Below, in pieces: positions 1 to 43,511 of a stretch of DNA of 43,511 nt; position 1 is the first letter of the stretch; every line of letters begins with the position of its first letter. Origin of the DNA: Ignavibacteria bacterium (GTDB taxonomy: Bacteria; Elusimicrobiota; Endomicrobiia; PHAN01); contig JBGFRZ010000067.1 of assembly GCA_041694835.1 (NCBI GenBank), forward strand, positions 1-43,511, in the 5' to 3' direction. The translations under genes and the position numbers were made by a program. The notes under the pieces were generated by a model. It was not told the DNA's origin and searched no databases. It saw only the letters and a list, made by a program, of their open reading frames with translations.

Positions 1-226
1 AGCGTCAAGGCGCGAGGAGCGAAGCATACCCTCTGCGGTATGTAAGCGACGAGCAACGCCGACGATGAACAAAAGACATCAGCCCTTCGGGAAGGGTATT
101 ATTTGGACGGCTTCTGCGTCACTCCTCGTTTATGTATCGCAGAGGATACACCGCACTCGTCGTTTCTTGAATCCGTCTCAAATCCTACCCTTCAAATGTA
201 AAGGTATTTGCGGGACAGGACACTAG
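1..226. mobile_element. Palindromic MITE/RPE-like element (left end outside the window) ending at a CTAG
   Basis: Two related hairpin units in opposite orientation, both with a CCTCTGCG loop (about 6-60 on +, about 111-170 on -). Central CCCTTC-GG-GAAGGG palindrome. Stem GAAGGGTA..GACGG (91-110) pairs with CCGTC..TACCCTTC (173-193). Ends at GGGACAGGACA-CTAG (CTAG at 223-226). Confidence 0.7.
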
Positions 227-1486
227 ATGATATGGATTTAGTTTAAGGCACTTTTGAAAGTGTTCAAGTGCTTTTGAGTCGTCGTATAAATGATAAGCAT
301 AAAGAATGCCGAGTTGATAATGGAGCTCGTCCGAGTTTGGCGCAACAGCCAACCCTCTTTTCAATTCTTCGCCGGCTTTTTCTTTCCAACCTCCCGCGAG
401 ATATCTTTTTGCTGAATTAATAATCCCGTCTTTTCTTAAAAAGAGCGCTCTGTCTTTCAAATGCGCTGTTTCATACCAAGAAAAAAATGCATAAAATCCG
501 ACGATAAAAACTGTAATCGCCGCCAGGTAGATAAGTTTGTCGTATTTATTGCCGTCCTTTTTTTCGGTTGCAAGTTTTAATTTCATATTCTCGGGGACAA
601 AACTATAAAGTCCGAGAGCGATTACGAGCGGAAACACGGGGAGCCATAGCCGCGGTTCAACCATTATAGTCATTGTGTAGTGAATTATCAGAAAAAACGG
701 GAGCATTAGCGCCGCTCTTTTTAAAAATAGCGGTTTGGAGTTTAGACGATAAAACGCCGTAAATAGAAACGGCCCGAACAAAAAGACCGCATACAAATAA
801 GTTCTGATGTCAGAAAGATTGAAGTCAAGATAATAAAGGTCGGAGTAGTATGGTTTTAACTGAAAAAAAGTTCTCAAAAAAGCATAAGTTCCAAGTGCCA
901 CTCCGCCGATAATGACTGTCCTTAATAATAACGGTAAAAATTTTATTTCTCCCCATCTGAAAAAAAGATAAACCAAAGTTATAAGAATTGCCGTCTCTCT
1001 GTTAAGCATAGCAACAATGACAACAGGAACGAGCATCCAATCTTTCTTTTTTAGAATGATAATGTAGGAAGCGATGAAAAAAAAGAGATTTGGCATCTCC
1101 ATCGGTTGCATGTAATATCTGATGTAGGTAAGGGGAAGTGCTGATGTGAGAAATAATGAGCCGATTAGAGCGGCATCCCAGGTGAAGAACCGCATTAAAA
1201 AAATAAAAAAAGCATAAAGAGATGAAAATGTAAAAACAATTCTTATTAACTGATAAGCCGCCCTAAATTCAATGCCTACGTCCATCAAAACTTCTGCCAG
1301 ATAATGGACAAAAATTCTATATTGAATAGGTGATGGCGCCGCTTTATTGATTACTTGATTGTGAAGTGTTGTTTGAATATCTCTTGTGCGGGAGTCCACG
1401 AACCAGTCGTGCACGATATTATTTGAGAAAGCGAGGCAGAGAAACAAGGTTGTGACAAAAATCTTTTGAGAGTTATTTATTTTCAT
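185..1486 (-). CDS. Polytopic membrane protein (possible GT-C-like) with C-terminal TPR; C-terminus probably replaced by an insertion
   Basis: Many hydrophobic segments, then a TPR-like stretch (PNSDELHYQLGILY..ALEHFQKCLKLNP). The last ~13 codons are read from the palindromic element. Confidence 0.6.
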   Translation of the reverse strand: MKINNSQKIFVTTLFLCLAFSNNIVHDWFVDSRTRDIQTTLHNQVINKAAPSPIQYRIFVHYLAEVLMDVGIEFRAAYQLIRIVFTFSSLYAFFIFLMRFFTWDAALIGSLFLTSALPLTYIRYYMQPMEMPNLFFFIASYIIILKKKDWMLVPVVIVAMLNRETAILITLVYLFFRWGEIKFLPLLLRTVIIGGVALGTYAFLRTFFQLKPYYSDLYYLDFNLSDIRTYLYAVFLFGPFLFTAFYRLNSKPLFLKRAALMLPFFLIIHYTMTIMVEPRLWLPVFPLVIALGLYSFVPENMKLKLATEKKDGNKYDKLIYLAAITVFIVGFYAFFSWYETAHLKDRALFLRKDGIINSAKRYLAGGWKEKAGEELKRGLAVAPNSDELHYQLGILYAYHLYDDSKALEHFQKCLKLNPYHLVSCPANTFTFEG

Positions 1487-1954
1487 TTAGGAAAGAAGCG
1501 CGACGGCAAAAGCCGCGATGCCTTTTTTTGAGCCGATTTCGCCCAGTTTTTCGTTTGTTGTCGATTTGATATTTATCCGTGATGATTTGATGTCTAATGT
1601 CTTTGAGATTATTTCTTTCATTTTAGCAGAGTGTTTCATTATTTTAGGTTCTTCGGCGATTACTACTGTATCTATATTTATAATTTTCATTTTTTGATTT
1701 TTAAGCATTTGCTTGATTTTGTTTAGGAGTTTTAGCGATGAAATATTTTTGATTTTTTTGTTGGTATTTGGAAAGTGTTGTCCGATATCACCTAATCCGG
1801 CGGCACCAAGGAGTGAATCCATTACGGCGTGAATCAGGACATCGGCATCTGAATGTCCTGAAAGACCCATTTTATATGGGATTTCCACACCGCCAAGAAT
1901 GAGTTTTCTTTTTTTTGAAAATCTGTGTATGTCGTAACCGATACCTATTTTCAT
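1487..1954 (-). CDS. ispF: 2-C-methyl-D-erythritol 2,4-cyclodiphosphate synthase
   Basis: MKIGIGYDIHRF, GHSDADVLIHA and GDIGQHFP motifs; adjacent to ispD. Confidence 0.97.
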   Translation of the reverse strand: MKIGIGYDIHRFSKKRKLILGGVEIPYKMGLSGHSDADVLIHAVMDSLLGAAGLGDIGQHFPNTNKKIKNISSLKLLNKIKQMLKNQKMKIINIDTVVIAEEPKIMKHSAKMKEIISKTLDIKSSRINIKSTTNEKLGEIGSKKGIAAFAVALLS

Positions 1955-1977
1955 ATTTTCATCGCCTTTAACTATAT

Positions 1978-2051
1978 GGCACAGATTACACGGAAAAGTT
2001 AAAAAACTAAAAAGATTTTCAGGTCTTTAATCTGCGTTTATCCGTGTTAAT
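1978..2051. repeat. Empty CACAGAT/ATCTG(C/T)G-type inverted repeat element between ispD and ispF
   Basis: GCACAGATTACACGGA ... ATCTGCGTTTATCCGTGTTAAT; same motif family as the flanks of the GxxExxY gene. Confidence 0.55.
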
Positions 2052-2085
2052 ACAGTTCAAGAACCGGACAAGTTCTGCGGTTCAC

Positions 2086-2745
2086 TTATTTTTTTAGCCA
2101 GAACTCAAGAAGTTTCAAATCGTCTTTTGTTGTGAGCTTAAAATTTTTCGCGTTGCCAGGCGTGATTTTTACTTTTTTTCCGAGTTTTTCCACAAGTTCT
2201 GAATCATCAGTCGCTTTTCTTCTGATTTTTGAATATGCCTTTTTGATGAGAGCTTTTCTGAAAACCTGCGGGGTCTGTGCCAAAAATATTTTTTCTCTCG
2301 GTATCGTCCGATTTGCGAATATCCCGCCCCCCGAATATTTAATCGTATCTATCGCCGCAACCGCGACTGCGCTTGCACCGAACTTATCGGCGTCTTTTAT
2401 GGATTTTTCGATTATAGATTTTTCAATAAGGGGCCTTGCTGCGTCGTGAATAGCCACCAACTCAACATCTTCCGATATGAGAGCAAGGGCTTTTTTTACA
2501 GAGTCGAATCTTTCGTCACCGCCGACTATTACTTTTATCACCTTGTTATTTTTGTGCCTGTTTTGTATCCTCCTAAAAAAATTTTTGGGAACGACAAGAA
2601 TGATTTCGTAGACATTTTTGACTTTAAGAAATGTCTCAAGTGGCCATTGATAAACGAGTTTTCCTGCGAGTTTTTCGAATTGTTTGTAGCCGCCGAACCT
2701 CTTTCCCGATCCTGCCGCCACTACTATCGCGGAAACAATTTTCAT
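2086..2745 (-). CDS. ispD: 2-C-methyl-D-erythritol 4-phosphate cytidylyltransferase
   Basis: AAGSGKRFG..KQF, GGDERFDSV, IHDAARP, AQTPQVF and TDD motifs. Confidence 0.96.
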   Translation of the reverse strand: MKIVSAIVVAAGSGKRFGGYKQFEKLAGKLVYQWPLETFLKVKNVYEIILVVPKNFFRRIQNRHKNNKVIKVIVGGDERFDSVKKALALISEDVELVAIHDAARPLIEKSIIEKSIKDADKFGASAVAVAAIDTIKYSGGGIFANRTIPREKIFLAQTPQVFRKALIKKAYSKIRRKATDDSELVEKLGKKVKITPGNAKNFKLTTKDDLKLLEFWLKK

Positions 2746-3728
2746 CTTTCACCTTCGGCTGGCTTAACGAAAATCATCCTTCCGGAAGAAGTCTGTATGA
2801 GCGACACGACGGAGCAGTCGATTCTTTTACCCACAAATCTCCTACCCTCTTCTATAACGACCATAGTGCCGTCGTCAAGGAATCCGACTCCCTGTTCCCT
2901 TTCCTTCCCTTCTTTCGCGACGTATATCTGCATTTTTTCCCCGGGCAAGTGTATGGGCTTGAGCGTGTTTGAAAGGTCGTTTATGTTCAGCACTATTATC
3001 CCCTGCAGCGATGCGACTTTGTTGAGGTTGAAATCAGTTGTTATGATTCTTGCGTCAAGTTCTTTCGCGAGGTTTATCAGTTTCAAATCCACTTCTTTTA
3101 TTTGCGGATAATCCTTGTCTATAATTTTGATTGTTATAAGCGCCTCTTTCTGTATCTGCGATATTATGCCGAGTCCTCTTCTCGCCCTGTTTCTTTTCGT
3201 GGAATCGGCCGAGTCGGCAAGCGTTTGGAGTTCTTCAAGGACGAATCTTGGAACCACGATGATGCCGCTTAAGAAATTTGTCGAGATTATGTCGACTATC
3301 CTTCCATCAATGGTCGCCGATGTGTCGAGAAGATAAAGCGTCTCTTTCCACTTTTTTCCTTTTCTGAATATATCTTTGTCGAGAAGCTCAAGCTCCGATT
3401 TTTTCCTTATGGCAAATGTGATGCCTATATATGCAAATACGACTTTTATGAGCAGAGAATAATCGCTCATTATTTTGTATAGATTCGGATTTTCAAGCAG
3501 GTATACGGTGTAGTCAAGAAGTTTTGCCGCCACTACTCCAAGCATCGCCCCGATAATTCCGGCCGTCAACGTGTCTAGAGGTATTTTTTCAATCAGATAT
3601 TCAATTATTATGAACACTAAAGCTATAGCAACTCCGATGAATATCCCTTTTATGTCCTTTGATACCTGAAAATAACTTATCAATCCCCCGCTTACAAGTA
3701 CAATCGCTCTTAAAATCCAGATGAACAA
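2742..3728 (-). CDS. PIN/TRAM-domain membrane protein (YacL-like)
   Basis: N-terminal TM helices, PIN motif LLDTSATIDGRI..TTDFNLNKVA, TRAM motif GKEREQGVGFLDDGTMVVIE. Start placed at TTG 3728 behind a GGAGGG SD; the ORF track starts at 3767. YacL-ispD-ispF synteny. Confidence 0.92.
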   Translation of the reverse strand: MFIWILRAIVLVSGGLISYFQVSKDIKGIFIGVAIALVFIIIEYLIEKIPLDTLTAGIIGAMLGVVAAKLLDYTVYLLENPNLYKIMSDYSLLIKVVFAYIGITFAIRKKSELELLDKDIFRKGKKWKETLYLLDTSATIDGRIVDIISTNFLSGIIVVPRFVLEELQTLADSADSTKRNRARRGLGIISQIQKEALITIKIIDKDYPQIKEVDLKLINLAKELDARIITTDFNLNKVASLQGIIVLNINDLSNTLKPIHLPGEKMQIYVAKEGKEREQGVGFLDDGTMVVIEEGRRFVGKRIDCSVVSLIQTSSGRMIFVKPAEGER

Positions 3729-3729
3729 T

Positions 3730-4581
3730 TTACCCTCCTGATATTTCTCCCGGTTTTCTGAGTGCATTCAAAAGTGCTTTTCTCATAATTTCTACCGGGG
3801 CTTTTTTTTGAGACCAGATTTCAAACGCCATTGCCCCCTGATATAAAAGCATCGTCAGTCCGCCAAGATTTCTCATCCCAAGTTTTTTCGCTTTTTTTAT
3901 GAGTTTCGTTTCTATGTTATAAACAAGATCGCACACGAAAAGCGATCTTTTACATCCGTCAATATCAACCGGCGTTGAATCTTTCACGGAGAGCCCCAGC
4001 GGCGTGGCGTTGATTAGTATATCGACCTCGTCGATTATGTTTTTTATTTCGGATTTGTCGATAGCATAACCGCTTACCGCCCTTGAGAGTTTTTCGGCTT
4101 TTCTTACATCTATATCATTGATATAAAGCTTTTTTGGGTTCAATCTTTTTATGCAACTCCCGACCGATTTTGCTGCCCCGCCCGCGCCCAGAATCAAAAT
4201 GTTTTTTCCTGTCGCGGATACTTTTTTTTCTTTCAATGACATTTCAAAGCCGTAAGCGTCGGTGTTGGTTCCTTTTAATTCGCCGTTTTCGTTTACGATA
4301 GTGTTTATGGCGCCGATTTCTTCTGCGTATTCGTCGATTACGTCCAAATACTTTATTACATTTTCTTTATGGGGAACCGTGACATTGACGCCTTTTATTC
4401 CAATCGCTCTTACGGATTCAACGGCTGTTTTTAGATTTGCAGGCATCACAAGAAATGGAACGTAAACAAAGTTCAAATTCAAATGTTCAAATGCGGCGTT
4501 GTGCATCGCAGGCGAAAAGCTATGCTCGACGGGACATCCGAAAATTCCAACGATTTTAGTTTTTCCGCTTATTTTCGCCAC
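3730..4581 (-). CDS. aroE: Shikimate dehydrogenase
   Basis: HSFSPAMHN, GVNVTVPHK, GAINT, NTDAYG, LGAGGAA and MLLYQG motifs. Confidence 0.96.
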   Translation of the reverse strand: MAKISGKTKIVGIFGCPVEHSFSPAMHNAAFEHLNLNFVYVPFLVMPANLKTAVESVRAIGIKGVNVTVPHKENVIKYLDVIDEYAEEIGAINTIVNENGELKGTNTDAYGFEMSLKEKKVSATGKNILILGAGGAAKSVGSCIKRLNPKKLYINDIDVRKAEKLSRAVSGYAIDKSEIKNIIDEVDILINATPLGLSVKDSTPVDIDGCKRSLFVCDLVYNIETKLIKKAKKLGMRNLGGLTMLLYQGAMAFEIWSQKKAPVEIMRKALLNALRKPGEISGG

Positions 4582-4582
4582 T

Positions 4583-5104
4583 TTATTTCCTTGTCGCCCG
4601 TTTCCCGCTTTTTGCTTCCATCCCCTTCAGTTTAACCAGAGACCTTTTGGCTATTTTGTTTTCGGGATAAATTGCAAGTACCCTCTCCCACATCTCAACG
4701 GCTTTCTGGTTTTCGTCCAGCATCTCATATACGCAGCCGAGGTGCACCAATGCCCATTGGTCGTTCGGTTTATTGGAAAGCACCCAGTAGGTTTTCCTCA
4801 GAGAGCCTCTGTAGTCGCCTTTGTAGTATAAATCCATCGCCGCAAGTCTGTTCGAATCGATAGGGTCGGATTTTGGTTTCGGTTTTAGTTGATAATGGAT
4901 GGCAGTTGAGCCCATGTAAAGAGCTATGAAAGAAAGGGATATCAATATAACGGCGATTTTCTTATGATAAAGCAAAACTGTCCTTTCGTTGAAGCAAAAA
5001 TCCCTCAGGATGTTGTTTATCCCTGAGATCAGCTTCGGCGCGTAAAAATAAAGAACCCCCGCTATGAAAAGGACAAATCCAACCCCGAGCTTCAATGTTT
5101 CCAT
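4583..5104 (-). CDS. Membrane-anchored TPR protein
   Basis: Two TM helices, then TPR-like ALVHLGCVYEMLDENQKAVEMWERVLAIYPEN. Confidence 0.7.
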   Translation of the reverse strand: METLKLGVGFVLFIAGVLYFYAPKLISGINNILRDFCFNERTVLLYHKKIAVILISLSFIALYMGSTAIHYQLKPKPKSDPIDSNRLAAMDLYYKGDYRGSLRKTYWVLSNKPNDQWALVHLGCVYEMLDENQKAVEMWERVLAIYPENKIAKRSLVKLKGMEAKSGKRATRK

Positions 5105-5110
5105 GTGAAA

Positions 5111-5139
5111 ATTTTATAAAAATACGAAGATTTTGTCAA
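5111..5139 (-). promoter_or_regulatory. Sigma70-type promoter of the aroE-ispDF operon, likely leaderless
   Basis: On the minus strand: TTGACA (5139-5134), 17 nt, TAAAAT (5116-5111), then 6 nt to the ATG at 5104. Confidence 0.7.
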
Positions 5140-5234
5140 ACCAACCGCGAAGTTAAAGAGAAAAGTTAAGGAGATTCAAACCTTTCAAATTTTGAGGCAT
5201 TAAACTCTCCAACACTGGAACCAAAGTCATGCGG

Positions 5235-5263
5235 TTGACATTTTTTGTCAAATATGGTATCAT
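5235..5263 (+). promoter_or_regulatory. Sigma70-type promoter of rpsO
   Basis: TTGACA (5235-5240), 17 nt, TATCAT (5258-5263) with an extended TGn. Confidence 0.75.
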
Positions 5264-5292
5264 TAAACCGATTGAATCTTTTAGGAGGATAC

Positions 5293-5553
5293 ATGACATC
5301 CGGAAAAAATGAGATTGCGGAAAAACTAAAAAGCCATGCAACAGATACGGGCAGCCCGTCCGTGCAGATTGGAATTATAACGGAGAGGATAAACAAACTG
5401 AACGAGCATTTTAAAAAATTTCCGAAAGACTTGGGTTCAAGGCGAGGTTTTTTGAAGTTGATAAGCCAAAGAAGGAAACTTATCGAGTATCTTAAAAAGC
5501 ACGACTTTAAAAAATATAAAGAAGTGATAGAAAGACTTGATTTAAGAAAATAA
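5293..5553 (+). CDS. rpsO: 30S ribosomal protein S15
   Basis: DTGSPSVQIGIITERI..KDLGSRRGFLKLISQRRKL. AGGAGG SD at 5283-5288 supports ATG 5293. Upstream of pnp. Confidence 0.98.
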   Translation: MTSGKNEIAEKLKSHATDTGSPSVQIGIITERINKLNEHFKKFPKDLGSRRGFLKLISQRRKLIEYLKKHDFKKYKEVIERLDLRK

Positions 5554-5596
5554 ATAACCAAAGGCATAATAAAACCGTGGATTCACAGGTTGAAGA

Positions 5597-5684
5597 AGTA
5601 ACGAGTAACGAGAATATTAGAAGGTAGAAGGTAGACGGGCTTTATCCCCACATACTACCTACTACATACTACATACTACCTGCT
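5597..5684. repeat. Heptamer tandem repeat block (purine-rich arm then pyrimidine-rich arm)
   Basis: AGTAACG x2 and TAGAAGG TAGAAGG TAGACGG, then CATACTA CCTACTA CATACTA CATACTA. Confidence 0.8.
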
Positions 5685-5710
5685 GTTCTGTGGTGAAATT
5701 AGGAGATATA

Positions 5711-7819
5711 ATGAAAAGCGAAATAAAAATCGTAGTGAATGAACAGGCGGGCAAAAATTTGCTCATAGAATATGGAGATCTTGCCAAACAGGCTTCAGGG
5801 TCTGGCATCGTAAAGATGGGTGAGACTATAGTCCTTGCGACTATCGTTTATGCCAAAAAAGAAAAAGAAGGAACGGATTTCCTTCCGCTGACTGTGGACT
5901 ACCGTGAGAGAACCTACGCCGCCGGGAAAATCCCCGGCGGTTTTTTTAAGAGGGAGGGACGTCCGAGCGAAAGGGAGATACTGACCTCGCGGCTTATAGA
6001 CAGGGCACTCCGCCCGCTTTTTCCGGAAAAGTGGTATAAAGAGACAAACATTAACGTCCTGGTGCTCTCGTCAGACGGAGAAAACGACCCCGACGTTATT
6101 GCAATAGTCGCCGCCGGAATTGCATTAAGACTATCGTCGGTGCCTGTAAATTCTCAAGTAGCGGCGGTAAGGGTCGGCAGGATAGGAGACAGCTTTATTT
6201 TGAATCCAACATTCAGCGAGCAAAAACAAAGCTCAATCGACATAGTCGTGGGTGGAACTATGGAAGGCGTTGTTATGGTTGAAGCCGGCACCAACGAAGT
6301 GAGCGAGGGAGAGGCGCTTCAAGCCATCGGATTTGGCCACGATGCCATCAAAAGGATAATCTCGGGATTCGAGAAAATTCCGGTAGGTTCTAAAATTGCA
6401 GTATCCGAGCTTGCAAATGTCGATGCGGAAAAGATAAGAGAGAAGATATCATTGATACTTCCCCTGGAGGATTTAAGAAACATTGTAAAAACACCCGAGA
6501 AAAGCGCGAGGGAAAATTTATGGGAAGAGAAGAAGCTCTACATTGTAAATTTAATAGCGACTGAGTTCACCAATGTTACGGTTCCGTTAGAAAAAATAGC
6601 GGACGGCATTCTTGAGGATATGTTTTACGAATGCGTGAGGGAAGTTGTTCTGAAAGAAGGATTGCGCGCCGACGGGAGAAAGCCGGACGACATCCGCCCA
6701 ATAAGATGTATCCCGCATTATTTTGACAGGCCGCACGGAAGCGCGATATTTGAGAGGGGGCAGACGCAGGCATTGGCCACCGTAACGCTTGGCACTCCCG
6801 AGGACAAACAAATAATGGATGTTCTGGAGGGTGAGTATAAGGAAAGATTTCTTTTTCACTATAACTTCCCCGGATTTGCCACGGGCGAAGCGAAGCCCGA
6901 GAGGGGCGTTTCAAGGCGTGAGCAGGGGCATGGGGCGCTGGCTAAAAGAGCGATTTATCCCGTCCTTCCTTCCGAGGATGAATTTCCGTATACCATAAGG
7001 ATAGTTTCAGACATACTTGAATCAAATGGTTCCTCTTCAATGGCCTCTGTGTGTGCGGGTTCACTCGCCATATTCGACGCTGGAGTCCCCGCGAAAAACG
7101 CCGTCGCCGGCGTTGCCATGGGCCTTGTGAAGGGGTCGGACAAGTATGTGATTTTAACCGACATAATGGGTATGGAGGATCACATAGGCGACATGGACTT
7201 CAAAGTGGCTGGCACAAGAAAGGGCATCACCGCCCTTCAGATGGATTTGAAAATCACAAACATAAATCTCTCCACAATGAAAGACGCTCTTGAAAAAGCG
7301 CGGGCTGCTAGATTCTATATTCTTGATATTATGGACCGGGCCATAAACTCCCCGCGCGAGAAAATCTCGGAGTATGCTCCACAGATGGATATCATTCAGA
7401 TAAATCCATCCAAGATAGGCGCCCTCATCGGACCCGGTGGGAAAAACATTAAAAAGATTATCGAAGAAACCAAGGCCGACATTCAGGTTGAAGATGATGG
7501 AAAGGTTTACATATCGGCGGTCGAGTCATCATCGATGGAACTCGCACGACAAATGGTGGATTATTACACAGCCGAGGCGGAAGTCGGAAAAATATATCGC
7601 GGAAAAGTCACATCGATAAAAGCTTTCGGGGCTTTTGTTGAAATACTACCCGGCAAAGAAGGACTTGTCCATATATCGCAGTTTGTTCCGAGGCGACTTG
7701 AGAAGGTCACCGATGTCGTCAGGGAAGGCGACGAGATAAACGTAAAAGTGATAGAGATTGACCCTCATGGCAAAGTCAGTCTCACATGCAAAAGCATTGA
7801 AAATAAATTCAAAGAATAG
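5711..7819 (+). CDS. pnp: Polyribonucleotide nucleotidyltransferase (PNPase)
   Basis: FLPLTVDYRE, GKIPGGFFKREGRP, ESNGSSSMASVC, GDMDFKVAGT, KH and S1 domains. AGGAG SD before ATG 5711. Confidence 0.98.
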   Translation: MKSEIKIVVNEQAGKNLLIEYGDLAKQASGSGIVKMGETIVLATIVYAKKEKEGTDFLPLTVDYRERTYAAGKIPGGFFKREGRPSEREILTSRLIDRALRPLFPEKWYKETNINVLVLSSDGENDPDVIAIVAAGIALRLSSVPVNSQVAAVRVGRIGDSFILNPTFSEQKQSSIDIVVGGTMEGVVMVEAGTNEVSEGEALQAIGFGHDAIKRIISGFEKIPVGSKIAVSELANVDAEKIREKISLILPLEDLRNIVKTPEKSARENLWEEKKLYIVNLIATEFTNVTVPLEKIADGILEDMFYECVREVVLKEGLRADGRKPDDIRPIRCIPHYFDRPHGSAIFERGQTQALATVTLGTPEDKQIMDVLEGEYKERFLFHYNFPGFATGEAKPERGVSRREQGHGALAKRAIYPVLPSEDEFPYTIRIVSDILESNGSSSMASVCAGSLAIFDAGVPAKNAVAGVAMGLVKGSDKYVILTDIMGMEDHIGDMDFKVAGTRKGITALQMDLKITNINLSTMKDALEKARAARFYILDIMDRAINSPREKISEYAPQMDIIQINPSKIGALIGPGGKNIKKIIEETKADIQVEDDGKVYISAVESSSMELARQMVDYYTAEAEVGKIYRGKVTSIKAFGAFVEILPGKEGLVHISQFVPRRLEKVTDVVREGDEINVKVIEIDPHGKVSLTCKSIENKFKE

Positions 7820-7829
7820 CGAATCTATC

Positions 7830-8267
7830 GTGAAGAATAACTTAAATTCAAAGGTAAAGAAATTTTACGATCTGATGCTCGAAGAAAACCTCGCCGAGTT
7901 AGAATATCGGGAAAATGATTTTTATATTTATCTTAAAAGGAAAATGTCTGTTTCTGCCGACAGGCGCGCCGTTATCCAACAGAATAAAGTTCAGAAGAAA
8001 ATGCGCGAAATCGAGCCCGAAGAAAAACCCGTGGGACAGAGCGTTGCCTCGCCGATAAACGGGATTTTTTACAGGTCTTCCTCGCCCTCCTCTATGCCTT
8101 TCGTAAACGAAGGCGACTTCGTTGACGCGGGTAAAACGCTTTGTATCGTTGAGGCAATGAAAGTTATGAACGAAATAAAAGCTGACAAAAAGATGAAAAT
8201 CCTCAAAATCCTCGCCGAGAACGGGAAAAATGTCGCGATTGGCCAAGCTCTCTTCTTGTACGAATGA
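7830..8267 (+). CDS. accB: Biotin carboxyl carrier protein
   Basis: SPINGIFYRS..LCIVEAMKVMNEI biotinylation motif. Start placed at GTG 7830, after the pnp stop. Confidence 0.9.
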   Translation: MKNNLNSKVKKFYDLMLEENLAELEYRENDFYIYLKRKMSVSADRRAVIQQNKVQKKMREIEPEEKPVGQSVASPINGIFYRSSSPSSMPFVNEGDFVDAGKTLCIVEAMKVMNEIKADKKMKILKILAENGKNVAIGQALFLYE

Positions 8268-8356
8268 AGAATAAGGAAGATGATAGACAATTGCTTATTG
8301 TCCCGGTTTAATAAAATGTTTCTGGCATTGAATTATGCAATCACACTTCGGATTAA

Positions 8357-8584
8357 ATGTCTGTGGGCGTTATGTCAATAAGCATAGATAAAATCGGAGA
8401 TACAGCGGGGGAAGTTTGGCGATTTTTAAGTCAGGAAAGCGAAGCCGTAAGTATATTGAAGCTAAAAACAAAACTTTCACTTCCGAACTCAAGTGTACAC
8501 CTCGCCCTCGGTTGGCTTGCCAGAGAAAATAAGATAACTCTCGAAGAAAAAGACGGCGATATTTTCATCAGATTAAAAAGATAA
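8357..8584 (+). CDS. Small winged-helix protein (DUF2582-like)
   Basis: IGDTAGEVWRFL ... LALGWLARENKI pattern; start may be ATG 8372. Confidence 0.8.
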   Translation: MSVGVMSISIDKIGDTAGEVWRFLSQESEAVSILKLKTKLSLPNSSVHLALGWLARENKITLEEKDGDIFIRLKR

Positions 8585-8603
8585 TCCACGAAATGTTTTA
8601 GAG

Positions 8604-9374
8604 ATGCATCAGAATGTTAGTATAGTAATATTGGGGGTTGTCCAGGGATTGACGGAATTTCTGCCGATTTCTTCAAGCGGTCATCTGGCGATTCTCAGCG
8701 AACTATTTGATATAAGAGAAGGTTCAATCGAGATCACAATACTTCTTCATCTGGCAACGCTTTGCGCTGTAATCGTTTATCTTCACAAAGAGGTCTTATC
8801 GCTATTTCAATCACCACGCCTTTTTGCGCTGATTGTTGCCGCAACCGTTCCCACGGGCATCATAGGAATGCTCCTCTCAAACACCGTAGAGCAGATATTC
8901 CAGAATAATTTAAGATTGGTATTTGTTTTTCTTTTTGCGTCGGGCGTTATTATTTTTTTTGCGGGCAGAGTAAAAAAAACGAAGAACACAGGATTTCGCG
9001 AGATAACTTTTCTGCAAGCGATAATCGTCGGGTCAGTTCAGGGCATCGCGGTATTTCCCGGAATTTCGCGCTCGGGCGCCTCGATAGCTGCCGGCATATT
9101 TTCAGGTGTTGACTCGCTGTCGGCGGCGAAATTTTCATTTTTGCTCTCCATTCCGGCTATTACCGGCGCATCACTGGTAAAATTCAAAGACATTGAGGCA
9201 TCTGCCTTTGGGGTGTATCCGGCATGGCAGTTATTGGTGGGAATGCTTTTGGCTTTTTTAAGCGCCCTGTTCGGACTGTGGTTGTTTGTAAAAATCATAG
9301 GCAAAAGAAGTTTTGGATATTTTGCATACTATCTCTGGGCTTTGGCAATTTTAGGATTATTAAAAAGTCATTAA
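8604..9374 (+). CDS. uppP: Undecaprenyl-diphosphate phosphatase (BacA family)
   Basis: QGLTEFLPISSSGH, PGISRSG and FSFLLSIPA motifs. Confidence 0.96.
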   Translation: MHQNVSIVILGVVQGLTEFLPISSSGHLAILSELFDIREGSIEITILLHLATLCAVIVYLHKEVLSLFQSPRLFALIVAATVPTGIIGMLLSNTVEQIFQNNLRLVFVFLFASGVIIFFAGRVKKTKNTGFREITFLQAIIVGSVQGIAVFPGISRSGASIAAGIFSGVDSLSAAKFSFLLSIPAITGASLVKFKDIEASAFGVYPAWQLLVGMLLAFLSALFGLWLFVKIIGKRSFGYFAYYLWALAILGLLKSH

Positions 9375-9377
9375 ATT

Positions 9378-9418
9378 TGGTTCACAGAAAAAAACTGTGA
9401 ACTATGAACCATTGACTA
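9378..9418. repeat. Hairpin plus heptamer repeats between uppP and ftsK
   Basis: GTTCACAG/CTGTGAAC stem followed by TGAACTA TGAACCA TTGACTA. Confidence 0.55.
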
Positions 9419-9422
9419 ATAT

Positions 9423-11615
9423 ATGAGTTATTATCACTTTCAGTCAAAACTTAGAAAAAAGAAAAGTAACAAAGACCTGAGACCATTTATATCCATATTG
9501 TTGATAGCCTTCGGAGGTGTATTATTTTATTTTCTCGTTTTTCACGACAAATCCGGCGTCGTAGGAAAAGCAGCGGCGAGAATTATGTTCCGTTTTTTCG
9601 GCAGGATTTCTTACATAGCGGCTTTATTTCTCGCTTACGAAGGGATTTTGCTTTGGAAAGAAAAAGATGCGAAAAAGTGGAGGTTCGATTTTGCGCTCGG
9701 CTCTGCGCTTTTTATCCTGTTTAGCGGGATGTTGAGTTTTGTAAGTTTTATTTTGCCGGAGCATGTGCCGAACTATGGGGGAGTTTTGGGAAAAAATATC
9801 GCCGGGTTTTTCAGAAGACTTTTCGGCGTCGCCGTTGGTTTTATATTTAATCTCTCGCTTTTCCTTTATATATTAAGTGTATTAAAAAAAATTTCATTTT
9901 ATCAGACGCTCTTAAAAGTTTACGAGCTTCTTAAAAAAGACATAGAAGAGTACAGGAAGGTAAAGAATCTTTCTAAAAAACTGGAAGAGAGGGTCGTCAG
10001 GAAAGTTGAGGCTGTAAAAACAAAAGAAATCGCCGCTATATCTAATCCGGGAGATTCCCCCGCAAAAGAAATTAAAGAAGAAAAGACTTTTACGCGAGAT
10101 GTGTCAAAATCGCCCATCAAGCCCTCCCCTTCGGAATATAATGGATACAAAATCCCGCCACCAGACATCCTTTCCTCTCCGGCGTTGATGAAAGAGGAAG
10201 AAAAACATCACAGGGACATAGACAGGGCGCAGGTGCTCAAAAAGACCCTCGAAGAATTTGGAATAAAGGTCGATGTCGGCGACATTATACCCGGCCCCGT
10301 AATAACGAGATATGATTTGAACCTTGAGGCGGGGACGAAATATCAGAGCATAACCGCTCTTGTGGAAAATTTGGCTCTCTCGCTGAAAGCGTCCTCTATA
10401 AGAGTGGTTCCTATCCCGGAAAAATCCGCTGTCGGGATAGAGGTGCCGAATCCGACTACAAAGATAGTTTCACTTAAAGAAATCGCTGGCTCCGAAGGTT
10501 TTCAAAAGCCCGCTTCTCCGCTCACGTTCGCTCTAGGTCAGACAACCGACGGCGCTTCTTATGTTACTGATATAATTCCGATGCCTCATCTTTTAATCGC
10601 CGGCGCCACCGGCTCAGGAAAAAGTGTGTGCATACACACCCTGATTCTCTCCATTCTTCTCAAAGCCCGTCCCGACGAAGTTAAATTTATTCTGATAGAC
10701 CCGAAGAGGCTTGAGCTTCCTATATACGAGGGGCTGCCGCATCTCTACGACCCGAGTGTTGAGCCGGAGGAAGCAAGGATAATAACGCAGCCCAAAAAGG
10801 CTATGATAACACTGAAGCAGCTCGTCTATATAATGGAAAAAAGATACGAACTTTTTGCGAAATACACAGTCAGAAACATCGATGGCTTTAACGAAATGGC
10901 GCATAACGACCCCGAACTCAATTTAACACCGGTGCACTACATAGTGGTTATAATAGACGAGTTGGCTGACCTTATGCTTATCTCAGGAAAAGAGATAGAA
11001 GACAACATCCAACGTCTGGCGCAGATGGCGCGGGCGGTGGGAATCCATCTTGTTCTTGCAACCCAGAGACCGTCGGTTGATGTCATAACGGGCGTGATAA
11101 AAGCAAATTTTTCGGCGAGGATTGCGTTTCAGACGACGTCTAAGGTTGATTCTCGCGTAATACTTGATACCATCGGCGCTGAGGATTTGCTTGGACGGGG
11201 CGATATGCTGTTCTTACCACCCGGCGCGCCCAGAGCGATGAGACTGCAGGGGAGTTTCGTCGGCACGAAGGACGCCGAGAGTGTTATAAAGTTTATTCGA
11301 TCTCAGGGCTTTAAACCCTCTTATACGGAATATATACACAAAGAGAAATCCACAGAAATGGAGCAGCACGAGAAGGACCAGAAGACAAAAGAATACATCG
11401 CTTCGGCGCTGAAACTCATAAATGAGCGACGGCGCGTTTCGCAGGATCTCTTGAAAGCCCATTTCGGCTCATCCTCCCGCGCAACTGACATCTTAAGTCT
11501 TCTTGAGAAAGACGGATTCATATTCAAGCCCGAGGGGACGAACAGATGGATGATACACTTCGATAAAGTGCAGGATTATCTTGAAAGGCTGTCCGACACC
11601 TCCAAATTTCTGTAA
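9423..11615 (+). CDS. ftsK: DNA translocase FtsK/SpoIIIE
   Basis: N-terminal TM region, PHLLIAGATGSGKS, IIDELADLM, LATQRPSVDVITG and GAEDLLGRGDML. Confidence 0.96.
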   Translation: MSYYHFQSKLRKKKSNKDLRPFISILLIAFGGVLFYFLVFHDKSGVVGKAAARIMFRFFGRISYIAALFLAYEGILLWKEKDAKKWRFDFALGSALFILFSGMLSFVSFILPEHVPNYGGVLGKNIAGFFRRLFGVAVGFIFNLSLFLYILSVLKKISFYQTLLKVYELLKKDIEEYRKVKNLSKKLEERVVRKVEAVKTKEIAAISNPGDSPAKEIKEEKTFTRDVSKSPIKPSPSEYNGYKIPPPDILSSPALMKEEEKHHRDIDRAQVLKKTLEEFGIKVDVGDIIPGPVITRYDLNLEAGTKYQSITALVENLALSLKASSIRVVPIPEKSAVGIEVPNPTTKIVSLKEIAGSEGFQKPASPLTFALGQTTDGASYVTDIIPMPHLLIAGATGSGKSVCIHTLILSILLKARPDEVKFILIDPKRLELPIYEGLPHLYDPSVEPEEARIITQPKKAMITLKQLVYIMEKRYELFAKYTVRNIDGFNEMAHNDPELNLTPVHYIVVIIDELADLMLISGKEIEDNIQRLAQMARAVGIHLVLATQRPSVDVITGVIKANFSARIAFQTTSKVDSRVILDTIGAEDLLGRGDMLFLPPGAPRAMRLQGSFVGTKDAESVIKFIRSQGFKPSYTEYIHKEKSTEMEQHEKDQKTKEYIASALKLINERRRVSQDLLKAHFGSSSRATDILSLLEKDGFIFKPEGTNRWMIHFDKVQDYLERLSDTSKFL

Positions 11616-11618
11616 AAG

Positions 11619-12260
11619 ATGAAAGGTAAAACTTTTTTTATTTTTACACTTGTTTTTTTTGCGTGGTTCTTCCATACTCGCGCCCTTTTTTCGCAAGACA
11701 TATTCAGGCGGCTTGAAGAATCCGAAAAAGAAACAAAGGCGGTGTCTTTCGATTTCAGGCAGTTCGTCGAGTTCGACATGCAGAACTACAGGCAAGAAAA
11801 CGAGGGAAGCGTCGTCTTTCAGAAGCCAGAAAATCTCAGGTTCGAATTGAAAAAACCGTACCGGCAGATAACAGTATCGGATGGAAAAAAGTTTTACAAC
11901 TACAACTCTCGGACGGGACAGGTGGTCGTTGCCGATTGGGAAAAGATGAAAAAATCGGGTTTGCTTTACGGCTGGCCCGAGAGTTTTGCAGGTAATTTCG
12001 CTGAACTTAAAAAACGATACGACATGAAACTTATTGAGGAAACCACCGATTATTCTTTAATTTCCATTGAAGATAAAAAGGCGGATTTTTCCATGAAATT
12101 TTATTTTGCTCCCCTGACGTTCGCCGTCGATAAAACTGAGTTTATAACTAAAGGTACCAGGATAATTACAAACATATTAAATTACAAAAAAAATCCTGAA
12201 ATAAAGAAAAATACATTCAAATTTATCCCGCCAAAAGGAGCGGAGATAATAAAACAATAG
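11619..12260 (+). CDS. lolA: Outer-membrane lipoprotein carrier protein
   Basis: Signal peptide, FRQ..GSVVFQKPENLRFE..PYRQITVSDGK, C-terminal FKFIPPKGAE; ftsK-lolA synteny. Confidence 0.85.
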   Translation: MKGKTFFIFTLVFFAWFFHTRALFSQDIFRRLEESEKETKAVSFDFRQFVEFDMQNYRQENEGSVVFQKPENLRFELKKPYRQITVSDGKKFYNYNSRTGQVVVADWEKMKKSGLLYGWPESFAGNFAELKKRYDMKLIEETTDYSLISIEDKKADFSMKFYFAPLTFAVDKTEFITKGTRIITNILNYKKNPEIKKNTFKFIPPKGAEIIKQ

Positions 12261-12359
12261 TTTTATGAGTTGATAATTGGCGGCAGGAGTGGGTCAATCA
12301 TTCAGATTTCTACATTTGTACAAATCCGGGAAATAATATCCAGCCGCTAACGGCACATC

Positions 12360-12604
12360 ATGAAAGTTTTTGTTAAAACACCGGGATGCGCAAAGGATCT
12401 TCTGGAAGCCGAGACGATATCCGGCAACCTTTTGAAGGATGGGCGCAGTTTGACTTCAGATTTGGAATCTGTGTCAGCGTTCGTCGTTCATACGAGTTCG
12501 TTCATAGGAGACGCGAGAAAAGAATCAATAGAAGCCATAAAGTTGATAACGAAAAAAAGGGCTCAAAAACAATTATCTTGCCTGTAAAACACCGCCTCAT
12601 TCAT
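12360..12604 (+). pseudogene. rimO: Remnant of a RimO/MiaB-type methylthiotransferase (UPF0004 N-terminal domain)
   Basis: TPGCAKDLLEAE resembles SLGCPKNLVDSE, and VHTSSFIGDARKESIEAI resembles INTCGFIxxAKxESI. Stops at 12587; no radical SAM or TRAM domain follows. Confidence 0.7.
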
Positions 12605-12714
12605 CAACTTTCAGCCCGCTCGTCAGTGAAAAAAATCAGTGAGAAAAACCATGAAAAACTCTTATGGCGGTGAAATTGCTTATGGTAAAATTAAAAGACG
12701 TATCCCTCAAGGGG

Positions 12715-12743
12715 TTGACAAACACTTAAAAATTTGATAACAT
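12715..12743 (+). promoter_or_regulatory. Sigma70-type promoter of the pil operon
   Basis: TTGACA (12715-12720), 17 nt, TAACAT (12738-12743) with an extended TGn. Confidence 0.65.
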
Positions 12744-12783
12744 TTTGAAATGTTTAAGAAACGGCTTAAAATTTTAACAATAT

Positions 12784-12959
12784 GAGCTCGTTGAAAAACC
12801 TTAATCTTTTGAACGATTTGGCAGTTTCAGGTTAAAAGTTGAAATCGTTTAGACCGCAATGTCTGACGAGCAAAGCGAGGAGTTTTGCGGTCTGATTGAA
12901 ACTTTTAACCGTTAAGAAACTGCCCTTTAAGTGAAAAAGATGGGTTTTTCAATAATCTC
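12784..12959. repeat. About 175-bp long imperfect palindrome (MITE/RPE-like) in the pilM leader
   Basis: Nested arms TTGAAAAACC/GGTTTTTCAA, ATCTTTT/AAAAGAT, GGCAGTTTC/GAAACTGCC, GGTTAAAAGTT/AACTTTTAACC and AGACCGCAA/TTGCGGTCT, around the apex GTCTGACGAGCAAAGCGAGGAGTT. Confidence 0.85.
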
Positions 12960-12970
12960 AATATAAAAAT

Positions 12971-14098
12971 ATGCCGATAACAGCATTGAAATCTTTGTTG
13001 TCAGCTTTTAAGGGAGCTTTGAACACCGTTGGAATCGACGCTGGCTCATTTTCTCTGAAGGTTGTTTATCTTTCGGGGAGTTCCCCGAAGTATAAACTGG
13101 AAAGCTGGGCATATATCCCACTTGACATAGAAACGTCGCTCGAACAATCCTCCGCAGAAACAAGAAACGTATTTACTACAAAACTTCAGACATACCTTAA
13201 CCAGAACCGCCAGATTCCCAAAGACATCACCACCGGGGTTGACGGGCCGAGCGTCCTTGTAAGAACGATATCCATACCCAGTATGGCGTATCAGGAGCTT
13301 GCGAAAACAATCCAATTCGAAGCTGAACCGTTTCTGCCCGTAAATATAAATGAGTGCGAACTCGGCTTTCATATTTTGGGTCCGTCCAAAGACGACCCTA
13401 AAAAGATGGACATTCTTCTGGTGGCGGCAAAAAAAGACCATATCGACAGCAAGCTCGCTCTGATAAACGATATCGGTATTAGAACCGTCGTGATAGATTG
13501 CAATGCCCTCGCCATTTACAACGCTTATGAGCTGACATACAAAAACCCGGAAACCGTTGTGATATTGAACATAGGTGCATCCATAACCAATATGGTATTG
13601 GTCGAAAACAATAACCTGAAAATCGTAAGAGATCTGGCCTACGGCGGCAATGAATTTACAAAATCGCTCCAAAGAGCAATGACCGTCGATTTTAAGGGCG
13701 CTGAAAAACTCAAGAGCAATTACGGCCTTCTTGTTACTAGCGATGAGAAAGAAAAAACACTGGCTGACGACAAAAAAGACGCCATCGGGGTTTCAATCGC
13801 TTTAACTACCCCCGCAAAAACGCTTATCGGCGACATACACAGATTCATTGAATTTTATCTCGGGCAGAATCCAGATGCCGCGATAAGCAAGATTCTGCTT
13901 TCTGGCGGCACGGCCAATCTTAAAAACCTTTCCGATTACATAGCCAAAGAGACGAGCATTCCATCCGAGATTTTCAATCCTCTGTCGTTCGTAATGGCTT
14001 CTGATATAATACCGGAGAAAGTCGCCCCTTCAATGGCGGTGGCGCTTGGCCTTGCTATGAGAAAAGAAAAAGATTACATTTCAAAGAAGAAAAAATAA
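12971..14098 (+). CDS. pilM: Type IV pilus assembly protein PilM
   Basis: Actin-like fold: VGIDAGSFSLKVV, ILNIGASITN, ILLSGGTANL, VALGLAMR; first gene of pilMNOPQ. Confidence 0.93.
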   Translation: MPITALKSLLSAFKGALNTVGIDAGSFSLKVVYLSGSSPKYKLESWAYIPLDIETSLEQSSAETRNVFTTKLQTYLNQNRQIPKDITTGVDGPSVLVRTISIPSMAYQELAKTIQFEAEPFLPVNINECELGFHILGPSKDDPKKMDILLVAAKKDHIDSKLALINDIGIRTVVIDCNALAIYNAYELTYKNPETVVILNIGASITNMVLVENNNLKIVRDLAYGGNEFTKSLQRAMTVDFKGAEKLKSNYGLLVTSDEKEKTLADDKKDAIGVSIALTTPAKTLIGDIHRFIEFYLGQNPDAAISKILLSGGTANLKNLSDYIAKETSIPSEIFNPLSFVMASDIIPEKVAPSMAVALGLAMRKEKDYISKKKK

Positions 14099-14099
14099 A

Positions 14100-14654
14100 A
14101 TGATTAAAATAAATCTGCTGCCGCAGTCGAGAATAAAAAAAGCCGAACATCCCGAAATAATGGCGCTCGCTCAACTTGCGTTTTTCGCGATTCTGATTAT
14201 TCTCGGTTCGATGTATTTTTTGAAGACGATAAAACTAAAAACATTAGAGAGCGATGTCGCCCTCGCGCAAAAAGAACGTGACAAGTATAAGGCGATAATA
14301 GACGAACTCAACTCCATAAAGGCTTTGATGAAGGAACTCGAAACAAAAAGGGACCTGATTAAAAATCTGATGAAGGTTCGCACAACGTATCCCATTTTTA
14401 TGGAAGACCTTGTCGGACATTTCCCGCGGTCAATGTGGCTCAGCTCTCTCGGCACTCAAATATTCGATGACGGGGCAATATCGTTCAATTTTAGCGCGAT
14501 AGCTCTGGACATATATACTATAGCCGACCTCGTTAAAGTGTTCGAGGGCTCGGATGTAATTAAAAATCCCGAATTGGGGGCGATAGCGCAGTTCGGTGCC
14601 GAGCCGTCGATTACATATAACTTTACGATGAAAGCGACTTACAAAAAAAATTAA
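14100..14654 (+). CDS. pilN: Type IV pilus assembly protein PilN
   Basis: MIKINLLP motif, single TM, coiled coil. Confidence 0.92.
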   Translation: MIKINLLPQSRIKKAEHPEIMALAQLAFFAILIILGSMYFLKTIKLKTLESDVALAQKERDKYKAIIDELNSIKALMKELETKRDLIKNLMKVRTTYPIFMEDLVGHFPRSMWLSSLGTQIFDDGAISFNFSAIALDIYTIADLVKVFEGSDVIKNPELGAIAQFGAEPSITYNFTMKATYKKN

Positions 14655-14655
14655 A

Positions 14656-15207
14656 ATGAGTAAGAAACAGCAGCAAAATCTCATCGGTCTCATAATAGCC
14701 CTTGTCGGATTGATATATGTTTGGAACAGTTATCTGATAGGACCTCTCAATGATAACTTGAAGAAAAAGTCAAAAGAGATAACCGATATAAGAGTAGAGA
14801 TAGAGAATCTAAAAAGGCAGTCGTTCGAACTTCCAAAGATCAAAAAACAAATCGAGTATTTGAAAGCCGAAGTCTCAGACCTCGAGAGATATCTTCCGAA
14901 GGAAAGAGAGCTTCCAGGACTTCTTAGGGCGATAACAAGAACAGCCGGAAACTTTCAGGTCAGGATATTGAACATATCGCCCGACGGCACTTCGCAGAAA
15001 CAGAATTATACCGAGCATATCTTCAGTATAACGGCTCAGGGCAATTACCATACGATAGCGAAATTCCTCTCCGAAATCGGACAAGCCGGCAGGATAATTT
15101 CAGCGAGGAATCTAAGTTTTTCTCCGATGTCTGCTACGCCCGCCGGCCCGAGCGATGTAACGATTTCAGTTAATTTTCAGCTCGTTGCTTACACATATAA
15201 AGGATAA
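14656..15207 (+). CDS. pilO: Type IV pilus assembly protein PilO
   Basis: TM, coiled coil, LPKERELPGLL and GNYHTIAKFL motifs. Confidence 0.92.
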   Translation: MSKKQQQNLIGLIIALVGLIYVWNSYLIGPLNDNLKKKSKEITDIRVEIENLKRQSFELPKIKKQIEYLKAEVSDLERYLPKERELPGLLRAITRTAGNFQVRILNISPDGTSQKQNYTEHIFSITAQGNYHTIAKFLSEIGQAGRIISARNLSFSPMSATPAGPSDVTISVNFQLVAYTYKG

Positions 15208-15211
15208 TGTA

Positions 15212-15874
15212 ATGAAGACAGAGAACAGAGGACAGGGAACAGAGGTCAAAGTGGCAGACCACAAGGCACAAGAGCACAAGCCAGAGGACGGAGGACAGAG
15301 GACAGAGGACAGAGGCGAGGGACAAGAGGTTAGGGAATGGAAATTTTTATTCAATTCCTTGTCCCCTATCCTCTATTCTCTATACGCTATTCTCTCATCT
15401 CTCATCTCTCACCTCTCACCTCTATCCACTATTCGCTATTCGCTATTTGCGAGCCTTTTGCTTCTTATTTCTTTTACCGGCTGTGGTGAAAAAACACCCG
15501 CCCCATCCCCGCCGGTATTGTCGCCAAAAATAGAAGAGTTTACGCCCCCTCCCAGAGAAGAGGTAAAAAAATACTATTACAGAGGCGAAAAGCTTCCGGA
15601 TCCTTTCGTTCCTCTAAACGTTCAAGCCCGAGCTCTCGCTCAAACTGAACTGGTTATACCGAACATAAACAGTTTATTTTTAAAAGGTGTATTTGTCGCC
15701 GGGAAAGAACAAGTTTCAGTTTTGACGGGAGGCGGGTTGAGTTATTTTGTCAGAGGAGCGAAGCTTTATGATTCAAGAAATCGCCAGATACCCGGATTCC
15801 ATTGCATACAGAAAAAAGAGAGCATAATTATCAAATCCGGCGATGTTAAAAGGGAGATAAATTTAAGAGAGTGA
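15212..15874 (+). CDS. PilP-like lipoprotein with a repeat-derived N-terminal extension
   Basis: Lies between pilO and pilQ; lipobox FTGC (Cys codon 15482); YYYRGEKLPDPFVP resembles the PilP DPF motif. Confidence 0.7.
   Translation: MKTENRGQGTEVKVADHKAQEHKPEDGGQRTEDRGEGQEVREWKFLFNSLSPILYSLYAILSSLISHLSPLSTIRYSLFASLLLLISFTGCGEKTPAPSPPVLSPKIEEFTPPPREEVKKYYYRGEKLPDPFVPLNVQARALAQTELVIPNINSLFLKGVFVAGKEQVSVLTGGGLSYFVRGAKLYDSRNRQIPGFHCIQKKESIIIKSGDVKREINLRE
15214..15448. repeat. Heptamer tandem repeat block, purine arm then pyrimidine arm, inside the pilP 5' end
   Basis: AGAGGAC-type and CACAAG-type heptamers at 15214-15330, then CTATTCT, TCTCATC and TATTCGC heptamers at 15360-15448. Confidence 0.9.
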
Positions 15875-15891
15875 ATAATTCAGGAGCGGCT

Positions 15892-17811
15892 ATGAAAAAA
15901 TTTTTTTTATTTCTATTTTTGCTTTTTTGCGTAAAATTGTCTTTTGCCGAGGGGAAAAAATTAAATGAGATTTTGCACGATGAGTCTTCAATAACTTTCA
16001 GGCTTTCTGGTCCGTGTAAGTTTAACGCTTTTAGGATTACCAACCCATTAAGGCTTGTGGTTGATTTTACGGATGCTGAACACAACCTTAAAACAAAAGA
16101 AATAATCGCAAAGGACAACAGGATTTTTTCAAAAATCAGATCGGGGCAGTTTCAAAATGAGCCGATAAAGATAGCAAGGGTTGTTGTTGAGTTGAAATCG
16201 GATGTAAATTATGAGTTGAGGGCTGAAAATTCAACGGTATACTTAAATTTTGTTACCGAAGAAAAAGCCCAAAAAGAGCCCGCGCAAGCGGCGCCAGTTC
16301 CATTAGCGGAGGTTGAAGAATCAACCGACCTTAAACCCGTTGAGGTAATAGCCGTTCCGATTGAAGAAGAGCCATCCGACAAAAAAAAAGAAAAGCCGAT
16401 GAATGTTGCTCCACAGTCGGTAAAAACGACTCCGCTCCCCAAACTTAAAGAGCCAAAACATCAGGAGCAGAAAGTCCCCGCGTCTAAACCAACCACTTTG
16501 ACTCCCGTAAAAAAGAAAGAGACTCGGCCGCAGAAGACGGTTTTGCCGAAAACGCTCGTTTCATTTGATTTTCATGAGGCGGATATCCGCGACGTACTAA
16601 GGGTTCTTTCTGCACAAAGCGGAATTAACATAATACATGGCACGGATGTCGCGGGGAGTATCACGATAACTTTGAAGAAAGTACCTTTCGACCAGGCTTT
16701 CAACACGATTTTAACCCTTGGGAATCTGGTGTCTCAGGAAGTTGGCACAAACATATTGAGAGTCATGACGCCCGCCGCTCTCACTCAGGAGCGTGCTCAT
16801 GCTGTTACTTTCACAAAACTCTTCCCTTTGAATTACGCTAAAGCCGAAGATGTAAAAACACAACTTGACGCTATAAGAAGCGCCGAAGGACGCAAAGGAA
16901 TAATCACGGTCGATGCCAGGACGAATACCCTCGTAATCACCGACACTCCAGAAGGGCTTGAAAACGCTTCTCGATTGATAGCCGAGATTGACAAAAAACC
17001 TTATCAGGTTCAGATAGAGGCGAAAATTGTCGAGGTGAATTTGGACAAAAAAATTGACCTCGGAATCAACTGGTCGTATGCCCGTTCGAATATTTCAGGC
17101 GGTGAACATCAGTATGTCGGAAAGACGCAGGCTACGGTCGGCGGAACAAGTAGGCTTTATCACGGCATGCCCCCGGGTGCTTCTAGAGTGGAAGATACGG
17201 GTCCAATGGGCGGCGGCACAGGTGTCAACTTTCCAGCTACGCCTGTTTTGGGGCAACTGGCCGGGATAAGTTTCGGAGTTATTTCCGATAATGTGCGACT
17301 GAATGCGATGTTAAGCATGCTAGCTTCAAAGGGTGTTACCAAACTTCTTTCAAATCCGAAAGTGACAACTTTGAATAATCAGGAAGCCAAAATTCTCGTA
17401 GGAGAAAGGGTGCCTTATGTTCAGCAGACGACACAACTCGGCACCGGCGCCGGCGGCGTCACATCAGAGGTGCAGTGGCTTGAAATAGGAATAAAACTCA
17501 CCGTAACACCGACGATAAACGCCGACAAGCAGATTACCCTTAAAGTATACCCGCAGGTGACTTTGCTTAGCAGAGTGACGGCCGCTGGACCCGTTGTCGG
17601 CACAAGAGAAGCACAGACGACCGTTATGATAAAAGACAATGAAACCGTTGTCATAGGTGGACTCATAGAAGAAGAGGATATAAAAAGCGCCGCGAAAGTT
17701 CCGCTTTTGGGAGATATACCCATACTCGGCCACTTGTTCAGAAGGAGTTATGACTCCAAGGAGCGTTCAGAGCTTCTGGTGTTCATTACGCCACAGATAA
17801 TTTCCGAGTAA
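15892..17811 (+). CDS. pilQ: Type IV pilus secretin PilQ (N-terminal AMIN-like domain)
   Basis: Signal peptide, NPLRLVVD, FHEADIRDVLR, VDARTNTLVI, QVQIEAKIVEV, KVPLLGDIPILGHLF and ELLVFITP. AGGAG SD before ATG 15892. Confidence 0.95.
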   Translation: MKKFFLFLFLLFCVKLSFAEGKKLNEILHDESSITFRLSGPCKFNAFRITNPLRLVVDFTDAEHNLKTKEIIAKDNRIFSKIRSGQFQNEPIKIARVVVELKSDVNYELRAENSTVYLNFVTEEKAQKEPAQAAPVPLAEVEESTDLKPVEVIAVPIEEEPSDKKKEKPMNVAPQSVKTTPLPKLKEPKHQEQKVPASKPTTLTPVKKKETRPQKTVLPKTLVSFDFHEADIRDVLRVLSAQSGINIIHGTDVAGSITITLKKVPFDQAFNTILTLGNLVSQEVGTNILRVMTPAALTQERAHAVTFTKLFPLNYAKAEDVKTQLDAIRSAEGRKGIITVDARTNTLVITDTPEGLENASRLIAEIDKKPYQVQIEAKIVEVNLDKKIDLGINWSYARSNISGGEHQYVGKTQATVGGTSRLYHGMPPGASRVEDTGPMGGGTGVNFPATPVLGQLAGISFGVISDNVRLNAMLSMLASKGVTKLLSNPKVTTLNNQEAKILVGERVPYVQQTTQLGTGAGGVTSEVQWLEIGIKLTVTPTINADKQITLKVYPQVTLLSRVTAAGPVVGTREAQTTVMIKDNETVVIGGLIEEEDIKSAAKVPLLGDIPILGHLFRRSYDSKERSELLVFITPQIISE

Positions 17812-17821
17812 TTATTGAGAT

Positions 17822-19282
17822 GTGCTGCAAACATATATCATTTTCATTTTGTTTTTTGGGGTCGTCGCCAGAGGCATCTGGGATGTATGGTCCCAAGCCT
17901 TTGTCCATAGTTTAACCGCCTTATTTTTTTTATACTTATCGGTAAGACAAAGAATTAAATTCCCCGCGGACACGCCTTCAAAAGTATTTCTCATTTTTAT
18001 TGTTTTCTTGCTCTTCAACACATTTATCTCGAAGAACCGATTCGACAGCTTTAACGAGTTTTTAAATCACGCCAATTATTTTTTATTTTTTTTGCTTGCG
18101 GCGAAATTGTCTCGTGGCGAAGCCGTGAAAATCAAAACAGGCGTTTTCTATATAGGCGTTTTTTTGGCTTTGCTTTTTTTGATGCAAAAAGTGTTTCAAC
18201 CGCATAATGCCCTCTGGGCCACCCTCCCCAAGCAGAACATCCTTTCTTCCGTTTTGATTATTTCGCTGTTGCTTTCGATTGAATATTTTCGCCTCAACGG
18301 AAGAAATCTTGTCGGGATTTTTATAATTGCTCTCGCCCTATTTTTTTGTTTGACGGTCTCCACGAGCATAGGCCTTATCTCGGGAATTTTCTATATATTA
18401 TTCGCGAAGCATAAAAAAATCAGACTCCACCTTGTAATTTTGACCTTTACAATTCTTGCGTTTTTTGGTTTCATTAAAATCTCGGAACCCAATGTAACGG
18501 ACAGATTTTTCTGGTGGCTGTCTGCAATCGACATTTTCAGGGATTATCCGTTTTTCGGCGTTGGTCTGGGGAATTTTGAAAGATACGTACAGCAGTATAA
18601 CTACTCAGGTTTCCACAGCACATACGCTCACAGTTACTATCTTAATTTGCTTTCTGAGGTCGGCATACTCGGGGTCGGTTTATTTATTATTTTGCTCTAT
18701 ATTATTTTGAAAAGAATCGATAATTTTTACGTTTTCGGCGCGACATTGTCGATTATCATCACGGGAATTATGGACTATCCCTTGAATATCCCGATTATAA
18801 GTTTTTTTTTGTTTTGCATATCCGGACTTGAAATGCAGAAGAAAGAGATGTCCAATTCTTCGTCGAGGTTTAAAGTGGGTTTTAGGGTGATGATTTTCGC
18901 TGCGGCGTTTCTTTTTTTATTGGGCGGTTTTATAAAATTCGACACTTCCAGAAAAATTGAGATGGCAAAGCGCTATTATGGCGAAAAAGAATTTCTAAAA
19001 TCGATTGACGAACTCGATAAAATATATTTTGTGTCTTTATGTAAGTTGCAAGTTTACGAGTTGAAGTTTAAAAATCTGATAGAACTTAAAAAAGCAGAAG
19101 AGTCGCTTATATGCGCTAAAAATCTCGTAAATTTGGAAAAAATGAATGCAAAAAATTGGTATTATCTCGCTGTCGCCGCCTCCATAAACAAAGATTATGA
19201 TTTGAAAAAAAAAGCGTTAACAAACGCGGCGAGAATTGCCCCCTATAACAATTTCTACAGGCAAATGATGAGAGCGCTATGA
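17822..19282 (+). CDS. O-antigen ligase / O-oligosaccharyltransferase-like (Wzy_C) membrane protein with C-terminal TPR-like region
   Basis: R..WW..AIDIFRDYPFFGVGLGNF and YAHSYYLNLLSEVGILG motifs; many TM helices. Confidence 0.85.
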   Translation: MLQTYIIFILFFGVVARGIWDVWSQAFVHSLTALFFLYLSVRQRIKFPADTPSKVFLIFIVFLLFNTFISKNRFDSFNEFLNHANYFLFFLLAAKLSRGEAVKIKTGVFYIGVFLALLFLMQKVFQPHNALWATLPKQNILSSVLIISLLLSIEYFRLNGRNLVGIFIIALALFFCLTVSTSIGLISGIFYILFAKHKKIRLHLVILTFTILAFFGFIKISEPNVTDRFFWWLSAIDIFRDYPFFGVGLGNFERYVQQYNYSGFHSTYAHSYYLNLLSEVGILGVGLFIILLYIILKRIDNFYVFGATLSIIITGIMDYPLNIPIISFFLFCISGLEMQKKEMSNSSSRFKVGFRVMIFAAAFLFLLGGFIKFDTSRKIEMAKRYYGEKEFLKSIDELDKIYFVSLCKLQVYELKFKNLIELKKAEESLICAKNLVNLEKMNAKNWYYLAVAASINKDYDLKKKALTNAARIAPYNNFYRQMMRAL

Positions 19283-21162
19283 GAAAAATAATCCCGGCGG
19301 TTTTTATACTTGTCATCGTTACATTCTTTTTATCGCCGATACTTTTTACTGGCAAGAGTTTTTTTATAAGGGATATCTTGACTTTTTTTCATCCGCAACA
19401 AACTCTTGTCAATGAGATTGTCCAACGCGGAGATATTCCGCTGTGGAATCCTTATGGCTATATGGGGATGCCGCTTCTTGCGACATGGCAATCAAGGATT
19501 TTTTCTCCGTTAAGTCCATTGTTTTACATATTCGGATTTGTAATCGGCACGAAACTCTTTTACGCAGCATGCATGTTTTTAGCCGGATTTTTCTGCTATC
19601 TCTTCTTAAAAACCCAAAAGTTGTCATCGACGGCATCAATGACAGGCTCATTTTTATGGATGTTAAACGGATATTTTATAACGAAACTTGAATTTTTCAG
19701 TGTGCTTTCAACGATATCCCTCTCATTCGCGGCACTATGCCTAATCCCATATCCGATAATCGCAGCTCTGGCTTTGTCGCTGTCTTTTTTAGGCGGATAT
19801 CCCGCTTTTTTTATGATATTTCTCAATTACTTTGCTTTTTCTTTGCTAAAAAATAAGTTTAGAAAAGCGATGGCGAGTTCTGGAATTTTTTTGGCAATTG
19901 TCGCCGTTCAGATGATTCCAACGATGGAACTTGTGTTCAATACTTTTCAGGCTAAAACCGGGGGGTTTAAGCCTGAAGTCGCCTTTGCCAATTCGCTAAA
20001 AGTTAGTGAATTGAACAACATTGTTTTGCCAGATAGCGATGGAAATCGGAGAGGCGCAAAGTATCATTGGAATAAACCCCTTTATATAGGCTTTATGGCG
20101 TCGCTGATTTTTTTTGTAGGAATTTTAAGAGGAAAGTTAAAATTAAAATACTTTTGGGCATTAGTCTGCTTTTTGGGGATTTTTTTTGCCTTCGGTGAAA
20201 ATTTTCCGTTATATAAAGTATTCTACAATTATTTTTATCCATTTCGTCTTTTCAGATACCCGTCTCTAATGATATTTTTCTTTGCGATAGGCGCTACAGT
20301 TATCGCCGCATCTGGAATCGATTTTCTTAAAAACTCTAAAATCCGCCTTGTCATTTTGACGGTGATGAGCGCCGAGCTTTTTTACAGAGGTTATAGATTT
20401 CAAGAAACCGCAGAACCCGCTCTGTTTTTTGTGGAGCCATCGGCGGTTGAATATATCAGAAAAACTCCTTTTACTCGTTTTGCTCTTACACCAAAAACGC
20501 ATGGCTCCAAAATGTTCAGCGGAAAAACTGTTCAGAATGCGTGGCTAAATGTTAGAATGAACTTAAAAGGTTTTACCAACTGGCCATATCGTATTTTCAA
20601 TGCATACGGCTACGGCGAGCCACTGACTCTTGAAGGAACGGAAAGGTTAATCGACAGGGCATACTCAAAAAAAACACCGGACGACGCATATAAGAATTTA
20701 AGCGACATTGGAGTTGGATATCTTTTAAGCAATGAAATTCTGACGAAATCTTCAAATTACAATCTACTGAATTCGGAACCACCATTTATTTACGCGACCA
20801 AAGCGAATCATCCGATTTTTTACATTGCGGATGAAAATGGCGAAACTAAAATCGCCACAGAGCCCGTTGAATTCAGCGAGAATAAAATCGTTTTTTCTTT
20901 CGCCTCCCAAGAGCGGTTAAGGAGATTTGTTCATCTTGAGAACTATTATCCATCGTGGTTTGCGTATCTGAATGGCAAAAGATATAGAGTCAATAGGCAC
21001 AATGAATTTTTTAAATCGATTGAAATTAAACCACTCGTCGACAGATTGATATTGTTCTATAACCCGGTTTCTTTTAATTTCGGACTGTGTATTACTTTGG
21101 TTTCTGTTTTAGGAATAGCGGCTTATCTTTTTAGTTTTATTTTTAAAAGGCAGATTCTATGA
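19279..21162 (+). CDS. YfhO-like polytopic membrane protein (GT-C-like)
   Basis: GDIPLWNPYGYMGMPLLA, LFRYP, and C-terminal ENYYPSWFAYLNG..FYNPVSF followed by a TM. Confidence 0.75.
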   Translation: MRKIIPAVFILVIVTFFLSPILFTGKSFFIRDILTFFHPQQTLVNEIVQRGDIPLWNPYGYMGMPLLATWQSRIFSPLSPLFYIFGFVIGTKLFYAACMFLAGFFCYLFLKTQKLSSTASMTGSFLWMLNGYFITKLEFFSVLSTISLSFAALCLIPYPIIAALALSLSFLGGYPAFFMIFLNYFAFSLLKNKFRKAMASSGIFLAIVAVQMIPTMELVFNTFQAKTGGFKPEVAFANSLKVSELNNIVLPDSDGNRRGAKYHWNKPLYIGFMASLIFFVGILRGKLKLKYFWALVCFLGIFFAFGENFPLYKVFYNYFYPFRLFRYPSLMIFFFAIGATVIAASGIDFLKNSKIRLVILTVMSAELFYRGYRFQETAEPALFFVEPSAVEYIRKTPFTRFALTPKTHGSKMFSGKTVQNAWLNVRMNLKGFTNWPYRIFNAYGYGEPLTLEGTERLIDRAYSKKTPDDAYKNLSDIGVGYLLSNEILTKSSNYNLLNSEPPFIYATKANHPIFYIADENGETKIATEPVEFSENKIVFSFASQERLRRFVHLENYYPSWFAYLNGKRYRVNRHNEFFKSIEIKPLVDRLILFYNPVSFNFGLCITLVSVLGIAAYLFSFIFKRQIL

Positions 21163-23051
21163 AGATAATATTTTCGATGTTTTTCTTCGTATTTTTACTG
21201 CTTTCACCTCTTTTTTTTAATCAAGGTTTTATTGGTAATTTTGGGGATTTAAATTTGCATTACTATCCGTTAAAACATCACATTTCAGAGCGATTGATTG
21301 CCGGCGAGACGCCGCTCTGGAATCCGTATGTATTTGGAGGAACACCTCTTCTGGCAAATCCCCAGAGCGGGATATTTTATCCCGTCGCCCAGTTTTTTTA
21401 TTTTTTCCCGATAAAATTTGCATTTAAACTTTGGCTTTTGTCGCATCTTTTTTTGTTATTTTTGTTTATGTTTATACTTATGAAACATTTTTTAAAAGAT
21501 AACCTTTCCGCTTTTGTGTCCTCGTTTATCTTTGTATTTTCATCTTATGTTATTTATCTCATCCCGGCCGGCCATTTAATACTGCTCGCTGGATGGTCGT
21601 GGCTACCCATTGTGGCTTTTTTTTACATAAAAATTTTGAATAAAAAATCAGTTTCTATGTTGATTCTGGCGGCGATTGCTATGGCTTTTCAATTTTTTTC
21701 AGGCCATCCTCAAGCAACATTTGTCACATTCATTTTCATTTTTGTAATTCTTGCATTTAATAAATTTTCCGGGCGGAAAAGAACAATCTTTTTTCTTTTG
21801 TTATTTGCCTCCGCGGTTTCTGTGCAACTTCTGCCATCACTGGAACTTTCAACTATGACTGAAGATATTTTTTGGAAACCCCTTGCAAGGGCTTATTCTC
21901 TGGAATTTCAAAATCTACTCTCGTTGATTTTTCCTAATTATCAAGGCAATCCTTTGCAAGAAAATTATGAAGGGAGCATATCTTATTTTTTTACAAAAAA
22001 CAATCTATATTTTGGCGCTGTATCTTTGGCATTGAGCATATGCGGGATATATTACTTCATAAAGGATTTTAAAAACCATAAAAGGGCGGGCATGTTTTTT
22101 AATCTTATTCCAATTGGATTTTTACTCGCCAGCGGTTTTAATACGTCTCTTTATGAACTCTTGTATGATATCCCCGTGTGGAACTTTTTCAGAACGCCCT
22201 GCAGATTTTACATAATCGCTCTTATAGGTTTTTGTTTTTTTGTAGGTGTTGCAATCAAAAAAATTCCGCAAAAATTCAAATTCATCATAGTTGTTGCATT
22301 TTTTGAGTTGTTTATGTGGAGCTGGCGGTTTATTTACACCATAGAAATTCCAGTTGGAAGGAGTGAGTTTTCAAACATTTATGATGGTGCAAATCGCATA
22401 TTTACGACACCCGAAATTTCGGCCAATCTTTCAATGTTATATCATCACTACAACCTCAATGGTTACGATGCGTTGATTTTGAAAGATTATTTCAGGAGTT
22501 TTTATTCCCATTTCGCGCCGCCAGAAAAATCCCCACCTTCAACATTTCTGGATTTGAATGATTATTCCACCCTTCTTGACAGTGATTTTTCCGGATGGGG
22601 CATGAGATATATTTTAACAACCGAAAATCTGGATGGAAAATATTTTTTGCAAAAATCAGGGGCGGTCAATGTGTACGAAAAGAAGAACTTTTCACCGTTC
22701 ATTTTTGTTCCAGAAACATTAAGTTCGGGTGAAAACAATCCTCTTGCTTTTAAGTTGAAATCCTACAAAACATCTCCGGAGAAGACAAAAATAGAAGTCG
22801 AAGTTGAAAAAGATGGAGCGTTAGTAATTGGTGAATCGTATTATCCCGGTTGGCAGGCGTGGTCTAATGGGAAGCGCATAAATCTATCAAGGGGCGAGAA
22901 GATATGTAGACTTTTGTTTTTAGATGAATCCGATAAAAAAGTATATATTATTTTTAATCCAATCACATATAAAATAGGCGTTGCTTTAACTATTGCGACG
23001 GTTTTATTTTTACTGGCGTATATTTATTATAGAAAACTATGCTTTACATAA
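21159..23051 (+). CDS. YfhO-like polytopic membrane protein (GT-C-like), paralog of the previous gene
   Basis: GETPLWNPYVFGGTPLLANPQ, SGHPQ, FFRTPCRF and ESYYPGWQAWSNG. Confidence 0.78.
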   Translation: MKIIFSMFFFVFLLLSPLFFNQGFIGNFGDLNLHYYPLKHHISERLIAGETPLWNPYVFGGTPLLANPQSGIFYPVAQFFYFFPIKFAFKLWLLSHLFLLFLFMFILMKHFLKDNLSAFVSSFIFVFSSYVIYLIPAGHLILLAGWSWLPIVAFFYIKILNKKSVSMLILAAIAMAFQFFSGHPQATFVTFIFIFVILAFNKFSGRKRTIFFLLLFASAVSVQLLPSLELSTMTEDIFWKPLARAYSLEFQNLLSLIFPNYQGNPLQENYEGSISYFFTKNNLYFGAVSLALSICGIYYFIKDFKNHKRAGMFFNLIPIGFLLASGFNTSLYELLYDIPVWNFFRTPCRFYIIALIGFCFFVGVAIKKIPQKFKFIIVVAFFELFMWSWRFIYTIEIPVGRSEFSNIYDGANRIFTTPEISANLSMLYHHYNLNGYDALILKDYFRSFYSHFAPPEKSPPSTFLDLNDYSTLLDSDFSGWGMRYILTTENLDGKYFLQKSGAVNVYEKKNFSPFIFVPETLSSGENNPLAFKLKSYKTSPEKTKIEVEVEKDGALVIGESYYPGWQAWSNGKRINLSRGEKICRLLFLDESDKKVYIIFNPITYKIGVALTIATVLFLLAYIYYRKLCFT

Positions 23052-23764
23052 TTTTGCCAGCATATAACGAAGAAAAAAACCTCTCGGAGCTTTTGAACAA
23101 AATAAGAAACCTGAATTGGAGTTTTCCTTTCAAAGTAGTGGTGATCAACGACGGCTCATCGGACCGGACAAAAGATGTGGCGCATCAGTTGTCGACTTTT
23201 TTACCTATTATGATTTTGAATCATGCGACAAATATAGGTTTGGGCGGTGCTTTGAGAACTGCCTTCGATTATTTAAAAGAAAATGTAAAATCCACGGATA
23301 TCGTGATAGCGATGGACGCCGATAATACTCATCCCATAGATATGATATCCCCGATGCTTGAAGAAATGAAAAAAGGATTTGATATTGTAATTGCATCAAG
23401 ATTCTGCAAAGGGGGGAAGACATACGGGGTTCCGCTTTTAAGAAATTTAATGAGTCGTGCGGCAAATATTTTGTTTGAACTTTTAGTAAGTATAAAGAAT
23501 GTTTCGGATTATTCTTCGGGATTCAGGGCATATTCCGGAGTATTATTGAGAAAATATTTCGATGATTCCAAAAAAAATCAGTTGGTGACGGAAAAAGGTT
23601 TTACGGCTGGCTCCGAGATTTTACTCAAGCTCTCAAAATATGCTAGAAACATAAAAGAGATGCCTCTCGAACTCAGATATGATTATAAAAAAGGAAAATC
23701 TAAGATGAAGTTGTTCAGAACGATAGCCGGATATATAAAATTTATTTGGAGAAATCGTGGCTGA
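23039..23764 (+). CDS. GT2 glycosyltransferase (polyprenol-phosphate glycosyltransferase-like)
   Basis: ILPAYNE, NDGSSD, MDADNTH, ASRF and DYSSGFRAY. Confidence 0.9.
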   Translation: MLYIILPAYNEEKNLSELLNKIRNLNWSFPFKVVVINDGSSDRTKDVAHQLSTFLPIMILNHATNIGLGGALRTAFDYLKENVKSTDIVIAMDADNTHPIDMISPMLEEMKKGFDIVIASRFCKGGKTYGVPLLRNLMSRAANILFELLVSIKNVSDYSSGFRAYSGVLLRKYFDDSKKNQLVTEKGFTAGSEILLKLSKYARNIKEMPLELRYDYKKGKSKMKLFRTIAGYIKFIWRNRG

Positions 23765-24452
23765 AAGTAAAATCACAATAATCATTCCATCATATAATGA
23801 GGCTGAAACTGTCGGATTGGTGATAAAAAAATTAGATGAGCTATGTTTTGATAATATAAGTAAAGAAATACTTATTGTTAATGACGGCTCAACAGACGGG
23901 ACAAAAGAAATTTTGGAAAGATTGAAAGGCGGAGGATTGGATTTTAGAGTCGTTTCACATAAAAAAAACACTGGCAAAGGGGCCGCTATAAGAACGGGTT
24001 TCAAGTATGCTTCTGGCGATATTATCGTAATTCAGGACGCCGACCTTGAGTATAATCCCGACGATATAAAAAAACTTTTAATCCCCCTGCTCCAAAAAGA
24101 AAGTTCTGTCGTTTACGGCTCGAGATTCAAAATGAAACCCCCGGTTTTATATAACAGATATTACGCGGGGAACAAGATTTTAAGTTGGTTGATAAGCGTC
24201 TTATACAGACAAAAAATCACGGATTCATATACAGGGTACAAATTGTTTCTCAATAATGTTTTGAACACTCTTAAACTTAAAAGCGACGGATTTGAAATCG
24301 AAGCGGAAATCACCTGCCAGTTAATCAAAAAAGGATATAAAATATTGGAACTGCCAATATCTTATCAGCCGCGGACCATCGACGAGGGAAAAAAAATTTC
24401 GTGGCAAGATGGATTAAAAGGATTATGGACAATACTGAAAAATCGATTCTGA
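23757..24452 (+). CDS. GT2 glycosyltransferase (DPM1-like)
   Basis: IIPSYNE, NDGSTD, GKGAAIR, QDADLEYNP, VYGSRF and GKKISWQDG. Confidence 0.92.
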   Translation: MAESKITIIIPSYNEAETVGLVIKKLDELCFDNISKEILIVNDGSTDGTKEILERLKGGGLDFRVVSHKKNTGKGAAIRTGFKYASGDIIVIQDADLEYNPDDIKKLLIPLLQKESSVVYGSRFKMKPPVLYNRYYAGNKILSWLISVLYRQKITDSYTGYKLFLNNVLNTLKLKSDGFEIEAEITCQLIKKGYKILELPISYQPRTIDEGKKISWQDGLKGLWTILKNRF

Positions 24453-25582
24453 ATAAAGAAAGCAAGCCTTTGGCTGTTTGCATGCTGCTCGCCAGATTTT
24501 ATCCCGTGCTTGGCGGAACTGAATTACAGGCACAACGGATGGCGAAATCTGTCGTCGATAAAGGACACAATGTATTTGTTGTTACCGCCCGTCTCAAAAA
24601 TCTGAAAAAATACGAGATTGTTGACGGTCTATCAGTGTATAGAGTATATGCGTCGGGCAGGGGTTTTATTTCGTCTTTATTTTTTTGTGTTTCCGCACTA
24701 ATATTTCTTACAAAAAACAGATATAAATACGATATACTTCATGTGCACCTTGCTTCTTCGCACGCATTGATTGCGATTTTAATAAAGAAACTTTTTGGCA
24801 AAAAAATTGTTTTGAAATTCGGCGGGGCGAAAAAAACGGGAGATATCGGTGCGTCCCTGGCAAAACCGTTTGGCAAACTTAAACTCAAAATTATAAGAAA
24901 ATATTTCGATGCTTATATATCACCAAGCAGGGAAGTATACGAGGAAATGCTTCTCTCAAAATTTCCAAAAGATAAAATTTTTACAATCCCAAACGGTGTC
25001 AACACGGAACTTTTTAAACCCGCCAATTTTACTGAAAAAATGAACTTGAGAAAAAATCTCAATCTGCCGGATGCTCGACTCATCTGTATTTATACCGGAC
25101 GAATAGAAGCGGGCAAAGGAGTTAAAATACTGCTTGAGGCGTGGAAAAATATACCAAATGAAATAATTCTTCTAATTGTCGGCAAGGGCACGTTGCTAAA
25201 TAAACTGAAAGCGGCATTTCCACAAAAGAATATTTATTTTTTAGGGGAACAAACAAATGTGATGCGATATCTTCGAGCGTCGGATATTTTTATCCTTCCG
25301 TCTTTGGGAGAGGGTCTTTCCAACGCTCTTTTAGAGGCAATGTCATGTGGGCTCCTTATTTTAGCATCAAACATCGGGGGCAATTGGGATGTGATCATTG
25401 ATGGTCACAATGGCTTTTTATTCGATTCTGGCGATATAAACCAGTTAACAAAAAAGGTTAATTTAATAATCAGGGATTATGAAAAATTTTCGGAAATATC
25501 CCAAAACGCCCGGGCGACGATAGAAAAAGACTATTCATTCGAGAAAATAACCACCCTATATGAAAAATTATATAGACAGTAA
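24401..25582 (+). CDS. GT4 glycosyltransferase
   Basis: GGTELQ, IPNGVN and DIFILPSLGEGLSNALLEAMSCG; true start may be a downstream ATG. Confidence 0.92.
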   Translation: MARWIKRIMDNTEKSILNKESKPLAVCMLLARFYPVLGGTELQAQRMAKSVVDKGHNVFVVTARLKNLKKYEIVDGLSVYRVYASGRGFISSLFFCVSALIFLTKNRYKYDILHVHLASSHALIAILIKKLFGKKIVLKFGGAKKTGDIGASLAKPFGKLKLKIIRKYFDAYISPSREVYEEMLLSKFPKDKIFTIPNGVNTELFKPANFTEKMNLRKNLNLPDARLICIYTGRIEAGKGVKILLEAWKNIPNEIILLIVGKGTLLNKLKAAFPQKNIYFLGEQTNVMRYLRASDIFILPSLGEGLSNALLEAMSCGLLILASNIGGNWDVIIDGHNGFLFDSGDINQLTKKVNLIIRDYEKFSEISQNARATIEKDYSFEKITTLYEKLYRQ

Positions 25583-25605
25583 TCCCAGATTATTTTCAAA
25601 AACCC

Positions 25606-25661
25606 TTGACATTTAGATTAGTTTTATATATTATATATAGAATGTTTAGAATATCTTAAAC
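25606..25661 (+). promoter_or_regulatory. Sigma70 promoter plus candidate operator of the GbsR-like regulator
   Basis: TTGACA (25606-25611), 17 nt, TATTAT (25629-25634). Imperfect palindrome GTTTAGAATATCTTAAAC at 25644-25661. Confidence 0.6.
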
Positions 25662-25668
25662 GCTCATT

Positions 25669-26169
25669 ATGATTGAAAATTTTATTGACACTTTCGGGAA
25701 ATTAGCAGCATCGCTTGGATTAAACCGTGTTGTCGGTCAGATTTACGCTCTCCTCTATTTGTTGGACAACCCTCTCAGTTTAGATGATATCGCCAAGAAT
25801 CTTAAAATCAGTAAAGGTAATGTCAGTGTAAATATCAGAGAACTTGAAAGTTGGGGAGCGGTGAAAAAAATCTGGGTTCCCGGTTCTCGCAAGGATTATT
25901 ATGAAGCAAATCAGGATACCTTAAACGTAATCTACGGCCGTTTAAAGGTGCGACTGGAAAAAGCGTTTTCTGAACTAAACACAGGTCTCAATAATTGGGG
26001 GCAAAATTCCAATAAAGAAAGCGATAAAACAAAACAAAAACTCAAAAAAATCAAAGAAATAAAAAACTTTATGGAAATTGTCCTCAAAAGTCTGCCGCCT
26101 GAAATTTCAGGCGCTCAACTGATAAAAAAAATATCAACGCTTAATAAAATCAGGTTTTTGTTCAAATAA
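25669..26169 (+). CDS. GbsR/MarR-family transcriptional regulator
   Basis: GLNRVVGQIYALLYL..LSLDDIA..LKISKGNVSVNIREL..WG.V..PGSRKDYY. Confidence 0.88.
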   Translation: MIENFIDTFGKLAASLGLNRVVGQIYALLYLLDNPLSLDDIAKNLKISKGNVSVNIRELESWGAVKKIWVPGSRKDYYEANQDTLNVIYGRLKVRLEKAFSELNTGLNNWGQNSNKESDKTKQKLKKIKEIKNFMEIVLKSLPPEISGAQLIKKISTLNKIRFLFK

Positions 26170-26230
26170 TTAATCGCCACAATTGTGCACCAATGGTAGA
26201 TTTTAGAACATTGTTTACATTTTAGAAATG

Positions 26231-26275
26231 AAATCCCCCGGTAATTCCCCTTTAATAAAGAGGGAGGAGAGATTT
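26231..26275. repeat. AAATCCCCC..CCCTTT/AAAG.GGG..GATTT REP-like hairpin
   Basis: AAATCCCCCGGTAATTCCCCTTTAATAAAGAGGGAGGAGAGATTT; same family as the copies at 29478 and 30802. Confidence 0.7.
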
Positions 26276-26419
26276 TTTGCTGCGGAAGTCATGGAAAAAT
26301 GGAGATTTGCAATGTATTGTCTGTGCCAATCTGTGTTTTTTATTTTTTGCGCATTTCGTATTTCGCGGTGAGTTTTGAGGAACAACGAAATAAGAGGTTG
26401 ACAAATCTATTGCCTTGAT

Positions 26420-27439
26420 GTGGAGAAAATGAAAACGAAAGCGGTTTCAGTTATTATTGACACTTACAACTACGAACACTTTATTGAACAAGCGATTGAA
26501 AGCGTGTTGAATCAGGATTTTCCAAAAGAACAAATGGAGATAATCGTAGTTGATGACGGTTCAACAGACGATACGAGAGAAAAAGTAAAAAAATATGAAG
26601 GACGAATAAAATACATCTATCAGGAAAACAAAGGTCAGGCTGGAGCGTTCAATACAGGATTTTCCGCCGCTACCGGGGAGTATATTTGTTTTCTCGACGC
26701 AGATGATGTCTGGTATCCTGATAAATTAAACACAGTAGTGGAAAAATTTCAGAAATACCCTGAGGTTGGTCTTGTTCAACATCAATCAGAATATGTAGAC
26801 ATAAATGGCAAAAAGAAGGAACGAAAACTGCCCGTGCTTCCGGAATTTTATATAGTAAATGACCTACTTAAAGGGGATGCTCTCTTTTACGGAACAAGCA
26901 ATCTTTCATTTAGAAGAAAATTCTTGAAAGAAATTATGCCCGAGCCAGAGGAGATGGGAAATTATGCTGACCAATATCTATATTGCAATATACTCTTTTA
27001 CTCCCGCGCATATAGTATAAACACCCCTCTTGCCGCACATAGAATACATACTTCAAACTGGTATGCAAAAATGTTCAATAATACAAAAATGCTCGAGATG
27101 CACATAAAAGTTCTTGAAAAAGTAAATTTTTATGTCGAACAGAGAGCAAAACAACTTAATCTCATTCAGAAAAATCAAAAATTATATGTGAATCCTCTTA
27201 TAGGTATAACTCGTGAAAAAGTCATACTCTACCGTAAAAAGGGCGAATTTTTTAACGCACTAAAAGCCCTATTTGAAGTTGTTCGTAGTGGAATAACTCC
27301 ATTTGTGCTTTTTAAATCTTTAACCCTGCTCGTTGCCATATTTTCCCCCCGTGTCTACTTGAAATTATTTGAAGTATATTCACAGAAAGCAATATTGCCT
27401 AAATTGAGGATGAGATTTTTTCCAGATAATTATTACTAA
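26420..27439 (+). CDS. GT2 glycosyltransferase
   Basis: VSVIIDTYNY, VVDDGSTD, ENKGQAGAFN and FLDADD; start may be ATG 26429. Confidence 0.92.
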   Translation: MEKMKTKAVSVIIDTYNYEHFIEQAIESVLNQDFPKEQMEIIVVDDGSTDDTREKVKKYEGRIKYIYQENKGQAGAFNTGFSAATGEYICFLDADDVWYPDKLNTVVEKFQKYPEVGLVQHQSEYVDINGKKKERKLPVLPEFYIVNDLLKGDALFYGTSNLSFRRKFLKEIMPEPEEMGNYADQYLYCNILFYSRAYSINTPLAAHRIHTSNWYAKMFNNTKMLEMHIKVLEKVNFYVEQRAKQLNLIQKNQKLYVNPLIGITREKVILYRKKGEFFNALKALFEVVRSGITPFVLFKSLTLLVAIFSPRVYLKLFEVYSQKAILPKLRMRFFPDNYY

Positions 27440-27588
27440 AGCAACGATAAAGAAGTTTTTCGGCACAAAAATAACCATTTTTTTAACCGACATATATAGA
27501 GCGATAAAAAATACAATTTTTTTTAATTGCAAAATTAAAGACAGAATAATGAAACTGTTGATGGAGTCGTTGACCACAGAAAACAATT

Positions 27589-27656
27589 TAGTCCACAGTC
27601 GATAGTCAATGGTCGACAGAATCCAAGGATTGTGCGATGGACAGTGACTATTGACA
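27589..27656. repeat. Heptamer repeat block with inverted arms
   Basis: TAGTCCA CAGTCGA TAGTCAA TGGTCGA ... TGGACAG TGACTA TTGACA. Confidence 0.6.
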
Positions 27657-27774
27657 TTGATATATGTCAAGATGTTTCAGCACTCGCAATTTATAACTTA
27701 TCGACAAATTTGATAAACTATGACGACTATCGATAAAAACGTTCAGCGAGCCGGTAAAATATCGGTGATACTTT

Positions 27775-28776
27775 ATGCTCATAACTAAAACGCCTCACAG
27801 AATATCTTTTTTTGGTGGCGGCACGGATTATCCGTCGTGGTATCTTGAAAATGATGGCAAGGTGCTCGGTGCTGCCATTGACAAATATTGCTATTTGATT
27901 GTCCGCGAACTGCCCCCCTTTTTCGAGTATAAACACAGGGTTGTTTACTCGCTAATCGAAAACACAAAGACGCTCGACGAAATACAGCATCCTTTGGTAA
28001 GAGAGGCGTTGAAATATCTGAAATATGAGAAAGGGATTTCAATACATCATGATGGAGATATACCGGCACGGTCTGGAATGGGTTCGAGTTCGGCGTTTAC
28101 CGTCGGACTTATTAACGCTATGTATGCTCTTGGGGGGCGGGCTATTTCGAAAAACGAACTAAGTTCTCTTGCAATACATATCGAGCAAGAAATAATAAAA
28201 GAAAATGTCGGCTCACAAGACCAGGTTTTTGCTGCTCACGGAGGATTTAATAAAATCGATTTTCTCAAAAGCGGCGAAATAGTGATATCCCCCGTAATTA
28301 TGACAAAAGACAACTTAACTTCGTTCGAAAAAAAGTTGATGTTATTCTTTACGGGGATATCGCGGAATGCATCGGATATTGCGGCGGAGCAGATTAAAAA
28401 TATCGGGAAAAATAAACTTGAACTCAATTACATGGCTCAATTGGTCGACGATGCTTATGGGATACTCTCATCCCCAAAGCCCGAATTCAAAGATTTTGGC
28501 CGGTTGCTGGATGAAACATGGAAATTAAAGAAAAGTCTGTCTACCAAGATAAGCAACAGTTACATCGACGGAATTTATGAAACAGCAATGAAAAACGGTG
28601 CTGTTGGTGGGAAATTGCTTGGCGCCGGCGGCGGCGGTTTTATGCTTTTTTATGTGGAACCCGAAGAACAAGCGAGAGTAAAAGCGGCGATGGGCAATCT
28701 TTTGCAGATACCTTTTGAGTTTGAATATTTCGGTAGTCAGATAATTTATTATTCACGGCAAGGGGCAACAAAGTGA
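27775..28776 (+). CDS. hddA: D-glycero-alpha-D-manno-heptose-7-phosphate kinase (GHMP family)
   Basis: TPHRISFFGGGTD, PARSGMGSSS, GSQDQ and GGKLLGAGGGGF. Confidence 0.88.
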   Translation: MLITKTPHRISFFGGGTDYPSWYLENDGKVLGAAIDKYCYLIVRELPPFFEYKHRVVYSLIENTKTLDEIQHPLVREALKYLKYEKGISIHHDGDIPARSGMGSSSAFTVGLINAMYALGGRAISKNELSSLAIHIEQEIIKENVGSQDQVFAAHGGFNKIDFLKSGEIVISPVIMTKDNLTSFEKKLMLFFTGISRNASDIAAEQIKNIGKNKLELNYMAQLVDDAYGILSSPKPEFKDFGRLLDETWKLKKSLSTKISNSYIDGIYETAMKNGAVGGKLLGAGGGGFMLFYVEPEEQARVKAAMGNLLQIPFEFEYFGSQIIYYSRQGATK

Positions 28777-29504
28777 TGGCCGCTGATATGAGCAAGATGT
28801 ATGCAGTGGTGTTGTGCGGCGGCTTGGGAAAACGTTTAAGAAAAATTGTGGGTAGCCGTCCAAAGCCGATGGTGTTGGTGAACGGCCGCCCATTTTTGGA
28901 TTTTGTAATAGAGCGACTTTTGAAATATGATATAAGCAACATTATACTTTGCGCCGGTTATAAGTCGGATACAATAAAAAAGTATTACAATAGAAAAAAA
29001 ATTGCGGCAAACATAGTTATTTCTAACGAGAAAAAACCGCTTGACACGGCGGGTGCCGTTAAAAACGCCAATAGCAAAATAAAGAGCAACCCTTTTTTTG
29101 TCTTAAACGGCGATTCGATTTGCACGGTGGATTTTTCGAAGATGCTTGACTTCCATATAAGAAAAAGAGCTTCGGCAACGATTGCTTTGACGAAAATGAA
29201 AAAAATTTCCGATTACGGTGTCGTTGCACTGGATAGTGAGGGAAAAATTACGGCATTCAACGAAAAAAGAAAAGATGCCGCAGCCGGCCTTGTAAATTCA
29301 GGGGTATATGTTTTCGATAAAAAAGTGCTTTCGTCGATTCCATGTCTACAAAAATATTCTCTGGAATACGACTTGTTCCCCCGCCTGAAAAACTGCTACG
29401 GATATGTTACTAAAGCAACCTTGCTGGATATAGGAACTCCTGAAAGATACAGAATGGCCGAAAAATTTTTAAATATGAAATCTCCCTCAGTCCCACTTTT
29501 GTAA
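28773..29504 (+). CDS. hddC: Sugar-1-phosphate guanylyltransferase (HddC-like)
   Basis: LCGGLGKRLR..PKPM, PLDTAGA, VLNGDS, SLEYD and DIGTPE; follows hddA. Confidence 0.8.
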   Translation: MMAADMSKMYAVVLCGGLGKRLRKIVGSRPKPMVLVNGRPFLDFVIERLLKYDISNIILCAGYKSDTIKKYYNRKKIAANIVISNEKKPLDTAGAVKNANSKIKSNPFFVLNGDSICTVDFSKMLDFHIRKRASATIALTKMKKISDYGVVALDSEGKITAFNEKRKDAAAGLVNSGVYVFDKKVLSSIPCLQKYSLEYDLFPRLKNCYGYVTKATLLDIGTPERYRMAEKFLNMKSPSVPLL

Positions 29505-29592
29505 AGGGGCTAAATCCCCCCGCTTCGCCCTCCTTTAATAAAGGGGAAAAGAGGTGGATTTGGGAGGGATATTAACCGAAGGGGGTTGAAGA
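29478..29592 (+). repeat. Composite REP-like repeat, copy 1 (supplies the hddC stop)
   Basis: AAATCTCCCTCAGTCCCACTTTTGTAAAGGGGCTAAATCCCCCCGCTTCGCCCTCCTTTAATAAAGGGG..GGATTTG..TAACCGAAGG. Confidence 0.9.
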
Positions 29593-29608
29593 AATATCTA
29601 CCCGACAA

Positions 29609-30802
29609 ATGAAATATCCATTTGGCACGATAACTATAACCGATAAAACAAAACAACTTGTAAACGATGTTTTACAATCCGGCAGGATTTCCGGCGGTAA
29701 ATATGTAAGAGAGTTCGAAAAGGAATTTGCAAAACTCATAGGGACAAAAGAAGCGGTTGCGGTATCGTCGGGAACGGATGCAGACGCACTTGCCCTTGCC
29801 GTGCTTTACGATTACGGAGCGCAAAGAGGCGACGAAGTGCTCGTCCCCGCTCTGTCTTTTGCAGCCACCGGGAATGCCGTTTTGCAGGCGGGGTTTATCC
29901 CAAAATTTGTAGATGTGGAAAGAAACACTTTAAATATCAATCCGTCCAAGATAGAAGAAAAAATCACATCCAAAACAAAAGCGATAATGCCGGTCCATCT
30001 CGTGGGAAAACCTGCTGATATGGACGCAATAAATCAAATAGCACACAAACATAAATTACTTGTGGTCGAAGACGCCGCAGAAGCTCAAAGCGCTCTTTAC
30101 AAGGGGCAAAATATCGGTGCTCTCGGCGATATGGCAGCATTCAGTTTATACATTGCCCATATTATATCTACTGGTGAAGGCGGAGTGGTCACTACCAATA
30201 ACTCCGATTATGCCGAAATTTTGCGGTCGTTGAGAGCGCATGGAAGGGCATGCAAATGTGATGTCTGCATACTTAATACGGGCCGGGGCGGTTGCGATAA
30301 AAGATTTAAATCTAACACCGATATAAGATTTATTTTCGAACGAATTGGTTATTCGGCAAAAATGAACGAACTTGAGGCGGCCATAGGTCTTGGTTATCTT
30401 GATATATATCCGGAGATATACGAGAAAAGAAGCCATAATTTTTCTTATATCAGAGAAAAATTCCGGCAATTCAGTCCGTATTTATTGACCATAAATCCCG
30501 CCCCTTATGAAGAAATGGCACCTTATGCGTTTCCGGTTATTTTATCGCAGGGATTGAAATTTACGCGAGACGAGTTCATTGCCTATTTGGAATCCAACGG
30601 CATAGATACAAGGAGTTTGTTTTTGTCGATGCCGACGCAGTGCCGGGGTTTCGAATTTTTGGGACATAAACTCGGCGAGTTCCCGGAAGCCGAATATGTG
30701 GCGGACAACGGATTGCATATCGGCATACATCAGGATATTACCGAGGAGCACATTGATTACTTCATATGGCTTGTTGAAAAGTTTCTCGGGATAAAAATAT
30801 AA
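29609..30802 (+). CDS. DegT/DnrJ-family PLP/PMP enzyme, probably an E1/RfbH-type NDP-4-keto-sugar 3-dehydrase
   Basis: SSGTDA and EDAAEA motifs. FSLYIAHIISTGEGG has His at the usual Lys position. Cys cluster HGRACKCDVC..GGCDKRF. Confidence 0.8.
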   Translation: MKYPFGTITITDKTKQLVNDVLQSGRISGGKYVREFEKEFAKLIGTKEAVAVSSGTDADALALAVLYDYGAQRGDEVLVPALSFAATGNAVLQAGFIPKFVDVERNTLNINPSKIEEKITSKTKAIMPVHLVGKPADMDAINQIAHKHKLLVVEDAAEAQSALYKGQNIGALGDMAAFSLYIAHIISTGEGGVVTTNNSDYAEILRSLRAHGRACKCDVCILNTGRGGCDKRFKSNTDIRFIFERIGYSAKMNELEAAIGLGYLDIYPEIYEKRSHNFSYIREKFRQFSPYLLTINPAPYEEMAPYAFPVILSQGLKFTRDEFIAYLESNGIDTRSLFLSMPTQCRGFEFLGHKLGEFPEAEYVADNGLHIGIHQDITEEHIDYFIWLVEKFLGIKI

Positions 30803-30911
30803 AATCCCCCTCAGTCCCACTTTTGCAAAGGGGCTAAATCCCCCCGCTTCGCCCCCCTTTAGTAAAGGGGGTAAGAGGGGGATTTGAGATAACCGAAGGA
30901 GTGTTAGAAGA
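30802..30911 (+). repeat. Composite REP-like repeat, copy 2
   Basis: AAATCCCCCTCAGTCCCACTTTTGCAAAGGGGCTAAATCCCCCCGCTTCGCCCCCCTTTAGTAAAGGGGG..GGATTTG..TAACCGAAGG; near-identical direct repeat of copy 1. Confidence 0.9.
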
Positions 30912-31858
30912 TGTCTACTCGACAATATAACATTTTAGTTACCGGCGGCGCCGGATATCTTGGGTCCGTGCTTGTGCCCCAGTTGCTCTCACTTGGCAAT
31001 CAAGTGACGGTGGTCGATAATTTTATGTATTCTCAGAATTCACTTCTGGATTGTTGCTGGAATAATAATTTTTCCGTTGTAAGAGGCGATGTGCGCGACG
31101 CAAATATAATGAGACCGCTTGTAAAGTCGGCGGATATAATAATTCCGTTGGCGGCACTTGTTGGCGCCCCTTTGTGCGATAGAGACAAAATCGCCGCAAA
31201 AACAGTCAACTACGAAGCAATCAAATTGATAATTGAAAATATCGGCAATGGACAAAGAGTCATTTATCCGACGACAAACAGCGGCTATGGAGTTGGCGCA
31301 AAAGACAAGTATTGCACCGAAGATACCCCGCTGAATCCCATTTCACTTTATGGTATAGTAAAAATGGAATCAGAAAAATTAGTGTTAAAACATAAAAATT
31401 CCATTAGTTTCCGTCTTGCAACGGTTTTTGGGGCATCACCAAGAATGCGGATTGATTTATTGGTAAATGATTTTGTCCATCGTGCCGTAACCGATAGATT
31501 CGTGGTCATTTTTGAAGGACACTTCCGTAGAAATTATATTCATATCAGGGATGTCTCGCGGGCGTTTATCCATGCAATAAATAACTTTGAAAAGATGAAA
31601 GGCGAGCCGTATAATGTAGGACTTTCCGAAGCAAATTTTTCAAAAATCGAATTGTGTCAAAGAATTAAAAAACATCTGCCTGATTTTGTTTATTTGGAAT
31701 CTGCCGTCGGAGAAGACATTGATAAAAGAGATTATATCGTCTCAAATGAAAAGCTTGAAAAAACCGGCTTTAAACCGGAATTCTCGCTGGATGACGGCAT
31801 AAAGGAGTTGATAAAGGGTTATAAAATAATCAGAAATTCTAAATACGGGAATGTCTAA
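30911..31858 (+). CDS. Extended SDR, GDP-heptose C4 oxidoreductase-like (resembles Campylobacter Cj1427)
   Basis: TGGAGYLGSVL, ADIIIPLAALVGAPLC, TNSGYG, FRLATVFG.SPRMR.DLLVNDF, HFRRNYIH and DKRDY.VSN; similarity is from my recall of the Cj1427 sequence. Confidence 0.8.
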   Translation: MSTRQYNILVTGGAGYLGSVLVPQLLSLGNQVTVVDNFMYSQNSLLDCCWNNNFSVVRGDVRDANIMRPLVKSADIIIPLAALVGAPLCDRDKIAAKTVNYEAIKLIIENIGNGQRVIYPTTNSGYGVGAKDKYCTEDTPLNPISLYGIVKMESEKLVLKHKNSISFRLATVFGASPRMRIDLLVNDFVHRAVTDRFVVIFEGHFRRNYIHIRDVSRAFIHAINNFEKMKGEPYNVGLSEANFSKIELCQRIKKHLPDFVYLESAVGEDIDKRDYIVSNEKLEKTGFKPEFSLDDGIKELIKGYKIIRNSKYGNV

Positions 31859-31869
31859 AAACTTAGCGA

Positions 31870-31889
31870 AATTCGGTTAATTCGTGGTT
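31870..31889. repeat. Right half of an AACCACGAATT/AATTCGTGGTT element
   Basis: AATTCGGTTAATTCGTGGTT, identical to the right end of the 42101-42163 copy. Confidence 0.65.
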
Positions 31890-31895
31890 AACTGT

Positions 31896-32888
31896 ATGAA
31901 AGAACGAAAAATTAAAAAAGCGCTTATTACGGGAATCAGCGGTTCAGGCGGAAGTTATCTCGCGGATTATATCGTTGAAAACCACCCGTCGGTAAAAGTC
32001 CACGGCATCTCACGTTGGCACAGCACCGCGTCCAACAAAAATCTTGCCCAATCGGCAAAGAAAATTATTTTGCACGAATGCGACTTAATGGATTTTAGTT
32101 CAGTGCTGAATGTTTTGAAAGAGATAAAACCCGATGCGATTTTTCATCTCGCTTCTCATGCAAATGTCCGGGCGTCGTTTATCACTCCGCTTGCGGTTCT
32201 TGACAACAACATAATGGGAACTGCCAATTTTTTTGAAGCGGTTAGGATCGCCGGTATTGACCCGATAATACAACTCTGCAGCACTTCAGAAGTTTACGGT
32301 CAGGTTGACCCGAAAAATGTGCCTATCAAAGAAAACTGTCCTCTCAATCCGTCAAGTCCCTACGCCGTCTCAAAAGTTGCCCAGGACTTATTGGGTCTGA
32401 CATATTTTAGAAGTTATGGAATGAAAATTATAAGGACTCGGATGTTTGCTTATATAAATCCCCGACGGGAAGATTTATTTGCTACCTCATTTGCTATGCA
32501 GGTTGCAAGAATTGAAGCGGGCATCCAAAAGGTTTTGTATCACGGAAATTTAGATTCAGTCAGAACGCTGATTGATGTCAGAGATGCGATGGAGTCATAC
32601 TGGGTTGCGACGGAAAAATGTAAATTTGGCGAAGCGTATAATATCGGAGGCGCAACTGTGTTAAAAGTCGGCGAATTTCTTGAAGAGTTAAAAAAACTCA
32701 GCACTTGCAAAATCCCGACGAAACCCGACAAAAAATTATTCAGACCCGCTGATGTAACGCTCCAAATTCCAGACACTGCGAAATTTACCAAACAAACCGG
32801 CTGGAAACCAAAATATAGTTTTCAGGAGAGCGTCCGATTTTTACTTGCTCATTGCAGAAATGAAATAAACCCCGTTAGAAATCTCTGA
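31896..32888 (+). CDS. GDP-mannose/GDP-heptose 4,6-dehydratase-like SDR
   Basis: LITGISGSGGSYLA, HLASHANVRASF, STSEVYG, SPYAVSK, GNLDSVR..DVRDA and RPADV; ATG 31896. Confidence 0.85.
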   Translation: MKERKIKKALITGISGSGGSYLADYIVENHPSVKVHGISRWHSTASNKNLAQSAKKIILHECDLMDFSSVLNVLKEIKPDAIFHLASHANVRASFITPLAVLDNNIMGTANFFEAVRIAGIDPIIQLCSTSEVYGQVDPKNVPIKENCPLNPSSPYAVSKVAQDLLGLTYFRSYGMKIIRTRMFAYINPRREDLFATSFAMQVARIEAGIQKVLYHGNLDSVRTLIDVRDAMESYWVATEKCKFGEAYNIGGATVLKVGEFLEELKKLSTCKIPTKPDKKLFRPADVTLQIPDTAKFTKQTGWKPKYSFQESVRFLLAHCRNEINPVRNL

Positions 32889-32949
32889 TGGTTACGAAAA
32901 TCGTTAAAACTTTTAATTATCTTTAAGAACCCCATAATTTCTAACGGGA
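32870..32949. mobile_element. 80-bp MITE-like element with CCCGTTAGAAAT/ATTTCTAACGGG terminal inverted repeats
   Basis: Perfect 12-bp inverted repeat (32871-32882 and 32937-32948), flanked by TAAA on both sides. Confidence 0.8.
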
Positions 32950-32958
32950 TAAAAAAAT

Positions 32959-33864
32959 ATGCGAGGATGTAATTCTGGAATAATTCCAAACATTGCCAAA
33001 TCTTTGGGAAAAGACACATTGCTCGAGATTTTCCGTAGGATATGTTTTGTCAGATACTTTGAACAAGGCGTAATTAGAGCGGTTGAAGAAAAACTTATTA
33101 CCAATTTCGTATATCTCTCGTCGGGAGAAGAATCAATCTCTGCATCAATCTCGTTAGTAATTCCTGAATTTATGATTTTTGCACAGCATAGATGTCATGC
33201 CGTATATTTAGCGTTCGGCGGAAATCCTGAAAAATTGCGAGATGAATTATTGGGATTGCCAACTGGAACAAGCGGTGGTCGGGCAGGGTCAAATTGTATT
33301 CAATGTCACGACAATAACATAACTATGTTTGGGCATCACGGTCTGATTGGCGAAAATGTGCCACAGGCAGTTGGTGCGGCATTAGGCAGTGGAAAGGCGG
33401 TTGTAACTTTTTTTGGAGACGGTGCCGCAGAGGAAGATTATATATATCCTGCAATGGGATTTGCAGTGACTCATAAGTTACCGGTGCTATTTGTTTGCGA
33501 AGATAATAATTTATCTATTTTAACCACACTTAAAGTAAGAAGAACATGGAGTGTAACCAACGTGGCAAAATCACTAGGAATGCCGGCCATTGATATATCG
33601 GACGACCCCTGGACAATTTACAAAAAAACACAAGAACTAAAAATAAATCTTCCTGCTTTTATCAATATCTATACCTGTAGAATCTACTGGCATAACAGCA
33701 TCGGTATTGACGGTCCACCTGAATGGGATAGACTCCAAATTGTAAAGGGTGACCTGAAAAAATTAGGGCTTTCACGACAGTCAGAAAAAATTGAAAATGA
33801 AATAAAACGAACAATGAAAGAATTATGGGACATAAAACTGTTGCAGAAACTATTAAAGAGATAA
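32959..33864 (+). CDS. TPP-dependent dehydrogenase E1 alpha-like subunit
   Basis: YLSSGEE, QHRCH, SGGRAGS and the TPP motif FFGDGAAEE..FVCEDN. Confidence 0.88.
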   Translation: MRGCNSGIIPNIAKSLGKDTLLEIFRRICFVRYFEQGVIRAVEEKLITNFVYLSSGEESISASISLVIPEFMIFAQHRCHAVYLAFGGNPEKLRDELLGLPTGTSGGRAGSNCIQCHDNNITMFGHHGLIGENVPQAVGAALGSGKAVVTFFGDGAAEEDYIYPAMGFAVTHKLPVLFVCEDNNLSILTTLKVRRTWSVTNVAKSLGMPAIDISDDPWTIYKKTQELKINLPAFINIYTCRIYWHNSIGIDGPPEWDRLQIVKGDLKKLGLSRQSEKIENEIKRTMKELWDIKLLQKLLKR

Positions 33865-34718
33865 CAAGAAAACATTTGACTGAAAACAACGGACTGGTTT
33901 TAGGTGAGTGTTTGTCTGCTGTCGGCTGGGTTAATAATACTGTGCCCGACTGTCCAGGAATAGTTGAACTGCCGATGACAGATGTTGCAGGTGCTGGTAT
34001 TGCTGTTGGAACCGCATTAGTAGGCCGACGACCAATTTTCGTTATTAGATTCCAGGATTTTCTTATTTTAAATGGAAGTCCTCTGATTTTTTTTGCAGCA
34101 AAAACAAAAGAATTGCACGGTGTGCCGGCACCAGTTTTTGTAAGAGCAATCGCTGCAGAAAATTTTGGTCCTGTTCATTCCGGCGTTTTACATAGTATCT
34201 ATATGCATTTCCCTGGTTTTCGTGTATGTTCACCTATGACACCAAAAGAATATAAAACAGCGTGGGACGATTTTATGCAACACGATGACCCGTTTTTTTG
34301 CAGTGAACACCGCACCAGTTATCTAAATGCGGAAGAATTACACGATGTAATTAAAAGAAATGCAGATATAACATTGTATCCAATATCAGCAACCAGATTT
34401 GAAGTGACTAAAGCAACACAATTGTTAGAAAAAGATGGTATAACTTGTAATGTTATTCATATTGTTTGGTTAAAACCATTTGTTATTGACGAACGGTTAA
34501 CTGAACCATTAAGTAGGACAAAACTTGGATTAGTTATAGATGCTGGCTATGAAATAGCAGGCGCTTCGCAATCAGTCGCATATCAATTAAATCAAGCAAC
34601 CGGATATCCTGTAAAAGCGTTGGGACTTTATGACAAAACAAAATGTTTGTGCGAGCCGCTAAGAAATTCTACACCTGATGCAAAACGGATTTATGAAACA
34701 GTGAAAAAAATGATGTGA
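33825..34718 (+). CDS. TPP-dependent dehydrogenase E1 beta / transketolase pyrimidine-binding subunit
   Basis: ELPMTD..GIAVGTALVGRRP, GPVHS, PGFRVCSPMTP and DDPFFCSEHR; overlaps the alpha subunit gene. Confidence 0.82.
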   Translation: MGHKTVAETIKEITRKHLTENNGLVLGECLSAVGWVNNTVPDCPGIVELPMTDVAGAGIAVGTALVGRRPIFVIRFQDFLILNGSPLIFFAAKTKELHGVPAPVFVRAIAAENFGPVHSGVLHSIYMHFPGFRVCSPMTPKEYKTAWDDFMQHDDPFFCSEHRTSYLNAEELHDVIKRNADITLYPISATRFEVTKATQLLEKDGITCNVIHIVWLKPFVIDERLTEPLSRTKLGLVIDAGYEIAGASQSVAYQLNQATGYPVKALGLYDKTKCLCEPLRNSTPDAKRIYETVKKMM

Positions 34719-34724
34719 AAATAA

Positions 34725-34834
34725 AACCACGAATTTCTCTAATTAAGCGAATTATTATTTTCGTGACTTTTGTCTCCGCTATCAATTAGGGGATAAAGGG
34801 GTGTGTATTTTCGTAAAATTCGTGTAATTCGTGG
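34725..34834. repeat. AACCACGAATT..AATTCGTGG element with a nested AAAGGGG-type fragment
   Basis: AACCACGAATTTCTCTAATTAAGCGAATT ... TTCGTAAAATTCGTGTAATTCGTGG; internal TTAGGGGATAAAGGGG. Confidence 0.8.
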
Positions 34835-34851
34835 ATAAAAAGGAGATTTTT

Positions 34852-35361
34852 ATGAAACGCGCAGTAATTATTACAGGACCTAATTTTCAGGATGAAGAGT
34901 TTATCTATCCTTATTATCGTCTTCAGGAAGCAGGTTTTATAGTTGATGTTGCAGTCAAAAACAAAGAAATGATAAAAGGAAAATATGGATTACCGGTAAA
35001 ACCCAACAAAGATACTATTGAATTGAAGGAAGGGGATTATGACTTAGTAATACTTCCCGGTGGCCATGAGGCGCCCGATAGAGTTAGACAAATCAAAGAA
35101 GTATTGGATTTTGTAAAAGCAATGTACGAGAAAGGTAAAGTTATTTCAACGATTTGCCACGGCCCATGGATTTTGATTTCAGCAGGTATTGTTAAAGGTA
35201 AAAAAATTTCCGGCTATATCGGAATAAAAGACGACATAATTAACGCAGGCGCAGAATATATAGATGCCCCTGTGGTTGTAGACGGAAACATAATTTCATC
35301 TCCACATTACAAATATAACGGTGACTGGATGCGTGAAACACTTAAAAAATTTGGAACGTAA
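34852..35361 (+). CDS. PfpI/DJ-1 family protein (type 1 glutamine amidotransferase-like)
   Basis: FQDEEFIYP, LPGGHEAPD, ICHGPW and VVVDGNIISS; AGGAG SD before ATG 34852. Confidence 0.92.
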   Translation: MKRAVIITGPNFQDEEFIYPYYRLQEAGFIVDVAVKNKEMIKGKYGLPVKPNKDTIELKEGDYDLVILPGGHEAPDRVRQIKEVLDFVKAMYEKGKVISTICHGPWILISAGIVKGKKISGYIGIKDDIINAGAEYIDAPVVVDGNIISSPHYKYNGDWMRETLKKFGT

Positions 35362-35364
35362 AAA

Positions 35365-35639
35365 ATGATGAACACAGATACAAAACAAGATGGACATTGA
35401 TGAAGTAATTGTGTTTATCTATCAGTATCGGAATCCCAATAATTAGGACGCAGATGAACGCAGAAATGTCATTCCAGCGAAGGCGGGAATCCAGAAAAGA
35501 CAAATGGATTTCCGATAGAGGCATTCGGAAATGACACTTCGTGTCATCTGCGATAATTCTGAAAATTTGCGTCCTAATCACGAAAGTTAGAAATCACGAA
35601 AAAAGTTCTTAAATTCGTGTTTTCATGTAATTCGTGGTT
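35365..35639. repeat. Mosaic of nested palindromic elements
   Basis: Empty CACAGAT element (35365-35429). ATTAGGACGCA/TGCGTCCTAAT element (35442-35578) enclosing a TGTCATTCC..GGAAATGACA hairpin (35467-35536). AATCACGAA/TTCGTGGTT element (35576-35639). Confidence 0.85.
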
Positions 35640-35649
35640 AAAATTTATT

Positions 35650-37377
35650 ATGAACATGAACGATAAAATCTATGTAGCAGGTCATACAGGTTTGGTTGGT
35701 TCGGCAATAATTAGACAACTGATAAAAAACGGATTCTTAAATATCATAACATGCAATCGGTTGGAATTAGACCTCTGCAACCAGGAGCAGGTAAAAACAT
35801 TTTTTGAACGAGAAAAGCCCGACTATGTTTTTTTGGCGGCTGCGAAAATGGGCGGCGTTTTTGCAAATAATACCTATCGTGCTGATTTTATTTATGAAAA
35901 CTTAATGATACAAACTAATGTAATTCATCAATCATTTTTGAATGAAGTTAAAAAACTGCTGTTTTTAAGTTCTGCGGACGTCTATCCCAAAAATTATCAA
36001 ATACCAATGAAAGAAGAACATTTATTAACAGGCACACTTGAAGATACCTGTGAACCTTATGCTGTTGCTAAACTTGCTGGCATCAAATTGTGTGAGTCAT
36101 ATAATCGTCAATATGGAACTGATTTTATAGTTGCTATTGCACCTAATGTTTATGGACCCCATCAACATTACGATATACTCAATGCCCAAGTCGTGCCTTC
36201 ATTGATAAAAAAATTCCATGATGCAAAAATATCAAATTCTGATGAAGTTATAATTTGGGGTACAGGGAGTCCGGTGCGGGATTTTCTATTTGTAGATGAC
36301 CTCGCAGATGCCTGTATATTTTTGATGCAAAATTACTCAGGGACCGATTTTCTTAATATCGGCACCGGAAAAGAATGCAGTATTTTTGAATTAACGGAAA
36401 CAATAAAAAAAGTTGTCGGATATAACGGCAAAATTATTTTTGATAGAACAAAACCAGGCGGTGCCGCTAAAAAACTTTTAGATATATCTAATATAAAAAA
36501 TCTGGGATGGAGTGCAAAGACAGATTTAGTGGATGGAATTAAAATTGCTTATCAATCATTTTTAGAAGAGATAGAAAAAAAGGAAATCAGAACTTCAAAA
36601 ATACACAACATTAAGTTATGCGAAAAAGATACGCTCGCTTTCAACCGAATAAAAACTACGAGCAAAGCTCTTGATGCCAATATTCAACCGGAAAATTACA
36701 AAAACAAAGTGGTTCTAAAACCTTGGGGTTATGAATTTCTGGTGTTTGAAAATAATGAAACGTCCGTATGGCTTTTATACTTAGAAAAAGGCAATTCAAC
36801 CTCTATGCATTGTCATTCACAGAAAAAAACATCATTGATTATTCTCTCCGGCAAAGCAATGAGTAATACTTTTTTATCTCGCAATTACTTAAAAGGCGGC
36901 GATGCGATAATTATTGAAAAAGGCGTATTCCATTTTACAAAAGTTCTCTCGGACAATGGATTGTTTCTGTTAGAAATTGAAAATCCCCCGAATAAAACTG
37001 ACCTCGTCCGGCTTGAAGACAGATATGGCAGGGTTACTTACGGATACGAAGGCATAACAGAAATGCAAACACAAAATCTTGAAAACTATAATTATTTTTA
37101 TTTTGAAGAATCGAAGACATATAAAAAATATGTTCACAACACCGATAGATTCGTTATTAAGTTCGAAGTGTTTACGAACAATGAGGAATTTTTACAACAT
37201 TTTCAGTTAGCAGAAAATGGCCTTTATACCGTTTGCAAAGGCAAACTACTGGATGACGAAAACGACATGTTGTTAGACACCGGCGACACTCAAAAAACAG
37301 AAGTGTTGTCAACTGTTAAAGAAATAAAAATTAGTGAAAAAACAGTTCTGTTAAAAACAATAACAAGAGACAAATGA
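35650..37377 (+). CDS. GDP-L-fucose synthase (Fcl/GMER)-like SDR fused to a C-terminal cupin domain
   Basis: KIYVAGHTGLVGSA, YVFLAAAKMGGV, YAVAK and WGTGSPVRDFLFVDDLA, then KPWGYE..SMHCH..GVFH..DLVRLEDRYGR. Confidence 0.85.
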   Translation: MNMNDKIYVAGHTGLVGSAIIRQLIKNGFLNIITCNRLELDLCNQEQVKTFFEREKPDYVFLAAAKMGGVFANNTYRADFIYENLMIQTNVIHQSFLNEVKKLLFLSSADVYPKNYQIPMKEEHLLTGTLEDTCEPYAVAKLAGIKLCESYNRQYGTDFIVAIAPNVYGPHQHYDILNAQVVPSLIKKFHDAKISNSDEVIIWGTGSPVRDFLFVDDLADACIFLMQNYSGTDFLNIGTGKECSIFELTETIKKVVGYNGKIIFDRTKPGGAAKKLLDISNIKNLGWSAKTDLVDGIKIAYQSFLEEIEKKEIRTSKIHNIKLCEKDTLAFNRIKTTSKALDANIQPENYKNKVVLKPWGYEFLVFENNETSVWLLYLEKGNSTSMHCHSQKKTSLIILSGKAMSNTFLSRNYLKGGDAIIIEKGVFHFTKVLSDNGLFLLEIENPPNKTDLVRLEDRYGRVTYGYEGITEMQTQNLENYNYFYFEESKTYKKYVHNTDRFVIKFEVFTNNEEFLQHFQLAENGLYTVCKGKLLDDENDMLLDTGDTQKTEVLSTVKEIKISEKTVLLKTITRDK

Positions 37378-38918
37378 TTAAAATCTCTGAAGTTGCAATT
37401 ATTATGTCAGAAAATGACAACATGGCAATCGCAAAAAAAAACACAAAAAAAGGAACTATTTTACAACACTTGCAAGAAAAATTAAAAATTCTTGATTTGA
37501 TTCCACAAGGACATCGATTTGCTTTAACCGATATTCCAAAAGGCAAACTAGTGAAACAATATGGCGAGCCGTTTGGTATATCAACCGGAATAAAACAGGG
37601 CGAAATAATCAGCCAATACAATGTGCGTAGTTATGAACCACGAATTAGACGAATTAAGCGAAATGAATCACGAATTGAACGAAAAAATAAAAAACACAAA
37701 TACGTTGACAAAACATTTTTGGGATACAAACGCTCTGATGGACAAATAGGGACGCGAAATTTCTATCTCGTATTACCAACTTCATTATGTGCAAGTGATG
37801 TGGCTTCAAGGATAGCATTCTTGTTAGACACTAACAAAACGCTGAAGAAAAAATATAAAAATATAGATGGTATAGTTGCTGCATCGCACACAGAGGGTTG
37901 TGGTTGTAACGATGGAGAAATTATTGATAGGTTACTTTTAACTTTAAAAAATACAATTACGCATCCAAACATAGGCGGAGCGTTGATTATCGACCTTGGA
38001 TGTGAAAAAACAAACAAGAAATTATTTTCAAAATATCTGGGAAATATACAAAAGCATAAAAAGCCGATAGACTTTTTATCAATACAGGATTCGGGTGGAA
38101 CAATCAAAAGCATCCTTGCGGGCAAAGACATAATTCTCAAAAGATTACAAAGAGTCAATAATGTTGCAAGACAAAAAGTTTCCATAAAAAATCTTGTTAT
38201 CGGGACAGAGTGCGGGGCATCTGATAGTTTTTCAGGTATTACAGCAAACCCTCTGATTGGGAAAGTGGCGGATAAAATTATTTCTGCAGGTGGGGCTGCT
38301 ATTCTTTCTGAAATACCAGAAATGGTCGGCGCGGAAATAAATCTTATAAAACGAATGAAAAATAAAAATATTGTCCAAAAGTTTATTGACGGAATGAATT
38401 ATTACAAAAATTTAGCAAAAAAATTGAATGTTTCGTTAAAAGGTAATTTTGTTCCTGGGAATGAAAAAGGCGGGCTTGTAAATTTGACATTAAAAAGTTT
38501 AGGTGCGATATTAAAAGGTGGGAGTTCTGAAATAGTTGATTTTGTTGACTATGCCGAAAAAATAAAAAAACGCGGGTTATCAATTATGAATGGTCCGGGC
38601 AATGATTTAGAATCAATGACAGGAATTGTTGCCTCCGGCGCCAACATAATTCTTTTCTCAACAGGCATGGGGGCGACGGAGGGGAATTTAATCGTTCCAG
38701 TAATTAAAATATCTTCTCGGACTGAACTTTACAAAAAAATGATTGATGACATTGATTTTGATGCGGGGTGTTTATTATTGGAGAAAACTTCGATTGATAA
38801 ACTTGGCGACGAATTATTGGACCTGGCTATTGCTGTCTCTTCTGGAAAAAAAACAAAAGCAGAAATACTAAATAAACGTTCATTCCAGATATGGAGTGCC
38901 GGGAAATTGTCTTTATAA
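37374..38918 (+). CDS. UxaA/GarD-family sugar-acid dehydratase (SAF plus catalytic domain)
   Basis: IPQGHRFAL..YGEPFG, GY.RSDG..GTRN, HTEGCG, LGCE, ECGASDSFSGITANP, GNEKGG and FSTG. Confidence 0.88.
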   Translation: MIKISEVAIIMSENDNMAIAKKNTKKGTILQHLQEKLKILDLIPQGHRFALTDIPKGKLVKQYGEPFGISTGIKQGEIISQYNVRSYEPRIRRIKRNESRIERKNKKHKYVDKTFLGYKRSDGQIGTRNFYLVLPTSLCASDVASRIAFLLDTNKTLKKKYKNIDGIVAASHTEGCGCNDGEIIDRLLLTLKNTITHPNIGGALIIDLGCEKTNKKLFSKYLGNIQKHKKPIDFLSIQDSGGTIKSILAGKDIILKRLQRVNNVARQKVSIKNLVIGTECGASDSFSGITANPLIGKVADKIISAGGAAILSEIPEMVGAEINLIKRMKNKNIVQKFIDGMNYYKNLAKKLNVSLKGNFVPGNEKGGLVNLTLKSLGAILKGGSSEIVDFVDYAEKIKKRGLSIMNGPGNDLESMTGIVASGANIILFSTGMGATEGNLIVPVIKISSRTELYKKMIDDIDFDAGCLLLEKTSIDKLGDELLDLAIAVSSGKKTKAEILNKRSFQIWSAGKLSL

Positions 38919-38929
38919 ATAAATTAAAC

Positions 38930-39328
38930 GTGATAAACACAGATAAAAAAGACGATAAACACAGATATAAGTATCAGGAATTGACAGGAAGAATTTTGCA
39001 ATGTGCTTTTGAAGTGCATAATCATTTAGGTTGTGGTTTTTTAGAAAAGGTTTATGAAAGAGCGCTTATACAAGAACTGAAAGCGAAAAATCTCAAAATA
39101 GAATATCAGAAATCTATAAAGATATACTACAAAGCTGAATTTATTGGTAATTATATTGCGGATATTATTGTTGAAGATAAGGTAATAGTAGAATTGAAAG
39201 TTGTAGAATTCCTAACAAAAATCCATAAAGCACAGATGATAAATTATCTCAAAGCTACTGGTTATGAGGTTGGATTGATTCTAAATTTTGCCAAACCCAG
39301 ACTTGAATATCATCGTATTGTTATCTAA
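38930..39328 (+). CDS. GxxExxY protein (PD-(D/E)XK nuclease-like)
   Basis: LGCGFLEKVY, ADIIVEDKVIVELK, HKAQMINYLKA and GLILNF. GTG 38930 preferred over ATG 38891, which overlaps the uxaA-like gene. Confidence 0.93.
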   Translation: MINTDKKDDKHRYKYQELTGRILQCAFEVHNHLGCGFLEKVYERALIQELKAKNLKIEYQKSIKIYYKAEFIGNYIADIIVEDKVIVELKVVEFLTKIHKAQMINYLKATGYEVGLILNFAKPRLEYHRIVI

Positions 39329-39339
39329 CTTGTGGCTTT

Positions 39340-39375
39340 ATCTGTGTCCATCTAAAGTTGTATCTGTGTTAATCT
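39340..39375. repeat. Right-hand ATCTGTGT repeats of the GxxExxY cassette
   Basis: ATCTGTGTCCATCT and ATCTGTGTTAATCT, inverted relative to two AAACACAGAT copies in the first codons of the gene. Confidence 0.8.
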
Positions 39376-39381
39376 TTAGTT

Positions 39382-40020
39382 ATGAAGAAATACAAAGCAA
39401 TACTTTTTGATTTTGACGGTGTTATCGGTAAAACAATGGAAGACAATTACCGTGCATGGAAAAATGCTTTTGCAAAGCATAATATCGTTGTGACTAAAAA
39501 AGAATATTTTTTATTAGAAGGAATGAATGTAAAAAATGTTGCATTATATTTTTTGAAAAAAAACCGCTGTAGCCAAAAATTACTCAAAAAGATTATTGAT
39601 GAGAAGGAAAAATACTATCGTAATCACAATAAATTTAGACTTTATTCCGGGGTAAAAAAAATAATATCATATCTTCAAAAAAAGAAATACCTTTTAGGAT
39701 TAGTAACCGGGGGGGAACGCACAAGAATAATGAGAACATTGAGGGATAATAAATTAAATATTTTTGATGTGGTAATAACAGGAGATGAGATTAGAAAATG
39801 CAAACCAGATCCGGAACCTTATTTAACTGCCGCAAAAAAACTAAAAACTATGCCGTCACAATGTCTGGTGGTTGAAAATGCACCTTTAGGAATTGAATCC
39901 GCGCAACGCGCTGGAATACATAGTATAGCAGTATGTTCTACACTTGATAAAAAGTATTTGAAAAATGCTGATAAAATAATCAATAAAATATCGGAACTTA
40001 AAAAATATGTATCTAAATAA
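39382..40020 (+). CDS. HAD-family phosphatase (beta-phosphoglucomutase-like)
   Basis: FDFDGV, LVTG, KPDPEPY and VVENAPLGIESA. Confidence 0.9.
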   Translation: MKKYKAILFDFDGVIGKTMEDNYRAWKNAFAKHNIVVTKKEYFLLEGMNVKNVALYFLKKNRCSQKLLKKIIDEKEKYYRNHNKFRLYSGVKKIISYLQKKKYLLGLVTGGERTRIMRTLRDNKLNIFDVVITGDEIRKCKPDPEPYLTAAKKLKTMPSQCLVVENAPLGIESAQRAGIHSIAVCSTLDKKYLKNADKIINKISELKKYVSK

Positions 40021-40990
40021 TAAACTTATTTTTTTGGCAGGTTCAACAGGTTCTGTAGGTTCAGCAATACTGAAATATATAGTAAAAAATTATCCGACGG
40101 TAAAAATCCGTGCTGCCTATAATCAGACAGAACCGTTTATTCGGCACGAAAGAATAGAATATGTTAAAGGTAATTTGCGACTGGAAAAAGATTGCAAAAG
40201 AATGATAAAAGGTTGTGATTGTGCAATTATGGCTGCATCTAATTCTGGTGGTTCAAAAGCAATGACCACAGAACCTTGGATTTTTTTAAACGATAACATA
40301 ATTATGAATACACAAATGTTGGAAGCATTTTATTATGAAAATGTAAAACGGGTTGTTTATATCGGCACATCGGCGGTTTATCAGGAATTTGAAGGATACA
40401 TAAAGGAAAACGAATTGGATTTGAACAAAGACCCGTCTATCGCTTATTTTGGATATGGTTGGCTTGTAAGATTTGTTGAAAAGCTGTGCCAGTTCTGGTA
40501 TGAAAAAACTGGTATGGAAATTATTATAGTTCGTGCAGCAAATATTTATGGTCCTTATTCAAGTTTTGACCCCGAAAGGTCTTATTTTATTCCTGCGATT
40601 ATACGGAAAGCAGTTGAAAAAATGGACCCGTTTGATGTATGGGGAAGTCCTGATGTTACACGGGATGTTCTTGATAGTGAAGATTTTGCAAGGGCAATTG
40701 TTATGTTGCTGGGCAATGAGAAAATAAAATTTGATGTTTTTAATGTTGGTTCTGGTATTAAAACTACCGTTGGTGATGTGGTAAATTGGTCGTTGAAGTA
40801 TGCTGAACATAAACCATCAAAAATAAATTATGATTTAACTAAGCCAACTACAATTAAATTCAGGGCACTTGATATTGCAAAAATAAAAAAAAGCATCGGC
40901 TGGCAACCTGAATACACAACCGAAGAAGGAATTAAAAAAACTGTTGAGTGGTGGATAAAAAATAAAGATACATGGAAAAATAAAAAATGA
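40007..40990 (+). CDS. NAD-dependent epimerase/reductase (extended SDR)
   Basis: AGSTGSVGS, RAANIYGP and WGSPDVTRD. Confidence 0.85.
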   Translation: MYLNNKLIFLAGSTGSVGSAILKYIVKNYPTVKIRAAYNQTEPFIRHERIEYVKGNLRLEKDCKRMIKGCDCAIMAASNSGGSKAMTTEPWIFLNDNIIMNTQMLEAFYYENVKRVVYIGTSAVYQEFEGYIKENELDLNKDPSIAYFGYGWLVRFVEKLCQFWYEKTGMEIIIVRAANIYGPYSSFDPERSYFIPAIIRKAVEKMDPFDVWGSPDVTRDVLDSEDFARAIVMLLGNEKIKFDVFNVGSGIKTTVGDVVNWSLKYAEHKPSKINYDLTKPTTIKFRALDIAKIKKSIGWQPEYTTEEGIKKTVEWWIKNKDTWKNKK

Positions 40991-40997
40991 TAATTTG

Positions 40998-41147
40998 ATG
41001 AACACAGATAAAAAAGACGATAAACACAGATATAAATATCAGGAATTGACAGGTGCAATTTTGAACTTTGCAAAACCGAGACTTGAATATTATCGTATAG
41101 TTGTCTAACCATCTGTGTTTATCAAGAAGTTTCATCTGTGTTAATCT
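40998..41147 (+). pseudogene. Internally deleted GxxExxY cassette (36-codon mini-ORF 40998-41108 plus flanking repeats)
   Basis: MNTDKKDDKHRYKYQELTGAIL-NFAKPRLEYYRIVV* matches both ends of the 38930-39328 protein; followed by ATCTGTGTTTATC and ATCTGTGTTAATCT. Confidence 0.92.
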
Positions 41148-41155
41148 GTATTCAT

Positions 41156-42118
41156 ATGAAGAGAAAAATACTTGTATGCGGTAGCACAGGTTTTATTGGT
41201 AGAAATATCGCTGAATCGTTTGCGGAAAATGACGATTTTGAAGTTTATGGAACGTATCTAAAATCCAAACCATTAAATAATCAAAAAATTAGAATGATTA
41301 AAGCTGACCTGACTAACAAAAATGATGTGGATAATGCAATAAAAGGAATGGATATTGTAATTCAGGCAGCAGCAACGACTTCCGGAGCAAAAGATATTAT
41401 CAATAAACCATATTATCATGTTACTGATAACACCATAATGAATGCGCTGATTTTCAGAGCAGCTTTTGAACATAAAATATCGCATTTTATATTTTTCAGT
41501 TGTACAATAATGTATCGTTCAAGCGATGTGCCAGTAAAAGAAACAGATTTTGATGCGAATAAAGAAATATATCCAGCATATTTTGGCGGTGCCTGGATGA
41601 AAGTTTACAATGAAAAAATGTGCGAGTTTTATTCGAGAATAAGCGATACAAAATTTACTGTAATAAGACATTCAAACATCTATGGTCCTTATGATAAATA
41701 TGACCTTGAACGCTCTCATGTTTTTGGCGCGACAATAACAAAAGTTATGACAGCCGAAGAAGGGGATAAAATTGTTGTCTGGGGGGAAGGAAAAGAAGAA
41801 AGGGATTTATTATATGTTTCCGCCCTCGTTGATTTTGTAAAACTTGCAATTGAGAAACAAAAAAATAAATTCGAACTATTTAATGTCGGTTATGGAAGTT
41901 CCATCGCAGTAAATGACCTTGTTAAAAAAATTATTAAATACTCCAGCAAAAATGTCTCAATAGAATATGATTTGACCAAGCCGACAATAAAAACAAAACT
42001 CTGTCTTGATACAACAAAAGCAAAAACATTATTGGGATGGGAGCCAAAAGTAACGCTTGATGAAGGAATTGAAAAAACAATACAATGGTATAAAAAATGG
42101 AACCACGAATTGTTCTAA
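41156..42118 (+). CDS. NAD-dependent epimerase/reductase (extended SDR), paralog of 40007-40990
   Basis: CGSTGFIG, QAAATTSG, RHSNIYGP..SHVF and WGEGKEERD; ATG 41156. Confidence 0.87.
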   Translation: MKRKILVCGSTGFIGRNIAESFAENDDFEVYGTYLKSKPLNNQKIRMIKADLTNKNDVDNAIKGMDIVIQAAATTSGAKDIINKPYYHVTDNTIMNALIFRAAFEHKISHFIFFSCTIMYRSSDVPVKETDFDANKEIYPAYFGGAWMKVYNEKMCEFYSRISDTKFTVIRHSNIYGPYDKYDLERSHVFGATITKVMTAEEGDKIVVWGEGKEERDLLYVSALVDFVKLAIEKQKNKFELFNVGYGSSIAVNDLVKKIIKYSSKNVSIEYDLTKPTIKTKLCLDTTKAKTLLGWEPKVTLDEGIEKTIQWYKKWNHELF

Positions 42119-42163
42119 TTAAACGAATTAAAAAACTTCGTGTAATTCGGTTAATTCGTGGTT
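42101..42163. repeat. AACCACGAATT/AATTCGTGGTT inverted-repeat element
   Basis: Perfect 11-bp terminal inverted repeat (42101-42111 and 42153-42163) with about 9-nt periodic internal CGAATT/AATTCG units; contains the SDR stop codon. Confidence 0.88.
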
Positions 42164-42171
42164 AAAACTGC

Positions 42172-42750
42172 ATGAAAAAGGATTCTTCTTGGAAAGTTAT
42201 AGCAGAAGAAAAAGTTTTTGCTGTCAAAAATCGTTTAACTGTTTCTGTCCAAAAAATAAAATTACCTGACGGTAGAATTATAGACGATTATTACCAGGTT
42301 CACCTACCAGAATCTGTTGTAACAGTAGCACTCACCAACAAGAAGAAAGTAGTAATGTCCCGTCAGTACTTTCATGGGTTCAGAAAAGTTAGCATTGTTT
42401 TGCCAGGCGGAATAATTGAAAATGGTGAAAAACCACTACAAACAGCAAAACGAGAATTATTAGAAGAAACCGGCTATTCATCTAATGACTGGCACTTACT
42501 TGGCAGTTTTGTAACACATGTTCATCAGTTCTGCACTAAAGTCCATTTCTTTTTTGCTGATAATGCAAAACAAATTGCAAAACCACTCTCTAATGACCTT
42601 GAACATATGGAAATTATTTTGATGACGGAAAAGGGAATAATAGACGCTATAAGAAAAGAAGATATTATTTCAATGGGAACTATTACGGCACTAACTCTTG
42701 CAAAAATAAAAATATGCCCAAGCGATAGAACCACGAATTTATCAAATTAG
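42172..42750 (+). CDS. NUDIX hydrolase (ADP-ribose/NDP-sugar pyrophosphatase-like)
   Basis: Nudix box PGGIIENGEKPLQTAKRELLEETGY. Confidence 0.92.
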   Translation: MKKDSSWKVIAEEKVFAVKNRLTVSVQKIKLPDGRIIDDYYQVHLPESVVTVALTNKKKVVMSRQYFHGFRKVSIVLPGGIIENGEKPLQTAKRELLEETGYSSNDWHLLGSFVTHVHQFCTKVHFFFADNAKQIAKPLSNDLEHMEIILMTEKGIIDAIRKEDIISMGTITALTLAKIKICPSDRTTNLSN

Positions 42751-42790
42751 ACGAATTAAAAAATTCGTGTAATTCGTGTAATTCGTGCTT
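42729..42790. repeat. AACCACGAATT/AATTCGTG element, another copy
   Basis: AACCACGAATTTATCAAATTAGACGAATT..AATTCGTGTAATTCGTGTAATTCGTGCTT; contains the NUDIX stop codon. Confidence 0.88.
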
Positions 42791-42796
42791 AGAATT

Positions 42797-43511
42797 ATGT
42801 TGAAAATTGGATTTATTTTCCCGAGCAGTGAATATTTACACGACCCGTTCAGGGGAGACCCGCACACACATTTTCAGATATTAACCGTGTTAGAGGAACA
42901 TTTTGAAAACAAAGTTGAACTTTCACTGATTGATTTACGAGGTATAAAAAAAGAATATGCAATTTATCATATACCGGAATGTGATGTCTATCTTCATTCA
43001 GTTTATACGCTTGATTACAATGAACAGGTATCAATAGTAAAAAATTTAAGAGAACGTTATCCTGAAGCAAAACACATTGCCGGTGGACCTCATATAGTTG
43101 AATTTCAGGAAGAATCTCTTAAAATATTTGATTCTCTTATTATCGGTGAAGGTGAAGAATCAATTATTGAGGCAACAATTGATTTTACAAACTCTGGCCT
43201 AAAAAAAATCTATAATCAGAAATCACCTATAGATATCAATGCTTATCCATATCCAAGCAGAAAATATCTACCTAAATCTACAATTGCCAGAAGAAATATG
43301 ATGACTCTTAAAAATAAAACTGGCTATGATGAACTATTAGGCACAACAGTTGTATTTAGTAGAGGTTGTCCGTATAACTGTTATTTTTGTGCAATGCCTA
43401 ATTACAGTTATAGAGAATTTAGTCCTGGTGTAAGATACAGACGACCCGAATTAGTTCAGGAAGAGATAGAATATTTGAAACACGATTACGGTATTCAAGG
43501 AATAAATCTAC
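42797..43511 (+). CDS. B12-binding radical SAM protein (truncated by the window end; absent from the ORF track)
   Basis: ATG 42797 (MLKIGFIFP..), IAGGPH and IIGEGEE, and in-frame SRGCPYNCYFC (Arg codon at 43361). Confidence 0.88.
   Translation, partial: MLKIGFIFPSSEYLHDPFRGDPHTHFQILTVLEEHFENKVELSLIDLRGIKKEYAIYHIPECDVYLHSVYTLDYNEQVSIVKNLRERYPEAKHIAGGPHIVEFQEESLKIFDSLIIGEGEESIIEATIDFTNSGLKKIYNQKSPIDINAYPYPSRKYLPKSTIARRNMMTLKNKTGYDELLGTTVVFSRGCPYNCYFCAMPNYSYREFSPGVRYRRPELVQEEIEYLKHDYGIQGINL

Follow-up and report, generated by a model that had tools for sequence, protein, structure and literature searches.

A stretch of 43,511 nucleotides (hereafter the window) carries a gene of the GxxExxY family between two inverted arrays of short words at a junction of a sugar operon, and it also holds a shrunken copy of this cassette and copies of its arms that enclose no gene. 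Are these forms of a single mobile element, as a sequence-only reading had proposed by analogy with autonomous and non-autonomous transposons, and would the enclosed nuclease be its enzyme? The cassettes, the mini copy, and the gene-less arms look like an undescribed type of mobile DNA that comes with a nuclease of its own. For the large GxxExxY family (PF13366), extracts of a 2012 superfamily survey give the function as 'Unknown' (PMC3424549). In the literature, as far as its accessible text goes, the family was met in passing mention only, and a search of that text for armed GxxExxY cassettes found no description.

The intact cassette encloses a PD-(D/E)XK nuclease gene

The intact copy lies between an altronate/galactarate-dehydratase-like gene, whose stop ends at 38918, and a HAD hydrolase gene with its ATG at 39382. 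Its parts are as follows.

38919..39381, + strand: whole intact cassette, filling the 463-base gap between two operon genes
38930..39328, + strand: GxxExxY / PD-(D/E)XK nuclease gene, 132 aa, stop ending at 39328
38930..38968, + strand: 5′ arm, two ACACAGAT words (38937-38944 and 38959-38966) at a spacing of 22 bases
39339..39375, + strand: 3′ arm, two ATCTGTGT words (39340-39347 and 39362-39369)

This anatomy, a PD-(D/E)XK-like gene with two words at its 5′ end and two inverted words past its stop, is as the sequence-only reading had described it. The first codons hold AAACACAGAT twice, with ACACAGAT cores at 38937 and 38959, and the ATCTGTGT words just past the stop are the inverse of the 5′ arm. 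The gene starts at GTG 38930 or TTG 38981, the conserved domain runs from near 38984, and the 5′ arm sits upstream of that domain. The window has 13 occurrences of ACACAGAT where 0.66 are expected, and 0 of 100 shuffles gave 13 or more; together with the control and doublet counts given below, the shuffles ruled out a chance origin of the word arrays.

The encoded protein matched both TIGR04256 (2.8e-42, 143.7 bits, curated cut-off 35) and PF13366, or PDDEXK_3 (1.6e-40, 138.5 bits, cut-off 22), with the family profile beginning at residue 20. Its catalytic site is conserved and intact: the GxxExxY motif reads G-F-L-E-K-V-Y, and every family-conserved residue (E21, D60, E70, and K72 in domain numbering) is kept. 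Among 62 proteins, the window's included, E21 was invariant and Y24, D60, E70, and K72 were each present in at least 90%. An AlphaFold model (pLDDT 96.5) predicted the element order helix-helix-strand-strand-strand-helix-strand-strand, and a Foldseek search with this model placed the nuclease core of Cas4 SSO0001 nearest among solved structures (E 1.2e-4, TM 0.64), with lambda exonuclease and Hjc ranking lower in the list. With the protein sequence as query, solved structures gave no significant match (best E 0.35), and neither the PADLOC defence families nor PHROG gave a match.

A shrunken copy and gene-less hairpins in the window

A mini cassette with the same arms lies further along the operon.

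40991..41155, + strand: mini cassette, filling the gap between two epimerase genes (165 inserted bases)
40995..41108, + strand: remnant ORF of 37 codons, 21 from the start and 16 from the end of a GxxExxY gene
41002..41141, no single strand: mini cassette arms, words at 41002 and 41024 (+) and at 41111 and 41134 (-)

Alignment confirmed the earlier description of this copy as one with both arms, 95 codons removed in frame (132 minus 37), and an Ile-Leu dipeptide at both breakpoints. Compared with the intact cassette, 58 of 62 bases are alike in the 5′ part and 40 of 46 in the 3′ part, and the middle is absent. The deletion point is an ATTTTG (Ile-Leu) microhomology, found within GRILQ and GLILN in the intact gene and within GAILN in the mini copy. 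Eight coding differences separate the two, five of them synonymous, two residue-changing, and one in the start codon, so the description of the differences as mostly synonymous also stands. Such synonymous-biased differences fit the proposed source in a sister paralogue; the mini copy would then descend by internal deletion from a second paralogue of which no intact copy remains. The remnant ORF matched neither TIGR04256 nor PF13366, and the exact 27-base word across the deletion junction was found in 0 metagenome contigs. The arms fold into two 13-bp helices with internal loops between them, and the RNA fold of the mini cassette was better than that of shuffled sequences (z -3.2).

Four further hairpins in the window enclose no GxxExxY gene.

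35362..35432, + strand: gene-less hairpin, ATGATGAACACAGAT...TGTGTTTATCT at 35365-35429, translating as MMNTDTKQDGH and a stop
35436..35572, + strand: second hairpin, ACGCAGAT-type arms, z -5.68
35574..35650, + strand: third hairpin, CACGAAA words, z -5.29
1972..2056, + strand: gene-less hairpin, CACAGAT/CACGGA words and ATCTGCGT/ATCCGTGT inverse words

Both of the empty shells named in the earlier reading were found. The one at 35365-35429 has its arms and folds as a single hairpin (-14.4 kcal/mol, z -2.15, 3 of 200 shuffles as good), and its 5′ end (AAAATGATGAACACAGATA...) is like the 5′ ends of the mini copy and of a metagenome cassette, L109. The one at 1978-2051 includes both CACAGATTACACGGA and ATCTGCGTTTATCCGTGT and folds more weakly (z -1.78, 13 of 200 shuffles as good). 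One detail needed correction, as the first word of both the mini copy and the 35365-35429 shell is GAACACAGAT and not AAACACAGAT. Inside the second hairpin lies one copy of another dispersed repeat (GTCATTCC...GGGAATCC). Where small ORFs occur at junctions of this kind, as with MNTD... and the 37-codon remnants, they are better annotated as element remnants than as genes.

Cassettes and hairpins are insertions at operon junctions

The sugar operon of the window is syntenic in G001, a genome of a sister genus. Where the window has the 165 bases of the mini cassette between two epimerase genes, G001 has a 4-base ATGA overlap, and an ATGA overlap also joins its DJ-1 and epimerase genes, where the window has 288 inserted bases of gene-less hairpins. 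Because these orthologous junctions in G001 are 4-base ATGA overlaps, the mini copy and the gene-less hairpins are insertions. On contig C39, insertions of 91-384 bases relative to G001 occupy five further junctions; the G001 counterparts are an ATGA overlap in three cases and, in the other two, a gap of no more than 8 bases. Orthologous junctions are thus filled in the window's genome and empty in the sister genus, as the earlier idea of a mobile element had anticipated. The junction of the intact cassette holds a different, 174-base palindromic element in G001, and a synteny search of contig C71 against G001 gave no match. The mini cassette has ATGA on either side, and ATGAAC is found at each end of the 35362-35649 insert. 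Selection that keeps the stop and start codons intact would retain these sequences as well; beyond ATGA, no clear target-site duplication was found at the inserts.

The metagenome cassette L109 fills the same junction as the window's intact cassette. Between these two loci, the cassette gene showed a pS of 0.46 and a dN of 0.09, compared to a pS of 0.85 and 0.79 for the flanking genes. The relative's cassette gene is therefore far less diverged than the genes beside it, and is younger than its flanks. Cassettes in general were co-oriented with their neighbours, in 51 of 58 cases with the upstream gene and in 39 of 49 with the downstream one.

Inverted arms surround most GxxExxY genes sampled elsewhere

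If the arms belong with the gene, they should be enriched around other GxxExxY genes, a check that the sequence-only reading had proposed. Inverted arms flanked 53 of 62 GxxExxY loci but only 1 of 50 and 3 of 61 shifted controls, and 47 of 67 metagenome loci compared to 1 of 49 and 2 of 52 shifted controls. An initial arm test, which used mismatched-pair controls, had given 10 of 23; that control was too harsh because loci of different phyla have words in common, and shifted within-locus controls were therefore used instead. The C[AG]C[AG]GAT word family also occurs in contigs of Planctomycetota, Acetobacteraceae, LCP-89, and Gemmatimonadales. When word class (GAT versus other) was placed on the protein tree, it required 7 changes, compared to a mean of 14.0 after shuffling, and 0 of 1000 shuffles gave a number as low; as judged from these sequences, arm word class follows the GxxExxY protein tree.

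Within the arms, 112 of 223 pairs of words were in 10-base phase. The arms are only partly complementary, and 250 of 404 mismatches were transversions. Transition mismatches compatible with G.U pairing were more frequent on the sense than on the antisense strand (92 versus 62; 26 versus 10 loci; p 0.019), a lean that points to RNA pairing, although the asymmetry is weak, open to a bias of arm composition, and thus a hint only.

Gene-less hairpins are multiplied in the genome

The genome that contains the window is 97% complete and has one GxxExxY match. It nevertheless has 148 word doublets, compared to 1 for a reversed-pattern control, and 91 C[AG]C[AG]GAT hairpin loci. For 69 of these 91 loci, another copy matches with 95% identity or more over 50 bases or more; 61 loci fall in one cluster, and just 19 of the 91 lie inside long ORFs, though such ORFs cover 89% of the genome. 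As the general census criterion was lax (1795 loci versus 667 in a shuffled genome), only word-classified subsets were used. G000 further contains 35 doublets of CRCAGAG and 45 hairpin loci of CACGAAA words, and none of its genes is enclosed by such arms. In genome G115, the same truncated derivative stands at three loci, and locus L096 is a mini copy.

Genes for a four-helix-bundle protein share the armed design. The window's genome has 15 matches to this protein, which lacks the nuclease fold; the same design was found at 11 of the 12 whose flanks were inspected, and gene-less hairpins of the corresponding words also occur (34 GCACAAG loci). A single Y1_Tnp gene is present as well (C41:8790-9122, E 1.3e-12).

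Hairpin words and the GxxExxY gene occur together

In a table of 401 genomes of the phylum, GxxExxY was present in 18 of 21 doublet-rich genomes and in 17 of 380 others (Fisher 7e-19, with related genomes not being independent). Hence, hairpins of these words are not equally common in genomes without the gene. Equal frequency would have spoken against the earlier proposal; it was one of three refuting outcomes named there, and none of the three was found. Four-helix-bundle genes occurred in 20 of the 21 doublet-rich genomes, 9 of which come from one family. The doublet-rich fraction was 17 of 28 for genomes with both genes, 3 of 76 with the four-helix-bundle gene but not GxxExxY, 1 of 7 with GxxExxY but not the four-helix-bundle gene, and 0 of 290 with neither. 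The link between doublets and GxxExxY thus holds once the equally armed four-helix-bundle cassettes are allowed for. In family f20 (118 genomes) and again in family f25 (9 genomes), the sole genome with GxxExxY is the sole doublet-rich one. There are exceptions both ways. Three doublet-rich genomes, G044, G057, and G063 (91-96% complete), gave no GxxExxY match even at E<=1; the 17 GxxExxY-bearing genomes noted above have few GAT doublets, and G018 has none of its own CRCAGAG word despite its GxxExxY gene.

A candidate mobile element and its alternatives

We lean towards reading the window as three decay states of one kind of small mobile element, whose nuclease would act on its own arm words. 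The full unit would be a cassette of ~460 bases, in which a PD-(D/E)XK (GxxExxY) gene of 115-130 codons lies inside two inverted arms made of C[AG]C[AG]GAT words at ~10-base spacing. It would insert in sense orientation where the stop of one operon gene meets the start of the next, its transcription coming from read-through, and the gene-less hairpins would be non-autonomous relatives multiplied in the genome. The nuclease may recognise word arrays of its own arm type, in the form of duplex DNA or of a hairpin or cruciform that has been extruded, and a cut at the arms could lead to arm-bounded units being copied or converted into new junctions or into junctions that already bear a hairpin. It would act in cis on its own cassette and in trans on gene-less copies, in a layout like that of REP/RAYT or of a homing endonuclease gene, where the nuclease cuts the empty allele and repair copies the gene in. 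Binding or cutting of the arms by the GxxExxY protein, like the way in which copies are made, we infer from these patterns. With respect to the autonomous/non-autonomous scheme first proposed, the arm enrichment, the filled and empty junctions, and the co-occurrence with the gene speak for it, but the four-helix-bundle genes are equally armed and the exceptions run in both directions. More tentatively, and with clearly less than even confidence, GxxExxY proteins in general could be the enzymes of minimal mobile elements that cross phyla, each lineage reading its own phased word arrays and spreading both gene-less hairpins and a homing cassette into hairpin-bearing junctions, as a PD-(D/E)XK counterpart of REP/RAYT.

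The arms might alternatively work in RNA, as in 23S intervening sequences: they would form a long stem in the operon transcript, which RNase III would cut or which would in some other way shield the host genes from the inserted ORF. GxxExxY and the four-helix-bundle protein would be mere cargo with functions of their own, and shells would arise or spread otherwise. This reading, which we judge unlikely though not lightly dismissed, draws on the shared design of the four-helix-bundle genes, the co-orientation of cassettes with their neighbours, the sense-strand excess of G.U-compatible mismatches, the RNA fold of the mini cassette, and the comparable stem, heptamers, and ORF described in the accessible text on the Coxiella 23S intervening sequence (PMC4990558). 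However, it leaves unexplained why C[AG]C[AG]GAT words go with this protein clade across phyla, gives no reason for hairpins to track GxxExxY over the four-helix-bundle gene, does not account for the near-identical gene-less copies, and sits poorly with arm mismatches that are mostly transversions. It is also compatible with the mobile-element reading, as the stem could serve the transcript and the words the nuclease.

Might the gene-less hairpins be mere immobile decay products of gene-bearing cassettes, formed by internal deletion? The mini copy and L096 show that internal deletion between microhomologies occurs, and the 5′ end of the 35362 shell is like those of cassettes. Independent decay, however, would not yield near-identical copies such as those that make up most of the 91 loci, and for this reason we consider the idea improbable; it would also require that cassettes had inserted ~90 separate times in a genome now left with one gene, and it does not fit the identical truncated derivative at three loci in G115. 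Least probable of all, to the point of being barely credible, is a reading of the hairpins as REP/REPIN-type repeats that owe their movement to a RAYT-kind Y1 (HUH) or other transposase, with GxxExxY an unrelated gene lying by chance between two of them. The genome does have its one Y1_Tnp gene, and a single-copy enzyme with many palindromic repeats is the REP/RAYT pattern as outlined in the sources at hand, but no words flank that gene, whereas arms flank GxxExxY at most loci sampled. Moreover, Y1_Tnp is present in the doublet-poor G001 and G002 (3 doublets each) and was not found in G390 (74 doublets, 92% complete).

If a nuclease and word-built arms do propagate themselves, the GxxExxY family would gain a function, and there would be an explanation for the thousands of 'hypothetical' GxxExxY genes that lie sporadically, across phyla, within conserved operons. 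The short list of bacterial repeat-and-enzyme partnerships would gain a new enzyme fold, and 23S intervening sequences and intergenic heptamer arrays would be tied to one general cassette design.

Relation to known systems

As far as the accessible accounts of REP/RAYT go, the likeness lies in a single-copy gene between inverted copies of a repeat whose many gene-less, intergenic copies are scattered through the same genome, and in repeat sequence and enzyme lineage going together. The enclosed enzyme differs, having a PD-(D/E)XK fold here and an HUH Y1 fold in RAYT. The arms differ too, being arrays of 7-8-base words in 10-base phase rather than one palindrome headed by the GTAG or CGTC tetranucleotide, as REP palindromes are in extracts of PMC3733652; arm heads here read GAT[AG]AAC... 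or AACC[AG]C[AG]GAT, and a GTAG/CGTC head was not seen among them. Finally, the cassettes cross phyla at ~50% protein identity, whereas RAYTs, in the accounts at hand, are mostly vertical.

The 23S intervening sequences of Coxiella and Leptospira, in the accessible text of PMC4990558, likewise place a small ORF in stem-forming terminal inverted repeats, have short tandem repeats in the 5′ arm directly ahead of the start codon, and are likewise carried in a host transcript and regarded as selfish. In Coxiella, according to the same text, an S23p ORF accompanies a terminal stem of 28 bp, GACAGAT heptamers are repeated in tandem in the 5′ arm, and RNase III cuts within the stem (PMC4990558). Unlike these sequences, the cassettes stand at sugar-operon junctions and not in helix 25/45 of 23S rRNA, carry a nuclease, and have many gene-less copies. 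Xanthomonas genomes hold intergenic inverted pairs of G-rich heptamer arrays, 70-75 pairs per genome (Rehm et al., 2015; PMC4692102, as extracted), and these convergent arrays are like the arms of the four-helix-bundle cassettes in the window's genome. In the extracted text, they are not tied to an enclosed gene or to mobile elements ('S23' occurs 0 times in it), and their words differ from C[AG]C[AG]GAT (PMC4692102).

No transposase of a known family was found linked to the cassettes, and the enclosed nuclease is not known to act as one. Like MITEs, the gene-less copies are small, non-coding, bounded by terminal inverted repeats, and largely near-identical; being short, intergenic, and multiplied, they resemble Correia/NEMIS-type bacterial MITEs in particular. 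The cassette that fills the same junction in two diverged hosts, and is younger than its flanks, resembles a free-standing homing gene.

Anatomy of the GxxExxY cassette

The stretch holds a sugar-nucleotide operon with the gene order DJ-1/PfpI, 575-aa NAD-epimerase/dehydratase, altronate/galactarate-dehydratase-like, HAD hydrolase, epimerase, epimerase, and NUDIX. The elements under study are:

463-base gap between the dehydratase-like and HAD genes: intact cassette
38930 (GTG) to 39328: GxxExxY gene (TIGR04256, 2.8e-42; PF13366, 1.6e-40)
165 bases separating the paired epimerase genes: mini cassette (37-codon ORF, same four words)
35362-35432: gene-less hairpin, modest fold (z -2.15)
1972-2056: gene-less hairpin, weak fold (z -1.78)

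The 5' arm of the intact cassette consists of two copies of ACACAGAT, spaced 22 bases, in the first codons of the GxxExxY gene, and the 3' arm of two inverted copies immediately past its stop codon. Because the family profile match begins only at residue 20 of the protein, the 5' arm lies 5' of the conserved domain. The window contains 13 copies of ACACAGAT, compared to 0.66 expected. Aligned to its intact counterpart, the mini cassette agrees at 58 of 62 bases on one side of the deletion and at 40 of 46 on the other; an ATTTTG (Ile-Leu) microhomology marks the point where 95 codons were lost cleanly in frame. Of its eight coding differences, five were synonymous by our count on the alignment, which argues that the mini copy probably derives from a second GxxExxY gene, then still under selection; no intact copy of this parent is left in the assembly of the window's genome (G000). 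The ORF and alignment confirm the in-frame mini copy with Ile-Leu at its joint described in the sequence-only reading, which had also correctly placed the nuclease gene between two words and two inverted words, ascribed the mini copy to a sister paralogue because most differences were synonymous, and marked empty shells near 35365-35429 and 1978-2051, both of which are real.

Insertions at orthologous junctions

The sister-genus genome G001, from the same family, carries the same operon with gene order unchanged. Its epimerase genes overlap by ATGA, as do DJ-1 and the gene following it, whereas the window has ATGA, the 165-base mini cassette, and a second ATGA at the former junction and 288 bases comprising three hairpin elements at the latter. 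Five more junctions, on contig C39 of G000, contain 91-384 inserted bases of hairpin elements; in G001 three of these are ATGA overlaps and the other two have gaps no longer than 8 bases. The filled and empty sites that had been proposed as a check thus exist between these two genomes, and by this comparison the mini cassette and gene-less hairpins at these junctions are insertions. At the junction of the intact cassette, G001 has an unrelated palindromic element of 174 bases.

The second hairpin of the window encloses a different dispersed repeat (35466-35536), with a GTCATTCC...GGGAATCC core translating as SFP.../...PAFAGMT-like peptides. Matches to this repeat number more than 20 in G001 and 4 in G002; those in G001 include the junction on contig C16 (locus L103, 6247-6420) that corresponds to the intact cassette's site. 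On the 3' side of the hairpin cluster, the 575-aa epimerase/dehydratase (35650-37377) has Pfam coverage over its first ~298 residues, with ~270 C-terminal residues unassigned; G001 also has this long form (578 aa).

Gene-less hairpins and armed genes in G000

The G000 assembly (1.9 Mb, 89 contigs, 97% complete) contains one GxxExxY gene and 148 word doublets matching ACRCRGAT-N(1-16)-CRCRGAT, compared to 1 for the reversed-pattern control. By these words 91 hairpin loci can be classified. For 69 of them a partner shares at least 95% identity across 50 bases or more, and 61 group in one cluster; long open frames make up 89% of the genome but contain only 19 of the 91. These near-identical partners and the intergenic bias show that the hairpins have multiplied as gene-less units. 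Successive words are spaced by 10 bases, about one helix turn, in 112 of 223 pairs, by 19-20 in 44, and by 31 in 36.

G000 has 15 matches to the four-helix-bundle family, which was originally discovered in 23S intervening sequences. Eleven of the 12 genes inspected for flanks have their own purine-rich words in inverted arrays on either side; such words include GAGCACAAG (195 occurrences genome-wide for this word alone), GCGAATAGC, and GTAGATAGTAG; the copy on contig C7 has an array on its upstream side only. Gene-less hairpins made of these words are also present. The armed design is therefore not peculiar to the nuclease. Loci L003-L010 of this family lie on contigs C52, C8, C55, C81, C39, C6, and C7. 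Two junctions on C39 (locus L105), both ATGA overlaps in G001, are occupied by a 91-base hairpin of four-helix-bundle-type words (GTGGCT/AGCCAC; 14502-14592) and an unrelated 128-base palindrome (15619-15746), and thus several element families use one kind of target. Two further word classes, which arm GxxExxY genes in other genomes, occur in G000 as 35 CRCAGAG doublets and as 45 hairpin loci of CACGAAA type (one at window 35574-35650), and no gene with either type of arm is present there.

Word doublets go with the nuclease gene

Among 401 genomes of the window's phylum, 21 had at least 20 doublets (doublet-rich) and 35 had a GxxExxY match. The gene was present in 18 of the 21 doublet-rich genomes, nine of which belong to one family, compared to 17 of the 380 others (Fisher 7e-19, for genomes that kinship makes non-independent). 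Shells, which would have to be equally common without GxxExxY to refute the sequence-only reading, are not. In family f20 the gene was found in 1 of 118 genomes and in family f25 in 1 of 9, and in each case that genome alone is doublet-rich; of the three genomes in the window's own family, G000 has gene and doublets together and the other two lack both. Of the 401 genomes, 104 have four-helix-bundle genes, and these include 20 of the 21 that are doublet-rich, making a class of cassette-prone genomes a real confounder. When genomes were split by both genes, the words followed GxxExxY.

Doublet-rich genomes by gene content
Four-helix-bundle present, GxxExxY present: 17 of 28
Four-helix-bundle present, GxxExxY absent: 3 of 76
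Four-helix-bundle absent, GxxExxY present: 1 of 7
Four-helix-bundle absent, GxxExxY absent: 0 of 290

C[AG]C[AG]GAT doublets therefore go with GxxExxY, with exceptions: no GxxExxY match was found in doublet-rich G044, G057, and G063, even at E<=1; G018 carries a cassette, yet none of its own word doublets were found; and the CRCAGAG doublets of G000 stand apart from any gene with such arms.

Cassettes in other genomes

The nearest relatives of the window protein in species genomes, only 35-53% identical, come from Planctomycetota, Acetobacteraceae, Cloacimonadota, Omnitrophota, Chloroflexia, Nitrospirota, and others. We pooled these relatives, the loci of the 401-genome sample, and the window into a set of 62 loci with both flanks. 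An inverted match between 5' and 3' arms exceeded threshold at 53 of 62 loci, compared to 1/50 and 3/61 for shifted within-locus controls, and at 47 of 67 loci in an independent set of metagenome contigs, compared to 1/49 and 2/52, so the enrichment of inverted repeats expected around GxxExxY genes elsewhere is found. Arm words are nearly always C[AG]C[AG] plus three bases, most commonly GAT (21/62), then AAT, AAG, AAA, GAA, and GAG. On the tree of the 62 proteins, word class changed 15 times (shuffle mean 19.3; 1 of 1000 shuffles as low) and GAT versus other words 7 times (mean 14.0; 0 of 1000 as low), a result that shared descent of gene and arms would also give.

G115, a genome of the same class, holds three forms: an intact cassette whose arms are of GATTACACAGAT type, a mini copy in frame as in the window, and one identical truncated GxxExxY derivative at three different loci. 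This derivative consists of the 5' arm and 38 codons and runs into the 3' flank at an ATCAG microhomology. The same small palindrome, CAGGTATAATGAACATTATACCAGG, follows the element at each of loci L092, L093, L094, L096, and L050 of G115. Two relatives, G016 (contig C23) and G020 (contig C75), encode GxxExxY-like domains within open frames 277-291 aa long (L013, L014). Neither shows evident arms, and they may represent a version of the family that arose by fusion or duplication.

A conserved active site and a young cassette

E21, N101, and F102 are invariant in the 62 sequences, and at least 90% of these retain G16, Y24, D60, E70, K72, Q84, Y88, L89, and R111; together this is a complete PD-(D/E)XK site. 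Sequence searches with the window protein matched no solved structure, PADLOC family, or PHROG. A confident AlphaFold model (pLDDT 96.5) best matched the Cas4 SSO0001 core (E 1.2e-4, TM 0.64) and a restriction-endonuclease-like protein among solved structures, with lambda exonuclease and the Holliday-junction resolvase Hjc further down the list.

Metagenome contig L109 carries a cassette at the same dehydratase-like/HAD junction, with a gap of 462 bases compared to 463 in the window and a protein 85% identical to the window's.

Divergence between L109 and the window
Cassette gene: pS 0.46; dS 0.72, dN 0.09
Dehydratase-like gene, 3' end: pS 0.85; protein identity 72%
HAD gene, 5' end: pS 0.79; protein identity 53%

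These figures put the cassette gene under purifying selection and make it younger than the divergence of the two hosts. It either reached this junction on two occasions or passed between junctions that already held a cassette.

Mechanism and alternatives

The cassette is most likely a selfish unit living at operon junctions. We count as demonstrated its anatomy, the insertions, gene-less multiplication, the association of specific words with the gene, the conservation of the active site, and a cassette younger than its flanks. From these we infer, with somewhat better than even confidence, that the nuclease would recognise the phased words in the arms around its gene and that its cuts would cause arm-bounded units to be copied or converted, both in cis and in trans.

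The main rival, rather unlikely and in any case compatible with a role for the nuclease, has the arms serving as an RNA stem of the kind seen with 23S intervening sequences; in Coxiella this is a 28-bp stem cut by RNase III, with GACAGAT heptamers before its ORF (PMC4990558). Consistent with an RNA stem, cassettes are in sense orientation with their neighbours (upstream at 51 of 58 loci, downstream at 39 of 49), arm mismatches lean to G.U (92 vs 62), and the mini cassette folds with z -3.2 as RNA (-2.7 as DNA). Pure decay of gene-bearing cassettes into gene-less hairpins is improbable, as it fits poorly with the 69 near-identical loci of 91 and with the identical derivative at three loci in G115. 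Movement of hairpins by a RAYT-type transposase seems highly improbable: a Y1 transposase is present in G001 and G002 but was not found in doublet-rich G390, and its presence does not track shells.

We found no description of GxxExxY cassettes in the literature searched; GxxExxY appears there in passing as a reverse transcriptase neighbour, and the relevant entry of a 2012 superfamily survey lists PDDEXK_3 as 'Unknown' (PMC3424549). Xanthomonas has 70-75 convergent pairs of G-rich heptamer arrays, described without an enclosed gene or link to mobile elements (Rehm et al., 2015; PMC4692102). As a repeat-and-enzyme partnership or intervening-sequence-like cassette, the GxxExxY cassette differs from those known by its enzyme fold.
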